Below are positions 1 through 64,000 of a stretch of 64,000 nucleotides of DNA, piece by piece (positions within the stretch are counted from its first letter, which is position 1; every line of letters begins with the position of its first letter). A program made the translations under genes and the position numbers. The notes beneath the pieces were generated by a model. That model was not told the DNA's origin and did not search any database. It saw nothing but the letters and a program-made list of their open reading frames with translations. Source of the stretch: an uncultured archaeon (GTDB lineage: Archaea > Asgardarchaeota > Lokiarchaeia > Sigyniarchaeales > SOKP01); assembly GCA_964388035.1 (NCBI GenBank), contig CAYLZE010000008.1, forward strand, positions 3,176-67,175. Direction: 5' to 3'.

Positions 1-195
1 TTTCTTTCACTTTAAATTTAAAGAGATGTAAAAGAATGTTACTTTTGAGTAAAAGCAATGAATAATCATTTAAGATTTGGTTTTTTTTGAATTTATTTTT
101 TCGAAATTACATGACTCATTTAAAAATGAATTACAATTATACATGAAATAAATTCTATCCATGACTAAATTTATTATATATATAGGTGAAGAAAA

Positions 196-1017
196 ATGAG
201 TCAAAAAATAAGTACCATAGCTATAATTGGCGCGGGATTTATGGGGCGGCAATTTATTGCAAAAAATGCGATTTTAGATTATAACGTTCGAGTTTTCGAT
301 GTTGAAAAAGAAGAAACAGCAAAATACGTCCGATCCATGGATCGAAAAAAAAAACGTAAAAACAAGACCGGAGACGTTTCTTTTCACGAAACGATACCAG
401 AGGCTGTTGCTGATGCGGATTTCATTATTGAAGCCGTTCCAGAAATTTTAGAGTTGAAACGTGAAATTTTTGCACAAATTGATAAAGCAGCTCCCCCTCA
501 TGCTGTCATTGCCACAAATAGCTCCTCGATTCCTGTTTCAAAAATTGAAGATGCAGTAGAACGAAGAGATAAAGTAATTAACGTCCATTTTTATAATTTA
601 ACCACCATTCCCATGGCAGATCTCATGAGAGGGACGCAAACCAGTGATGCAACCTTTGAAATAAGCAAGAATTGGGTGGAAAGCATGGAAATCACTCCTA
701 TCATAGTTAAGAAGGAGTGCTATGGATTCGTCTTTAATAGGATTTGGAGAGCTGTTAAAAAAGAATGCATCGAGATCTGGGCGGAAGGAAGTGCCGATAT
801 TGAAGAAGTAGATAAATCATGGAGGATATTTACGGGGATGGGCCTAGGACCTTATCAATTGATGGATGCGGTGGGGTTAGACGTGGTTTTAGATATTGAA
901 ATGTCTTATTATAAACACACTGGAGATCCCAGAGATAAACCCCCAGAAACCTTTAAGAAAAAAGTTGAGCGTGGAGAACTGGGACTAAAGACAAAAAAAG
1001 GATTTTATACTTATTAA
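196..1017 (+). CDS. 3-hydroxyacyl-CoA dehydrogenase family protein
   Basis: Rossmann GAGFMG, IIEAVPE, ATNSSS, HFYN, GFVFNR, MGLGP..LMD.VGLD, GELGLKT.KGFY motifs. Confidence 0.92.
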   Translation: MSQKISTIAIIGAGFMGRQFIAKNAILDYNVRVFDVEKEETAKYVRSMDRKKKRKNKTGDVSFHETIPEAVADADFIIEAVPEILELKREIFAQIDKAAPPHAVIATNSSSIPVSKIEDAVERRDKVINVHFYNLTTIPMADLMRGTQTSDATFEISKNWVESMEITPIIVKKECYGFVFNRIWRAVKKECIEIWAEGSADIEEVDKSWRIFTGMGLGPYQLMDAVGLDVVLDIEMSYYKHTGDPRDKPPETFKKKVERGELGLKTKKGFYTY

Positions 1018-1574
1018 AAATATAAAAATATCTAAAATTTTTTTTTAAAATAGGCAGTTTTATTTCAGACTAAAAATTATATCTCTCTTTATCATTATCT
1101 TTTATAAAAATGATATAATAATAAATTAAATTATATTATATTTTAAAAATTACGATTATTTATCCAATTCCGTATTATTCTATAAATTCCATCATTATCA
1201 ACAGGCATTTTATCTCTTAGAACCATCCGAAAGACTATATTACTAAAACATATTTATAGTATTGATAAAATCTCCTACTTACGATAGACAGTTCATTAGA
1301 ACTTTAATGATAAAGAATTTGACAGAAAAATTTCTTTAAATTTTTAATTTTTTCCTTATGAATGGAATAATTATACAAAAAAAAAGCTCTAATTTTATTC
1401 TTAATTTTTCATTTTTAAAAAATCATTTTTTATCCCGTTCCATCAGCACGGAAATATTTCGATATTATATATACTTATGATGATGATTAGGGAATAACTA
1501 TTAAAATAATACTTAACTTTAAATCATAGGGATATTATAAGATAACTTAAGATCACAAAATATGGGGAATTCGC

Positions 1575-2081
1575 ATGAATAGTGATAACCAAAAAGAGAT
1601 CGCGAAATTGATAAAAGGGATAATTATCTGTAAGAGTACTGGTGAGTACCTTTTAGATTTAATCTTGGATTCTAAAATTAATCCCATCTTGTTATCTTCA
1701 TTTATTGGAGCGCTTTCCATGTTCGGTAAAGATAGCCTTGGTAAGATTGAAGAAATCACGATCAAGGGGTTAGACGTGCAGATGATTACAGTAAGCGCCC
1801 ATGAGCTTATTTTGATTACCATTTTGGATAAAAATTTTATGTCCAAAGATGCTCGATTTGAAGCGGAAAAGGCATTGGACATGTTTTACACGTTATATCA
1901 AGATGAGATTGATAGCTGCGAGAATATTTCGAAATTCAAAATGTTTAAACTCATTTTGTACAAGCAAATTGAAGAATATTTCAACAAATTGAACACTCCT
2001 GAACAAGATAAGGATATCAAGGATTTTGGTTTTTTTACAGAAGCAATTTTGAAGATGCGCGAAGAAAAAATGGTAAAGTAA
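1575..2081 (+). CDS. Longin-like (profilin/roadblock-fold) domain protein, Asgard type
   Basis: beta-beta (GIIICKSTGEYLL), helix (LLSSFIGALSMFG), three beta strands, then two helices with F..LY and F..F; pattern typical of longin domains. Confidence 0.6.
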   Translation: MNSDNQKEIAKLIKGIIICKSTGEYLLDLILDSKINPILLSSFIGALSMFGKDSLGKIEEITIKGLDVQMITVSAHELILITILDKNFMSKDARFEAEKALDMFYTLYQDEIDSCENISKFKMFKLILYKQIEEYFNKLNTPEQDKDIKDFGFFTEAILKMREEKMVK

Positions 2082-2237
2082 AGTATAAATCCGAAATTTT
2101 GTCAAAAATAAGATTTTACTAACTATATTCATTTCTCTTCTTTTTCAAAGTTAACAAAATCACTCATACATGGTCATATTTTTTACTTCAAGATTTCTGA
2201 TAAGAAATTTTTATTTCTCGAAACGATTCTTCCATTC

Positions 2238-2750
2238 ATGAATAGCAACTTAGATTTTAAATTTGTCGATAAAGAAATTAGAAAGAAAACTTTCGGAATA
2301 TTAACGACCACTAATCCCGATGGAACACCACACACTACCGGTGTTCTATATGGCGTTTCTCCTCCCAACTCGGATTTTTTTTTCTTTATCTTAACCTCTT
2401 CAAAGTACAAAAAAGCAATAAATATCCGAAGTAATGCTAATATCTCCTTCATCATTCCATTTCCCCATCACATGATGCGATTTGTTCCTTCTGGAACGAT
2501 TTTAATCAATGGAAAGGCGCAAATCGTGCCAATTAAAGACGAAATACTCGAAATTTTTTCTCAAAAAAATATTCTTCGAATGATTATTAAGGATGTTCAT
2601 GAGAAATCCGAAGATTGGATTTTTTTAAAAATTATCCCCCATCCCAAGATCCTCTGTTATGCCGTCGGAATGAGTATCTGGAAATTAAGAGGTTCTCATG
2701 CAGAAGGCGGATATTCCCTACTTATCCCTGAAGATAGAAGGGAAAAATAA
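2238..2750 (+). CDS. Pyridoxamine 5'-phosphate oxidase-like (split-barrel flavin/F420-binding) protein
   Basis: GILTTTNPDGTPHT, KKAINIRSNANIS, INGKA motifs. Confidence 0.8.
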   Translation: MNSNLDFKFVDKEIRKKTFGILTTTNPDGTPHTTGVLYGVSPPNSDFFFFILTSSKYKKAINIRSNANISFIIPFPHHMMRFVPSGTILINGKAQIVPIKDEILEIFSQKNILRMIIKDVHEKSEDWIFLKIIPHPKILCYAVGMSIWKLRGSHAEGGYSLLIPEDRREK

Positions 2751-2779
2751 ATTATAAATTACTTTTCATTCTTTTTATA

Positions 2780-3673
2780 TCAAAAATCACTCGTTTTTTC
2801 TTTAAAAATTAAATCTCCTATTTTTACTCCATATTTAGTGAAAATTCTCTCCATTAAAATGCATTTTGCTTTTAATAGATAGAAGATAGGTTTGGTTGAC
2901 TTTACTGTTCCATATAAACATTCAAAATTCCCTTGTCCCTTCGATAAAATTATACCTTTCTCTGAATAAAAATAGGTTTTGAACTTGTCTGAAATATTTA
3001 AAAGATCCACTCCCGGGATAGGACTGGATTCGATAACTTCAATCATCTCAGTCAATCCGACTTCAATCGCATCTTCCATCGTTGCATCATTTATTATTGG
3101 AATAGCTCTCACCGCATAAATAATTTTGATGTCAGGATAGAATTCTCTTAAAATAGTCACTAATAATTTATCAAACACGATCTCGCCAGAATTGTCTCCA
3201 ATAATTAATAACTCCTCGGCGTTCTCCAGATATTTCTTGAACGCGGGATAATCATTTACCACCAATTTACTCGGCGAAAAATGCTTGAGATCCTGGAGCA
3301 AATCAATATCATGCTGGCCAGCAAAATCAATAGTGTTGCCTAATGCTGCAATTACTAAAGCCTCAAAAACTGGGTCTTCCGCATTATTGACGTGTTCCAT
3401 TATCTCATCGTAATGTTCCAAGGCAAGGGCATTATATTTTTTTTTCAATTCGGAATAGGGATCAGAATTCCCTATTATTTTAGCTACCAAGCCATACAGA
3501 TAAGAACCAACGTGAGGCGCGCTGATTTCATCAAAATTCTTGTCCATCAGGTATTCCATCAATTGTTTTTGTGCAGAAATCATCTCTTCGGGAGAAACAG
3601 TCTTGTTTAAGTATTTAAAGGCGTTTAAAATCTGATTAAATAGACATCCAACACATTCCGGTTCAAGTCTCAT
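2780..3673 (-). CDS. DUF89/ARMT1-like damage-control phosphatase
   Basis: N-terminal ECVGC, DPY..LK, GNTIDF, DNSGE..FD, IINDAT, SKGQGNFE, KAKC. Confidence 0.92.
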   Translation of the reverse strand: MRLEPECVGCLFNQILNAFKYLNKTVSPEEMISAQKQLMEYLMDKNFDEISAPHVGSYLYGLVAKIIGNSDPYSELKKKYNALALEHYDEIMEHVNNAEDPVFEALVIAALGNTIDFAGQHDIDLLQDLKHFSPSKLVVNDYPAFKKYLENAEELLIIGDNSGEIVFDKLLVTILREFYPDIKIIYAVRAIPIINDATMEDAIEVGLTEMIEVIESSPIPGVDLLNISDKFKTYFYSEKGIILSKGQGNFECLYGTVKSTKPIFYLLKAKCILMERIFTKYGVKIGDLIFKEKTSDF

Positions 3674-3942
3674 TTCTTAAAAAAAGGAACTGATTATTAA
3701 ATAATAAAATAGAACAAAATTTTAATTGTTTATTAATTGTTAATTGTTTGAACCTACAGAATTCATGAATAAAAAAATGCGATATTTTTTTTTGAATCAT
3801 TAAAACTATCCAAATAGCTCTTGGATTTCATAAAATTCATTGAGAAATTAAGAATATCTCGAATAATAATAAAAATATTTAATACCCTTTCTTCTTTTTC
3901 TACATAATTAATTAAATTTTTTAGAAAAAAAGTGATGAAAAA

Positions 3943-5271
3943 ATGGCAGAACAAAGTCCAAAAGAGAAATTAAACTTGCCGCTTGTTTTTTATATTGGAT
4001 TAGCATTTTTTACAACAGGGATTTCCTGGTCTCTTTATGATACTCAAGTTAACCGTCAGCTTAATGTATATTTTGGATTATTGCTAATCGTAGGCTTTTT
4101 AATGGCCTTAGATAATATCATTGGAGTAATTATCCAACCGATAATGGGAGCAGTATCCGATAATACGCGCTCTAAATTGGGCCGAAGAACTCCATATATT
4201 ATCGTGGGAGTAATCGTTTCCGCTATCTTTTTTGCTTTAATACCAATGGGATTTGGCACATCGTTTTGGATTCTTTTATTATGGATGTTTTGTTTCAGTA
4301 TTGGTATGGCTTTTTATCGCTCTCAAGCAGTGGCATTAATGCCCGACTTTATTCGTCCTTATAACCGCAGTAAAGCAAACGCTATTATAAATTTAATGGG
4401 AGGAATCGGAGCAGTCGTTGCTTTCACTCTTTCGCTAGTTTCGGACTATATTGGATTACAAGTAACATTCATTATTGTCTCTATAATCATGGTGGGTGCT
4501 TTGGGAGTTTTCGTGTGGAAAGTCAAGGAGTTAAAATCGTATAGTTATCAGTTACTAATTCAAAAAGAAGCCCAAGAAGGAAAAAAGATTAAAGACCGAG
4601 TGGATAAACCGCGCCTGATTGAAAGTCTTAAAGATGTAGCTCATGAAAAAGATAAAAGTACGTTATTAATGCTTTTCGCCATATTCTTTTGGTTTGTAGG
4701 TTATCAAGGAATTCAGTCGTTATTTACAATATATGCCACGGATCCAAGTATCCTTAATTTGACCCCAGGGGTTGCAGGATTCATGCTAAATTTCGTTGCG
4801 ATTCCCTTCATAATTTTTGCTATTCCAGCTGGGATAATCTCCACGAGAATCGGGCGACGCCTTACAATTAAAATTGGGCTGATAATCATGTCAGCAAGTC
4901 TGATTATAGGGTCGTTTTTGATAATAGAAACACCCAATATCATTATTTTGAGCATTATTTTAATTTTTGCTGGCATTGGATGGGCATTAGTTAACGTGAA
5001 TTCGATCGTGATAGTGTGGGAATTGGCTCCAAATATCGAAAAAGTAGGCACGTATACTGGCTTATATTACTTTTTTAGCGTTCTTGCGGCTATTTTAGGA
5101 CCTTCGATTGTAGGGGGTGTCACTGATTTAACGGGCACTTCTTATCTCCTATTAAATGCTTCTATATTCCTAATTGTCTCCTTGATCTTCATGCTTCTTG
5201 TTCGACGGGGAGAAGTGGAGTTAACCGAAGAAGAAAAATTGGCACGGCAAAAAGTTATTCAAGAATTATAA
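3943..5271 (+). CDS. MFS transporter (SLC45/maltose-sucrose-like)
   Basis: About 12 hydrophobic segments; SDNTRSKLGRRTPY, ALMPD, STRIGRR motifs. Confidence 0.9.
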   Translation: MAEQSPKEKLNLPLVFYIGLAFFTTGISWSLYDTQVNRQLNVYFGLLLIVGFLMALDNIIGVIIQPIMGAVSDNTRSKLGRRTPYIIVGVIVSAIFFALIPMGFGTSFWILLLWMFCFSIGMAFYRSQAVALMPDFIRPYNRSKANAIINLMGGIGAVVAFTLSLVSDYIGLQVTFIIVSIIMVGALGVFVWKVKELKSYSYQLLIQKEAQEGKKIKDRVDKPRLIESLKDVAHEKDKSTLLMLFAIFFWFVGYQGIQSLFTIYATDPSILNLTPGVAGFMLNFVAIPFIIFAIPAGIISTRIGRRLTIKIGLIIMSASLIIGSFLIIETPNIIILSIILIFAGIGWALVNVNSIVIVWELAPNIEKVGTYTGLYYFFSVLAAILGPSIVGGVTDLTGTSYLLLNASIFLIVSLIFMLLVRRGEVELTEEEKLARQKVIQEL

Positions 5272-5668
5272 ATCTATTTTTTAATTTTTATTTTCATTTT
5301 ATTACTTAACTTTTTCTCAAAAGATTTGGAACACTTTTCGAAATGAAAATCATCCTTTAAATGGAAGCTATCTCCATCTAATTTTAATCCAAATCCCCGA
5401 TTTGAATTGCCCACTCTTAGATTATATCTAATAGAATAAAAAATTATGGTCTATTGCTGAAGCAATTTGTTTATCATCAGACCTACTATTTTTTCATGTA
5501 TCAAGAAAAATTAAGGAATCTGCTTTCTTTCTTCACTTTGATTTATTACTTCTTAGTTCTTGAAATTATAAAAGAGGACAATTTAAAAAATATCAACTGC
5601 TTTGTATTATATCAATGTCTAGTTTTCATTTCTGTATTAATTAAAAACAAAATGAAATTTTAGAAAAA

Positions 5669-6421
5669 ATGGATACTATTAGAATTGATGAAATGAATTG
5701 GGTGGATATTAAACAAAAAATAGAAAATGGTTTCACGACAGTAATTTTTGGAGCGGGCTCTACAGAACAACACGGGCCCTCTTTACCTGAACAAACGGAT
5801 GCGCTTCAAGCAGATAGATTCGCTAATTTAATCGCAAGAGAGCTTGGAAATACTTTACAAGCACCTACTATAAACGTGGGATACTCTGACCATCATTTAA
5901 ACTTCGCTGGTACGGTTTCCTTGCGGGAATCAACCTTAATTGCGATAATAGAAGATTACATAAATAGCTTGGCAAGACATGGATTCAAAAATATTGTAAT
6001 ATTCATTTCTCATGGAGGGAATGAAGAATCTGTCAAGGAAGCAGTTAATTCAATGCAACCAAAATATCCTGATAAAAAAATCTTTTACTATTACACTCAA
6101 GATATCTATCCTGCCGTTAGAGCAATGGGCCAAAAATATGGCTTGACTATAGGAGAGATGGGATCTCATGCCGGGGACATGGAAGCCTCCATGGTATTAT
6201 ATCTTGCTCCCGAATTGGTAAATAAGGATCGCTTGGTTAAGGGCTTGACTGATATGATAACCCCCAGATTAAGGAAAAAATTCAGGGCGGAGGGCTTCAA
6301 TTCCATCACGGAAAATGGGGTGGTAGGGGATCAAACTAGAGCTTCTGCCGAAAAAGGAAAGGATTACATTGAACATTTTAAAGAAGTTGCACTAAATTAT
6401 ATTAGAAAAAGCCTAAGTTAA
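5669..6421 (+). CDS. Creatininase/creatinine amidohydrolase family protein
   Basis: GSTEQHGPSLP..TD, SDHH..FAGT, SHGGN, HAG..E.S, GVVGD motifs. Confidence 0.92.
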   Translation: MDTIRIDEMNWVDIKQKIENGFTTVIFGAGSTEQHGPSLPEQTDALQADRFANLIARELGNTLQAPTINVGYSDHHLNFAGTVSLRESTLIAIIEDYINSLARHGFKNIVIFISHGGNEESVKEAVNSMQPKYPDKKIFYYYTQDIYPAVRAMGQKYGLTIGEMGSHAGDMEASMVLYLAPELVNKDRLVKGLTDMITPRLRKKFRAEGFNSITENGVVGDQTRASAEKGKDYIEHFKEVALNYIRKSLS

Positions 6422-6498
6422 TTTCATTTTTATTATATTTTGATTTTAGTTTTTAGACGCTCTCAATTTTAATCATTAAAAAGAAAAAAGGGAGAAAA

Positions 6499-6651
6499 TT
6501 AAAAAGCTATTTTAACTTTAATTGATTTTTTTTTCTCGGGTATCCCTTTTGCTGATTTTAAATACCCCAAGATCAAATTAGTGAGCATTTCCTGCATCAT
6601 GTCATTCAAAGGGACTTCCTCTGAATTGACCTCTAATTTAATTTCTACCAT
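6499..6651 (-). CDS. Small 50-aa protein resembling the C-terminal domain of archaeal MobB (below ORF-track cutoff)
   Basis: Manual translation MVEIKLEVNSEEVPLNDMMQEMLTNLILGYLKSAKGIPEKKKSIKVKIAF; L.VN...PLN....L...KG pattern; followed by an oligo-T tract. Confidence 0.6.
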   Translation of the reverse strand: MVEIKLEVNSEEVPLNDMMQEMLTNLILGYLKSAKGIPEKKKSIKVKIAF

Positions 6652-6770
6652 AAATTTATATAAAATTCTCTAAATAATAAAATTTTATATGATTAACTAT
6701 TAATTAGGATAGTGAGCCATGAAAAGCAACCTTGCATGAAGCTTCCTAAAGATGAATTGCTTTTAGATCA

Positions 6771-7145
6771 TTAAACAGAAAGGTTTTCTAAAGCCTTTAC
6801 TATTTCCGGGGTAATGTGATGTTCAATTTTACAGCATAACTCCTTGATAATGGTCTCATCTTCTAATTTTAATATGTTAGTGAAAAACTCACGCAAGTCT
6901 TTATATCTTCGAAGAGTATATTTAGCAACATTTTTCCCATTTGCAGTTAATCTTAGAGATTTTCGAGGATTCCAATCAATTAAGTTCCTTTTTTTAAGTT
7001 TATATAACATGTCTGTTACGGAAGAAGGCTTCACGTTCATGATCCTTGCAATTTCTGAATTAGTCACCCATCCGCCCTTTCTAGACTTAGAAATTGAGTA
7101 AATTGCCTTCAGGTAATCTTCATGACTTTCGTTTAATTCAAACAT
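6771..7145 (-). CDS. DtxR/MntR-family metal-dependent transcriptional regulator
   Basis: EDYLKAIY, IAR.MNVKPSSVTDML..L, LT..G, CKIEHH. Confidence 0.92.
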   Translation of the reverse strand: MFELNESHEDYLKAIYSISKSRKGGWVTNSEIARIMNVKPSSVTDMLYKLKKRNLIDWNPRKSLRLTANGKNVAKYTLRRYKDLREFFTNILKLEDETIIKELCCKIEHHITPEIVKALENLSV

Positions 7146-7188
7146 GGTTCTATTACGTTAAAAATAATTAAAAAATTAAAAAAAAAAA

Positions 7189-7569
7189 TTATTTTTCTTG
7201 TTCTAATTCTTGAATTCTTTTTGAAATATCTTCTAAAGCGGTTTGAATTCCTTTTAATTCGGATTCCATGTAGTCTTTTTCTTGCTTTAGCACGGTTAAT
7301 TGATCCGCAGAACCAATAGGAACGGGAACATTATATACGGGTGCTGCTGGAGAATAATAAGGATCATAAGCGGTATATCCCCATCCATAACCCCTTCCAT
7401 ACCAGCCTCGACCACGTCCTCGACCCCAATAACCTCTCCCTCTTCCACGCCCCCATCCCATTCCAGGGCCTCTGGTGTATCCTGGCGTGCTATAGCCTGC
7501 GCAATAACCTAATGCTCGTCCTGTCATGGGACCCATTCCTGCGGGTCCCGTTCTATCTCCACCGGGCAT
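7189..7569 (-). CDS. DUF5320 family protein (Gly/Arg-rich, C-terminal coiled coil)
   Basis: MPGGDRTGP.GMGPMTGRALGYCAG signature, GRGRG repeats, coiled-coil tail; AGGAGTGA RBS upstream. Confidence 0.9.
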   Translation of the reverse strand: MPGGDRTGPAGMGPMTGRALGYCAGYSTPGYTRGPGMGWGRGRGRGYWGRGRGRGWYGRGYGWGYTAYDPYYSPAAPVYNVPVPIGSADQLTVLKQEKDYMESELKGIQTALEDISKRIQELEQEK

Positions 7570-7623
7570 TTTTTATTTTTTTCACTCCTTAATTTTGTTT
7601 TATTTTTATTTTATTTCTAATAT

Positions 7624-7666
7624 TATGAATGATTATTCATATTTAAATATTATGAATATATATTCA
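7624..7666. promoter_or_regulatory. Two palindromic operators (TGAAT-N4-ATTCA) flanking a TATA-like box upstream of DUF5320-mntR
   Basis: TATGAATgattATTCATA at 7624-7641 and TGAATatatATTCA at 7653-7666, with TTTAAATA between them. Confidence 0.65.
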
Positions 7667-7856
7667 GTAATTAATAAAAAAAAATCCTTATAATAATTAG
7701 GTTTAAAAAAAATTGAAAGATAATATGAAGAGACTTGCCAGGATTAATCTGATAATTATTTTATTCTATAGTTTTATATATTCATAAACTCCAATACCTT
7801 CTTAATCAGAAAAATTAAGAAAAAAAAAAGAATAAAATAGCATTTCAATCGGAGAA

Positions 7857-8657
7857 TTAAGTTATCTCCATTTTGTTAAAAAAATGTGCTCCTAATGCAA
7901 TTAAAGCAACTCCAAAGCCAATTACAACCAAGAAATCGAGCCAAATGGGAAAGAACGCCACGTCCAAAATAATAAATCTAAATAAGTCCACGGAATATGC
8001 AAAAGGATTAAAAAGCATAGCAATTTGCATGTAAACCGGTATTGTATTATAAGCAAACAGTGCACCAGAGAAAAAGAATAGTGGCATGACGATAAAGGTC
8101 TGAATTAAACCAAAAGTTTGGAAGTCTTTCATCCGAGCTCCAATTACTAAACCTAAGCCCACGATTCCCAAACTGGCCAGTAAAGCAATAGGAACATATA
8201 ATAGACCGCGCCAGATGAGATCTGTTCCATAGCCAAAGTAACCAAATGCAATACTAATAAGAAAAATGATTATACTCTGAATTAATGTCTGCAATGCTAA
8301 ACCAATGGTTCTTCCTAGCATCAGAATTTGACGACTGGTAGGAGACACGATTAATTCCCTAATGAAACCAAACATTTTATCTCTCATGAGCCCCATGCCT
8401 CCGAATACCCCAGAAAATAAAATGACCATTGCACATATTCCTGATGCAATGAAGGCTTGAGAACTTACATGGATGCCACTTATTGAGATGTTAAAGGAAG
8501 AAAACCCTCCGCTAAAAACGAGCAGGAACAATATTCCTTGAACAAAAGAGGAGATTATCCGCGTTTTATTTCTCCAAAAATCCAAAATCTCTCGTCTTGC
8601 TAGCACCCAAACCGCTGATAACAACATTTTCGTGTTAAAAGTAATTATTTCTCCCAT
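7857..8657 (-). CDS. ABC-2 type exporter permease (DrrB-like)
   Basis: Six TM segments; RD...GFIRELIVSP.SR, PLFFFSGA, NPFAY.VD. Confidence 0.92.
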   Translation of the reverse strand: MGEIITFNTKMLLSAVWVLARREILDFWRNKTRIISSFVQGILFLLVFSGGFSSFNISISGIHVSSQAFIASGICAMVILFSGVFGGMGLMRDKMFGFIRELIVSPTSRQILMLGRTIGLALQTLIQSIIIFLISIAFGYFGYGTDLIWRGLLYVPIALLASLGIVGLGLVIGARMKDFQTFGLIQTFIVMPLFFFSGALFAYNTIPVYMQIAMLFNPFAYSVDLFRFIILDVAFFPIWLDFLVVIGFGVALIALGAHFFNKMEIT

Positions 8658-8664
8658 TTTTTTC

Positions 8665-9993
8665 TCACTTCCTCAGATTTCTCAATTGAATTAATTTTTT
8701 TATATTTTGGGTAAAATCAGACTTTTCTTCACGGATCGCACTTCCCACGTAATGGAGAAATACGTCTTCCAAGGTAGGTTGATGCATACTTATATTTTTT
8801 ATTGCCAATTTACTGTCATTAATTTTTTGCACGATTGAAGAGAGTTGTTTGCTCCCATTTTCACATGATATCGATAATTTAGGTTCCAATCCATCTTTAT
8901 CCAATAGATTTTCTCCCTTTTTTATTTTAACAATTTGTTCCTTAACGGTATCTGGAAGTTGGTCAATGAGATTGTCCGTAAATAAGCTTGCTATCCTCTT
9001 TTTCGCTTCTAAAGGCGCATTTAAGAACATTTGCGTGGACATGGGGTATTTATTCAATGCCTTTATAAGTTTCTTGGGATCTGACATGATACCCCGCATT
9101 TGTGCCTGAATTATTTGGGGATTTAAATTTTTCATGCCAGGAGGAAGATTTAATTCCATTTGTTGGGCATCTTGACGATTCTCAGAATCTGCGATAGAGA
9201 CATTTTTAACACCGCTGATCTCTTTTATTTGGGAGAGAATTTCAGGTAATTTTAAAGGATTTTCAATCTTTTCTAATTGAATATCAATGACATCTCCCGA
9301 AAGGTGCTTTTTAAGATTTTCAGAAGTATCCAATGCCAATATTTTCCCGTGGTCCATGATACAAATTCGATCTGCGAGCTCATCCGCTTCTTCCATGTAA
9401 TGGGTGGTAATTAAAATGGTCATTTCTAATTCTCCTTGATTTAATTCCTTTATTTTATCCCATATTTTTCTTCTAGTCTGTGGGTCTAATCCAAGTGTAG
9501 GTTCATCCAAAAAGAGAATTTTAGGGTCATGTAGTAAGCCCCTTGCAATTTCCAAACGGCGTTTCATGCCTCCTGAATAATTTTTAACGAAAGTTTTAGC
9601 TCTATCTTCTAGGTCAACTAGTTTCAATACATCTTGTATCTTTTTTTTCCTTTTACCCGAAGATATGCCATATAAAATGGCATGGAGTTCCAGATTTTCC
9701 CAACCTGTCATTTCATTGTCTAATGCGGGTTCTTGAAACACGATGCCAATGCTTTTTCTCACCATGCCTGAATTTTTTTCCACGTCATAGTTATTGACAA
9801 TCGCTTGTCCTTTAGTTAGTGGTAATAACGTGGATAGAATGCTGATCGTGGTCGTTTTACCGGCACCATTTGGTCCTAAAAGCGCAAATATTTCTCCCTT
9901 TTCAATTGAAAAACTTATATCATCAACAGCCAATACATTTCCGGTGTCATAGATTTTGGTTAAATCCTTTATTTCAATTATCTTTTCACTCAA
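8665..9993 (-). CDS. ABC exporter ATP-binding subunit (DrrA-like) with about 100-aa helical insertion
   Basis: GPNGAGKTT, YSGGMKRRLEIA, LFLDEPT, TTHYMEEA, PTLEDVFL. Confidence 0.93.
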   Translation of the reverse strand: MSEKIIEIKDLTKIYDTGNVLAVDDISFSIEKGEIFALLGPNGAGKTTTISILSTLLPLTKGQAIVNNYDVEKNSGMVRKSIGIVFQEPALDNEMTGWENLELHAILYGISSGKRKKKIQDVLKLVDLEDRAKTFVKNYSGGMKRRLEIARGLLHDPKILFLDEPTLGLDPQTRRKIWDKIKELNQGELEMTILITTHYMEEADELADRICIMDHGKILALDTSENLKKHLSGDVIDIQLEKIENPLKLPEILSQIKEISGVKNVSIADSENRQDAQQMELNLPPGMKNLNPQIIQAQMRGIMSDPKKLIKALNKYPMSTQMFLNAPLEAKKRIASLFTDNLIDQLPDTVKEQIVKIKKGENLLDKDGLEPKLSISCENGSKQLSSIVQKINDSKLAIKNISMHQPTLEDVFLHYVGSAIREEKSDFTQNIKKLIQLRNLRK

Positions 9994-10798
9994 TTTTTAG
10001 GTTCACCCTTTATATATTTTTAATATCCGTTACTTTGACCCGATGTAATTTAGGATCTCGCAATATGTTTAATCATTCTTAAAAATCTAGTTCATTTCGA
10101 TAGATATCTTTTATCCATCTATCATATTACAGAAAATATATTATTAATGATTAAAAATTTTAATCAGACCTTTGGTAACCAAAAAATTTATAAGATTTAA
10201 ATAAAAAGTGCTAAGAAAAAGCAATTTCATACATATTACGTGATTTAGCTTGAGAAATTAATTTGATAAAATAGGTTATTTAGTAAGAATTTATGTTTCC
10301 AAATGAATTCAAAACAAGAATTAATTCTTTTTCCATCCTTGAATGGTTTCTTACCACTTTTTCTTCAATTTTCCCTTCAATTTGTTAATTCATAATTGCA
10401 TCTTTTTTTTCCCTTAATGATAAATAAATAAGCTAATAGGTGGCATGCCTTCTTAATGCATTTTAAATGCTTTAGAATACTCTTATCGCTCAGTTCATTT
10501 TATCTTTCTTTTATGGAATAAATTTTGGAAGCACTTATCCAAGGTATTTTGGAGATAATGAATATTTGTATTGATATTAGAAGGATTTTATCTATTTAAA
10601 TTTCAAAAATTCTAAAAATTTAAATAAAAGTATAATGGTTAAGTTATTTGGAATGAAACAGTGAACTATGTCATCACATTGGAACAAATATACTTAAAAA
10701 ATGAGTATTAAAATTCCTTTAGAAATTACGTATGAGATGATTTAGAGAATAATATTTATACAAGATAAAAAAAAATTAGAAATTAAAAAATTAAAGGA

Positions 10799-11083
10799 TT
10801 ATAGTATCTCAAAACAAGTTTTAGCATCCATCCCAGGTTCTAAAAGGGGCAATAATTTTGCCAAGGATTTTCCCATATTAGATGTATGGAGTTTTAAAGC
10901 ATCTGAATCCTTATATCTCTCGTAGAAAATAATCATATTTTTTTTCCCTCTAACTGTATGAGGAATATACTCTAAAGTGCCGGGTTCTGCCGCTTTAATT
11001 TGAGGAATCACTTCCTTTAAAACCTCTTTTGCTTCTTCCATTTTACCTTCTTTTACTTGCACGCTAGCAATTAATGTAACCAT
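10799..11083 (-). CDS. ABM (antibiotic biosynthesis monooxygenase)/putative quinol monooxygenase family
   Basis: VKEGK, EPGTLEY, FYERY.D..AL..H. Confidence 0.85.
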   Translation of the reverse strand: MVTLIASVQVKEGKMEEAKEVLKEVIPQIKAAEPGTLEYIPHTVRGKKNMIIFYERYKDSDALKLHTSNMGKSLAKLLPLLEPGMDAKTCFEIL

Positions 11084-11312
11084 AATATCACTTATTCAAA
11101 TTTTTTGACTGTATATTACAGAAAAATACTTCCTAAGTTTTAATGGTTAGGATTAAAAAAATACATACTGAATTATGCTTGAATCCTTTTTAATGAAGAC
11201 TATAATAAAATAAATTAAAATAAGAAATTTCAAATGGTATTTAATAAAAAGCGAGAGTTTTTAATTATTGAACATTTATAAAATCGAAAATAAATTCAAG
11301 AGGAATTATATT

Positions 11313-12482
11313 ATGACAACATTACCTAAAGCGATAAAAAAATCCCCGAGCGAAGCAGAATTAAATATGAGGTTAGAAAAAGTAAAAGAATTAATGAAAA
11401 AGGAGAATCTGGATTATTATGTATCGTTTAATCCCATTAATATCTATTATCTAACTAATTTTGCTAACTATGTCCATGAGCGTCCATTTATCTTGGTGAT
11501 CCCCAAGAAAGGAGCAATGAATCTTCTAGTTCCTTTTTTAGAGAAAAGTCACGTTGAGACGAGGGCAGTTAGTCCGCTGGATATAGTTCACTATTTTGAA
11601 TTTCCCGCTCCTCAAGGGCAGAATTGGTATGATGAATATAGAAAGTTAATTGATAACAGTGCGAGAGTAGGAATAGAATCTGCAATGACGCTTAGAATTT
11701 ATGATCAGACTCCCGGAACAAAAATCAAGACGGATATCATTGACGAATGTCGATTAATAAAGACGGAATACGAGATAGGAAGAAATGTACATGCGTGTAA
11801 AATTATAAGTAAAGGACATGAAAAATTATTAGATGCATGCAAACCGGGCGTGCCTTTTATCAAAGTATATAATGAAGTATCTGGTTATCTTATGGGGCAA
11901 GTCTTAAAAGACATACCAAACCTTAATCCCATGGTTTCAAGAGCCGATGCAATGGTTCTCCCACCCAGTAGATCACATGATCCGCATAACATGACAAACA
12001 TCTTTTTTACCATGGAAAATGGGGGACCTCATGTTTCGGGAGTGGGAGGACAAATTGATGGTTACGGAGTGGAAATAGAGCGTTCATTTTTCTTAGGGCA
12101 AGTTCCAGAAGCCGCTAAAGAACCATTTGCTGTGATGATGGAAGCTAGAGAAAAAGCCTATGAATTAACGATTCCTGGAGGCAATTTCAGTGAGGTGGAT
12201 GAAGAAGTACGTAAAATCATTGAAAAAAGAGGATATTCTGACAAGCTATTACACCGGACGGGCCATGGATTAGGAATAACGGGCCACGAAGGCCCTTATA
12301 TCGCGGTTGGATATGACAAAAAAATTGAACCTGGAATGATAGTAAGTATCGAACCAGGGATTTACATTCCTAAAGTAGGAGGATTTCGGCATTCAGATAC
12401 CGTATTAATTACGGACGACGGAAATATTAGCTTAACTCAAGCACCCGATTCATTAGAAGAATTAACTCTCTCAATAGAGTAA
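11313..12482 (+). CDS. Xaa-Pro aminopeptidase/dipeptidase (M24B)
   Basis: Creatinase-N domain, HRTGHGLGI..HE, SIEPGIY, GFRHSDTV; ATG 11313 follows a GAGG RBS (ORF track starts at 11268). Confidence 0.9.
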   Translation: MTTLPKAIKKSPSEAELNMRLEKVKELMKKENLDYYVSFNPINIYYLTNFANYVHERPFILVIPKKGAMNLLVPFLEKSHVETRAVSPLDIVHYFEFPAPQGQNWYDEYRKLIDNSARVGIESAMTLRIYDQTPGTKIKTDIIDECRLIKTEYEIGRNVHACKIISKGHEKLLDACKPGVPFIKVYNEVSGYLMGQVLKDIPNLNPMVSRADAMVLPPSRSHDPHNMTNIFFTMENGGPHVSGVGGQIDGYGVEIERSFFLGQVPEAAKEPFAVMMEAREKAYELTIPGGNFSEVDEEVRKIIEKRGYSDKLLHRTGHGLGITGHEGPYIAVGYDKKIEPGMIVSIEPGIYIPKVGGFRHSDTVLITDDGNISLTQAPDSLEELTLSIE

Positions 12483-12560
12483 TATTATATGACAACAATG
12501 ATTCTTGATAACTCTTGACTAATTAGTTTAAAAAAAATATAGTTAAAATAAAGTATAATC

Positions 12561-14183
12561 TTATTTTTTTTCTATTTCCTTCAATACTTCTTTTCGGAGC
12601 GTTACCCTATCTGTCTTTTCCAATCTTGTTAGGGGTAAAGAGTCGCGAAATACAATTTTTCTCGGAACTTTAAAATCAGCCAATTTTTGCTTGCATAATT
12701 TTAAAATTTCCTCCTCGCTAGGTTTCTTACCACTTTCCGGAATGACAAATAACCAGATAACTTCTCCATAAATTTTATCAGGGATTCCAATTGCAGCAGC
12801 CATAGCTACATCTGGATGATCTAATACGACTTCCTCCACTTCTGTCGGTAACACGGTAAAGCTCCCTACACGTATTATAAATTTTTTACGTCCTTTTACC
12901 CATAATCCTCCTGTCTCATCAAGATATCCAAGATCTCCCATTTTACACCAACCATCTTTCGTAAATCCCGCTTTATCTTCGTTGGGCATTTTAAAATAAG
13001 ATTTAATGGTCATGGGACCTTTCACGAGAATTTCGCCTTCTTCGCCAGCAGGTACTTCCTTTCCATCATCATCCACGATTTTTATCTTCTGCTCGGGAAG
13101 TGGGTTTCCTGCATATCCATTTGCCAATTTTTCTAAAGAATCACCTAAAGCTGAGAAAGTAGTTTCCGTTCCTGCTTCCGTGCTTCCATACCCATTGATT
13201 ATATTTTTTGTGAACTTTTCGGTGACTCCTTGCAATAATTCTAAATTCAATTTTTCTCCACTTAGTAAGACTAATTTCACGGAAGAAAGGTCATATTTAT
13301 CGAGATCAGGAAGGCTCAATAGAATCGCAAGCATGGTAGGCACGCCTCCGGAAAAAGCAATCTTCTCTTTTTGAATTGACTCCAAGACGGGATAAGGAGA
13401 CCAAGACTCCTGGACGACAAGTTGCATGCCGCCACAAAGTGGACATCCGATAATCTCCTCCACCCCTCCAACATGACTGGTTGGCAAATTCGAGAGCACC
13501 GTTGTTCTTTGAGGAATCCCCACGACTTCGAAATTTTTGAGAAAAGCTTCAGTTTCATAATAGATAGAATAGACAATGTTGCCTTGAGAAAGAAGTGCTG
13601 CTTTTGGTAAACCCGAGGTACCTCCAGTAAAAACAATCAATGCTCCATCATCATGAGTTAAAGCCTTTTTTGCCTTATCTAATTCAGCATCCAAGTCAAG
13701 GGGCTTTTCTAAAAGCGATTGTAATGACTGATCGATCTTCTTTCCTTCAACAGATATCAATATCGCGTTAGGACAAGCACTTTTGGATACATCCAAGACA
13801 GTAGATGCAATATCAAATTCATCAAAATTTTCCCGCATTACGATGATTTTTGGATCCACGTGAGAGAGAAAGCGTTGGTAATCAGCAGGACGATACCTAA
13901 CATCCATAGGGGTTGTAATTGCCCCAATCATGGTAGAAGCACAGAATGTGAGGATGAATTCCAAGCTGGTGGGGAGGATCGTTATAATCCTGTCTCCTTT
14001 CTTTACACCTAAATAAAGAAAGGCTTTGGCTGTTTGATTAACCAGTTCCAATAATTCTCCCGCCGTCGTAGTCTTTCCTTTAAACTTAATAGTCGGAAAC
14101 TCGGGGTCTTTTTTAGCCCAATATTCAAGATATTGCCAAAAATATTCTAATTTCGGTAAATCCATTTTAAGATCACTTTTCAA
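12561..14183 (-). CDS. Long-chain acyl-CoA synthetase / AMP-binding enzyme
   Basis: FTGGTSGLPKA, GYGSTE, GDLGYLD, GRKK, P.EVE, FKVPR, terminal Lys. Confidence 0.92.
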   Translation of the reverse strand: MKSDLKMDLPKLEYFWQYLEYWAKKDPEFPTIKFKGKTTTAGELLELVNQTAKAFLYLGVKKGDRIITILPTSLEFILTFCASTMIGAITTPMDVRYRPADYQRFLSHVDPKIIVMRENFDEFDIASTVLDVSKSACPNAILISVEGKKIDQSLQSLLEKPLDLDAELDKAKKALTHDDGALIVFTGGTSGLPKAALLSQGNIVYSIYYETEAFLKNFEVVGIPQRTTVLSNLPTSHVGGVEEIIGCPLCGGMQLVVQESWSPYPVLESIQKEKIAFSGGVPTMLAILLSLPDLDKYDLSSVKLVLLSGEKLNLELLQGVTEKFTKNIINGYGSTEAGTETTFSALGDSLEKLANGYAGNPLPEQKIKIVDDDGKEVPAGEEGEILVKGPMTIKSYFKMPNEDKAGFTKDGWCKMGDLGYLDETGGLWVKGRKKFIIRVGSFTVLPTEVEEVVLDHPDVAMAAAIGIPDKIYGEVIWLFVIPESGKKPSEEEILKLCKQKLADFKVPRKIVFRDSLPLTRLEKTDRVTLRKEVLKEIEKK

Positions 14184-14295
14184 GTAATAATTTACGATAA
14201 CAAGTGATGATTTGGTCGAATTCTAATTATACCTTTTTATTATTTGCAACCATAATTCCAATTATAAGTTTAAAATATTTAAAAAAGGAATAAAA

Positions 14296-15150
14296 ATGGA
14301 ATTTGAAACCATAAAATTTGAATTAAGAGAGGATGGTATTGGAATTCTCACGCTTAATCGTCCGGAACAACTGAATGCCATGAATTTTCAGATGTCAGAA
14401 GAACTTCATTCACTTTATGACCATCTGATGACGAATCTCAATTGTCGCGTCCTTCTTCTAAGGGCTGAAGGAAGAGTATTTTGTGCGGGTCTGGATTTAA
14501 AGGAGTCCGCCATCATGCAATCTAAAAAAAAGCCCGAGGAATTGAAGCAAAAATTCTTTTTCTTGAATGTGCCCGAAAAAGATATCATTAAAGCTAAGAT
14601 TTATGCGCAATGGCGTGCTTCGCAGATCATTATTAAAATGCGCAGAATAAGCCAACCCATTATCGCCTTAGTGCAGGGTGCGGCTTCAGGAGTGGGTTTT
14701 GCGTTTAGTTTAGCTTCCGACATGATCATAGCAGGTAAAGAAGCAAAATTTAATAATGCTTTCATAAACGTGGGCTTTTCTGGATCCGATTTGGCTTCAA
14801 GCTATCACTTACCCCGGCTTATTGGCATGTCCCGAGCGGCAGAACTTTTATACACGGGCAGATTCGTGGAAGCGGAAGAGGCGGTGCGAATTGGTTTGGC
14901 TTTGAAAAGGGTAGAAAATGACAAGTTACTTGAAAGTGGCATGGAGTTAGCGAATAGTTTGCTGGCTAAAAGTCCCTTAGGGTTAAGAATGACAAAAGAA
15001 GCGATTAATCTTTCCCTTGATTCGCCAAGCCTTGAAACTATGATAAATCTAGAGAATAGAACTCAGATGCTCTGTTCCTCCTCAACTGACATGAATGAGG
15101 GTATTGCTGCCTTTTTTGAGAAGAGAAAACCTAAATATCCCCTACAATAA
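14296..15150 (+). CDS. Enoyl-CoA hydratase/isomerase (crotonase) family protein
   Basis: LNRPE.LNA, FCAGLDL, QPIIALVQG.ASG.G, LPRLIG, EG..AFFEKRKP. Confidence 0.92.
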   Translation: MEFETIKFELREDGIGILTLNRPEQLNAMNFQMSEELHSLYDHLMTNLNCRVLLLRAEGRVFCAGLDLKESAIMQSKKKPEELKQKFFFLNVPEKDIIKAKIYAQWRASQIIIKMRRISQPIIALVQGAASGVGFAFSLASDMIIAGKEAKFNNAFINVGFSGSDLASSYHLPRLIGMSRAAELLYTGRFVEAEEAVRIGLALKRVENDKLLESGMELANSLLAKSPLGLRMTKEAINLSLDSPSLETMINLENRTQMLCSSSTDMNEGIAAFFEKRKPKYPLQ

Positions 15151-15228
15151 TAAATAAATTATCTTTTTTTTCTTCAATTTCTTTTTTAAAAGCCATGTAT
15201 TAAGCGAAATATTCGCTAAGTAATTAAG

Positions 15229-15900
15229 CTAAAGATATTTCTCATAATCGGAGCATAATAAATAAATAGGTTCCGTATCCTCCTCAATTTCCATGTAACG
15301 TCGATTTACTCCGATATAGAAATTATCTGATTTATCATCATTAACACTAGAGATTTCACCAATTAAGATCCACCCCGAGGTCTCTTTTGCCCAAAATCTA
15401 TGAAAAACACGAGCGGGTAAATATATTGATTGACCCGGTTGCAGGATTATTTTTTCTCGAGGCTGTACAACTTTTTTAATTCCATCAATGGATATCATGA
15501 CATTTTCATCGGAAAATTCATTTTCTTTCGTTTTATGCCGTACTTGAACTATCAATTCTCCTCCTCCTCTGTTCATTATGTCCTCGAATTTATTAAAATG
15601 ATAATGCCAAGGAAGCTTTTGACCTGGAAGCCCAATCATCACTTTTTCACAAAAATTTCTTCCCGAATTATATTTTCCATTGCGTATCGTAAAATGAATT
15701 AGTCCAAACTTATAAAAGTCTCCCTTTCCATAATCCGTGATATCCCATCCTAACAGATGGTTGCGTATATCTTCGATTTCATTGCTCTTTTCTTGCCATG
15801 TGGTTAATGTCCAATACGCAAATTCGGGCAAATAAAACTTATTTTTGTTGAAAAAATCAATCGATTTTAATATTAGATTATCTATATATGATCTTTTCAT
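15229..15900 (-). CDS. D-lyxose/D-mannose family sugar isomerase (cupin)
   Basis: MKRS, GWDITD.G, PWHYH..K.EDI.NRGGG, HRFW, GEISSVNDD. Confidence 0.92.
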   Translation of the reverse strand: MKRSYIDNLILKSIDFFNKNKFYLPEFAYWTLTTWQEKSNEIEDIRNHLLGWDITDYGKGDFYKFGLIHFTIRNGKYNSGRNFCEKVMIGLPGQKLPWHYHFNKFEDIMNRGGGELIVQVRHKTKENEFSDENVMISIDGIKKVVQPREKIILQPGQSIYLPARVFHRFWAKETSGWILIGEISSVNDDKSDNFYIGVNRRYMEIEEDTEPIYLLCSDYEKYL

Positions 15901-16125
15901 GACAATAATACTAGATTGCTTAATTTTTAGAAAAATTCGAGATGTATTAAAATATCTTATTATTTGTGAGGTTGAGTTCCTTTAAATAGGTACAAACTTA
16001 TTGGAAAAGGGATTTCTTTTGAATAGATATAAAAGAAGCGGCATTGAAATTCTGCTCATTTAGCACCTTTTGGTAGAAAAATGAGTATCATTTTCTGATA
16101 TCTCTGAGTTCTTTAAAAATCATGT

Positions 16126-17115
16126 TTAATCTTGAGGCATTATTCCTAATACTTCTTTTATTAATTTTGCCGCGGCGTATCCCGTGATATTGGACACATC
16201 GAATTGGGGGCAATATTCCACAATATCAAAAGCAGATATTGGCAATTCCTCTAAATTTTGAAGTAAATCCACGATATCAGCAGTTGACAAGCCGCCCGGT
16301 TCGGGATTTCCAACTCCCGGAGCAAAACCGGGATCTAATACGTCCAAATCCAAGGATAGATAAACACTTTCTATTTCCTTTAGATGATTTTTTATTTCTT
16401 TGGCTATCGATATAGCTCCCTTCTCCTTAAACTCACTCTTTGTTATTGTCGTAATTTCATTATGCTTAATATAATCATATTGAAGATTAGTACTAGCTCG
16501 TATTCCCGCAAGAAGGATATTTTTAGGATCTATTGATGTTTCATCAATGATCCGTCGCAAAACGCAAGCATGTGAAAATTTATTATCCTCATATTGTTCG
16601 TATAAATCAGGATGGGCATCGATATAAATAATACCGACACTCTTGTTATTAAATACTTCCATTCTATTAAGCGCAGTAAAGCAAAAGAAAGTAATCAAAT
16701 GATCTCCTCCTAAAAAAAGGTATTTTTTCTCATTCCCTCCCACTGTTAAAAGAAGGTCAGAGACTCTTTTTGGCATGCTGGAAGGATCCTCTTTTGTCAA
16801 TGATAAGTCTCCCAAATCAAAAATCTTCCATTTTTGAGCAATATTTACTAATTTTTCTGTATAAGGATTATAAAGTTTTGCTGTGGTACTAGTTCTTAAT
16901 AACGCGGGGGCATCGCGTGCACCTTTTCGAAATGAAGAGGAAGCATCCCAAGGAATCCCCAATACTGCTAAATTAGAGCTCATGGCATCGTTAACCAATG
17001 CACCAAAAAACAGATCTTTATTACTTATTGTTGTCAAGAAAATATCATCATTTAGAAAATAAGATTTAAAAGAAGAAAATTGATATGAAATAAGAAATTT
17101 TTGAATGGAAATCAC
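16126..17115 (-). CDS. speB: Agmatinase (ureohydrolase family); true start probably near 17037
   Basis: GGDH, DAHPD, SHA, SLDLDVLDP..APGVG.PEPGG, DIVE. Confidence 0.85.
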   Translation of the reverse strand: MISIQKFLISYQFSSFKSYFLNDDIFLTTISNKDLFFGALVNDAMSSNLAVLGIPWDASSSFRKGARDAPALLRTSTTAKLYNPYTEKLVNIAQKWKIFDLGDLSLTKEDPSSMPKRVSDLLLTVGGNEKKYLFLGGDHLITFFCFTALNRMEVFNNKSVGIIYIDAHPDLYEQYEDNKFSHACVLRRIIDETSIDPKNILLAGIRASTNLQYDYIKHNEITTITKSEFKEKGAISIAKEIKNHLKEIESVYLSLDLDVLDPGFAPGVGNPEPGGLSTADIVDLLQNLEELPISAFDIVEYCPQFDVSNITGYAAAKLIKEVLGIMPQD

Positions 17116-17208
17116 TCTTTCAAAAATAGTCTATTTATAATAAGTTCTTCTGGATTAAGGAAGATTAAAAAAAGAATTTATCAGTTCTTGAAATCGGAAT
17201 TGAAGAAG

Positions 17209-18333
17209 TTAATTTTTACTCCTCAATTTTCTCTTTAGAAGCTTTTCTTTTTTTTCAAGTTTACTCTCTAAAATCTTTGAATAAAGATCTTCAAAATCTT
17301 TAGGGGGAACTGCTTCTAAAGGTCTTCTTTTCAGAGAAATGGCTTCAATCGGACAGCTTATTACACAAACACCGCAGCCAATGCATCTATTCATGTTGAC
17401 CTTCGAGCAATCATCATCAAGCGTGATTGCCTCCATTTGGCATCGATTGACACATACCCCGCATCCAGTGCATTCTTCAGCGTTCACTTCAGCATAAAAA
17501 TTCGTCCCGATATATTCATGAGGTTTATACATCCGTTTTAAACCCGCGGCCATCCCGCAACAGCACGTGCAACAACCACAGAAGAAAGTAGGATTTTCCG
17601 TATTTTCTACTTGTAAAATAAGCCCATCCTCTTCATTCTTGCGCAATACTTCTAAAGCTTCTTCTCGAGTAATTTCTCGACCCCATCCTTGATTGATATA
17701 AAGTTGTGCCATCCAATCTACAGCCATGCAAATCTCCCTGCGATCTGTTATTTTACATGGCCGATGAATGAGATCGGCGCCTTTCTTGCAAATACAATCT
17801 GCAAGACCAATTGGACCCTTCGCATTTTGAATTATTTTTTTAATATCTTCATAATTTGCGATATTTTTGTGGCTTTCAATGCTTAAATCTACGGGAATCG
17901 TACGCAATTGATTAACTTTGGTAGAGAGAATCTCAAATCCAAAAGCTTCTCTTATATAATGGAAAAAATCTTTCACCAGGTCAGGAGTAAGATTTGAAAG
18001 CTGATATTCGTACATACCAACCACGATGGGCGCATTTGCCCAATATTTAAAGCCATCTTTTTCTTTAAAGCTCAAGCCACCATTCTTAACAATATGATCC
18101 AATGTTACTTCTAAATCTTTCAAAGAAATCTTTTCTTTTCCATATAATTTATGGATTTCTTCTAAATTTTTCCATTTCCAATCCAAGAAACAGGCTATTT
18201 CCGCTTGTTCGGGAGAGAAGATGTATTTCAATATTCTCAGTTCGACTCCCGATTTAGTGGAAGGATATCCTATCGGCATGCTATCAAGATGCGCTTGCAA
18301 TTTCCTATAAATGTCTGATTCACTTTTAGTCAT
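17209..18333 (-). CDS. 4Fe-4S dicluster protein with N-terminal wHTH-like region
   Basis: CICK...C, CGCCTCCC, two CxxCxxCxxxC ferredoxin motifs. Confidence 0.85.
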   Translation of the reverse strand: MTKSESDIYRKLQAHLDSMPIGYPSTKSGVELRILKYIFSPEQAEIACFLDWKWKNLEEIHKLYGKEKISLKDLEVTLDHIVKNGGLSFKEKDGFKYWANAPIVVGMYEYQLSNLTPDLVKDFFHYIREAFGFEILSTKVNQLRTIPVDLSIESHKNIANYEDIKKIIQNAKGPIGLADCICKKGADLIHRPCKITDRREICMAVDWMAQLYINQGWGREITREEALEVLRKNEEDGLILQVENTENPTFFCGCCTCCCGMAAGLKRMYKPHEYIGTNFYAEVNAEECTGCGVCVNRCQMEAITLDDDCSKVNMNRCIGCGVCVISCPIEAISLKRRPLEAVPPKDFEDLYSKILESKLEKKEKLLKRKLRSKN

Positions 18334-18495
18334 TTTCGATTCAGAGTGAAAAGAATTTAATATGATTAAACTAACACATTATGTATTCCATTTTAAATTT
18401 ATCCCAATCTTTTTAAGTAAATTTGAATGGAAATTTTATTTGAATGAGTGTTTTTTTATAAAATGTTATTAATATCAACATGAGGTTCAATAATT

Positions 18496-19350
18496 ATGGA
18501 TTATAGTAAATTTGAAGCAATTCATTTTGAATTGAGGCAGGAAGGAATTGGAATTCTCAGTCTCAATCGTCCTGAAAAATTAAATGCCATTTCCTTTCAA
18601 ATGGAAGAAGAACTGCATGAACTCTTGGATCATCTAATGGTTAATTTAGAGTGCCGTGTAATACTATTTAAAGGAGAAGGACGGGCATTCTGTGCGGGAA
18701 CCGATCTTCAAGAAGGATTAATGCTTGATGCTAAACGACCCCCGAAAGGATTTGAACACGTTTATTTTTTAAACATTCCCGAACCCTTAAAGCGAAAAAT
18801 GTATCATCAATGGAGAATCAGTCAGATCTATGTAAAGATGAGGAAAATTAGTCAACCAATCATCACATTGGTTCACGGTGCCGCCGCTGGGGGAGGATTT
18901 GGTTTCGCCATGGCCTCTGATATGCGTATTGCCAGCAGCGACGCTAAATTTATTAATGCTTCTATTAATATCGGACTCACTGGAGCGGATGTGGGAGGAA
19001 GTTATTTTCTTCCGCGCTTGATTGGATTATCAAGAGCTGCAGAAATCTTATATACGGGAAAGCAAGTTAGTGGAGAAGAAGCAGAAAAAATTGGATTAGT
19101 TTTAAAAGTGGTAGAAAAGGAAAAATTAATTGAAGAGGGATTAAGCTTGGCGCAAGAACTTTTAAGTAAAAGTCCCTTGGGGTTGAGGATGACCAAAGAA
19201 GCTGTCAATCTCTCATTAGATTCTCCTAGTTTAGAGAATATCGTTCAATTTGAGAACAGTTCTATTGTATTAACCTTTTGTTCAAAAGACGTGCAGGAAG
19301 CTTCGGCAGCATTTTTTGAAAAAAGAACCCCCAAGTATGAGTTGAAATGA
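18496..19350 (+). CDS. Enoyl-CoA hydratase/isomerase family protein (paralog of 14296..15150)
   Basis: Same crotonase motifs; shared blocks KMR.ISQPII and KSPLGLRMTKEA.NLSLDSPSLE. Confidence 0.92.
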   Translation: MDYSKFEAIHFELRQEGIGILSLNRPEKLNAISFQMEEELHELLDHLMVNLECRVILFKGEGRAFCAGTDLQEGLMLDAKRPPKGFEHVYFLNIPEPLKRKMYHQWRISQIYVKMRKISQPIITLVHGAAAGGGFGFAMASDMRIASSDAKFINASINIGLTGADVGGSYFLPRLIGLSRAAEILYTGKQVSGEEAEKIGLVLKVVEKEKLIEEGLSLAQELLSKSPLGLRMTKEAVNLSLDSPSLENIVQFENSSIVLTFCSKDVQEASAAFFEKRTPKYELK

Positions 19351-19569
19351 CCCTTGGGAATCTTTTAATCCTAACTAGAAAAATAGCAAATTTTAACAAC
19401 GCCTTTTTTATTTTATTTCAAATAAAAATTTATAATTTCAAGAGCTTAGAAATGTAAACAATTCTAATCTCATTTGATTTGGAAAAATGAAACAATTTTA
19501 ACGTTAAAAGCGCTATTCAATATTGAAATAAAAAAAAGATGGATTAATTTGTGTTAGAAAGTACAGTAT

Positions 19570-20079
19570 TCACTTTTTAATTTGAACTTTGGGCTTAATG
19601 GGAGAAGCTCCACCAAAATTGGTAATGACGGGGCAATGTGCAAAAACTTTATCCATTAATTCATTTATTTTTTCTTCGGAAGCATTTGCTTTAATCCTAA
19701 TAACAGGCTCTAATTTATCATAACCTGCCATTTTTTTATCATCAATTCCAAAAATTGCACCAAGATTAATATGCCCACGAGAGAAAACTTGCATTTCCTC
19801 AATGGTAATACCCATTATTAGAGCCCAAAAACGAGTCACTGCTATAATACAAGCCCCTATTGAAGAAAGAATGACTAATAACGGGGATGGACCTATATTT
19901 GTTCCGTTCAATCCTCCCGGTGCATCAATCAGCAATTTGAAAGGCTCTCCAGCAGGATTACCCATGGAGCATTCAATTTGCATGCCTTCTTTTTGCATGG
20001 TACATTCTACATTAAAATTCTTCTCTCCTGCATCCCAATTCGCTTTAATTGCATCATACGTCTCTTTAAATGATGGCAT
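19570..20079 (-). CDS. OsmC/Ohr family protein
   Basis: D.P...GT..GPSP...L...GAC and HCPV two-Cys motif. Confidence 0.88.
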   Translation of the reverse strand: MPSFKETYDAIKANWDAGEKNFNVECTMQKEGMQIECSMGNPAGEPFKLLIDAPGGLNGTNIGPSPLLVILSSIGACIIAVTRFWALIMGITIEEMQVFSRGHINLGAIFGIDDKKMAGYDKLEPVIRIKANASEEKINELMDKVFAHCPVITNFGGASPIKPKVQIKK

Positions 20080-20116
20080 TTTTATTTTTCACTTTTTCTT
20101 TTTTGATTGTTTTTTT

Positions 20117-20155
20117 GAATATTTATTCGATATTCTTTTTCTAGAATGCTCATTC
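20117..20155. promoter_or_regulatory. Paired palindromes GAATR-N2-YATTC between the TATA-like box and start of the OsmC gene
   Basis: GAATAttTATTC at 20117-20128 and GAATGctCATTC at 20144-20155; TTTTATAG on the minus strand just upstream. Confidence 0.5.
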
Positions 20156-20173
20156 CTATAAAAAGGTTATGTT

Positions 20174-20427
20174 TTACCCCAACAAGTTAAATTCGTGGCG
20201 GTGGTAGTCAAAAAAAGTGAGGAAAAACTCGCTGGCGGAGATGATATATTCGGGATTAATGCGGGTATAATCTTTTTTCGGATTGTAATAGATGGTGTCG
20301 TGAAAATCAAAAATGACTGTTTCTTTCCCTTTTAATGTAATTTGGTCGGGAGAAAAACGGAATTATTGCCATTTAAATCACGGCGGGTCGGGAATTTTCT
20401 GATTTAGGCGGGAATTCCGACAGTCCT
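20174..20427 (-). mobile_element. Possible IS end/remnant with a frameshifted short ORF
   Basis: GC-richer island ending AGGACTGTCGGAATTCCCGCC (minus strand) with an internal CGGGAATT repeat; ATG at 20372 joins a roughly 60-codon frame only after a 1-nt shift in a T5 run. Confidence 0.3.
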
Positions 20428-20694
20428 AACCGTTAAAAAAGTGAGAAAAATGAATCTTAATATAGAAAAAAACGGTAAATATAAAGTTAACAAGTAAAGA
20501 ATTGGAATATTGTGAGAAAGTGAATAGTTTTTCTTACTATTCATGTGTTTTAATAAAATACTGAGCTTTCCATTTTTAAACTAGCAATTTTCTGGTGATT
20601 CAGATTTTGATTTATCCCTGTGTAAGGATATGCAAAGAACGACTAACTTTTTTGAAAAAAAAGTGATAAAATAAAGTGAATTTAGTGAAAAAGA

Positions 20695-21483
20695 TTAGAA
20701 GAAAACAGAGATTAATCCATATAGTAGTTTTGAAACGAATTCTTTTCCTTTTCCTACATGTTCTTGAATATAATAGGTTCTTTTTGGATCTGTCCATCCC
20801 TTTTTTTCCCAATAATTATAATCAACAGGATTTGATAGTTCGGGATTAGCACGATGTTTTTGCTGTATTTTGAAAACCGCAAGCGATAAAATGGACGGGT
20901 TTAAAAAACTTTCCATTTTAATCCCAAAATATAATTTTCTTGCCAATTTAGAGATTGATTTGCTATATCGTTGCTTCAGACTTTCCAAGGAATCAAGAGA
21001 AGATTTAGTAGTAAATCCCTTTGATCCTAACACTTTAAATCCCCAACTGAATGTAGCTGCGCCCATCGTATGGATGGTACGTTTTAAACTTGTTGCATTA
21101 GTCGTAGCGATGAGTAAGGCACATTTCTGATAAAATTCTTGTCGATGACAAATATAAGCTAGTCTATCGATTAAAGCTTTCATGGAAGAGCTTATATCTC
21201 CTACATATACTGGACTCGCAAAAATTATTCCATCGGCATCATGAATCTTGGACTTAATGAGAGGAACATCATCTTTCCAAGGACAAGCCTCCTCCCCAAT
21301 TTCCATGCAAGCACGACATCCTTTGCAATGGTTAATTTCATAATCTCCCAAATATAACTTTTCAAATTCTAATGAATCATTATCTTTTATATTTAATTTC
21401 TCCATTTGCTTTTGTATGAGAGAAACTATTTTAGATGTGTGCCCATTTTTCCTATAACTACTAATAATAGCTACTATTTTCAT
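20695..21483 (-). CDS. Flavodoxin-like NAD(P)H-dependent FMN reductase / iron-sulfur flavoprotein
   Basis: SSYRKNGHT, CKGCRAC...C..KDD, ADGIIFASPVY, MKALIDR. Confidence 0.9.
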   Translation of the reverse strand: MKIVAIISSYRKNGHTSKIVSLIQKQMEKLNIKDNDSLEFEKLYLGDYEINHCKGCRACMEIGEEACPWKDDVPLIKSKIHDADGIIFASPVYVGDISSSMKALIDRLAYICHRQEFYQKCALLIATTNATSLKRTIHTMGAATFSWGFKVLGSKGFTTKSSLDSLESLKQRYSKSISKLARKLYFGIKMESFLNPSILSLAVFKIQQKHRANPELSNPVDYNYWEKKGWTDPKRTYYIQEHVGKGKEFVSKLLYGLISVFF

Positions 21484-21855
21484 TTTTAAAGGTTAGATGT
21501 GTAATTCAATTTTATTACTATGATCAAATATAGTTAATAATCTACATATAAAAGGATGTTCCAGCATGTTTCAAAAAAAATGATACCTGACTCACGTAAA
21601 TTTACTTTTTTCTCAACTTACTTGGAAAAGAAATGATCATTTTGCATGCTAAAATTTCTTCTTAAAGGTATCCAAATTAAAAATTATTATTTTAAACGAT
21701 AAAAGTAAACTAATTATATTTTATACGAGATGAATTTTTATAGCTTTTTGGGGAAATATCGTCATAGAAAAAGTATTAGTGTGGATTAGATTGATAAAGC
21801 TTTTTCTTTTTTCATTTTAAAAAGTTATGATGTTTAATTTATTTGGATTTAATTT

Positions 21856-21878
21856 GATTAATTGTTATTTTTTTTGTA
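21856..21878 (+). repeat. Terminal inverted repeat of ISL3-like element (downstream end)
   Basis: GATTAATTGTTATTTTTTTTGTA. Confidence 0.85.
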
Positions 21879-21881
21879 TAT

Positions 21882-23530
21882 TTAAATAAGCATGGGCTCC
21901 TCTAAATACCATTCGATCCGTCCCGAAAATTGCGTGTTCAACCGCCCTAATATCCGATCCTTCTTAAGAAGATTATTTCCCGCACGAAAGGGCTTTTTAA
22001 ACGCCGTATTGTAATGTTCCATGTTGGCATGCTGAGCATTCGTGAATCCCGGGTGGAGGGAGGCGTATGCGACAAAGCGAAGGAGGGAATCCCGGTGGTT
22101 TTTGAGGGTCCTAATGGCAGTATTGAGCTTCTTGGTGTATTTTTTGGAGGGCTGCAAGGAATCAATTTGATGTCCGTCAATCTCCGCAGGAGGCAAGCGG
22201 GAAAGCTCTCCTACCTGTAAGGTCATTTCCCGATACTCTTTTAAACCGGGATGTCGGGCTAAAAATTCTTTCAAAAAAACTTGGCGCTGGAGCGTCATCT
22301 TTTCCGGCTGGAAAAAAAGAATGGAACACTCTTTGAAAAATTGAATGCTCTCCTCATCCAAAGGCTTCCGAAACTCCAAATAAAAGCTTTTCAACTTTTT
22401 GAGCAGCTCTGTTTTAATGTGGTTCATGCCCTTTTCCGTAAAGCGCTTTTTGGGTAAGTGGGAGGCAAGAGCTGCAAGGAAGGAAGGAAAGTACGAATCA
22501 GAACTTAGCTTGCTTAACAGGCGCTTTAAATTCCGGAAAAAGAGCTCGGGGGTTTGTACTTTAATCAGGGAGAAGACCTGTCCTGTGAGCCGGGCACAGG
22601 AGGAGCTCCGCTCGTGAGATGCTACAAAGGAAGGAACTCGAGGTAGGAGTACTTTTCCTCCCTTATTTCCTCTAATGGCTTTCTCTCTCTTTTGAAGAGT
22701 GCTCACGATGGTTCTCAAAAGGCGTTATTCTCCCCGTTCTGCATCATAGTGGCGTTCCCGATAGCGTAATAAATCCGCCTTGATGGCTCGATTTAATTCC
22801 TGCATGACGTGAAAGAGGTCAATTTGAATGACCTCTTCTCCATAGACTTCGATGATGGCCGCCAGTAGAACGGGAGAGAAATCGCAGGTGATCAGATCGG
22901 GATGGACTCCTAGCTCTTTCAAGCGGTATAAAATGCGACGGGCGTTGTCTAGGGTTTCATCTCGGACAAGGTGAGTGAGAAGGTCCCGTTTTTTAGACTG
23001 GTCAATGACAATAAGACCACAGAGCTTTTTTTTCCGATGAGTTCCCTGCCGACCGAGGTAAACGTGCCATCCAAGGAAACCGTTTTAACCTCTTCGGGAT
23101 GAGTAATGGGCTTTTCCTTCTGGAGCGAAGCCAGGAATTTCTCTCCATGGGCTTTAATCCAGGTAGTAATGGTATCCAAGGGGACCTCCACGTTGAGTTT
23201 TTGATTTAAATCCTTGCAAATAGAAGGAGCGGAGCAATTAAATCGGAAATAACTCTCCAGGGCATAGGTGATGACGGCGGGCGTATATTCTAATTTCGGG
23301 GGATAGTCCGGGTGTTTCGGACTAAAGTAATGCCCGCAAGAACATTCAAAATAGGTGACTTGGAGGCGGATGACCCGTCGTTCCCGGGGCGTACCTAAAT
23401 CTGCAAGGGTTCGCCAATAACTCGAGCGCTTTTTCAATTGAGGACCCCCACATTTCTCACAGGGCCCCTTAAAATAGGCTTCTATGGGAATATCCCCCTG
23501 AGTGGTTTTAATCTCCGTTGGGAACTCCAT
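21882..23530 (-). pseudogene. ISL3-like DDE transposase split by an A8 -1 frameshift (23026-23033) and an in-frame TAA (22725-22727)
   Basis: zf-ISL3-like CEKCG...RTLADL...FECSCG and HTH; D (SLDGT), D (TCDFS), IDLFHVMQ, E (NMEHYN); ORFs 22725..22922 and 21882..22718 are in the same frame. Confidence 0.85.
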
Positions 23531-23617
23531 GAAGAAGTAGATAGTACACCGATAATATTTACGTGTGATATCCCGGTGATAAGGAGAATAGAAAAACAAT
23601 TAAAAGTGGATTCGTTT

Positions 23618-23640
23618 TACAAATAATATAACAATTAATC
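23618..23640 (-). repeat. Terminal inverted repeat of ISL3-like element (upstream end)
   Basis: Reverse complement GATTAATTGTTATATTATTTGTA. Confidence 0.85.
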
Positions 23641-23913
23641 TTTAATTTTTAAATACTTATATTTTTTTTAAGAATAGAGTTTATGGAAGAAATACACTTA
23701 GAAGCTAGAAATGAATTTAACTTTAGTTAAAACCAAATTTAAAGGGTTTTATTCAACATTTTTAGAAATTTACACGAATTGCATCCCTCCTAATTTAAAA
23801 AAGAAATCATTAAGCAAGAGGAAAATTAATAAAATTTTTCAACCAATAGATGAAATATGATTAGAGATTGAAAATTTAATCCAAATAATCGTATAGAAAA
23901 ATTAAAGAATATC

Positions 23914-25296
23914 ATGGATAATCAAAAACGTTTAAAAGAGAGTTCATCTGAACAGACAACTACTCGGGAAATGAGATTTAAGCATGAGAGAGATACCTTA
24001 TTAAATATTTTGAATCAAATGAATCTTGTCTTGTGTTTAATTAATCGAAATCATGAAATTGTTTATTATAATCAAAGATTTCAAGATCTTTTTGGTATTC
24101 CAGATAACAGAAAATGTCATGAGATTTTTAAAAATCTACAAAAAGATTGTGAATCTTGCAATCTTAATACGGATATCGATTATTTAACCAAAAAACTTGA
24201 GGAAATTGAAACAACATCACAAAAAATATATGAAGTTTCCGAAATTCCATATAAAAATTTAAAAGGTGATTTCTTTAAATTAAAAATATTGTATGATATA
24301 ACTGAAATAAGACAGAAAGAAAAAAGCCTCAAAGAAACTAATATAGAACTTAATAATACTATTCAGAAAATTCAACAATTATCCGCAAAATTAGAATTTC
24401 AGTCAGTGTTAATCAATAATATAAATGAAGCGGTAATTGCATCAAATGAAGAGCATGAAATCCAATTTTGGAATAAAGCCGCAGAGAATTTATATGGATG
24501 GAAAAAAAAGGAGGTTCTAGGAAAAAAAGTGCATGATCTTTTAAAAACTAAATATTTCAATGAAAGTCGAAGTAATATTATAGAAATTATTAAGAATGAA
24601 GGCCGTTGGACCGGCAATGTCATTCAAAAGCATAAAGACGGAGATAAAATCGATATTTTCTCTTCCGTGAGAAGGTTTAATAATCCCGTTAATCATGAAG
24701 TAATATATATAATCATTAATCGAGATATTCGCGATATTATTAGCGCTAAAAATAAAATTAATGAAATGACACAATTTCCACTTGGAAATCCTAATCCCGT
24801 ATTAGGGGTAGATAAGGAAAAAATAGTTTATATCAATCCTTCAGCCATTAAACTCTTAAAAAGGAATAAAGGAGAACCAATTCCAATTATATTAAAAGAA
24901 CTAATAGAAACAACATATGATAAAAAAGAGGTTATAACTGAAGAAATAGAAATTGGAAAAGAATTCTATGCCTTTGTTTCAATCTTAGTAGAGGAATTCA
25001 ACTCGATCAATCTTTATGGAATGAATATTACAAAAATGAAGCGAGCAGAAAAAGAATTGAAGCATTCAATTACTATAATTGGACATAAATTGCAAACACC
25101 ATTGACTGTTTTTCAATTAGGGATCCATAACTTGAAGAATATTGGTCATCAAATGACATCCGAACTAAGAACGGAATTATTTAGTGATTTACAAAATAAC
25201 ATAGATGAGTTGACAAATTTGATAAAGAAACTATTAGATAATGCTCGAAATAGCATTAATGGATTTTCTAATAATTACTTTAATCCAAATACTTAA
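23914..25296 (+). CDS. Multi-PAS sensor with HisKA (DHp) domain, lacking the HATPase domain
   Basis: PAS signatures (YNQRF..LFG, WNKAAENLYGW...EVLGK, NPNPV..YINP), H-box GHKLQTPL; ORF ends before any N/G1/G2 boxes. Confidence 0.8.
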   Translation: MDNQKRLKESSSEQTTTREMRFKHERDTLLNILNQMNLVLCLINRNHEIVYYNQRFQDLFGIPDNRKCHEIFKNLQKDCESCNLNTDIDYLTKKLEEIETTSQKIYEVSEIPYKNLKGDFFKLKILYDITEIRQKEKSLKETNIELNNTIQKIQQLSAKLEFQSVLINNINEAVIASNEEHEIQFWNKAAENLYGWKKKEVLGKKVHDLLKTKYFNESRSNIIEIIKNEGRWTGNVIQKHKDGDKIDIFSSVRRFNNPVNHEVIYIIINRDIRDIISAKNKINEMTQFPLGNPNPVLGVDKEKIVYINPSAIKLLKRNKGEPIPIILKELIETTYDKKEVITEEIEIGKEFYAFVSILVEEFNSINLYGMNITKMKRAEKELKHSITIIGHKLQTPLTVFQLGIHNLKNIGHQMTSELRTELFSDLQNNIDELTNLIKKLLDNARNSINGFSNNYFNPNT

Positions 25297-25566
25297 TCTA
25301 TCTATTTCAGAAAAATTGAAAATCTAAAATTTTCATCCTTAATCTAAAAAAAGAAGACTAATTGGCTTCTTATATTAACTTAACCATTCTCACCTTTTTA
25401 GAGGAATTAAACAAAAATTTATGCTTTTTTTTAGATTCATCTAATTAAGTCTTTAAGAGATCTTACGAACAAATACAAGAGTTCAAATCTTTCTTTAAAA
25501 ATTAATGAAATTACAAAACATGTATAGCTTAATTTTTTATTTTTTTTTCCTTTCTTTTAATATATA

Positions 25567-26478
25567 ATGGATGAAATGGATCTCAATATAATCCTCCTCC
25601 TCTTCAATAACTCACGATTAACGTATCGTGAAATTTCGGACTTTTTAGGATTGTCAGTTAATGCTATCTATAAGCGAATACAAGCGCTTATTGAATTAAA
25701 AACCATTAATAGATTTACTGCTAGTTTAAAACCTTATGCCATTAATAGCTTGTATACGTTCATATTCGGCCAATGTAATTCACAAGACATGGAAAGGACG
25801 ATTCAAGAATTGGGAAATCACGAAAATACTTGGCAAATTATTCTCTCAAGTAGAAATTATATGTATATCGGGGCAATGTTAGAAAATATCCATCAATTAG
25901 AGCCTTACACCGCTTTTATTGCAAAAACAGCCCTAATGCAAGCCCCGAAAGTAGGTTTGCTTTCTAACGTGCAATACAAAGCTCCAATTCCATACATTAT
26001 TCCAAAATCAAGTTCAATGCAGTATGATCAATTGGATCAAGAGATAATTCGTTCTTTACGTTATGATTCGAGAAAACCCATTGCAGAAATCGCGGAGGAT
26101 ATCAACAGAACATCAAATACTGTTCGACGTAGATTAAATCGGTTGATAAATGAAGGAATTATTGATCTTTCCATTCAATTCAATCCAGAGGCTTCGAAAG
26201 ATATTTTTGCATTGTTCCAAATTACCCTCCCTCCATATATAGAAAAAATAGAATTTGCCAAATATTTGAACGAGAAATATCATCCCCATCTATTTTATAT
26301 TTGGTCCTTTAGCAACTTACCAAGTCTAATATTATGTTGGGTTTGGGTCAATAGCATGAAAGAATTTAATGACTTAATTGAAAATGTAAAAAGAGAAAAA
26401 ATTGAGTCCTTGCTTTTTGATATAATGTACAAAGTTTATTATTTTGAAACGTGGAAAGAAAAATTGGTTCAAGATTAA
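25567..26478 (+). CDS. Tandem Lrp/AsnC-family transcriptional regulator
   Basis: Two AsnC HTH units (MDEMD..I...L..NSR..YREI; DQLD..I..SL..DSRKPIAEIA...TVRRRL). Confidence 0.88.
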   Translation: MDEMDLNIILLLFNNSRLTYREISDFLGLSVNAIYKRIQALIELKTINRFTASLKPYAINSLYTFIFGQCNSQDMERTIQELGNHENTWQIILSSRNYMYIGAMLENIHQLEPYTAFIAKTALMQAPKVGLLSNVQYKAPIPYIIPKSSSMQYDQLDQEIIRSLRYDSRKPIAEIAEDINRTSNTVRRRLNRLINEGIIDLSIQFNPEASKDIFALFQITLPPYIEKIEFAKYLNEKYHPHLFYIWSFSNLPSLILCWVWVNSMKEFNDLIENVKREKIESLLFDIMYKVYYFETWKEKLVQD

Positions 26479-26637
26479 AGATTATTAAACTGATAAAGGC
26501 TAATGTTTTCAGATTTTTTTTAAAATTCATAATTATTGACCCATTTCCTATTCTTAATACTTATTTTTTTTATATCCAAATCTTTTAAATATCGAATTTT
26601 ACGATACTATAACAAAAAGTCATGGTAAAATATTAAT

Positions 26638-27159
26638 ATGGAAAAAAAAAGTGTATCGACCTCAAAAGTACAAATAGCTCAAATTATGATGCCCAATAAT
26701 TCTAATCCTTCAGGAAATATTTTCGGAGGCGTGATCATGAGCATCATAGATAATGCCGCTGCAATCGCTGCATTGAGACACACGCATCATAATTGTGTGA
26801 CCGCATCGGTTGATAGAATTGATTTTTTGTCCCCTGTATATGTGGGTAATCTGGTAATAGCAAAAGCATCCGTCAACTATGTATCACATACTTCCATGGA
26901 AATAGGGGTGAAAGTAGAAGCAGAATGCCTTCTCAAAGGCACTAAATCCCATATTGCATCTGCTTATTTAACATTCGTAGCGCTCGATGAAAATGATAAA
27001 CCAACTAGCGCACCTGAGCTAATATTAGAGTCTGAGGAAGAGAAAAGAAGATTTGAAGAAGGCAAAATTAGAAGGGAATCAAGAATAAAGAAAAGAAAAA
27101 GGGTATCACCTAATGCACCCTGTATAGATAGATCAAATAGGCGAGGACTTTCATTTTGA
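26638..27159 (+). CDS. Acyl-CoA thioesterase (hotdog, YciA-like)
   Basis: N..GNIFGG..M..ID, VTASVD.IDFL.PV.VG, TSMEIGV.V, YLTFVALDE. Confidence 0.92.
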   Translation: MEKKSVSTSKVQIAQIMMPNNSNPSGNIFGGVIMSIIDNAAAIAALRHTHHNCVTASVDRIDFLSPVYVGNLVIAKASVNYVSHTSMEIGVKVEAECLLKGTKSHIASAYLTFVALDENDKPTSAPELILESEEEKRRFEEGKIRRESRIKKRKRVSPNAPCIDRSNRRGLSF

Positions 27160-27252
27160 ACAATCAATAATAAAAAATGAAAGGAAAGAGTAATTCTGAA
27201 ACAAAAAATCTAAAGAAAGTTAATTGGGAAAAAAAGAGGGCATAATTTGGTT

Positions 27253-27546
27253 CTATTTAACATTATTATGTTCTTTAAGTTCCACGTTGGATAACTTTTC
27301 TTTTAGATCCTCCGAGGGATTAAACACGTTTAGAAGACAAATGAGAGAGTCATGAATTGCATAAATATTATCAAATCCGGTATCATAAAAGATACTTTCT
27401 TTTTCAAAATTAATTTGAATGATCTCCGACAACCCTATTAGACCTTCTTTAATGATTTCATAATATTCCAATGCTTCATTAAAATCTTGTAGAGAATTTT
27501 TTTTTCCCGACATGTTATAATTCCTCGAAAATTTCAATTTACTCAT
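27253..27546 (-). CDS. Hypothetical protein
   Basis: Isolated 97-aa acidic helical ORF; no motif recognised. Confidence 0.55.
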   Translation of the reverse strand: MSKLKFSRNYNMSGKKNSLQDFNEALEYYEIIKEGLIGLSEIIQINFEKESIFYDTGFDNIYAIHDSLICLLNVFNPSEDLKEKLSNVELKEHNNVK

Positions 27547-27820
27547 ACATAGTTCACTTTAATTAAATTGTATCAAGCTGGACTATAAAATGATCTTTAG
27601 TCCAATTTTTAACGAGTTATACCCTAAATATATACCGATGATCTTCGTGAAATGTTGATTTCCCGTTGATTTTAATATTTGTAGATATCACATTTTAAAT
27701 TATAAGAATAAATATAATCGACAATTTCAAAATGTCTTTTGCATGAAAATTTTGATCACTTTCACTTGCGATTTCAGATAAATTTAATCATTTCTTCCTC
27801 TAATGGATTATTCTTTTAAA

Positions 27821-28951
27821 TCAAAGCAGAGCATCAAATAAATAATCCGTAATATATCTAGTCTTTTTATCGTTTTGGGTTTTATAAGCAACATATCTAT
27901 AATTAAATACACACAAAGGACAAGAAGAGATAATTTCCTCTGATTTCGATTCTTTAAGTATCGTTGTTCCGATTTTGATACTTAGCCCAGAATCCACTCC
28001 TCTTATTCCCGATCCTGCCCCGCAACACTTAGTATTTTCTTTATTTTTTGTCAATTCTTTAACTTTTGTGTTAGTCTTTTCAAGAAGTTCTCGTGGTTCT
28101 TCATAGACATCAAAACCTTTAATTTTTCGCCCCGTTCTACACGCATCATGATACGTAACGGAATTATTCGCTGGCTTAAATTGTATTTTCCCCTTCTCCT
28201 CCAATTCCCGGATTATTTGAACCACGTGCTTGACATTAATATCGAAATTCTCAACATACTTGGGATAAATGTTATTAAAAGCATATAAACACCCTCCACA
28301 AGTAACAATCAAGGTTTTTATCCCGTGTTTTTTGAATAAAGCGAAATTCTCATTAAAGATTTGTTTCGATAATTCAAGATTACCTGCACTATAGATATAT
28401 TCACCGCAACAGGGTTCATTTCTTAATATTTTAAAGTCATAACCTCCTCTTTTTAGGATTTCATACGACGCACTAGCACTTTCTTTTACTCTGAAAGAGG
28501 ACATGCATCCTAAAAAAAGTAGCGTATCTGATTCTTTATCTTCAAAAAGTTCATTATTTTTATAGTTCTCTGGAAGCCAATCTAAGCGTTCTTCGGGATT
28601 TCCATTTACAGAATTTCCTTTTTCTAATATTCCTTTTATTATATTTTTATGAACGTCTAAGGGAGCCTGATCTAATTCCACCAATCTTGTTTTAGAAGCA
28701 TGAATCATTTCGGAAATGGGAATATCTTGAGGACAAACTAGATCACAAGAAGAGCATGAAGTACATGTATATATCGCGATTAATTCCTCATTAGTCAGAA
28801 TATCGCCCGTGAACACTTTTTCAGCAATTTTTAATCTTCCATAAGGAGATTTTAAGGGATCCTGAGTTACTTCAAAAGTATCGCACTCATCATTACATAC
28901 TTTACAATCTACACAGGATTGTATCACGTCCAAAATTTTTGAATCATTCAT
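27821..28951 (-). CDS. HdrD/GlpC-like (Fe-S)-binding oxidoreductase with two CCG domains
   Basis: CxxCxxCxxxC twice, GC, E.CCG, YHDAC..GR, CCGAG.G, SSCPLC. Confidence 0.9.
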   Translation of the reverse strand: MNDSKILDVIQSCVDCKVCNDECDTFEVTQDPLKSPYGRLKIAEKVFTGDILTNEELIAIYTCTSCSSCDLVCPQDIPISEMIHASKTRLVELDQAPLDVHKNIIKGILEKGNSVNGNPEERLDWLPENYKNNELFEDKESDTLLFLGCMSSFRVKESASASYEILKRGGYDFKILRNEPCCGEYIYSAGNLELSKQIFNENFALFKKHGIKTLIVTCGGCLYAFNNIYPKYVENFDINVKHVVQIIRELEEKGKIQFKPANNSVTYHDACRTGRKIKGFDVYEEPRELLEKTNTKVKELTKNKENTKCCGAGSGIRGVDSGLSIKIGTTILKESKSEEIISSCPLCVFNYRYVAYKTQNDKKTRYITDYLFDALL

Positions 28952-28993
28952 TATTATCTAATAATTTACTATATTCTTATGAATTTTTTTTAT

Positions 28994-29788
28994 TCATTTT
29001 TTTTTCCAAGGTTCTTTTTCTAATTCTGAAATAATGAATTTCTTAAATTGAGAGCTTAAAATGAATGCATTCTTGGGATCATGGGTAAATAAATAGAAAC
29101 GATAAGAATCCGAAATACGTGGGCTTACATTCCATTCATATCTTCCTCCCAAGGGATCATTGATAGTAAAAGTGTACTCTGAATTGATAGAATTGATAGC
29201 TACCCAGTGAAATCCTCTATTTAAGGTTAATGAGGGAATTTTATTATAATACTTCGCGTTTAAATGAGACCAAAGGATTTTAATTTTTTTTTCATATTTT
29301 CTGTTATCATTTTTAAAATCATTTTTAGTAAAATAAAGACTGCCCGTACCATCGGGATATTCTTGCTGTTGAGGAAAAAACGCTCCACCAAAAAGATAAA
29401 ATAAAATTTTTAAATCGGCATCGGTTCGCATGGTCTGAGCAAAAATTTGTAACATTTTCGAGTTAATGCGGTTTTCCATTTGTAAGGTCGGCTCCTTAAA
29501 TTCATGGATAATGATTGGCATGTAATCATGTACAAGTGACTCATTTTGCTTCAAGATATAGGCATTCAAGATATTAGAGCCTATACATTTTAATAATATA
29601 TAACTCAAGCTATAAGCCCATTTTAATTCCTCTTTTAATTGATTCTTATTTGTAGAAATATAATTACTTATTTCACCCAGAATGATTTTATAATTAACAT
29701 TACTCTCGGGATTAATCATCATTAAAAATGTACTAAGCCCACACCCATTGGGTAATTGAGAATATAGGGGCAAATCATATTTCTTCAT
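28994..29788 (-). CDS. Putative C39-like (papain-fold) cysteine peptidase
   Basis: YSQLPNGCG, FHWVAI, INDP give a Q/C-H-D arrangement. Confidence 0.6.
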   Translation of the reverse strand: MKKYDLPLYSQLPNGCGLSTFLMMINPESNVNYKIILGEISNYISTNKNQLKEELKWAYSLSYILLKCIGSNILNAYILKQNESLVHDYMPIIIHEFKEPTLQMENRINSKMLQIFAQTMRTDADLKILFYLFGGAFFPQQQEYPDGTGSLYFTKNDFKNDNRKYEKKIKILWSHLNAKYYNKIPSLTLNRGFHWVAINSINSEYTFTINDPLGGRYEWNVSPRISDSYRFYLFTHDPKNAFILSSQFKKFIISELEKEPWKKK

Positions 29789-30173
29789 TTGATAAATAAT
29801 TCTAAAACTGAATATAATTAAAATTAATGATTTTTATCTCGTCAGCTCGATTCAATATAAAATATTTTGGATGGAATCAAGAAAAAAGAAATAAGAATAT
29901 GTTATCATTTAAGGCAAGATATTTTAAATCTGAAGCAAGGAAGCGTCTGCTAATTCTTTTAAAAGTTTATTTCGAATAGAACCTTCAATAACTGCCTCTT
30001 CCTTGGCTTCTCCAAAACTTTTTATTAATTCTTTATCGACAAACATCGTGATTTTTATTTACTTCTTTATATATAAACTCAAAGAAAATGTATCAGATAT
30101 AGGTAAATGAGTTTTTATAATAATCCAATTGGATTTCTAATTTGCTTATTTTTAAAAAGAATAAAGAATGGAA

Positions 30174-30920
30174 TTAATAAAAAAGATTTTCTAGCTTGCA
30201 GTATCCAACTACATCATCCCGTAAAAATATTTGAAATGGGAAGGTTTTATCTTTATAGGGTTTAAGAATTTCTAAAAGCCGACCATGATAAGGGCTTTCA
30301 AACATTTCTTTATTTTCCATTCCTACACCTTCAGAATATTGATATTGCTGCAGTACAAAATTACCCTCAAAATAATTACTTTCTAAGAATTTTAAGATTA
30401 GATCAATGTCCTCTGGAACATGAAGATTCTCAACATAAGTAGTACGTACTTCAAAATCAAGACTTTTTTCTTCATTAATAAGTTCAAAGGATCGAATAAT
30501 TACTTCTGGTTTTATCTCGACTTTAGTTATCCGCTTCAATTGTTCTCGTTCAAGTGGGCCTTTGATATCCAAAGCAAATCGATTCACGTGAGGAATAAGG
30601 CTCTCGATTACTCGAGGATTGGAGCCATTTGTATCAATACTAATATATTTATTCAATTTTGAAGCACGAATGCAAAAATCTAGTAGATCTTTTTGTAAGG
30701 TGGGCTCCCCTCCTGTAATACTTATTGCACTCACTAAATAATTGTTTTTAATCAAGGTAAGAAGTTCACTAATACTATATTCTTTTCCCACTTTAAGGTT
30801 TAATAAATATTTATTATGGCAAAATTCACACTTAAAATTACATCCCACCGTGAAAAAAACCATGCTTGATTTCCCAGGAATATCTTTCGTGGAAATTTCT
30901 ATTATCCCGCCCAGTTTAAT
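30174..30920 (-). CDS. nrdG: Anaerobic ribonucleoside-triphosphate reductase activating protein (radical SAM); probable ATT start at 30920
   Basis: GCNFKCEFCHN, ITGGEPTLQ, IDTNGS, ALDIK, EVRTT; conserved-looking N-terminus IKLGGIIEISTKDIPG lies upstream of the tracked ATG (30863). Confidence 0.85.
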   Translation of the reverse strand: MKLGGIIEISTKDIPGKSSMVFFTVGCNFKCEFCHNKYLLNLKVGKEYSISELLTLIKNNYLVSAISITGGEPTLQKDLLDFCIRASKLNKYISIDTNGSNPRVIESLIPHVNRFALDIKGPLEREQLKRITKVEIKPEVIIRSFELINEEKSLDFEVRTTYVENLHVPEDIDLILKFLESNYFEGNFVLQQYQYSEGVGMENKEMFESPYHGRLLEILKPYKDKTFPFQIFLRDDVVGYCKLENLFY

Positions 30921-30976
30921 TCAACTTTCACCTTCTTTTTGAATTAAAGATTCTATAATTAAAATTAGTTATTGTA

Positions 30977-31702
30977 TTAAATATTGTTTACAATGATTGG
31001 AATGAGGATACCAAAAAATTTTCTCAATAGATTAACATTTAATCTAATCCTTCTAGAGAGTTCCAATTGAAATGCATTAATATTTTCCCTTTGGAAGTAG
31101 TGATAAAGAATATAGCCTCCTGAATATGCGACGTTATAGTCATCTAATCCAAGGCCGTCATCCAGCGTGAATTTACGAGATAATTCTAATACCAATTCCG
31201 AAAAAACCCAATATTTAGGTTTTTCTGAGTCGGCTTTATTGGAGGAAGTCAATAGATATTTTAGAGAGTTTCCAAAAATATTGCCTAGTATGAAATCTGG
31301 ATAATCTGATCGGGGTCGCGTGTATCCATGAATATCAATTACTAAGCACTTCTTATACTTTTCAGTACATTCATTGGAATAGTGGGTCAAGATATCATGA
31401 TAAAAATCATAAATCTCTTTTGCTTCAGAAGATCCTTTAAAATATGATGAAATTGAAAGAGGAGGTCTATTAAAATCAATCTTGCTTCTATGAATTTTAC
31501 TAATAACATAATAAGGTCTAATATCATGTTCATGTAAAAGCCTTACGATCTGTTTAGTTATCCAGAAGGTATTATCATCTGGTAATTTATCTCCTTTTAA
31601 TTTGTCAGGGATTATAACAGGTTTTTTAAACCCTCCATGAGGACATGATAAGATAAGTGGCACATTCCCTTTCTCATGCTCGATGTATCTTTGAATCCAC
31701 AC
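30977..31702 (-). CDS. N-formylglutamate amidohydrolase-like protein
   Basis: PLILSCPHGG, R.KIDFNR, YH..L, IDIHG, YSGGY, QLEL. Confidence 0.8.
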   Translation of the reverse strand: MWIQRYIEHEKGNVPLILSCPHGGFKKPVIIPDKLKGDKLPDDNTFWITKQIVRLLHEHDIRPYYVISKIHRSKIDFNRPPLSISSYFKGSSEAKEIYDFYHDILTHYSNECTEKYKKCLVIDIHGYTRPRSDYPDFILGNIFGNSLKYLLTSSNKADSEKPKYWVFSELVLELSRKFTLDDGLGLDDYNVAYSGGYILYHYFQRENINAFQLELSRRIRLNVNLLRKFFGILIPIIVNNI

Positions 31703-32077
31703 TTCAAATAAAGAAATTATTTAATTTATACTAGTAATAATCAATCACAGCAAAAAAAATAATGTAACTTGAAATGCATTCCTCATCTTTCTTTGTTTTT
31801 TTATAATCAGTTAATCATTTTGCTCTTTTTTTATGTACTTTCAATTAACTATAAACATATTATATTATAATTTTTTGAGAAACGTTCGAATATTTAAATT
31901 GTCGACTTATTCAATAAATACGAGCACAGATAACAACTATATATATGATATAACTTATAGAGGCAGACATCAAAACAAAAGTTTTATAAATTCTCCTATT
32001 TTATTTATATTAAACAATTTTGTACATTTCCAGTCTTTTTAATATCAAATATAGGAATTAAATATGGGGATTTAATA

Positions 32078-32371
32078 ATGGAATTAGATGATGTAATTTC
32101 TTTTTTGAAAAAGAAAGGATTCAAGGACACTTTTTACGTTTTGACAAAGTTTAAAAACAATAAGACCGACAAACACACCTTTTATGATGAGTTAAATAAA
32201 TTCAGCTATTATAACTCATTTTTTAGAGTAAAGGAAGATCTCCTTGACAAGGGCCTTATAGAGATTAAAAATCATAATAACATGAAAACTATAGGGTTGA
32301 CGAAAAAAGGGGAGAATATTTACGCGAAATTAATGGAGATTAACCAGCTTATTAATACCAAAAATACTTAA
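32078..32371 (+). CDS. Small winged-helix-like protein
   Basis: L.DKGLIE....IGLTKKGE wing motif. Confidence 0.6.
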   Translation: MELDDVISFLKKKGFKDTFYVLTKFKNNKTDKHTFYDELNKFSYYNSFFRVKEDLLDKGLIEIKNHNNMKTIGLTKKGENIYAKLMEINQLINTKNT

Positions 32372-32466
32372 AATTTAAGATTTAACGATTCTTATTATTC
32401 TTAATTTTTTATTTATCACCTTTAATTCTTATCTATATTTCGATTAAGTGAGACTTTTATTTCCCC

Positions 32467-33099
32467 ATGATATTTAAAAAAGTAATTATTGGACCATTAA
32501 CTACCAATTGCTATATTTTCGGCTCATCTCAGACAAGAGAGGTCATCGTAATAGATCCCGCATTTGAAATCGATCAAATTCAGCAAAATATCAATACTTT
32601 AGGAGCGCGTCCTATAGCGGTATTAATAACGCATTCGCATTTTGATCACGTCATGAAGGTTAAAAAATTCTTGCGTATTTATAATGTACCTTTAATGTAC
32701 AGCAAGAGGGATTACAAAAATGGAATGAGTCCTTTAGTAGAAGCAGATCGATGGTTAAATGAAGGGGATACTATAAAAGTGGGGGAATTGACAATACACG
32801 TATTAGAGACTCCCGGACATTCTCCAGGTTCTCTCAGCTATTATTGTAAAGATGTGAAAGAATTTGATGAAAAGAAAGTGGACGGCTTGATATTTACGGG
32901 AGATTTGCTATTTAGGAGAAGTATTGGCAGATCAGACGTGCCAGGTGGAGACCAAAGAATTTTATTTGAAAGCATTAAAAATAAAATCATGTATAATGGA
33001 GAATTATCTGATGATTTTATTGTCTTACCCGGCCACATGGGATCTACCACCATCGGTGAAGAAAGAAAACAAAATATGTTTAGACAATATTTCTTGTAG
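32467..33099 (+). CDS. MBL-fold metallo-hydrolase (glyoxalase II-like)
   Basis: THSHFDH, TPGHSPG, FTGD, PGH. Confidence 0.92.
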   Translation: MIFKKVIIGPLTTNCYIFGSSQTREVIVIDPAFEIDQIQQNINTLGARPIAVLITHSHFDHVMKVKKFLRIYNVPLMYSKRDYKNGMSPLVEADRWLNEGDTIKVGELTIHVLETPGHSPGSLSYYCKDVKEFDEKKVDGLIFTGDLLFRRSIGRSDVPGGDQRILFESIKNKIMYNGELSDDFIVLPGHMGSTTIGEERKQNMFRQYFL

Positions 33100-33142
33100 A
33101 AATAGGATTATATAAAGGATTTTTTATCATATTGCGACGAGA

Positions 33143-33628
33143 ATGACAAGAAAAGTATTAGTATTTGAACCAAAAAAATGTATTGGGTGTAGACTTTGCG
33201 AACAAATCTGCTCCATGACTCATTTTAATATGACTAATCCAAAAAAAGCGTCGATTCGTATTATACGGGATACCGTGGCACAGCTTGATCTTGCAATTTA
33301 TTGTCACCAATGTAAAAATCCTCCTTGTGTAAATGCGTGCAAGTTTGATGCACTTTCAATAGAACCCATGACTCATGCGATCCATGTAGAATCGGAAAAA
33401 TGCATTTTATGCAGAAAATGTATCCAAGAATGTCCCCATGCTGCTCCATCCATCCATCCGACGGAGGAATATGTTTTAATTTGCGATTTGTGTAAAGGAA
33501 AACCTGCTTGTGTAGAAATTTGTCCCGAACACGCCATTCAATATCTTGAGGTTGCGAGGGCAGATAACATTTATAAATCAATTTACGTGAAAGAAATGGC
33601 GCAAAAGTTAATTCAGGAGGAAAATTAA
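33143..33628 (+). CDS. 4Fe-4S dicluster protein (AOR-associated, DmsB/HydN-like)
   Basis: Four Cys clusters CIGCRLCEQIC, CHQC..PPC..AC, CILCRKCIQEC, CDLC...PAC..IC; abuts aor. Confidence 0.9.
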   Translation: MTRKVLVFEPKKCIGCRLCEQICSMTHFNMTNPKKASIRIIRDTVAQLDLAIYCHQCKNPPCVNACKFDALSIEPMTHAIHVESEKCILCRKCIQECPHAAPSIHPTEEYVLICDLCKGKPACVEICPEHAIQYLEVARADNIYKSIYVKEMAQKLIQEEN

Positions 33629-33629
33629 G

Positions 33630-35456
33630 GTGGTTTTAGCAACAAGCATCTATGGAAAAGTTCTGAGAATAAACCTTACTGAGAAGAATTATAGAGTAGA
33701 TACTTATGGTCGACAAGAAGTAGAACTCTTTTTAGGCGGAAGAGGATTGGGAGCTTATTTTTTATTCAAAGAAGTTCCTCCCAGAATGGACCCATTAGAG
33801 CCAGAGAATAAATTGATTTTTATGAATGGCCCCTTGGCTGGGACATTAATTCCAGGAAATAATAAAGTATGCGTTACTTTTAAATCACCACTAACAAATA
33901 GTTATTCTTACTCTTTATGTGGAGGACATTGGGGTCCCGAGTTAAAATTTGCAGGGTATGATGGATTAATCATTGAAGGAAAGGCTGATCGCCCCGTATT
34001 CATATGGATTAATAATTCAGAAATTAAGATTAAACCTGCTGAAAACATTTGGGGAAATACGATTCCAAAAACTGAAGAATTAATTCGAAATGAATTAGGT
34101 GATGATAATTCCATTCAAATTGCCGGGATTGGGCAAGCAGGGGAAAAATTGGTTAGTTATGCTTGTATTACTGCGGGATTATATAGAGAATTTGGTCGAG
34201 GCGGCTCGGGTGCGGTAATGGGTTCGAAGAATTTGAAAGGAATTGCAATAAGTGGGTCAAATGATGTTAAGGTGGTATGTCCAGAGGATGTAATAGCGTT
34301 AAGTAAGAAACTTATTCAAAATGTACGAAATTCTAAAATAGGTCAAGTTCGAAGAATTTATGGGACGATGGAATTAGTTGAGCGCATTAATAATGCCGGA
34401 TTTTGGGTGACACGTAATTTTTCTGAAGGCCATTTTAAGGATGGATACAAATTGGAAGGTACTCAAATGCGCGAAAAAATAATTTCCGGGGATAGTTCCT
34501 GTTTTGGATGCCCAATCGGATGCGGAAAATGGACTTTCATCCAAAATGAAGAAGACTTGTCAAAAATTCAAATGGAAGGTCCCGAATTTGAAACCGTAGG
34601 CATGTTGGGTTCCAATTGTGGCATAAGTAGTTGGAAAACGCTTCTAAAGGCATCAAAGATTTGTGATACTTACGGACTCGATACCATTAATGCTGGAGCG
34701 TGCATTTCTATGGCGATGGAAGCTTTTGAAAAGGGAAGATTGACCCTAAAAAATACAGATAACATCGAGTTAAAATTCGGCAACGATGCTGCCCTCCTTG
34801 CAATGTTAGAAAAAATTGGTAATCGAGAGGGATTAGGGAATATTTTAGCAAAAGGCGTAGAACGAGCGGGAATTGAGTTAAAAATAGTTGACTTAGCAAA
34901 TCATTCTAAAGGACAATCTTTTCCCGTATATGACCCTAGAGGTGCTAAAGCAATGGCTCTCACGTATGCAACATCCCCTAAAGGCGCTCATCACATGTAT
35001 GCGACCACTTTTGGATTAGAACTCAGTCTTGGGAACCGATTTGAAGAAAAAGGAAAGGGTGTTATTGAAAGAAATCAACAATTTAGCATGGCCATTGTGG
35101 ATTCGATTGCACTCTGTTCCTCAATGCGGGGTGGAATACCTCTTGAGGATCAAGCCGAAGCATTTTCTCTTGTGACCGGAATTCCCATGAATGTTGAAAG
35201 GTTAACTTTAGCTGCTGAACGGATAATAAATCTTGAGCGAATGTATAATGTAAGACTGGGCTTTAATAGGAGCAATGACACTCTTCCTGAAAGATTTACC
35301 AAAGAGACATTATCCGATGGTAATAGCAAGGGGCAAATAGTAGATTTGAATTATTTATTAGATGATTATTACAGCATTATGGGGTGGAACTCTAACGGGG
35401 TTCCAAAAGAGAAGAAATTGAAAGAACTTGGATTACTCGAGTTAATTACTCCTTAA
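33630..35456 (+). CDS. aor: Tungsten-dependent aldehyde:ferredoxin oxidoreductase family protein
   Basis: LGGRGLG, KSPLT, LKFAGYDG, GRGGSGAVMGSKNLK, CFGCPIGC, GPEFET, D.YGLDTI, YDPRG. Confidence 0.93.
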   Translation: MVLATSIYGKVLRINLTEKNYRVDTYGRQEVELFLGGRGLGAYFLFKEVPPRMDPLEPENKLIFMNGPLAGTLIPGNNKVCVTFKSPLTNSYSYSLCGGHWGPELKFAGYDGLIIEGKADRPVFIWINNSEIKIKPAENIWGNTIPKTEELIRNELGDDNSIQIAGIGQAGEKLVSYACITAGLYREFGRGGSGAVMGSKNLKGIAISGSNDVKVVCPEDVIALSKKLIQNVRNSKIGQVRRIYGTMELVERINNAGFWVTRNFSEGHFKDGYKLEGTQMREKIISGDSSCFGCPIGCGKWTFIQNEEDLSKIQMEGPEFETVGMLGSNCGISSWKTLLKASKICDTYGLDTINAGACISMAMEAFEKGRLTLKNTDNIELKFGNDAALLAMLEKIGNREGLGNILAKGVERAGIELKIVDLANHSKGQSFPVYDPRGAKAMALTYATSPKGAHHMYATTFGLELSLGNRFEEKGKGVIERNQQFSMAIVDSIALCSSMRGGIPLEDQAEAFSLVTGIPMNVERLTLAAERIINLERMYNVRLGFNRSNDTLPERFTKETLSDGNSKGQIVDLNYLLDDYYSIMGWNSNGVPKEKKLKELGLLELITP

Positions 35457-35558
35457 ATTACATTCTTGTTCCAACATTCATTCCTACCTTTTTACTTAAA
35501 ACGTCTCAATTTTTTTAACTTTAGCATAGAATTATTTTGCTTCGCTTAATTAAAGAAA

Positions 35559-36851
35559 TTGAAAATGGTAAATTTACAAATACCTAATTTTAACATTAAA
35601 GATTATGAACTACCCAAAGTTCGCTGTGTTCAGCAAGCTATTCCTCTTCCATTAATTGAAAATATCGAATCCAAAATAAGAGAAGAGTTGAAAAAGATTG
35701 GCATAAATGAAAATATAAAAATGGGAGAGAAAATTGCCATTACTGCGAGTTCTCGAGGAATTCCAAATCAAGCACTCATTTTAAAAACCATAGCTACGTA
35801 CTTTAAAGAGTTAAAGACAGAACCTTTTATTATTCCCGCCATGGGAAGTCATGGAGGAGCAACGGCTGAAGGGCAACTTTCTTTATTACGAGATTATGGA
35901 ATTACTGAAAAAAAAGTAGGATGCCCCCTTAAATCCTCAATGGAAGTTGTTAAAATAGGAGAAACCAATACGGGTATACCTGTTTATTTGGATAAATATG
36001 CCGCCCTTGCGGATAAAATCTTCATTTTTAATCGAATAAGGAGTCATTCTAAATTCATTGGAGAAGTAGAGAGCGGATTAAGCAAGATGTGTCTCATGGG
36101 ATTAGGAAAACATGAGGGAACGAAATTATACCATCAATTTATCGAACAACAATCGTGGCCTGAAGTGGTAGACGCTATACGAAATGTAGTTTTTAATAAA
36201 GCTAAAATCATCGGGGGCTTGGCAATTATCCAAAATATTAATAATCAAATAGCAGAACTGCATGCTCTGCGTCCAGAAGAGTTTTCTACCAAAGAGCCTA
36301 TTTTATTGCAGAGATATAAAGAATTGACTGAGAAAATGCCTTTTCAATATATTGATTTATTAATTGTTGATGAAATGGGAAAGAATATCTTTGGAACGGG
36401 AATGGATACTAACATTACAGGAAGAAAATCAGTTTCAAAAATTAGGATAAAATGGTTATTCGTACGGGATTTAACTGAGGAAACCCATGGTAATGCGCAA
36501 GGAATTGGTTTGGCAGATTTTACCACTAAGCGAGTGATAGAAAAGATAGATTTATCAAAAACCTATTTAAATGCATTAACTGCTTATCGAACAGATTCTC
36601 CTAAATTACCTATCATTCTCTCCACTGATAAAGATGTCTTTAACATTATCTCATTCCTCCTAGGTCCAGATGAGATGAGCTCCTTGCAAATGGTATGGAT
36701 CCAAAACACGTCAAAGTTGCTTAAAATGTTAGTCTCAGAAGCTCTATTTGAACAAGTTCAATCAAACGAACTTCTCAGATTTTGCGGTGAAGCAGAATCT
36801 ATAAAATTTGATTCTGAAGGATTTTTGATAACCTCTAAAAAATATTGGTAA
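35559..36851 (+). CDS. Lactate racemase N-terminal-like (DUF2088/DUF362) protein
   Basis: IAITASSRGI, PAMGSHGGATAEG, NRI..H, ESGLSKM..GLGK, GK...GTGMDTN, HGNAQGIG.AD. Confidence 0.8.
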   Translation: MKMVNLQIPNFNIKDYELPKVRCVQQAIPLPLIENIESKIREELKKIGINENIKMGEKIAITASSRGIPNQALILKTIATYFKELKTEPFIIPAMGSHGGATAEGQLSLLRDYGITEKKVGCPLKSSMEVVKIGETNTGIPVYLDKYAALADKIFIFNRIRSHSKFIGEVESGLSKMCLMGLGKHEGTKLYHQFIEQQSWPEVVDAIRNVVFNKAKIIGGLAIIQNINNQIAELHALRPEEFSTKEPILLQRYKELTEKMPFQYIDLLIVDEMGKNIFGTGMDTNITGRKSVSKIRIKWLFVRDLTEETHGNAQGIGLADFTTKRVIEKIDLSKTYLNALTAYRTDSPKLPIILSTDKDVFNIISFLLGPDEMSSLQMVWIQNTSKLLKMLVSEALFEQVQSNELLRFCGEAESIKFDSEGFLITSKKYW

Positions 36852-37010
36852 TAGAACTCTTAAATTATTTATTCAACCATAACTTATTCCGTCTGTTTCT
36901 TGATCATGATCAAGCTACTCTTGAAAGTGATCTATTTCTTAGCTCACTTTCATGTTTTTAAATATTTGGACAATAATCTCAAGCTGGAATTCTTATTCTT
37001 TTAAGTATTT

Positions 37011-38105
37011 TTATTTTGAAAAAAATAATCGAACATTTTTACTGTAATCAGCATCGCTCAATATGTTAGAATTATCGATAAATTGACTTATTGTTCCGAT
37101 GGGATATTTAATTTTGTCAAATCTCACTTTCAATTTTTTATTAATTTCTCCAATAATGGGTTTGAAATTAACTATTCTTTGCGAACGGGTGAAGAAGTTC
37201 TGAGCTTTAAGCTCTACCTTAGGAATGATCTTCAACGAGTTGATTTTTTGAACTAGTTCCAGATATGCATTGCATATTAATTTCTCCCTCAGTCTCCAAT
37301 TCCTTTCAAAAACTGTTTCGGTTAAGATTGGCTTGAGAACTGGAGCAAGAGATAGCCCTTCAAAGGCTTTTCCAAACCATTTGGGATATGGGATATATTT
37401 CTTTTCGAGAATAAATGCCATTTCCATTATAAATTTTACCAATCGATTAGTTTCAATCAATGATCCCAAGTTATCACCCGTTTCTCCTGTCCTCCCTATG
37501 AATGCCATTTCTTGAGATATTCGGTCTAATTGTGCTACAATTTTAAATAGCCATATGGAGTGAGGATAATAGGCTAAAGCCTTCCGTGCTTGGGTTAAAT
37601 CTCCATAGCTATCATAAAAGACCTTTCCTGAAGTAAATTCAAGCAAAATTTGTTCTGGGATAGAAACCCACTCCAGTTCGCTTAGTTCAGGTGAAGGTAC
37701 TGATAAATTCTCTCTCAGATATGACTTTACAGTGTAAATTTCAATTCGATGATTAATAGGAGATTTATCCTTTTCTTCAAGAAACTGATTCATTGAATCA
37801 TTCGGATCGGGTTCCGACCAATGAGTGGAATATCCGAGAAATGACGTTGGCAAGGTTTGCCTCAAGAGTTCTTTAATTTTTAAATGATAAGCTTTAAAAT
37901 CTTCGTCTTTTAGGAAGATATGGAATCTTGGTCCCCAATGATGGTCTGTTGAGATGTTATCATCATACCCTAAAACTTCAGATCCTTGACCTATTAATCC
38001 GGCGGCATAATCTAAATTGGGGTAATTATTTTCTATCTTCTCCTTTACTACCTCCTTATAAAAGCGTTCAGATAATATTAATCCAGATAAAAAAGATTTA
38101 GTCAA
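37011..38105 (-). CDS. DUF4037 domain-containing protein (nucleotidyltransferase-like)
   Basis: AAGLIG.GSEVLGYDD..STDHHWGPR, TSGKVFYD, YYP, PYPKW. Confidence 0.85.
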   Translation of the reverse strand: MTKSFLSGLILSERFYKEVVKEKIENNYPNLDYAAGLIGQGSEVLGYDDNISTDHHWGPRFHIFLKDEDFKAYHLKIKELLRQTLPTSFLGYSTHWSEPDPNDSMNQFLEEKDKSPINHRIEIYTVKSYLRENLSVPSPELSELEWVSIPEQILLEFTSGKVFYDSYGDLTQARKALAYYPHSIWLFKIVAQLDRISQEMAFIGRTGETGDNLGSLIETNRLVKFIMEMAFILEKKYIPYPKWFGKAFEGLSLAPVLKPILTETVFERNWRLREKLICNAYLELVQKINSLKIIPKVELKAQNFFTRSQRIVNFKPIIGEINKKLKVRFDKIKYPIGTISQFIDNSNILSDADYSKNVRLFFSK

Positions 38106-38449
38106 TTAATACACCTCAAGGATATACACTTTTTATGAAAAGAAAGAAATTCATAGTAATCTTTTCGCATTATATCCAATGAGGATATATATCATTATTG
38201 CTTTTTAATTGTTCTTTATTTCTCATGAATATGATTATGAAATTATTTCTCTTCTTTAGAGTATCTTTTACTCTGAATTAGATTAGGATTTAACCCAGAA
38301 AATAAGGAGAAGTATCACTTTTAATTTCATAACGCTATATTTAGAAAAAGAAGACTTGATCATGTAATACATTAAATTTTCATAAAATATTTCGTATAGG
38401 TTTTAAGAAAAGTAACCAAATAATAATTTTAGATTAATGCACTAAAAAA

Positions 38450-38734
38450 TTATTTTAATACAATTAATATCAATGAGCTTTCTAAGGCGATCATAATTTC
38501 TCCTTTTGACGTCTCTAGTCGGATAAATCTCATGGTACCTTCTTGGAGAGCCTCAACAACTTGTTTGGATTTTCCGATTAAACTGGTAATATATGCAGAT
38601 ACAGATTCCGATAATTCCGTATCGAGATTTGATTTTATAGGAAGCCCGGATGAATCACAAATAATTACTCCCCGCACACCTTCCTTTTCTTCAAAGCGTC
38701 TGATGATTGCTTTTACCTCGTTAGTGTCAATCAT
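38450..38734 (-). CDS. Roadblock/LC7 protein closely resembling dynein light chain roadblock (DYNLRB)
   Basis: EV..II.R....GVRGVII.D..GLPIKS.LD...FIRL.T.K.EIMIA; parallels DYNLRB GVQGIIV.N.EGIPIKST.D...FLRIRSKKNEIMVA. Confidence 0.85.
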   Translation of the reverse strand: MIDTNEVKAIIRRFEEKEGVRGVIICDSSGLPIKSNLDTELSESVSAYITSLIGKSKQVVEALQEGTMRFIRLETSKGEIMIALESSLILIVLK

Positions 38735-38978
38735 TCTATTTTATCACTCTTTTAATAAAAATGAATTGAGATATTTCGATTTTATTATTAATATTATAGC
38801 GTTATTTACATAAAAATCTATTTAAATTCTATTTGAAAAAACCGCAAATTGAAGTGGAAGGATATAACTTGTTTAAACATTAAAGACATAGAATTTAAAT
38901 CTTAATTTTTTTATTACTTATTTAAGCAATTTCATATTAATTATATTTATAATGAATTATTTATAGAGAAGAATTTGC

Positions 38979-39326
38979 ATGAGTAAAGAAGAGATTGAGC
39001 CGAAATTAGCTGAATTAATGGATAATGTTCCCGAATGTGAAGGTTTAATCGCTGCGGATAAAAATGGAACGGTGATCGTAGGGCAAACTATCACGGATAT
39101 GGATCATTCTAAAATAGCAAAGGCTTGTGCGAAAATCATTCAAGATTCAAATGAATTAGGGAAAGATATCGGAAAAGGATCCTTAAAAGCGACCACGATT
39201 GAATTGGACAATGGTTATGCAGTTTTAGTTGGTTCAGACGAGACAATATTAATATGTTTAACGGGTATTGATGGAAAAGCTTCTTTAGCCCTATTAAAAC
39301 GTAATCTTATCTCAATTTTAAAATAA
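38979..39326 (+). CDS. Roadblock/LC7 (MglB/LAMTOR-like) domain protein
   Basis: L.ELM..VP..EGLI..D..G.VI; ELG...GKG.L...TIE...G; helix-terminal pattern. Confidence 0.75.
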   Translation: MSKEEIEPKLAELMDNVPECEGLIAADKNGTVIVGQTITDMDHSKIAKACAKIIQDSNELGKDIGKGSLKATTIELDNGYAVLVGSDETILICLTGIDGKASLALLKRNLISILK

Positions 39327-39440
39327 CTTCAATAATCCCCTATAAAAAAACTAAGTTATAAGAAGATTTTATTGCTTTTTCCTATTTTTTTTTAAATTTA
39401 TCATTAAAAATAACTAATTTTGTTTAGAAGTTATAAGGTA

Positions 39441-42400
39441 TTATTCCTTATCAAGACCCTCTTTCTTTAATAAATCGTCTAACTTAACTTTAGCTTCTTT
39501 CTCTTCTTTTTTAGCTTCTTTCTCTACCGTTGGTTTTTCTTCAGAAGGTACTTTTTTTGTTTCATCAGTCTTTAATTCTGAAACCTTGACATATTTACCT
39601 TTTACTTTTTTCACTTTGGGTTTCGCTTTTTCCAGAGGGGTCTCAATCTTACGGATCAGTTTTCTTGCATACCAAATAGTAAAAAGCCAAATTCCTCCAA
39701 TTCCTATTAAGATTGATACAGTCATGACAACAGATGGGAAAGGAGGATCCAAGATATCTAAAGAAGTCTTACCTTCAGTTCTCACAATTTGTTTAGAAAG
39801 GACATTTTGTCCTTTAATAGTCACCGTAATATTCAACAAGTCATAGGTTGTATCAGGTACAAAAAAGTCTATAGTAATTGATGTAGATTCACCTGGTTTC
39901 AATCGAGCTAATTCATAATTATTTATGGCAACGATGGTAAAATTAATTCCCTTTTCCAATGCGATATTGGTCTCTAATATTGAAACTGTAGAATTCCCCG
40001 TATTTAATATAGCAAAAGTTAAAGTTCCATTTTCATTACGATACACGGCTTGATTCGGTAGAACATCAAAACCTAGAGAAAGTTCATTAAACTCGGAAGT
40101 AATATTGATAGGAATTTCATGACTTTTACTTAGAAAATTACTATCTCCTGGCCAATATAACCGAAATTTAAAATCTTCCATAATATATAGGGGCACAGTA
40201 TCAATTTCAAATTCTAATATTCCCTCCGAATCAGATCTTACACCTGTAATGTTTATCCAAGACGTTCCATCAAAATACTCGCAGGAAACTATTTTACCCG
40301 CTAAGATTTCATTAAACTCTGTCTCCATGATGGAAGAAATAGTTACCGTATCTCCTTCAATGGGATTTTGGGGCGTATAAGTAATATTTACAAATTTGCT
40401 ATTTATTTTAAAAATATTTGATATATTTGAACTTATTAAAATACTCATGTAATTTTCATCAAATAGGTTCACGATAAAATAGGTTTTCTTCGGAGAATAC
40501 AGACATTCATCTCTTTCAAACACTTTTGTGATAGTATTACTTGAAGTATTGAATGAAGTCTTGGTTGAAATGATTTCTCCTTCGAAATCATGTTCATCTG
40601 CAAGCGTAATTAAAGAATATTGTGGACTATCAAAATAACCCACATTTTTTCCTTCAATATATATTAATACTCTTGTTTTTACTCCGCCTAACCTCATGGG
40701 ACAATTAACACCTTTCCAGGATTTTGTTGCGGGATCATATTGAGGCATCATCATGCTTAAATTATACATGATGCTATCTTGATTGTTGCCAAAATATTTC
40801 AATAACACGGTATCGCTTGAATTTTCGGCGATAATCCATTGATCATTTGCCAAAGACAAGAGTTGTACTTTAATCCTGACATTGAGATCGGTTATGTCAT
40901 CTCTGTTTTGAAGCAAAATTTTAAATGTAATTTCCTCTCCTGGATTCAAAATGCTCTCGTTTTGTCTGAATGAATTTAAAGATACGTCAAAATCTAAACT
41001 TCCTAACTCGTAAGAAAATAATTGGTTGATAGAAAGATTACTAATGGTATAATAATCAGGTCTGTTTGTACCGGTTGTTTCATTAACAGTAGCCATTAGG
41101 ATGGAATATTTATTAAGAATTCTCGTGATAAAATTTCCCTCAAGCACGTTACTTCCTACTTCGGGATAGAAAGTTGCTCCCGTTAAATCTACCTCATAAT
41201 CATTTATTTGAATGAAAACCTTTTTACAGCCAATTGCAGTACCATTAGTCCAAAAAAAGCCAATTTGGTAGCGCCCCAAAATGGGGATGGAAGTAGTGAT
41301 ATTAATGATAGTATTGTTAGAAAAATCATATTTCAAAAGGGAATCAATCAAAACACCATTATTAGAAAAGAGTTCTGCAGTGGGAACTCTCGTATTATTG
41401 GGATAAAAAAGAGTAGCATTCACACTTCCTCCGTCTGGAGCAATCCCAAATTCATCTTGAATGTATACGCTCAAAGACACGTTATCTCCATACATGAATC
41501 CTTCTGTTTCCCATAAAATGCCTTCAAAATTAATGAAACTATGCATTTGATTAATGGAATTATAGCTTGTCAAATTTAGCACGTAAGAGCCGTTATATAC
41601 GGGCATTGATACATTTATTAAGGCGGTGGTTAGAATTAATTTATTAAATAGAGGGTCGTCAGATAATTCTGAAGCACTCCCTATTTGATCGAGAACATCT
41701 CCATCAAGGGGGTTTGGTGTTGTTAGATTAAGGGGTGTCCAATAATTAGGAAATATAAACCAATATTCTGTAAAATTCCAGTTAGGATAATATTGATTTG
41801 GATCGAGCGTATCATTTAAAGTCCAGAGAGGAATATCGTTATAATATATCTTAAATAGGGCGGTGACATTTTCATATCTATAAATTTTAGCAAGGTAAGT
41901 CACGTTAAAAAGTAAACCTTTTGTAAGAGTGATATATCCTGTAAAATTAACAAAAAGTGTATTAAAGCGATCAGCTTCAATATAATCCGTAAGATCATGG
42001 AGCCATCGACCGCTTCCCCATTCCATTATATTAACATTACTTTCATTATATGGATAAACATCAATTCTTTGGTCAACAAGTGTTAAATTCTGTATTCTTA
42101 ACTCACCATTAAAATCGGAAGGCATATATCCTCGTGTAACGTTTAATTCAAAAGAACTTGCGTCTAATTGTGTAGATGTATATGGAGTCGAAGTAGTTTC
42201 AATTAACTTTTTCGCATTAGTCCACGTAACCCCATTATTGGTGGTTCTTTTTAATTGCTGTTCTAATTTTCCATCCCCAATTGATGCATCAGAAGGGATG
42301 GTAACTAAGCTATAGATTAAATCGCTCGAACTTGAGTTTATCACAATAAAATAATTTCCAATACCCAGGTTCACCGCATTAATTGAACTTAAATCAAAAT

Positions 42401-43601
42401 AAGTAATTCCATCCCCTTTAAAAGAATCTATCAAAATCGAACCTAAATATTGAGAATAATCAGGAGATATCATAGTTTTTTGTAATCCATCGCTATCCCG
42501 CACGATAGAATTATTAGACCTGTAAAGACTAATATTTAATTTAACTCCAGAAGCCATCGTTCGATTTAACGTTCGTATCCAGGCATTAAATCCATTAATG
42601 GTCGTTCCTTCACCTCTCAAATCAAATTCTAATGCCACATAAGATTCACTAGTAATCGGAAGATCAAAAGCTAATGCTGCTTGCAAATCAAATTCGAATA
42701 ATGAGACATTAAAAGTGGAAGAATGATCCGTTCTGTTAAAATAGAACTGAATTAGAGAAATATCACTCGAATTAATGAAATCCAAATTGGTGTTTATGAA
42801 TCTCTCATCTATTTGCTGGGTTATGGGAAGACTACTATTTATTGGAATAATATCGGTTATATTAATCCATGCGCCTTGAGTGACGTTCCAAGCTTTAATG
42901 GTAAGATTTGCATCTAAAGTGATATTGAATTTTATGGAGAGGAGAAATCCAAGAATTTCTGTACGATTAAACACGGTTTCCACGGTTCCACTTGGGGGGA
43001 CATTATCAGTTGAGGTAGATTTGGAAAAATTCGCATTAATAGAAAAATTTAAAGCTCCATTTTGAGAAGTAAGGTTCCAATAAGTGATAAGATTAGAAAT
43101 GGCTGTAAAATCTTCGTTTAATGGATTTTGACCTTCAAGTAGATTCAGACCCGATGTTGGTTTATTATATGGATATAAAATCATCTTGCTAGGATCCAAA
43201 CTGGTTAAAGCATTGTCATTTTCAATGACATGTTCCGTGGTGTAATTATTATTGAACGTGAAATTAAAATCTCCATGACTGAGATTCATGTAATTATCGG
43301 GGACGGATATATTAAAAGATCCCAAATTATTATTGGAATAGGATTGATTTACAAAATAAGTCCTAATAGTTTGATTATCACCGTGTCCAGTAATACTTTC
43401 ATTTGCTTTTAAATTAGAATTGGAACTGGTAAGATCATTTTTATTATATTCTTTATCAGGAATAGAAGAATCATTATTAATCGATTCTTGATTTGGATTC
43501 AACATTCCAAAATTGTTAAATTGACTAAGAGTTGTTAATAAGAAAATTGCTACGATAAAACTTACACTAAAGACCTTAAAAGCTTTTTTTTTCGATAGCA
43601 A
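39441..43601 (-). CDS. Large (1386 aa) membrane-anchored extracellular glycoprotein
   Basis: N-terminal basic + hydrophobic signal; numerous N-x-S/T sequons; Ig/CARDB-like unit near the C-terminus; TM VVMTVSILIGIGGIWLFTIWY; Lys/Glu-rich tail. Confidence 0.8.
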   Translation of the reverse strand: MLSKKKAFKVFSVSFIVAIFLLTTLSQFNNFGMLNPNQESINNDSSIPDKEYNKNDLTSSNSNLKANESITGHGDNQTIRTYFVNQSYSNNNLGSFNISVPDNYMNLSHGDFNFTFNNNYTTEHVIENDNALTSLDPSKMILYPYNKPTSGLNLLEGQNPLNEDFTAISNLITYWNLTSQNGALNFSINANFSKSTSTDNVPPSGTVETVFNRTEILGFLLSIKFNITLDANLTIKAWNVTQGAWINITDIIPINSSLPITQQIDERFINTNLDFINSSDISLIQFYFNRTDHSSTFNVSLFEFDLQAALAFDLPITSESYVALEFDLRGEGTTINGFNAWIRTLNRTMASGVKLNISLYRSNNSIVRDSDGLQKTMISPDYSQYLGSILIDSFKGDGITYFDLSSINAVNLGIGNYFIVINSSSSDLIYSLVTIPSDASIGDGKLEQQLKRTTNNGVTWTNAKKLIETTSTPYTSTQLDASSFELNVTRGYMPSDFNGELRIQNLTLVDQRIDVYPYNESNVNIMEWGSGRWLHDLTDYIEADRFNTLFVNFTGYITLTKGLLFNVTYLAKIYRYENVTALFKIYYNDIPLWTLNDTLDPNQYYPNWNFTEYWFIFPNYWTPLNLTTPNPLDGDVLDQIGSASELSDDPLFNKLILTTALINVSMPVYNGSYVLNLTSYNSINQMHSFINFEGILWETEGFMYGDNVSLSVYIQDEFGIAPDGGSVNATLFYPNNTRVPTAELFSNNGVLIDSLLKYDFSNNTIINITTSIPILGRYQIGFFWTNGTAIGCKKVFIQINDYEVDLTGATFYPEVGSNVLEGNFITRILNKYSILMATVNETTGTNRPDYYTISNLSINQLFSYELGSLDFDVSLNSFRQNESILNPGEEITFKILLQNRDDITDLNVRIKVQLLSLANDQWIIAENSSDTVLLKYFGNNQDSIMYNLSMMMPQYDPATKSWKGVNCPMRLGGVKTRVLIYIEGKNVGYFDSPQYSLITLADEHDFEGEIISTKTSFNTSSNTITKVFERDECLYSPKKTYFIVNLFDENYMSILISSNISNIFKINSKFVNITYTPQNPIEGDTVTISSIMETEFNEILAGKIVSCEYFDGTSWINITGVRSDSEGILEFEIDTVPLYIMEDFKFRLYWPGDSNFLSKSHEIPINITSEFNELSLGFDVLPNQAVYRNENGTLTFAILNTGNSTVSILETNIALEKGINFTIVAINNYELARLKPGESTSITIDFFVPDTTYDLLNITVTIKGQNVLSKQIVRTEGKTSLDILDPPFPSVVMTVSILIGIGGIWLFTIWYARKLIRKIETPLEKAKPKVKKVKGKYVKVSELKTDETKKVPSEEKPTVEKEAKKEEKEAKVKLDDLLKKEGLDKE

Positions 43602-43769
43602 TCTTAAAATACCTAAAGTGTTTAGATTATTTTTTTATAAAATCCTTCATTTCATTAAAAATTTCCTAATACGAGTCTAAGCATGAGCGGGGAAATTTGT
43701 ACAAAATTTTATTATCAATAATTTCATTTTTTAACCTAACTTAACTCTGTATGAAATATAGGATTTATA

Positions 43770-45122
43770 ATGAGCGAAGAAATTATAATTAAAGAAATTG
43801 AGGAAAATACGGAAGAGTATATTACTTTTCTTCAAGAATTGATTCAAACTAATTCCTATAATCCACCCGGAAATGAAAATAGTGTTGCTGTAAAAATAAA
43901 GGAATATCTTGAAAAAGATGGAATCAAATGCGATGTTTATCCTTTTGGAGATAATCGGGCTAACGCAATTGCTTATTTAAATGAAAATTTTGATTATAAA
44001 AATCTCTTATTCAATGCCCACATGGATGTCGTACCTCCCGGGGAAGAATCGGAATGGAAAAATCCCCCATTATCAGCTAATATTAAGCGAAAAAAGATGC
44101 TATTTGGTAGAGGCGCAACAGATATGAAGGGCGGTCTTGCTGCAATGGTCATTGCCCTTAAAATCTTGAAGAAGTTAAACTTGTCTCTCAAGGGTAATTT
44201 AATACTTAATGCCGTGGCAGACGAAGAAATGGGGGGAATATTAGGTACAAAATGGTGCTTAGAGAATAAGCTAAATTCATTCAAGTTTGATTTTACTGTC
44301 GTGGGTGAGCCAACGGGAATTAATCCTCTGCCTAAAGCTGTAGTCGTTGGAGAAAGGGGACACTTAATTCTAAAAGTAATCGCAAATGGGATTTCTGCCC
44401 ATTCTTCCATGCCTTCTTTAGGAAAAAATGCGATATACATGATGAGTGAACTCATGCAAGCACTCGATAAAGTAAATAATTATATTCCTGATTTAAAGCC
44501 ACCATTATCTCTAGAAAAATTAAAAAGTCTTATGAGTAAAGCCTTCCCGAGTAGAGAGATATTCGAAAATATTCTATCCGATCAAGAACTTTTACAAAAT
44601 TTGCTCCAATCCTTAGTCACCTTCACTAAGAGTGTCAATATGATTAAAGGGGGAATTAAAGAAAATGTAGTTCCCGATAAATGTGAAGTCCTGATTGATT
44701 TTCGGCTCTTACCGGGACAAAAAGTCGAAGATATTTTCCACGGAATGAGAACTCTAATCGAGAAAGATTTACACTATAAGGTAGTTGAACTTGAAGAAGT
44801 CAAGCCGAACGAGCCATCGTTTACATTAGAAAGCGCAGGTGAGTCGGAAGGTTCTTATTGGCGAGACTGGGAAAACTCTCCCATCTTAAAGGATTTCATG
44901 AAGATAACTGAAGAAATTTACATGAAAACCCCCTTCATCTTGCTGTATCCTGCCGCAGCGGACGCCCATTATCTTAGAAATGATGGATATTGCCCAAGCA
45001 CGATCCTATTTGGTCCCGGAAGTGCGGGTACGGCTCATGCTATTGATGAATACATTGAAATAAAAGATTTTATTGATTCCATTAAGGTATATGCATTATT
45101 TGCATTTAAATTTCTTAAATAG
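43770..45122 (+). CDS. M20 family metallopeptidase (ArgE/DapE-like)
   Basis: NAHMDVVP, GRGATDMKGG, ADEE.GG, GEPT, AHSS.P..G.NAI, AHAIDE. Confidence 0.93.
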   Translation: MSEEIIIKEIEENTEEYITFLQELIQTNSYNPPGNENSVAVKIKEYLEKDGIKCDVYPFGDNRANAIAYLNENFDYKNLLFNAHMDVVPPGEESEWKNPPLSANIKRKKMLFGRGATDMKGGLAAMVIALKILKKLNLSLKGNLILNAVADEEMGGILGTKWCLENKLNSFKFDFTVVGEPTGINPLPKAVVVGERGHLILKVIANGISAHSSMPSLGKNAIYMMSELMQALDKVNNYIPDLKPPLSLEKLKSLMSKAFPSREIFENILSDQELLQNLLQSLVTFTKSVNMIKGGIKENVVPDKCEVLIDFRLLPGQKVEDIFHGMRTLIEKDLHYKVVELEEVKPNEPSFTLESAGESEGSYWRDWENSPILKDFMKITEEIYMKTPFILLYPAAADAHYLRNDGYCPSTILFGPGSAGTAHAIDEYIEIKDFIDSIKVYALFAFKFLK

Positions 45123-45207
45123 AATTCATATTGAATTATTACATGTAAAAATTGATATACACGTAATTATATTTATTTTTTATATTAATTGTAAACTGAA
45201 GTAGAAT

Positions 45208-46386
45208 TTGCGAGACACTACCAAAGTAGAAGACTGTGTTGCCTTACTTGATGTTTCACGTTCAATGTTAAAAACAGACTTCAAACCGAATAGATTAAAT
45301 AATGCAATTGAGACCTTAAAAAATTTCATTCACTCCAAGTTATCCTTGGATCCAAGCGATAAAATTGCCCTTATCACGTTTGGTGGGAATGCGAAAAGAT
45401 TAGTACCTTTTACAAATGAAGAAACTATTTTGATAAATTCATTCCAAAAAATTCGCGTGAGTGGAAGGGGTAACATATCTCAAGGAATTTCTTTTTCTAT
45501 CCAATTATTAATAAAGGAAATGCAAAAGCTAGGAGGAAAAATTTCAAGAATCTTCATTCTCACGGATAATAAAATAATTGAAGAAGATGGAAAATTAAAC
45601 GAAATTGTTGAAGTAGCAAAGGGATTGGGCGTTTATGTGGATGTGTGTCAAATAGGGAAAACAGAGGATTATCGTCAAAGCAAATTGAAACTCCTAACTC
45701 GGCAGACCGGAGGGGAATATGGATATTTCAATAATACTAAAGCGTTAGTCAATTCTGGAAAATCATTCGCTTCCAAAAAAGAATTAAAATTTTCACGCGA
45801 TTATTTCGCTCGGGATAATAAAAGTGAAAACGCGCCCTTATTAAATGAGATCGCCCTACCATTAAAGCGACCCTCTGTTTTAGAATTAAAAGCCATGATA
45901 AATAGTCACGATACGGATTTAGAAAAATGTCAGATATGTCATTCCATGAAATCTCCGGTAACTAATGCCGATCTCTATTCCGAGGGGCGCATATGCCCTT
46001 CATGTGAGCATCCCATGCATTTATCGTGTGCAGCCATGTGGGCAAAGGGGACAGAATATTCCGAAAGCGTGTTTCGATGCCCGTTCTGTTATTACCTATT
46101 AAAAATACCTACCTCCGCCCTCAAGATTGCTGAGATAAGGCAAGCCAATGCTCAAAACACTACTAAAGACACTTTGAAAGAACATAAACAAACAAGAATG
46201 AAATTAATCCCTAATGAAGAAGTTGAATCGATTTACGGTTCGTGTAGTTATTGTCGAAATATATTCATGGGAGAGCACGATGTATATCAATGCGAGCAGT
46301 GCGGGGCTTATTATCACGAACCTTGTCTCCAAAAAATGTTCAAAGAGCTAAAAAGTTGCCGTAATTGTGGTGCTCAAATAGTATAA
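45208..46386 (+). CDS. vWA (Ssl1/Rpn10-like) protein with two C4HC3 RING-type zinc fingers
   Basis: DVSRSM..TDFKPNRL, TRQTGGEY; CQIC..CPSC..H..C..W..CPFC; CSYC..CEQC..H..C..CRNC. Confidence 0.8.
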   Translation: MRDTTKVEDCVALLDVSRSMLKTDFKPNRLNNAIETLKNFIHSKLSLDPSDKIALITFGGNAKRLVPFTNEETILINSFQKIRVSGRGNISQGISFSIQLLIKEMQKLGGKISRIFILTDNKIIEEDGKLNEIVEVAKGLGVYVDVCQIGKTEDYRQSKLKLLTRQTGGEYGYFNNTKALVNSGKSFASKKELKFSRDYFARDNKSENAPLLNEIALPLKRPSVLELKAMINSHDTDLEKCQICHSMKSPVTNADLYSEGRICPSCEHPMHLSCAAMWAKGTEYSESVFRCPFCYYLLKIPTSALKIAEIRQANAQNTTKDTLKEHKQTRMKLIPNEEVESIYGSCSYCRNIFMGEHDVYQCEQCGAYYHEPCLQKMFKELKSCRNCGAQIV

Positions 46387-46519
46387 TGATTTTCGATATT
46401 TGACAATACTTGTTAAGATGCTTGAGAAAATATTAGATTGATAATTTTAATAGAAAAATCTTATTTTATTTAATTTATTACCTTTTTCATCTAAATCTAA
46501 TTTTGTAGTTATTAAGAGG

Positions 46520-48583
46520 TTGATTACGATGCCTAACGAGGATAAACGAAAATGGGTGGTGACTTCGGCTTGGCCTTATGTAAACGCTACACCGCATTTA
46601 GGCACGATGGTCGGAAGTGTCTTATCTGCTGACGTTTTTGCCAGATTCCTACGATTATTGGGAGATGAAGTGGTGTTTGTTTCGGGATCCGATGTTCATG
46701 GAACTCCCGTGGCAGTAGAGGCAAAAAAGCAAGGGATTTCTGCTGAGGAATTAGCGGAAAGAAATCACGAAATAACCGCTTCATTATTCAAGCGTTGGAA
46801 TATATCTTATGATAATTACACGCAAACCCATAATCCAACCCATATTGAATTTTGTCAAGATTTTTATCTTGAAGTGCAAAAAAATGGGTTCGTGGAAGAG
46901 AAGGAAATCGAATCGTTATATTGTGAAAAGGATGCCATGTATCTCCCAGATAGATTCGTAGAAGGGGAATGTCCTTATTGTGGAGCAGAAAATGCAAGAG
47001 GGGATCAATGTGATAAATGTCAAAAATTATTAACTCCTTTAGAATTAGTAAAACCTCGATGTGCGATTTGTGGTAATCCTCCTGTTATTCAGAAAACTAG
47101 ACACTGGTATTTACTTTTTCCAAAACTACAAGATCAATTGAAAGCGTTTATTGAACAAAATGAGATCATTCCACAAAATGCCAAGCAATTATGTCTCAAT
47201 AGTATTGAAGAAGGATTGCCCGAACGTGCTATCACCCGAGATCTGGAATGGGGCATTCCAGCAAAATTCAAGGGAGCTGAGGGTAAAACTATTTATGTTT
47301 GGTTTGAAGCAGTACTGGGATACATTTCTGCAGTAAAGGAGTGGGCGGATAAGATACTTAAAGTGCCCGAAAAATTCGATTACTTCTGGAAGGATCCTAA
47401 CACGAGAACGGTTTATTTTATTGGAAAGGATAATATCATTTTTCATTTGATTGTTTTTCCGGGACTTATAATGGCTTACAATAAAAATAAAAAGAAAGAT
47501 GAAAGACTGGTGCTTCCCTATAACGTTTCTTCAACGGAATTTCTCATGTATGAAAATGATAAGTTTTCTAAATCCAGAGGAGTAGGAATATGGATTGATG
47601 AAGCATTGGAATTAGCCCCTTTAGACTATTGGCGGTTCAATTTGATTTATAACAGACCCGAAAAGAGCGATACGTCTTTTTTATGGTCTGAATTTGAAAA
47701 TGATATTAAGATGCTAAATGATGTGATTGGAAACTTCATCCACCGCACGTTAACTTTTATCAATAAGCAATTCAAGAGCAAAATTCCCGAACAATTAAGC
47801 TTCGATGAAAAAGATAAGGCGTTCGCAGTAAAAATTAATTCTATCGCTAAAACTATTGGAAACTTGATGGAGCAATTTGAATTAAGAAATGCTCTCCGAG
47901 AGATCGTTAATTTTGCGCGAGACGGAAATGTCTATTTAAACGATAAAGCGCCATGGCATCTGATTAGCAAGGAGAAAACTTTAGCGGGACAAGTTTTTAA
48001 CTTATGCGGACAGGCAGTTTATGCTCTTGCAGTTCTACTAGCACCATTTATACCGGATACATCGCAGAGGATCTTAGAATATTTGAATTATTCTAAGGGA
48101 TTGGATCACATTGAGTGGAATAGCATATCAGAAAAAGTATTGGAAAATGGGCATTCAATAAAGAAACCACAACCGTTATTTACAAAATTAGATATTGATG
48201 AATTGAAAGAAAAACTAAATGACATTAGGAAGGATAAAAGTAAAATGGTAGAAAAACAGGAAGATATTTCATATAATGAATTTAAAAGATTGGATATCAG
48301 AATTGCTCAAATACTCGAAGTCGAATCCGTTCCAAAAACAGAGCATTTATTAAAATTGACCATTGATATTGGTACAGAAAAAAGAACTCTAGTAGCAGGG
48401 TTGGCTCAACATTATAAACCAAATGAATTAATTAACAAAAAAATTGTTGTTCTTACAAATTTAGAACCGAAAAAACTGAGAGGAATAACAAGTCAAGGGA
48501 TGCTTTTAGCTGCAGTAGAAGGAGATAAGGTAGCTATTTTAACACCTGATTCAGAAATTCCCCCGGGAGCCAAGATAGAATAG
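46520..48583 (+). CDS. metG: Methionine--tRNA ligase with C-terminal tRNA-binding (Trbp111-like) domain
   Basis: SAWPYVN..PHLG, Zn knuckles, YVWFEA, GKDN..FH, KFSKS, SQGMLL. Confidence 0.97.
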   Translation: MITMPNEDKRKWVVTSAWPYVNATPHLGTMVGSVLSADVFARFLRLLGDEVVFVSGSDVHGTPVAVEAKKQGISAEELAERNHEITASLFKRWNISYDNYTQTHNPTHIEFCQDFYLEVQKNGFVEEKEIESLYCEKDAMYLPDRFVEGECPYCGAENARGDQCDKCQKLLTPLELVKPRCAICGNPPVIQKTRHWYLLFPKLQDQLKAFIEQNEIIPQNAKQLCLNSIEEGLPERAITRDLEWGIPAKFKGAEGKTIYVWFEAVLGYISAVKEWADKILKVPEKFDYFWKDPNTRTVYFIGKDNIIFHLIVFPGLIMAYNKNKKKDERLVLPYNVSSTEFLMYENDKFSKSRGVGIWIDEALELAPLDYWRFNLIYNRPEKSDTSFLWSEFENDIKMLNDVIGNFIHRTLTFINKQFKSKIPEQLSFDEKDKAFAVKINSIAKTIGNLMEQFELRNALREIVNFARDGNVYLNDKAPWHLISKEKTLAGQVFNLCGQAVYALAVLLAPFIPDTSQRILEYLNYSKGLDHIEWNSISEKVLENGHSIKKPQPLFTKLDIDELKEKLNDIRKDKSKMVEKQEDISYNEFKRLDIRIAQILEVESVPKTEHLLKLTIDIGTEKRTLVAGLAQHYKPNELINKKIVVLTNLEPKKLRGITSQGMLLAAVEGDKVAILTPDSEIPPGAKIE

Positions 48584-48584
48584 C

Positions 48585-49832
48585 TCATACTTTTAAAGAA
48601 AAAATCGGAGTTAATTTAGCTAGAATTTCTCCTAATTCTAGATACATGGACTTTAAAACCACAGCTCTCCCACGATATTTGAACTCCAGGTCTGCAACAT
48701 CGCGAATTATCTTTAACCTCTCTGCTTTTGATAAGGAACAGACAAAATATCTCTGATCTTTATATTCCATGACCTCAATTACATTTTTTATATCTGGTAA
48801 TGCATATCCTCCTCCGTGTGGTAGGATATTGGCATTTACCAGTTGATCTGAAACTTCTAATTCTTTTGCTTGGAGATCAAAATTTAAACTTTTTATGATT
48901 GTTGACGAGAAATTCGGTTTACCTTTTAATAAATAACAGGAAATATTTGCCCTTAAAGCAACGGGGAAAATGCTCGATTGGACATAACCACTCATTAAAT
49001 CCGTACAATTAGCTCCTAAATACATATTATTAAAGTCATTTAAAAATTGATGGAATTGATTGCTGATTGCTTGATATTTACCAAAAATGTGTTCTGCTAT
49101 TAATTCTCTTTTAACTTTTGAGAATTTACTTACTTTTTGATTGAAGCGGTAATAGTCTTTTGCATTTGAATCTAAAAGCAGATGTTGGATTGTTCCAAAT
49201 ACCGTTGATTCTCTTATAGAAAGATCCTTTAAAGTCTGTGATTTGTCCACGTAAAGGCCCATGCCATATGTATCATCCTTAAATTCGGGTACAGAACCGT
49301 GAATGAAGAATATATAGGGAGGTAACTTAATATCAGAATAATTTTGTATTTTAAAGCAATTTATAAAGTGATTTGAAACATTAAAATCCCACGTGATTTT
49401 AATATCCCATCCATTTAATGAATAGTAAAGAGGGGAAGTTTTTATTTCGTCAATTTTTTTTATAATTTCTAACGCTTCTGGCTTTTCCTCCAAACCACCC
49501 ACTAAAATTCCACAATAATTTGGTTTTGTATTAAGAAATATGGCATGTTCTTTTCCATTTCCCCAGTTCAGTTTTCCTCCATATCCAAATCCGGAATTCC
49601 AACGGAATGGATTCTTTGAGATGGTCTCATCGGGGGAGGAAATAAAGCAAGCTTTAGGGGTAAACCCGTATTTTTCTTGAATAAGGTGAATTTGAGCCAA
49701 GCCATAAGCCATGTTCTTTTTACATAAAATAGAAGCACCATCATTAATTCCCGTAGAAAAAATGAATCTACTGGCTCTGTTCAATAATTCTGATTTAGAT
49801 AATTTCACTAAGTTCTGTGTTGCGATGGAAAT
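48585..49832 (-). CDS. Highly divergent RtcB-fold (RNA ligase/guanylyltransferase-like) protein; probable ATT start at 49832 (tracked GTG 49808)
   Basis: Colinear RtcB motifs: PD, YCG, SNHF, IHGS, HQ, PHGGG, YR...VV, L.P...K at the C-terminus. Confidence 0.7.
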   Translation of the reverse strand: MSIATQNLVKLSKSELLNRASRFIFSTGINDGASILCKKNMAYGLAQIHLIQEKYGFTPKACFISSPDETISKNPFRWNSGFGYGGKLNWGNGKEHAIFLNTKPNYCGILVGGLEEKPEALEIIKKIDEIKTSPLYYSLNGWDIKITWDFNVSNHFINCFKIQNYSDIKLPPYIFFIHGSVPEFKDDTYGMGLYVDKSQTLKDLSIRESTVFGTIQHLLLDSNAKDYYRFNQKVSKFSKVKRELIAEHIFGKYQAISNQFHQFLNDFNNMYLGANCTDLMSGYVQSSIFPVALRANISCYLLKGKPNFSSTIIKSLNFDLQAKELEVSDQLVNANILPHGGGYALPDIKNVIEVMEYKDQRYFVCSLSKAERLKIIRDVADLEFKYRGRAVVLKSMYLELGEILAKLTPIFSLKV

Positions 49833-49902
49833 GAAAGATCCACCTCCGTAGTTTTATTTATGTACAATTAAGTATTTATATATACGCATTATATATTTAA
49901 GA

Positions 49903-50553
49903 TTGACCGTGTTAAATTACAATATGGACCAGAATATGGTTTTGTATGACGATTTCAAAGGTATCCTATCGAATGGATCTTTTACTGGTTGTTCAATCAT
50001 AACGAAATGTCAGGATTCATCTAATTCCATCATTTTTTCTGATAACATAACCATTTCGGAAGATCAGAAAATTGTGATTAAAGAGGGATTGAAAATTGGT
50101 TTTAGTTTAAATTTAAATAAGGAAACCGCTTTTTCTGAAAAGAGAGATTTTACCTGGGAAGAAGATTTTACTTCTTTAGAATATTCCGTATTAATTCCCG
50201 AACGTGTCATGGAATTATACGATGAAGGGCGATTTTCTGAATCATATCCTTTCACTATTAATTTATTGCATACTGCGGGGCTTTTTTTTCGAACAGCAAA
50301 TGGAGGAAATTTAAACCATCTGGATTTTGTTATTGGAGAAATAATAAAAAATCCCATTTGTTTAATCGAAAATGGGATTATAGTAGCAGATAGAGTTGTT
50401 ATTGATGATAGAGGAGATCCCGTTTTTTATGATTGCATTATAGTTGGGAGAGACCAAGAAGATAATCTTTCTGTTTCATATGAACCATTTGCAAACGTTT
50501 CAGAAGGACTGATTTACATAATCATTTTAGGAAAAGAATCCTTAAGGGAATGA
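49903..50553 (+). CDS. Hypothetical beta-rich acidic protein, possible two-fold internal repeat
   Basis: IIFSDNITISEDQKIVIKEGLKIG vs IIVADRVVIDDRGDPVFYDCIIVG; 10 nt upstream of the ATPase gene. Confidence 0.6.
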   Translation: MTVLNYNMDQNMVLYDDFKGILSNGSFTGCSIITKCQDSSNSIIFSDNITISEDQKIVIKEGLKIGFSLNLNKETAFSEKRDFTWEEDFTSLEYSVLIPERVMELYDEGRFSESYPFTINLLHTAGLFFRTANGGNLNHLDFVIGEIIKNPICLIENGIIVADRVVIDDRGDPVFYDCIIVGRDQEDNLSVSYEPFANVSEGLIYIIILGKESLRE

Positions 50554-50563
50554 AAATATTTGA

Positions 50564-51826
50564 TTGAAAGGGTTAATAAGAATGCTATTATATGAAAATA
50601 AAAAGAAGAAATTTTTACGAATACTCCAAATCGGGATAAATCCCTTTCAAAAATTTGTATCTACAGGAGAAATCAAGGAAACCCTTGGAATGGTTCCCTC
50701 AAGGAAAGATTTTATGGATGCAATCATAGATCTTATCGAGAGTAATGAAAATTTCATTCTCCCAATCATTGGAGATACTGGAAGAGGAAAGACCCACTTG
50801 TTCTGGGCATTACGAAATGAATTAACCTACAATTATATCGTCCATATTTCCCCAGAGAATCTTTATCGCAAGTTTTATTATAATATATATTCCGAATTCA
50901 TAGAAACTTTAGGGATAAATGTGCTACGAAGTATAACAAATCAATTATGTAATCAATGGGGCGCCCTGGAGAGAAAATTTGGATTTTTTTATTTAGCCGA
51001 TATAGAGAAAGTGCGAAAGATGGCTTTTAACACGTTAGAATCGCAATTTAAAAATAAGGAAGCCTTAAAGGATGTCATTCAAACCATAACTTCTCATCAA
51101 TTAGATCCTTATAGAAGGTTGGATGCGGAAAATTGGTTATTAGGGAATATCATGGATTTCAAAGAGCTTTCAATGTTAAACGTGCAAAATGATCTAAGTA
51201 AAAGTATCTATGCCTATACCATGTTAAAATTATTGATCGAAAATGCAAAACTTGAAAGTATTGTTTTCATTGACGATTTTGATCGAATTCTCTCTCTTTT
51301 AAAATTCGAAGAAGAAGTGGAAGAAGTTTTCGATCCAAGTTGGTTATATGGCAAAAATGAAGAACAATCTATTTCCAGAAGTAACACCATCATGAAAGTT
51401 ATTGATAAGATTTCTGAATTAGTGCAGATACAGGGGTTAAAGTGCATTATAACTCTCCGGTCTCTGGATGCTCTTGAACAAATTAAGGAATTATTCAGCA
51501 AAACACATTTAGAAACCTTATCTCTCTTTAAACAACCCTTATTTTTGACAGATTTTAACAGAAATGATATTTTTTATTTTTATAGAGAGTATATAAAAAT
51601 CTTTTTGGACGATATTGGGTTTCCAGAATTATTAGATTTGAATACAGATCCATACTATCCTCTTACTGAAAAAATCCTTCATGACTTTTTTTCAATTTCC
51701 CAAGGAAATCCAAGAAATGTAATTAAGACATTAATCAACATTTTTAACGAAATAATCATGAGTAATGAAAGTCTTGAAGATATTATCGCAAATTATGAAA
51801 AAATAGCTCATCCTAAATCGTTTTGA
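50564..51826 (+). CDS. P-loop AAA+ ATPase with helical insertion
   Basis: Walker A GDTGRGKT, Walker B IVFIDDFD, sensor-2-like GNPR. Confidence 0.8.
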   Translation: MKGLIRMLLYENKKKKFLRILQIGINPFQKFVSTGEIKETLGMVPSRKDFMDAIIDLIESNENFILPIIGDTGRGKTHLFWALRNELTYNYIVHISPENLYRKFYYNIYSEFIETLGINVLRSITNQLCNQWGALERKFGFFYLADIEKVRKMAFNTLESQFKNKEALKDVIQTITSHQLDPYRRLDAENWLLGNIMDFKELSMLNVQNDLSKSIYAYTMLKLLIENAKLESIVFIDDFDRILSLLKFEEEVEEVFDPSWLYGKNEEQSISRSNTIMKVIDKISELVQIQGLKCIITLRSLDALEQIKELFSKTHLETLSLFKQPLFLTDFNRNDIFYFYREYIKIFLDDIGFPELLDLNTDPYYPLTEKILHDFFSISQGNPRNVIKTLINIFNEIIMSNESLEDIIANYEKIAHPKSF

Positions 51827-52556
51827 GGAATATCTTGATGTAAATGTCTATTTCATTCAAGATCATTTCTTTAACCTCCTTTTCCCATTTCGCATTCTCA
51901 ACCAGCAACTTGAAGGAATTTAATGATCCGAATTTTAATGGATTATCAAATATAATAACAAGAAGCTTACGTATCATTCTTTTATTTAATTTTTTACGAA
52001 ATTCAGCTTCATTTAAAATATCGAATAAGGCCTTTTCCTCCTTTACATGCTCATTAATTATCTTAGAAGTAAGCTCCCCAATTCTTGAATTATTATCTTC
52101 CAATAAAAGAATGATATCCTTTAAAAGTTCATTATTGATCTCTTTTAAATTACTTATAAAATTAAGAGCACTGATTCTGATTAAGTCATAATCCTCCTTC
52201 AAACTAACTTGGAATAATGACATGTTTTGATCTGAAATGGGATTCATATCCGAAATCTTATCTAATGCTTGAATTATCTCATTTCGAATCCATCTATCGG
52301 AGTTAAAATAAGAATCATTAAGATAATCGATGTATTTTTTTGGAAGTTTTTCTTTTTGTCCAATATTCCCTAGTAGATAAATTATATTTATCTTTACTTT
52401 TTCAAGGAATGAAGAATTGAAAGAGCTTATTAAAAAATCTATTACTTGTAAGTGATCTGAGCTAGCATCTTGCCCTAAAGTGAGTAAGACATCATTAATC
52501 TTTTCAGGGTTTTTCTCTTTCTTAATGCTTTTCAATATTTCATCTAGTGATTTCAA
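51813..52556 (-). CDS. HEAT/ARM-like alpha-solenoid protein
   Basis: Repeats of type VKINIIYLLGNIG, WIRNEIIQALDKI, IRISALNFI. Confidence 0.7.
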   Translation of the reverse strand: MKSLDEILKSIKKEKNPEKINDVLLTLGQDASSDHLQVIDFLISSFNSSFLEKVKINIIYLLGNIGQKEKLPKKYIDYLNDSYFNSDRWIRNEIIQALDKISDMNPISDQNMSLFQVSLKEDYDLIRISALNFISNLKEINNELLKDIILLLEDNNSRIGELTSKIINEHVKEEKALFDILNEAEFRKKLNKRMIRKLLVIIFDNPLKFGSLNSFKLLVENAKWEKEVKEMILNEIDIYIKIFLKTI

Positions 52557-52683
52557 GTTATCATTCCGAAATACGCATTGATCAATATTAATGCTTCATG
52601 CTTTATATTTCATTCATGTAGAAATGGAGTACTGAAGAAAATGCAACGTAAATAAACCAAGATAATGGCGCTTGATGGCGGAA

Positions 52684-52932
52684 TCAACGCTTAATTTTCT
52701 TCCGAAAATCTAGTACATCTTCATTTATATCTAAAACAATATAGTTCTTCACTCTTTGAGCAATGGCGTGTAAATAATCCCATTCTGCATCAATGAAGTT
52801 TCCACATGATGAACAATATGGACTTGCTGAACTACTGGGTTTGTAAATTTTTTGCATTAGAGGTTTAAAACAATATGGACATTTTTCTGGATAAGCATCG
52901 ATTATTTTTTGAATTTTCGCAAGTTCATCCAT
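52684..52932 (-). CDS. Small zinc-ribbon protein
   Basis: CPYC...CSSC; GGTGA RBS 6 nt upstream of ATG. Confidence 0.65.
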   Translation of the reverse strand: MDELAKIQKIIDAYPEKCPYCFKPLMQKIYKPSSSASPYCSSCGNFIDAEWDYLHAIAQRVKNYIVLDINEDVLDFRKKIKR

Positions 52933-53029
52933 TTTTTGTCACCTTTTTAGGAACAATTCATTGAATGAATATTATTATTTATAAATTAAAAATGGATTTA
53001 TTATTATTTAAAGAAATTTCTTATTTTTT

Positions 53030-53773
53030 TCATTTAATTCTATTACCTACAACTCCGACGTATAATGCGATCTCTTCTTTTCCATCAATACCTAATATCG
53101 TATTTAATTCGTCATCATAAATTGCTCCTATCGTGCAAGCCCCCAGATTTAATGCTTCCGCAACTAAATAAAAGTTTTGTGCGATATGTCCGCAATCTAG
53201 ATAAAGATAGCGATAGCATCTCTGTAAATATTTCCATTTAGAGCGTTCAATCATGGCGGTCCATATTACATTCACGGCAGATTTATATGCCATTTTTTGA
53301 TCTAAACAAGCTTTTGCAACATCCAAGCTAAAATCCCCTATTTTAATCAGTTCAAGAGCATGATCTGAGATATTATAATGGTAAATCCCTTTTTTCAAGT
53401 CAACAACATTATTGCTTGTTATATAAACCTCAATAGGATACAATCCTCCTGCAGAAGGGCTTACGCGAAAAGAGAATTGGGGATATACTCTTGTTATGCC
53501 CGTCATTCCAAATAATAAGAGACTTAATTGCATCAAAGTGAGAGGCTCACTGGAAAAATTTCTTGTTGAGTGCCGATTGATCAACACGGTCCAAAAATCT
53601 TTCTTATCATTGAATTCAGTGAATTCAGGTCTTGGTAATTGAATAGTATCTAAAGCATCTTTATAAACTTTATATGGCGCAGGTTGATGCTCCCAATCTA
53701 ACTGATGTCTTGGTAATCTGCCCCTATGATACTTGGACTTTTCTTGGAAATTATCCCCATAATTTTCATTCAT
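53030..53773 (-). CDS. SagB/ThcOx-family nitroreductase-like dehydrogenase
   Basis: RHSTRNFS, R.SPSAGGLYPIE, GIYHY, KY..R.YRY..LDCGHIAQN. Confidence 0.92.
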   Translation of the reverse strand: MNENYGDNFQEKSKYHRGRLPRHQLDWEHQPAPYKVYKDALDTIQLPRPEFTEFNDKKDFWTVLINRHSTRNFSSEPLTLMQLSLLLFGMTGITRVYPQFSFRVSPSAGGLYPIEVYITSNNVVDLKKGIYHYNISDHALELIKIGDFSLDVAKACLDQKMAYKSAVNVIWTAMIERSKWKYLQRCYRYLYLDCGHIAQNFYLVAEALNLGACTIGAIYDDELNTILGIDGKEEIALYVGVVGNRIK

Positions 53774-54013
53774 TGAGAATTATATTCCAAGAATACAATA
53801 AAAATTTTAATTTAATGAATTATAATTTAGCTGATCTTCTCATGTCCTTAATCCGGAATATAAATAATGACAAATGAATGAGAAAAAATTATAAAAAAAT
53901 TATTATATTGTAAGAATTTATCCTAAAATCACAAGCATTTTCATTCAATTTAAATTTCATTAACACAACAATGGGATTTAGAATTAATCGTTTTGAATTA
54001 AAGTAAAAAAAAA

Positions 54014-54667
54014 TCAAACAAACAGTATCTTATCATCTTTTATTTTTTGAATAAATTCTCCTAACCACTCCAGTCTTGCTAAAAGTTCTTTATATGGTCG
54101 TTCAAAAAGTGCTAAAAGATTATTTAGAACTGGTTTCAATTCTTCTGTTATTAAAAAATGCCCCGCTATATCACCTTTTTTTCCCCTCTTTAATCCATCG
54201 ACGTATGATTTTAGAGAATCAATACTCTTTTTTGTCATTAATGCGTAATTTTCTAAAGAATTAATTGCTTTTTGTTTACTTAATAATCCAATATACCCAA
54301 TAGCTAAATCAAAGGGATTTTTTAAAATAATAGGTGTTGATAAGAAACGTTCCATATGATCCAGTAAGGCTCTTTCTCCATTTTCAGTAGAAAAATATTT
54401 TTTTATTCTTCTTTGATTTGCTACATCCTCTTCTGAAATTAAATAACCATATTCTTCCAAGCGATTCAAGCAATTATACACCGTGGAATACTGGATATCA
54501 ACCCATGTTGGATATTTTGCTTCCCTCATTTCAGAAATTATTTCTTTACCTGTTATCCCATCAAACCTATCCATGGATTTCCGAGAAATAATAATACCTA
54601 AAATAGCTACATCACTAATAGGGAGTTCATCGGGAGGGGTTTTGATTGATTTATGCTTATCATTCAA
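54014..54667 (-). CDS. PadR-family transcriptional regulator
   Basis: AILGII...G.EI...W.DI.YSTVY..L.RLE..GY...KKYF.T..G. Confidence 0.82.
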   Translation of the reverse strand: MNDKHKSIKTPPDELPISDVAILGIIISRKSMDRFDGITGKEIISEMREAKYPTWVDIQYSTVYNCLNRLEEYGYLISEEDVANQRRIKKYFSTENGERALLDHMERFLSTPIILKNPFDLAIGYIGLLSKQKAINSLENYALMTKKSIDSLKSYVDGLKRGKKGDIAGHFLITEELKPVLNNLLALFERPYKELLARLEWLGEFIQKIKDDKILFV

Positions 54668-54733
54668 GAATATAATTCACAGTTTTATTTATAATTGAAA
54701 ATAATTTTACTTTTTAATTAAAAAAAAACCTGT

Positions 54734-55195
54734 TTATTCTAATAATAAGTTAATTTCTGTTTGCCACTTATTCTGATCCGGTTCCTTATGAGGATCAGTT
54801 AAATAAACTTCCCACCAAATATTTGTATATTTATAGCCTTCTTTCTGAATCCACTCTTTCATGATATCATATATTTTAGAAATCTTTCGAAGCTTACCGG
54901 TATATATATAATAAGCCGTCTTCCCACTGGGAAGATTACTCGATTCAATCTCTCCTTCTGGTGTTATGGGTTCTGAAATGGGCATTCCTACCTCTATTTC
55001 TCCTTTACCTTTTTCAAAACCATAATAAATAGCAAGTGGGGCTCCAATGGGTTGAATCCTCTTTTCCTCTAAGAAAGAAAATAATTTCATCATTAATTTA
55101 GGAAATACTTTTGGTATTTGCCATGCTTTTATCTTCTTTTTAATAGACGCAATAGGTTGAGATTCTAATTCTCTCAGTTCTACCTTATCGTTCAT
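54734..55195 (-). CDS. GyrI-like small-molecule-binding domain protein
   Basis: G.P.AIY, EVG.P, LPSG..A...YTG, Y..M.EWI, WEVYLTDP, TEI; ATG 55195 follows a GGTGG RBS (track start 55222). Confidence 0.88.
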   Translation of the reverse strand: MNDKVELRELESQPIASIKKKIKAWQIPKVFPKLMMKLFSFLEEKRIQPIGAPLAIYYGFEKGKGEIEVGMPISEPITPEGEIESSNLPSGKTAYYIYTGKLRKISKIYDIMKEWIQKEGYKYTNIWWEVYLTDPHKEPDQNKWQTEINLLLE

Positions 55196-55270
55196 TTTTC
55201 CACCTTTCAAATTTTTTTTCATTACACTTCTAATTTATAAAAAAATCAAATTCCTTATTTTTTAATGCTG

Positions 55271-55298
55271 GATCCATCATTGGATCTATATTTAGATC
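55271..55298. promoter_or_regulatory. Overlapping palindromic operators GATCYA-N4-TRGATC upstream of the gyrI-like/padR operon
   Basis: GATCCAtcatTGGATC at 55271-55286 and GATCTAtattTAGATC at 55283-55298. Confidence 0.6.
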
Positions 55299-55437
55299 GA
55301 AATAATCTTCCTATTTAAATTTGATTAATCTAACTTTTCCCTATACTCCTCAGTTAAAAATAGGTTTTTGAATAACTCATATCCCTTTAATAAAAATTTA
55401 ATAAAAAGTATTAAAATGATTTTAGTTTTTTTTTCTC

Positions 55438-55803
55438 ATGAATGAAAAGATGAGTTTAAAAGATTTATTCATATCATGGGAATCTTTTAATTCAAACATT
55501 TCAGAATCATTTAATTCATTAGATTTTTCCAGCGTGAGGGACGTGCGAAATAAACAAAGAGAAATTGAGGATATAATTTACGCTTCCCTATTGGAAAATG
55601 CTCCTGAAGATTTAAAGCAAATTCTTCCGGAAGATTGCGGAGAAATGGAAATTGGGTATGATATAGGCAATGAGAAATTTTACTTTTTAATGGAGGATCC
55701 TTTTTCCGATCCTGAAGAAGAGGAATTAAAAATTTTAGCAATCACTATAGATACTGACAGTAAAGTGGAGACAATAAAGGATTTTCACGTTGATGAAGAT
55801 TAA
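55438..55803 (+). CDS. Hypothetical acidic protein
   Basis: 121-aa ORF with normal codon usage; no motif recognised. Confidence 0.65.
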   Translation: MNEKMSLKDLFISWESFNSNISESFNSLDFSSVRDVRNKQREIEDIIYASLLENAPEDLKQILPEDCGEMEIGYDIGNEKFYFLMEDPFSDPEEEELKILAITIDTDSKVETIKDFHVDED

Positions 55804-56539
55804 TTCCTTAATCTCTCTCATAATTATAAGTATAAAAGAAAATAATACCCTAGAACGCACTCATTCCTATAGAATTGTAAATTCAAGGATTAATTTTAAA
55901 ATCTTACTTATTTTACTTATTCCCTTGAAATTATTTTATTATAATATTGAATCCATGAGGAATTCAAAGCAATTAAACAAAAAACTTGTCGAGTCCTCAC
56001 ACTTAAATTAATAACTAATTTTTTTTTAATTCAAAGGATAAAATCTAGATTTAATTAAAAAAGGAGGAGCATGAAACGAGAAAATGTAAATATTACTCTG
56101 CTTGCATGTATCATGATTCCGAGAGTATTACCTGCAGAAAATTAAGCGGTGAAGGGTGCGGTAAAAAAAAAGAATTTGATGATTATTCATACTCAAAACA
56201 TGGAAAAGAAATCTCGATTAATAGAGAAAAACAATCAATATCACTTTTATTCGATATTTAATTATTTTTCAAAAATTTTCTCTTTTCTTTCGCATCCCAA
56301 TTCATTGAATAAATCACTTTATTTTTCTTAATTTTTAATATAATAGCAATACTTTATAGGATTCATGAGCATGAACGATTAAGAAATGATTCCACTAACC
56401 ATGTTTTCCAATTTAATTATTTATTATTAAAAATAGCAGGTAAATTATTTAATGGATAGAAGGGGAAAAAAAAATTTTAATAGTTATTTTATTAAACAAT
56501 GCTTCTACTCAAAATGAGAGAGATTTCATTATCAAACGG

Positions 56540-58069
56540 TCAAAATTTATCGGAATCCTCATACCAGTCAGGAAACCACTGATAATACTCCTTGGGAAAA
56601 GCTTCTTGCAATCCTTTATAAGAAGCTTTAACTAGATCGATTTTTCCTTGTCGATCTTTATGGGTCACTACTTTCATACTTTCCTCTAAGTTTTCCACAA
56701 CCTTTCTTACTGCAGACCTGCTTCCACCTATATCTTCTCTAATATCGTCCAATGTCATGTATAAGCCGGGATTTACTTTATAATCATGCGCAATTACTTT
56801 TAAAATATTTTCCTCGTTAACTTCTAAACCATTAAATTTAGAAGGCTTGCTTGATACAAGAGGAGCATTAACTTCATCATTCCATCGCAAACGGATAGGC
56901 TTTGTAAAGAAAGGTAACATTGAGGAAAACCTGTAAATAATCATCTTTTGGACTTCCGTAGTACCCGCAACGATTTCTCCGATCTTTCCCTCTCTGACGA
57001 TACGTTCCGCGGGATAAAACTTGGTTAATCCATCTCCCCCCATTACCTGAACCGCCTTGAGACCTGCATCCCTCACATATTCACTAATCATCCATTTTGC
57101 AATGGAAGCATCAATCATGGGTTCTAGTCCATCGTCAAGTTGTTTTGCACAATTATATGAAAAAAGCCTGCCCATCCGATATTTTGCAACAATTTCAGCA
57201 ATTTCATTTTGGATTCCTGGGAATTGGCTCGTGGCGCGATTAAATTGTATTCTCCTTTTGGTATAATGAAAGAGTAATTGAATTATATCTTTCATCACAC
57301 CTACATAGACCGCTCCCGCGATTAATCGCTCGAAATTAAGACCGGACATCATGACACTCCATCCTTTACCAATGGGTCCTATTCGGTTCTCATCGGGAAT
57401 ACGCACGTTTTCAAAACTTAAATATGCGTTAGGAACGTTATCAAATCCGACTAATGGATTAATTCGTTCTAAAGAAAATCCGGGGGTTCCTTTTTCTACA
57501 ATGAAGGACGTGATATGACCATATTCCTTTCGCGTAGCAGGATCTTCGCTCGTTTTTGCATAAATGAAGTATCTATCAGACACTCCCCCCCCAGTAATAT
57601 ACCGTTTTTTACCATTTATCACCCACTCATCTCCTTCTTTTACGGCTGTTGTCATGACATTAGCCGCATCTGAACCCGCAAAAGGTTCTGTAATGCATAC
57701 TGCGCCCAATTTCTTGCCACTAGCTAATTGTGGTAACCATTTTGCTTTTTGTTCCTCTGTAGCATACCTTAATAATTGTTCTAAACCTGCTAACATGCTG
57801 ACTACAAACACGTGCCCGACGGAATACAATCTTCCCAGTTGTTCTGCTACGATACAAGCTCCAGTTGCTCCTAATTCCAAGCCCCCATATTTTTTGGGAA
57901 TTCCAGCTCCAAAATATCCTTTATCAGCCACCTCACGAACAATGTCCCAAGGAAATTTCCGTTTCCAGAAGTATTTTTCAGCGTCTTCAAATTTCGCCTC
58001 TACGAATTGTTCTACTTCTTTCGCAATCGCTTTTTGATCTTCATTCCACCAGAAAAAAGCTTCGCTCAT
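56540..58069 (-). CDS. Acyl-CoA dehydrogenase with C-terminal winged-helix-like extension
   Basis: ITEP.AGSD, NG.K.YIT, GLNFERL, R.QF, GG.G, IVAGTTEVQK; about 120-aa tail with LDDIREDIGGSRSAVRKVVENLEE. Confidence 0.9.
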   Translation of the reverse strand: MSEAFFWWNEDQKAIAKEVEQFVEAKFEDAEKYFWKRKFPWDIVREVADKGYFGAGIPKKYGGLELGATGACIVAEQLGRLYSVGHVFVVSMLAGLEQLLRYATEEQKAKWLPQLASGKKLGAVCITEPFAGSDAANVMTTAVKEGDEWVINGKKRYITGGGVSDRYFIYAKTSEDPATRKEYGHITSFIVEKGTPGFSLERINPLVGFDNVPNAYLSFENVRIPDENRIGPIGKGWSVMMSGLNFERLIAGAVYVGVMKDIIQLLFHYTKRRIQFNRATSQFPGIQNEIAEIVAKYRMGRLFSYNCAKQLDDGLEPMIDASIAKWMISEYVRDAGLKAVQVMGGDGLTKFYPAERIVREGKIGEIVAGTTEVQKMIIYRFSSMLPFFTKPIRLRWNDEVNAPLVSSKPSKFNGLEVNEENILKVIAHDYKVNPGLYMTLDDIREDIGGSRSAVRKVVENLEESMKVVTHKDRQGKIDLVKASYKGLQEAFPKEYYQWFPDWYEDSDKF

Positions 58070-58279
58070 GCGAAAAAAAATATTGTAACTTTAATATACA
58101 TTATTAAATTGCATTGAACTTAATTTATTTCCCTTATCATTGACAATTAAATATGAGCTAACATGCCCGTATCCTAATGAAAAAGACTCTTAATTTGAGA
58201 ATAGGTATACATCATTGAACAAGTTTTATTGACATGTAAATCGATATTAATATCTGAAAATACATTAATAATGTAGATA

Positions 58280-58525
58280 ATGTCAATCTAAGTTGAATGT
58301 GATCTAGAAATTCTTGGAGGAAAACCTGTAATTAAGGGAACGAGAGTTCCTGTTTCGTTAATATATGAATTAATTGGTTCTAACTACACAATAGAAGAAA
58401 TATTTAAAGATTATACACGCTTTAATCGAGATGTGATTTTGAAACTACTTAAACTTGGAAAGGATGCAGTTAAAAATCTCTCTAACGTGGATATTAATAA
58501 GATAATTGCTCACGAGGTACAATAA
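58280..58525 (+). pseudogene. DUF433 antitoxin-like pseudogene (TAA at codon 4)
   Basis: MSI*VECDLEILGGKPVIKGTRVPVSLIYEL...TIEEIFKDY: DUF433 signature GGKP.IKGTR.PV. Confidence 0.85.
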
Positions 58526-58528
58526 TAC

Positions 58529-58618
58529 GTGAAGTTTTTGCTCGATGAACGCGTACCTTATTCAATGAAAGAAGTTAATCAACAACTTTTGAAAATAAAA
58601 CTCTTTTTTATGTATTGA
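58529..58618 (+). pseudogene. Truncated DUF5615 PIN-like toxin remnant
   Basis: GTG-KFLLDERVP matches the MKFLLDENV start of DUF5615; lies 3 nt after DUF433 with a GAGGT RBS; only 29 residues. Confidence 0.7.
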
Positions 58619-58801
58619 ACAAGATTCTTCAGCAAATAAAAATTAAAGATTTCAAATGATAAGATTTATTATATCCATTTTTTTTACTTCTTATAATTAG
58701 TTAAGAAATCAAATTTAATTGGAAGTGAGTCAACGATTTCTATTCCCTCTTCATTACGATTAGGAATAAGAACTACTAACACCCTTGTTAAGAAGCGATA
58801 T

Positions 58802-60352
58802 TTGATTGTCTATTTTTTATTATTAGTATTCAGTGCTCAACCGGCAATCGTTTATTTCTGGTTTTTTTGGCAATTGTTTCCTACTAACCTCAATCTTACC
58901 TTCTTTATCCTATTTCCATTCATATTCGTCTTAGGTATCATGATATTTATTTTAAGTTCCATTATCGTAGCAAAAATATTTTTATTAATTGTTAATGTAA
59001 TACATAAACCAAAAGAAGGCGTTTATGAAAGGACAAATCAAGATAAGGATTATTGTTATTGGAGTTTGAGAAATCTTATTAAAAAATGGCCTGCTTGGAT
59101 CTGCAGGCAACTTAATCTTCCTTTATTTGAAATTATAGCATTAAAAATTTTTGGGGTTAAAACTTCTTTTTCTAATGCCCTTCATGAGGCATGGATTGAT
59201 TCAGAATTTATTCAAATGGGGAAAAATGTAAAAGTAGGCCAAGGGAGCCTTGTAACCTCAACATTATTGGCTAAAAATAAGTTAATTCTTAAAAGAGTCA
59301 TTATTGGAGATAATGTAATAACGGGAATTCACTCTACAATCTTGCCCGGAACAATAATAGACTCTAACACGATTTTAGACACGAATTCTATGACCGCAGT
59401 AAATCAGCATTTGGAAGGAAAATCCGTGTATAGAGGTATACCCGCTGAGAAAATTTCACTCCCATCCAATCACCAACTATATCCAAGTTTAGAGCAACTT
59501 ATTTTTAAAAAATCAGAAGAAGAAATAAATTTTAATCAATTACTTAGCGCAGAGGGCAAAGAAATAAAAATACCTTTCATGTTTTACGTTTTAAGTGGGA
59601 TGATAATAATTGGAGGATCTTTCATTCTACCGGGATTTTTATTCGTACTCTTTTTCTTTGGGTTTCTAATTCCTGGATTCTTAACCACCACCTTTTCTTT
59701 CAGCTCTTTTTTAGAGATTAAAACTATTTTAATATTATTTTCGACTCCATTAATTTTTGTTGGACTTTATCTTTTGCATCTCTTTTTTATTGCCTTGATT
59801 ACCAGCTGGTTTTATATTTATGCAGATAAGTATGGTGCCGTGCAAGGAGTATTTGATAGGAATTTAGATGAAACATCGCGCGAAATAGACTATTATCACG
59901 TGCGTTCATTTCTTTTTAAATATCCTATTTTTTCCATAACTCGTTCACCTTTTCCCTGGTTATTGAATTGGGTATTAGCTCTTTGTAGATCTAATCAAAT
60001 AGGGAAAGGAACCGTATTAGAAGAAACCTTCATCCATAGTCATGTTGATTTCGAGGAAAATTGCTATTTGGGAACCATGGCCCATATGACAAACCATTTA
60101 GTAGACGGTGTATATGGGGAAGAGAACCTGACGTTTTTTGGAATTAAAGTAGGTAAAAATTCTGTACTTAATGCCCTCACGGGAGGATTACCAGGAACCG
60201 AAATTGGCCCTAATTCTACGTTATTACCGATGGCAACTACCGTGAAATACGATAAATTAGAAGGAAATGGCATTTATTCGGATTTTCCTATTAGACGAAT
60301 GGATGATGAAAAAATAAAGATGCTTTTAGGAGGAATATTAGATGACAAGTGA
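58802..60352 (+). CDS. Membrane protein with two (2TM + hexapeptide left-handed beta-helix) modules; Pls terminal-domain-like
   Basis: TM pairs followed by HKPKEGVY..DYCYW and IGDNV..G..S.ILPGT.I; second copy QGVFDR..DYY and VGKNS.L...LPGT.IG; frame is open upstream to 58697. Confidence 0.7.
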   Translation: MIVYFLLLVFSAQPAIVYFWFFWQLFPTNLNLTFFILFPFIFVLGIMIFILSSIIVAKIFLLIVNVIHKPKEGVYERTNQDKDYCYWSLRNLIKKWPAWICRQLNLPLFEIIALKIFGVKTSFSNALHEAWIDSEFIQMGKNVKVGQGSLVTSTLLAKNKLILKRVIIGDNVITGIHSTILPGTIIDSNTILDTNSMTAVNQHLEGKSVYRGIPAEKISLPSNHQLYPSLEQLIFKKSEEEINFNQLLSAEGKEIKIPFMFYVLSGMIIIGGSFILPGFLFVLFFFGFLIPGFLTTTFSFSSFLEIKTILILFSTPLIFVGLYLLHLFFIALITSWFYIYADKYGAVQGVFDRNLDETSREIDYYHVRSFLFKYPIFSITRSPFPWLLNWVLALCRSNQIGKGTVLEETFIHSHVDFEENCYLGTMAHMTNHLVDGVYGEENLTFFGIKVGKNSVLNALTGGLPGTEIGPNSTLLPMATTVKYDKLEGNGIYSDFPIRRMDDEKIKMLLGGILDDK

Positions 60353-61229
60353 AAAAGAGAGTGCTTCTAAACCAGAACAAGATGTATTGGATTTAACTCA
60401 ACTTCCAATTACAACGGGAACCTTTTACTGGACACCCACATCGACGATATTATATATCTTACTTCAATGTTTATCATTAATGATTCCCTTATCCTTGATA
60501 TTGACATTTTTTACCGATGCATTATATAGTAACTTTTTCCATTGGAGGATTTTTTTTATCGTATTTGATATTCTGGCTTGGTGGGGATCGTATCTCCTTG
60601 CCAGTATCACGATCGGGAAACTATTATTGTTTTTATTAAAATTAATTCACACCCCAAAAGAAGGAATGTTCGATATGAAAGGGAAGGACAGGGATTATCA
60701 ATTTTATTGCTTACGCGTCACGGTTAAAAAGTTTATTTTCTGGATTTGGAATAATTTTTGTTTTCCATGGGTGGCGAACATGGCGTTCAAAGCATGCGAT
60801 ATGAGAGCAGACTTCAAATCAACCATGTTTGATGGATGGACAGACGTGGAATTTATTGAATTTGGAAATAATATGATGATAGGACAAGGAGCAGTAGTTC
60901 TTTCAAGCATGATTCTGGGAGATAAATTATTATTGAAAAAAACAATTATTGGGGACCACGTCGTATTAGGAGGAAATTGCGTTGTAGCGCCTGGGACAAT
61001 CATTGGAAAAGGAACAACCTTGGGTATCTGGGCAGTTACCCATATTAACCAAATACTAGAGCCAGATTGGATATATATTGGAAGACCCGCTCGTAAATTC
61101 GTACCTACTAATACAATGATTGAAGAAAGCAAGAAGAAGTTTATAAGGAGGATTGTTGATACGGGAGAACGAATTCCGTTTGACGTTAACAAATACAAGC
61201 GAGAATTGCGCAAAAAGAGAAAAATCTAG
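60342..61229 (+). CDS. Membrane protein with one (2TM + hexapeptide beta-helix) module
   Basis: HTPKEGMF..DYQFYCLR, IGQGAVV, IGDHVVLG...VAPGTIIG, GRPA; 11-bp overlap with the upstream gene. Confidence 0.7.
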   Translation: MTSEKESASKPEQDVLDLTQLPITTGTFYWTPTSTILYILLQCLSLMIPLSLILTFFTDALYSNFFHWRIFFIVFDILAWWGSYLLASITIGKLLLFLLKLIHTPKEGMFDMKGKDRDYQFYCLRVTVKKFIFWIWNNFCFPWVANMAFKACDMRADFKSTMFDGWTDVEFIEFGNNMMIGQGAVVLSSMILGDKLLLKKTIIGDHVVLGGNCVVAPGTIIGKGTTLGIWAVTHINQILEPDWIYIGRPARKFVPTNTMIEESKKKFIRRIVDTGERIPFDVNKYKRELRKKRKI

Positions 61230-61381
61230 TCTTCTAAAAAGTAATAATCTAAATACAAGATAAAAATCAAAGCGATGATCTTCACATCTCTTACCTATAC
61301 TTCTCATTCTATTAATATATTAATAAAGAAAAAGTGTTATATTAGAAGTAAAAAATAAAAAAATTAAAAAAATTAAAAAAA

Positions 61382-62782
61382 TTAAAGACCCCTTTCTATA
61401 AGGTTAATCTTATTATTCTCCGCATCTTCTTTAGAGATCTTGTACATGAAACCGAAGATGAGTATAGCAATTAAGATGATAATCATTGGTATTATTGACA
61501 TTTGAAATTTTAATCCAAATTTAGCCAAATCGCTATTAGCAGTTCCTAAGGCGGGATCATAACCTGTAAAGCCGGATATGATACTAAAGATAAGCGTTTG
61601 AAAGAAGTATGAAAAAGCAGTAAATACTCTCAAGATTCCATTATAACTACCTTCTTCTCGCCTTCCCGTCTTTAAAGCAGCATTATCGATGCCTTCCGCA
61701 TAGAGGAGTTTATATACCACGGTAAATGTTCCACTATATGCTACGCCTATAAATGCAAATACTAATATTGTTCCCAGAAGATCAGTGAAAAATATGAAAG
61801 CACCCGCACAGGCTGCTATGATGATCAAACCTATTAAATAAGCTTTTTTTACTCCCGTCCTTTTAGCAATCCATGCCCAGATAGGGGCGAAACAGAGACT
61901 TACTATGCCTGTTACAGCGATTGGAAAAGCAGTTGCACCAATTGATAAACCTAAATTATGTACGACAAAAAAATTTAATCCATAGGAGATGCACACTCCA
62001 CCAACGGAGTATAAGAAAGATGTGAGTGTAATCGCCATCCAGTTTCTATCTCTAAAAATGCGGGATAATAAATTTTTAACAGAAGAGGAACCCTTTTTCT
62101 CACTATCTAATTCCGTTCGAAAAGTTTTCATATCAGCGGGCTCTCGGATCCCAAAACTATAAGGAACTATGAAGATAAAGACAATTATTATAATAATAAA
62201 TACAGCAGTTAAATAAGCAGTGGAGCTAAGACCACCAAAGGAAGAGATGAGTGTTGGAACTATAAGAGCCGTTGCAATTGCAACAATACCAGTTATAACC
62301 CCAAGAAGTCCAGTAAGTTTTCTTCGATCTGAAAGTTCTCTAAATAAATCAGGAAATAATAAATCATGATTAACTTCATAGAGGGTCAAGGCGCTTTCAT
62401 AAATGATCATCATGATTGCTAACCAAATAGCCGCTAATGTCATGTTATTTGTAATGGGAATAAAGCATATAATCAAAAGAATTGGGCAACTAATCACTCC
62501 AATCATTATATAGGGAAAACGCTTGCCAAATTTAGATGTGTACCTTGTTGAACGATCTGTTAAATAACCTATTATGGGATCATTCAAACCATCTACGATG
62601 GAATAAACAAGGTAAATCACGGTAATCATTGCCTGCGGAATTAATAATACCGCGGCGGCATAAAATTGAATTTGTCACTATGTAGAGAAAATAAATCCAC
62701 TAATGACTGCTTGAAATGAAAAAAATAGTATTCTTTTATTGGTAATTTTTTCAGAATATTTAGTTTTTGATTCTGTCATCAT
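61382..62782 (-). pseudogene. GPH/MelB-like MFS transporter interrupted by adjacent in-frame TAG-TGA (62675-62680)
   Basis: ATG at 62782 gives MMTESK...ILFFSFQAVISGFIFST**QIQFYAAAVLLIPQA in frame with the 415-aa ORF carrying DGLNDPIIGYLTDR...FGKRFPY and TGRREEGSY. Confidence 0.75.
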
Positions 62783-62820
62783 TTCTCATTCAATTTTTTT
62801 AGTTTTATAATGAAAAGTTT

Positions 62821-62862
62821 TAAATGATAATATATCATTTATTAAATGATAATATTCATTTA
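62821..62862. promoter_or_regulatory. Tandem palindromic operators between the divergent MFS and TetR genes
   Basis: TAAATGATAataTATCATTTA at 62821-62841 and TAAATGAtaatatTCATTTA at 62843-62862. Confidence 0.65.
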
Positions 62863-62961
62863 TATTCTATCGTATTTAAGTTTTTTTTTCTCATTCGTTT
62901 AAAATTTTTTATAACTTCAATCATTAAAGAAAAATTAAAGCACTCGGTAGGTAAATGATTT

Positions 62962-63627
62962 TTGATGAATCCGAAAAAAGCAACTAGAGCCCGATCACCC
63001 GAAAAAAAGTTAGCTAATTTCAAGAAGATTATTGAAATCGGTAAAAGACAACTTGCAAAACACGGAACGAGGGGATTAAGCTTGCGCTCTATAGCGAAGC
63101 AGATGAATATGGGGCAAACCAACATTTATAATTATGTACAGAGCAAAAGAGAACTGTGGATCCTTATAAGATCCAGTTATTATAATGAATTTCTCGTTCC
63201 CTTTGATGAGATTATCAAAAATCATGTAGGAGATTATTTAAGTCTATACATGAAACTTGCAGAATTCTTTCTTGATTTTGCTGGCAAGGATTATAACAGA
63301 TTCGAAATAATGTTTTTAATTTCAGCACCTCCATCTAAAAAGAAAGGACCTTATGAACGAGCTTATGAACCCTTTCAAATAACGAAGAGATTGCTTATCC
63401 TTTTGGAAAAGGCAATCGAAGCAGGAGATGTTAGAAAAGAAGAAGAACTGATCAAATTAAATTATCAAATATTCAGCATGCTGATAGGTGCGGCAAGAAT
63501 GGAGGCAGATCTAAAAGATCATTTTCAGATCATTGAACCCTTTGATATAAAATCCCTTTTAAAATCTCCCGAAGATTTTCGAAATTATGTGTTAAAAGTC
63601 TTAGAAACTATATTAAAAGTAATGTAA
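62962..63627 (+). CDS. TetR/AcrR-family transcriptional regulator
   Basis: G...LSLRSIA..M.M...NIYNYV.SKREL HTH. Confidence 0.9.
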   Translation: MMNPKKATRARSPEKKLANFKKIIEIGKRQLAKHGTRGLSLRSIAKQMNMGQTNIYNYVQSKRELWILIRSSYYNEFLVPFDEIIKNHVGDYLSLYMKLAEFFLDFAGKDYNRFEIMFLISAPPSKKKGPYERAYEPFQITKRLLILLEKAIEAGDVRKEEELIKLNYQIFSMLIGAARMEADLKDHFQIIEPFDIKSLLKSPEDFRNYVLKVLETILKVM

Positions 63628-63892
63628 AAACACAGTGTTCCTCAATTTTTTAACACATGTGTGAACCCTTAAATAGAGTTTATATAAAATAAATATTCTT
63701 ACTCTTCGATTTTTTCTATAGGCATTACGTTATTAACTTTATTAACAATATAAAATCCTATTTCTGCGTAGATTAGCATCTTGTAAAAGGATTTAAAGTT
63801 AAGAAAATGAAATTAAAAAATGAAGTCAATTAACTTTTTCCGTAAAATTAATTAAAAAAAATTAAAAAGAAAAAATGAATTATGAAAAAATT

Positions 63893-64000
63893 TTATTGTT
63901 CTATGACTTGCGGTATTAGCATTTGAGCAACTTTCTTAGGCATAAGCCAACCGATATAGCTAAACACATTTCCAACAACGTAGAGCGATCTTGTTAGTAT
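63893..64000 (-). CDS. 3' end of a CDS entering from beyond the window
   Basis: Open frame ILTRSLYVVGNVFSYIGWLMPKKVAQMLIPQVIEQ* followed by oligo-T tracts. Confidence 0.55.
   Translation of the reverse strand: MLTRSLYVVGNVFSYIGWLMPKKVAQMLIPQVIEQ

Follow-up and report, generated by a model that had tools for sequence, protein, structure and literature searches.

The question raised by this locus is whether a reading frame that converges on the methionyl-tRNA synthetase gene (metG) of an uncultured archaeon encodes a second, strongly divergent enzyme of the RtcB type, and if so on what it acts. The source is a Lokiarchaeia archaeon (Sigyniarchaeales; SOKP01; assembly GCA_964388035.1, contig CAYLZE010000008.1), of which one 64,000-nt stretch, referred to here as the window, was analysed. 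The reading that we favour, with a probability of roughly 0.6, is that the ORF belongs to an unnamed family, deeply branching and sister to the RtcB 3'-phosphate/5'-OH ligases, and has RtcB-type nucleotidyl chemistry. The combination of an RtcB fold and nearly all of its catalytic residues with the lack of a conserved Arg238 means that this chemistry is probably directed at another substrate.

The 5' end of the gene can be placed in two ways (Table 1). GTG at 49808 is the first standard start codon and gives 407 aa, while a possible extension to an ATT at 49832 would give 415 aa. The in-frame peptide that precedes the GTG can be aligned with the N-terminal ends of homologues, most of which begin with an ATG some 16 codons ahead of a conserved ELL; that ATG is missing in the window genome and in its closest relative (L049). 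The TGA stop occupies 48587-48585 on the minus strand, leaving one base (48584) before the end of the metG ORF, just as the first-pass annotation had described, and every RtcB-like motif listed in that annotation was found in the translation.

Table 1. Features of the RtcB-like gene, its product and its flanking genes (nucleotide positions are those of the window; residues are numbered from GTG 49808)
Feature	Position (nt)	Strand	Evidence or remark
metG, methionyl-tRNA synthetase, convergent	46520..48583	plus	Pfam tRNA-synt_1g, E 6.5e-143
RtcB-like ORF	48585..49808	minus	407 aa from GTG 49808; ORF list
Shine-Dalgarno-like GGAGGTG	49841..49847	minus	8 nt upstream of ATT 49832; read from the sequence
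216-aa protein, no known family, divergent	49903..50553	plus	in 72/82 Lokiarchaeial-clade loci
P-loop NTPase of 420 aa, next gene downstream after the 216-aa one	50564..51826	plus	weak KAP_NTPase and AAA matches
Asp60 of PD	49629..49631	minus	Asp in 76/81
Asn97-Tyr98-Cys99	49512..49520	minus	Cys99 pairs with RtcB Cys98, Asn97 with Asp95; weak N-terminal hhalign, E 0.086
Asn146-His147-Phe148	49365..49373	minus	pairs with RtcB Asn202-His203-Phe204; hmmsearch and hhalign
His170 of IHGS	49299..49301	minus	pairs with RtcB His234; profile alignments; 81/81
Arg234	49107..49109	minus	pairs with Arg of the RtcB ANRQ helix motif; hhalign; 78/81
His253 of FHQ	49050..49052	minus	pairs with RtcB His329; hhalign; 81/81
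His331 of PHGGGY	48816..48818	minus	pairs with RtcB His404, the HGAG/HGSG His, in profile alignments; 80/81
Tyr378-Arg379	48672..48677	minus	pairs with the RtcB AYK motif, Tyr378 with Tyr451; profile alignments
Lys406, penultimate residue	48591..48593	minus	pairs with RtcB Lys480; hhalign
N-terminal motifs			SPD 58-60; GFGYGG 73-78; PNYCG 96-100; SNHF 145-148; IHGS 169-172
Middle motifs			FHQ 252-254; YLGA 263-266; PVALRA 282-287
C-terminal motifs			LPHGGGY 329-335; YRGRAVV 378-384; AKLTPIFSLKV 397-407

An AlphaFold2 model of the protein reached a pLDDT of 97.4 and a pTM of 0.94, and the top 12 matches listed by Foldseek were all RtcB entries (E 1.6e-7 to 1.1e-5, probability 1.00). VIA-align superposed model residues 6-407 on RtcB structures with Z scores of 19.1-22.0 over 306-323 aligned residues (rmsd 3.3-3.8 Å) at 12-15% identity, and the best non-RtcB fold scored just Z 4.8. 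The RtcB fold that had been proposed for this ORF is thus borne out over residues 6-407.

Detecting RtcB in the PDB by sequence needed a profile, because a single-sequence phmmer search returned noise only (triosephosphate isomerase, antibody chains). With a profile of 61 family members, the four best PDB matches were RtcB chains (E 0.004-0.013), and NHF, HxGS, HGxG, Y(R/K) and the C-terminal LxP..K were aligned with their RtcB equivalents. Local hhalign against 31 canonical Asgard RtcBs gave an E value of 2.2e-4 over 226 columns, and a separate, weak N-terminal alignment (E 0.086) paired GFGYGG with GFPIGG and NxCG with INCG; the global mode produced a meaningless alignment. The spacing of the motifs from His170 to Lys406 stays within a few residues of that in the genome's own canonical RtcB, barring one 13-residue difference. 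The resemblance of the ORF to RtcB exceeds chance.

Current family models do not capture this resemblance. Scans with the Pfam, NCBIfam, PADLOC and PHROGs models yielded nothing useful for the protein, and PF01139, the RtcB model, did not match it even at E≤10; among the 61 relatives, six matched PF01139 below its gathering threshold of 27 bits, with a best E of 0.0071. Both the placement of the ORF outside canonical RtcB and the forecast that it would be labelled hypothetical therefore agree with the data, as every source that names relatives uses the latter term. In all, 670 relatives were collected, mostly of about 414 aa, from Asgard archaea, Bathyarchaeota, Myxococcota and Chloroflexota. 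By pattern scans, at least 419 species-level genomes carry the family, among them most of the Lokiarchaeia sampled, and a locus search with a 12-sequence alignment listed 80 loci with labels that were nearly all Asgard.

A fast-evolving canonical RtcB, that is, a tRNA-splicing ligase with the usual substrate and archease dependence that the databases merely miss, would share the fold and the catalytic core described here. The same genome, however, carries a true RtcB (552.7 bits to PF01139) that adjoins archease on contig C23, both genes having been singled out for checking in the first-pass annotation, and because of this pair the RtcB-like ORF is a paralogous second family. The archease on C23, outside the window, is the genome's only copy, and at the inspected loci no archease gene adjoined the family member. 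Canonical RtcB was present in all 19 Asgard genomes bearing the family, whose patchy distribution (19/61 Asgard genomes) differs from that of RtcB itself (59/61). The lack of any PF01139 match at E≤10, the low identity to RtcB structures, the missing conserved Arg at the Arg238 position (see below) and a segment from Cys99 to His147 that is about 57 residues shorter (48 residues from the Cys to NHF, versus 105 in the genome's canonical RtcB) likewise speak against it, and we regard a canonical RtcB as very improbable.

The active site was compared residue by residue, with conservation counted over 81 cluster representatives at 50% identity. According to PMC8051266, Mn1 in RtcB is held by Cys98, His234 and His329 and Mn2 by Asp95, Cys98 and His203, with Cys98 bridging both ions, and His404 is the covalently guanylylated residue; Asn202 is described there and in PMC9745838 as contacting the 5'-OH nucleophile and the GMP phosphate. 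Lys480 contacts guanine O6, and Glu206 and Lys480 provide the guanine-specific contacts (PMC9745838). As aligned, the residues of the ORF match this catalytic core: the bridging Cys, three metal His, the nucleophile-holding Asn, the NMP-carrying His and the pocket Phe, Tyr and Lys. Cys99 is kept in 76 of the 81 representatives, a small subclade having none, and Asn146, His147 and Phe148 are kept in 78, 81 and 79. Position 378 is Tyr in 61 and Phe in 10, Arg379 is found in 71, and position 406 is Lys in 42 and Arg in 12, the rest being mainly alignment gaps. The metal Cys/His set and the catalytic His, previously judged to be retained, are indeed near-invariant and paired with RtcB by the profile alignments, the Cys through a weak alignment. 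The assignment of Asp60 to the RtcB PD motif fared less evenly: the Asp is well conserved, but the N-terminal hhalign sets it a few residues off. The predicted metal-binding and nucleophilic residues are evidently under strict selection.

Against this conserved core stand several departures, the first two of which had been noted earlier. The Asp of DxxC is replaced, Asn97 occupying the Asp95 position (Asn in 71/81, Asp in 4/81), and neither an RKGA nor a PGxMG motif occurs in the family. Since Asp95 is given in PMC8051266 as an Mn2 ligand that also touches the GTP γ-phosphate, its change to Asn in 71 of the 81 could weaken or alter metal or NTP use. The position of Glu206 is Asn150 in the window protein and varies among the representatives (N24/D15/E13).

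These changes also bear on a different explanation, namely that the metal site has been kept for another reaction: hydrolysis (a cyclic phosphodiesterase), protein nucleotidylation, or regulatory binding of NTP and metal with no ligation. RtcB has a 2',3'-cyclic phosphodiesterase step of its own, as the abstract of PMC8051266 reports, the Asn at the second metal together with the missing RKGA and PGxMG shows a remodelled pocket, and some members lack the Cys. Retention of the nucleophilic His and of the pocket Phe, Tyr and Lys is, however, difficult to account for unless a covalent NMP step takes place, and the hydroxyl-positioning Asn is kept almost throughout; we therefore consider such a change of reaction improbable.

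Other departures concern the substrate side. By hhalign and conservation counts, no conserved Arg occupies the Arg238 position among the 81 representatives; the positions after His170 vary (173: A/G/P; 174: P/S/R/K), with the conserved Glu175 (65/81) coming next. In RtcB, Arg238 (E. coli Arg189) clamps the phosphates of the 5'-OH strand, as described in PMC8051266 and PMC9745838. RtcB Arg190 and Gln194 fall outside the part alignable with the family, which, together with the lack of a conserved Arg238, argues against a polynucleotide acceptor bound in the RtcB fashion. The arginines that we take to be Arg408 and Arg412, after the nucleophilic His of RtcB, have Tyr335 and a variable residue as counterparts. 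The Asp-to-Asn and Glu206 changes, the absence of a conserved Arg238 and these presumed arginine changes suggest that the substrate is not the canonical tRNA-exon pair. The family median pI of 6.4, versus 8.55 for Asgard canonical RtcBs, does not discriminate as a proxy for RNA binding, as the window protein itself has a pI of 8.9.

Most likely, the enzyme would use a metal and an NTP to nucleotidylate its His and so activate a phosphomonoester, and the substrate may be an RNA end or a non-nucleic-acid phosphoester. Briefly, the enzyme would bind a transition metal (Mn-type) and an NTP and form a covalent His331-NMP; the NMP would pass to a terminal phosphomonoester, or to an opened cyclic phosphate, to give an R-O-pp-N intermediate, which a hydroxyl would attack to yield a new phosphodiester with release of NMP. 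Alternatively, the reaction would halt at the capped intermediate. Both the enzymatic activity and the altered specificity are what we infer from sequence and predicted structure.

The genomic context was inspected for hints of the substrate. The flanking genes in the window's own clade say little on function: metG adjoins the RtcB-like gene in 80 of 82 Lokiarchaeial-clade loci, as a neighbour for which no functional tie is implied, and the P-loop NTPase gene is found in 66 of the 82. The 216-aa protein between them was modelled by AlphaFold2 (pLDDT 78.5) as two tandem small β-barrels resembling Sm/LSm proteins, which were also its best, though weak, PDB matches (Z 5-6.8). No single neighbour is conserved family-wide. 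In 9 independent lineages a co-directional phosphoesterase gene starts -3 to 52 nt downstream, encoding an AP_endonuc_2/MJ1311-like TIM barrel, a GDPD or an HD protein. Asgard family f4 has a CpdA/GpdQ-type Metallophos gene as its direct upstream neighbour, and in f13 and f20 such a gene is found within a few genes. A defence-island role was considered and rejected, as CHAT, TPR-AAA and integrase genes occur beside one bacterial member only and PADLOC gave no match.

Some of this context would suit the same RtcB-type chemistry on a non-nucleic-acid substrate, such as a lipid head group, an envelope polymer or a compound of the glycerophospho or inositol-phospho type. The enzyme would then act as an NTP-driven phosphodiester synthase, or would exchange head groups in partnership with a phosphodiesterase. 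A GDPD gene is the downstream neighbour in 4 lineages and an MJ1311/CbiR/EndoIV-like TIM barrel in 3, the sole PDB sequence matches of the 525-aa Metallophos neighbour are GpdQ glycerophosphodiesterase entries, and GDPD and GpdQ-like proteins are typical small-molecule phosphodiesterases. ATP-grasp and AstE/AspA genes adjoin the RtcB-like gene in 4 loci, bacterial members sit among envelope genes, flanked by a BamA-like gene and one for a polytopic membrane protein and close to PEGA and TPR genes, and the lack of a conserved Arg at the strand-clamp position and the acidic family median pI point the same way. On the other hand, HD, Metallophos and EndoIV-like proteins likewise include classic enzymes for healing nucleic-acid ends, the neighbours include RNA-related ones (a TrmI-like methyltransferase, RtcA and PolX in L048, and the possible Sm-like protein in the window), and the Metallophos orthologue and GDPD paralogues of the window genome are unlinked to the RtcB-like gene. 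To our knowledge, moreover, the characterised RtcBs all act on the 3'-phosphate ends of nucleic acids, and a non-nucleic-acid substrate seems to us rather unlikely.

With somewhat less than even odds, our best single guess is instead that the predicted RtcB-type enzyme joins or caps RNA or DNA ends in a specialised role, together with a phosphoesterase, as hinted at by the phosphoesterase genes, the TrmI-like, RtcA and PolX neighbours and the possible tandem Sm-like protein in the window. A bolder version of the non-nucleic-acid alternative, which we consider distinctly doubtful, is that no RtcB-fold enzyme before this one would have applied a His-NMP/activated-phosphate mechanism away from nucleic-acid ends; here it might make or exchange glycerophospho- or inositol-phospho-diesters of lipids, solutes or envelope polymers, alongside GDPD, GpdQ-like or EndoIV-like phosphodiesterases. 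If true, it would provide a new, CDP-alcohol-independent phosphodiester route in Asgard archaea, Bathyarchaeota, Myxococcota and Chloroflexota.

The RtcB fold has, as far as we know, so far comprised one sequence family, PF01139, and a literature search found no relevant account of a divergent RtcB-like family. Should a second, deeply divergent family hold, RtcB chemistry would be extended to a new substrate or nucleotide, and a conserved "hypothetical protein" would gain a testable function. The family shares its whole-protein fold with RtcB (P. horikoshii PH1602, T. thermophilus TTHA1785, human RTCB), along with the colinear order of PD, GFxxGG, xxCG, NHF, HxGS, an Arg helix, H(Q/N), HG(G/A)G, Y(R/K) and a C-terminal Lys. 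It differs in being about 80 residues shorter, in falling below every Pfam and NCBIfam threshold, and in coexisting with canonical RtcB while not being adjacent to archease.

That additional RtcB-type enzymes can have specialised substrates, and accessory factors encoded next to them, is illustrated by bacterial RtcB paralogues such as RtcB2 of the RtcB2-PrfH ribosome-repair module, an enzyme that we take to lie within PF01139. The RtcB2 papers treat that enzyme as an RtcB ligase. The present family, in contrast, is not covered by PF01139, differs in a ligand of the second metal and is accompanied by phosphoesterases rather than PrfH, RtcA or RtcR.

Heal-and-seal RNA repair combines a phosphoesterase with a ligase, an example being Pnkp/Hen1 with its Metallophos phosphatase domain. 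Unlike in such pairs, the ligase-type part here has the RtcB fold rather than that of the ATP-dependent Rnl/DNA-ligase type, the family lacks a consistent kinase or methyltransferase module, and we know of no GDPD that serves as an RNA-healing enzyme. As in heal-and-seal pairs, many lineages show translational coupling of the gene with one for a metal-dependent phosphoesterase (HD, Metallophos, EndoIV-like or GDPD), and such repeated operon links with four unrelated families of phosphoesterase offer a concrete entry point for biochemistry.

The RtcB-like gene of the window is a long open reading frame whose translation contains all the RtcB motifs quoted in the first-pass annotation, in the order and spacing described there, and its stop codon lies, as also claimed, a single base from the end of the convergent metG gene. 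Most homologues are 414 aa long, and their start is an ATG some 16 codons ahead of a conserved ELL, a position at which ATG is absent from both the window genome and its closest relative (locus L049, 68% identity). The in-frame peptide upstream of the GTG still aligns with homologue N-termini, and the start chosen earlier, 49832, is an ATT codon located 8 nt downstream of GGAGGTG. The gene could start at either ATT 49832 or GTG 49808, from which residues are numbered here, and the rest of the analysis is unaffected by this choice.

Coordinates of the RtcB-like gene, its neighbours and related features
Feature	Sequence	Coordinates	Strand	Remarks
RtcB-like ORF	window	48585-49808	-	407 aa from GTG; TGA stop 48587-48585
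5' region of RtcB-like gene	window	49808-49847	-	non-standard start codon possible (ATT 49832)
metG	window	ends 48583		convergent
1386-aa ORF	window	39441-43601	-	no Pfam match; 57 related loci have a homologous long ORF in syntenic position
VWA-domain protein	window	45208-46386	+	Ssl1-like (TFIIH p44-like) and RING/PHD-type zinc-finger matches; eukaryote-like domain architecture
216-aa protein	window	49903-50553	+	divergent from RtcB-like gene; kept in 72 of 82 related loci
P-loop NTPase	window	50564-51826	+	420 aa; weak KAP/AAA matches; follows 216-aa gene; conserved Lokiarchaeial block
HEAT-repeat protein	window	51813-52556	-	converges on P-loop NTPase; conserved Lokiarchaeial block
Canonical RtcB	contig C23, window genome	14016-15323		552.7 bits, 490 aa
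Archease	contig C23, window genome	15353-15763		adjoins canonical RtcB
VIT1-like membrane protein	locus L129	7258-7893		Fe/Mn transporter family; adjoins RtcB-like gene on the same strand, as at L136 and L165; two separate lineages
In-frame TGA region	locus L029	1480-1800		in canonical RtcB of Asgard genome G047

An AlphaFold2 model computed from a 61-sequence family alignment (pLDDT 97.4, pTM 0.94) adopts the RtcB fold predicted earlier from the motifs. The top 12 listed Foldseek matches in the PDB are all RtcB, from human, zebrafish, P. horikoshii (Pho) and T. thermophilus (E 1.6e-7 to 1.1e-5, probability 1.00), the next listed match having an E-value of 0.049. Superposition on RtcB with VIA-align spans model residues 6-407 (Z 19.1-22.0, 306-323 aligned residues, rmsd 3.3-3.8 Å, 12-15% identity), with the best non-RtcB chain at Z 4.8. 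RtcB chains are likewise the four best PDB matches of the family profile (E 0.004-0.013), pairing NHF with GNHF, IHgS with HTGS, HGgG with HGAG, YRG with AYK, and the C-terminal LxP..K with RxRP..K, and hhalign against 31 canonical RtcBs from the Asgard genome sample gave an E-value of 2.2e-4 over 226 columns. Taken together, these comparisons establish that the window protein is homologous to RtcB.

At the residue level, N146-H147-F148 correspond to Pho Asn202-His203-Phe204, H170 to His234, H253 to His329, H331 to His404, Y378 to Tyr451 and K406 to Lys480, where the numbers of Phe204 and Tyr451 are our own assignment. Taken by itself, the N-terminal stretch of 140 residues gives a weak alignment with canonical RtcB (E 0.086), which pairs GFGYGG with GFPIGG, NxCG with INCG, C99 with Cys98 and N97 with Asp95. 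Motif spacing from H170 to K406 is close to that in the genome's own canonical RtcB, at 64, 19, 78, 47 and 28 residues versus 62, 32, 75, 47 and 29, and the Cys-to-NHF segment is 48 residues long compared with 105. The superposition at Z 22 and the residue-level profile alignments suggest that the side chains of C99, H147, H170, H253 and H331 would converge.

The first-pass annotation had called for a search of the genome for canonical RtcB and archease, and both were found, side by side on one contig. Canonical RtcB occurs in 59 of 61 sampled Asgard genomes and the new family in 19, all of which also encode RtcB; the family is present in 15 of the 27 high-quality genomes of the sample and in 6/6 from the window's own family. 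The window protein is thus a paralogue of the canonical RtcB-archease pair and not the cell's tRNA ligase, and with that pair already encoded elsewhere in the genome, a mis-recognised canonical RtcB is a very improbable explanation. Among the canonical proteins themselves, those of five genomes (G003, G026, G035, G044 and G053) lie in open frames of 973-1015 aa with the Pfam match split at 1-50 and 45-426, which is the signature that an intein within RtcB leaves. That of G047 carries an in-frame TGA within a roughly 10-aa insertion that separates its PD and AHQGYGF motifs; the rest of the protein is intact, and sequencing error, disruption and recoding are all conceivable causes of the TGA.

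Neither Pfam, searched up to an E-value of 10, nor NCBIfam, PADLOC or PHROGs gave a meaningful match to the window protein. None of these libraries has a model covering the family, and no description of it was found in the literature searched. A word-indexed search of 5.8 billion proteins returned 670 relatives, the top 120 of which have an identity of about 60% and a length of about 414 aa. Wherever the source supplies a name, this is 'hypothetical protein', as had been anticipated, and almost all of the relatives so named are from Promethearchaeota/Asgard MAGs. Exhaustive phmmer against 1.84 billion cluster representatives yielded 231 clusters at 50% identity, and a pattern-based scan that took a single genome for each GTDB species confirmed 419 loci, among whose 80 best hits almost every one carries the label of Promethearchaeota or of a different Asgard group. 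With a bacterial member as the query, 250 relatives were obtained, the named ones, all 'hypothetical', belonging to Deltaproteobacteria/Myxococcota (Polyangiaceae, Haliangium sp.), Anaerolineae, 'Zipacnadales', Bathyarchaeota and Thorarchaeota. The distribution is wide but patchy, and a FastTree phylogeny of 94 members contains several deep clades.

Mean column identity in the 61-sequence alignment is 32%, with G77, H147, F148, H170, H253, G265 and H331 invariant and D23, D60, C99, N146, R234, P330, G332, G334 and R379 among the near-invariant positions. Across 81 full-length cluster representatives, H147, H170 and H253 are conserved in all, H331 in 80, F148 in 79, N146 and R234 in 78, C99 and D60 in 76, R379 in 71 and Y378 in 61 (Phe in a further 10). 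The metal-binding Cys/His set and the catalytic His thus appear to be retained, in agreement with the earlier proposal; in a small subclade the Cys is missing and HQ is replaced by HH. Judged by sequence, the catalytic core seems to be kept under strict selection, and this pattern speaks for an enzyme that is active but whose pocket has been remodelled. A His331-NMP would still be formed at the (bi)metal center and may be used to activate a terminal phosphate, followed by hydroxyl attack or arrest at the capped state; that the protein performs a different reaction is improbable.

In the window's Lokiarchaeial clade (82 loci), the gene is flanked on one side by an M20 peptidase, the VWA/RING protein and the converging metG, and on the other by the 216-aa protein, a 405-420-aa P-loop NTPase and the HEAT-repeat protein, a synteny that says little about function because the loci are close kin. 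The 216-aa protein matched no known family; its AF2 model (pLDDT 78.5) shows two small beta-barrels in tandem, and nearly all of their best PDB matches are Sm/LSm proteins, at only Z 5-6.8, a value in the range of common arrangements. More informative is the context of divergent lineages, which were counted as separate where their RtcB-like proteins share less than 60% identity. Same-strand genes starting -3 to 52 nt downstream encode an AP_endonuc_2 TIM barrel closest to MJ1311 and matching EndoIV and the cobamide phosphodiesterase CbiR more weakly (3 lineages, 11 loci), a GDPD glycerophosphodiesterase (4 lineages, 6 loci) or an HD phosphohydrolase (2 lineages, 2 loci). In one Asgard family (f4) the gene immediately upstream encodes a 525-aa Metallophos protein of the CpdA/SpdA/GpdQ type, which in two others (f13, f20) is found no more than a few genes away; the window genome has an orthologue of this Metallophos protein as well as GDPD paralogues, but at sites unlinked to the RtcB-like gene. 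Other neighbors are ATP-grasp and AstE/AspA genes (4 loci), a divergently transcribed TrmI-like methyltransferase adjoining PolB (12 archaeal loci, mainly one lineage), PolX, an NTPase and the RNA 3'-phosphate cyclase RtcA (one locus), and a BamA-like gene upstream with a polytopic membrane protein downstream (two mutually syntenic deltaproteobacterial-type loci).

The four unrelated metal-dependent phosphoesterase families found repeatedly as operon partners look like non-orthologous replacements in one role, which might be phosphodiester cutting or cyclic phosphate opening and would supply or remove an RtcB-type substrate. A nucleic-acid end is the leading candidate for the target, at a probability of about 45%, and a small-molecule, lipid or polymer phosphoester is a less likely one.

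In RtcB, Mn1 is bound by Cys98, His234 and His329 and Mn2 by Asp95, Cys98 and His203, the GMP is attached to His404 and contacted at its phosphate by Asn202, which also holds the 5'-OH nucleophile, Glu206 and Lys480 recognise the guanine base, and Arg238 clamps the 5'-OH strand (PMC8051266, PMC9745838, from which the Pho numbers of the metal ligands, Asn202, His404, Glu206 and Lys480 are taken). We class the new family as a second one within the RtcB fold, whose active site is altered. At the position of Asp95, 71 of the 81 representatives have Asn and 4 have Asp, and that of Glu206 is Asn in 24 (as in the window protein), Asp in 15 and Glu in 13. Where RtcB has Arg238, the positions after H170 vary, and a conserved Glu (65/81) comes next. 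The residues 4 and 8 positions after H331, which we take to be the counterparts of Arg408 and Arg412, are Tyr (61/81) and variable, respectively. RKGA and PGxMG have no conserved counterpart, and the replacement of these motifs and of the DxxC Asp, noted at first in the window protein, is borne out across the family. With a changed Mn2 ligand, a variable base-reading residue and no strand-clamping Arg, a nucleotide and/or substrate different from those of RtcB is implied.
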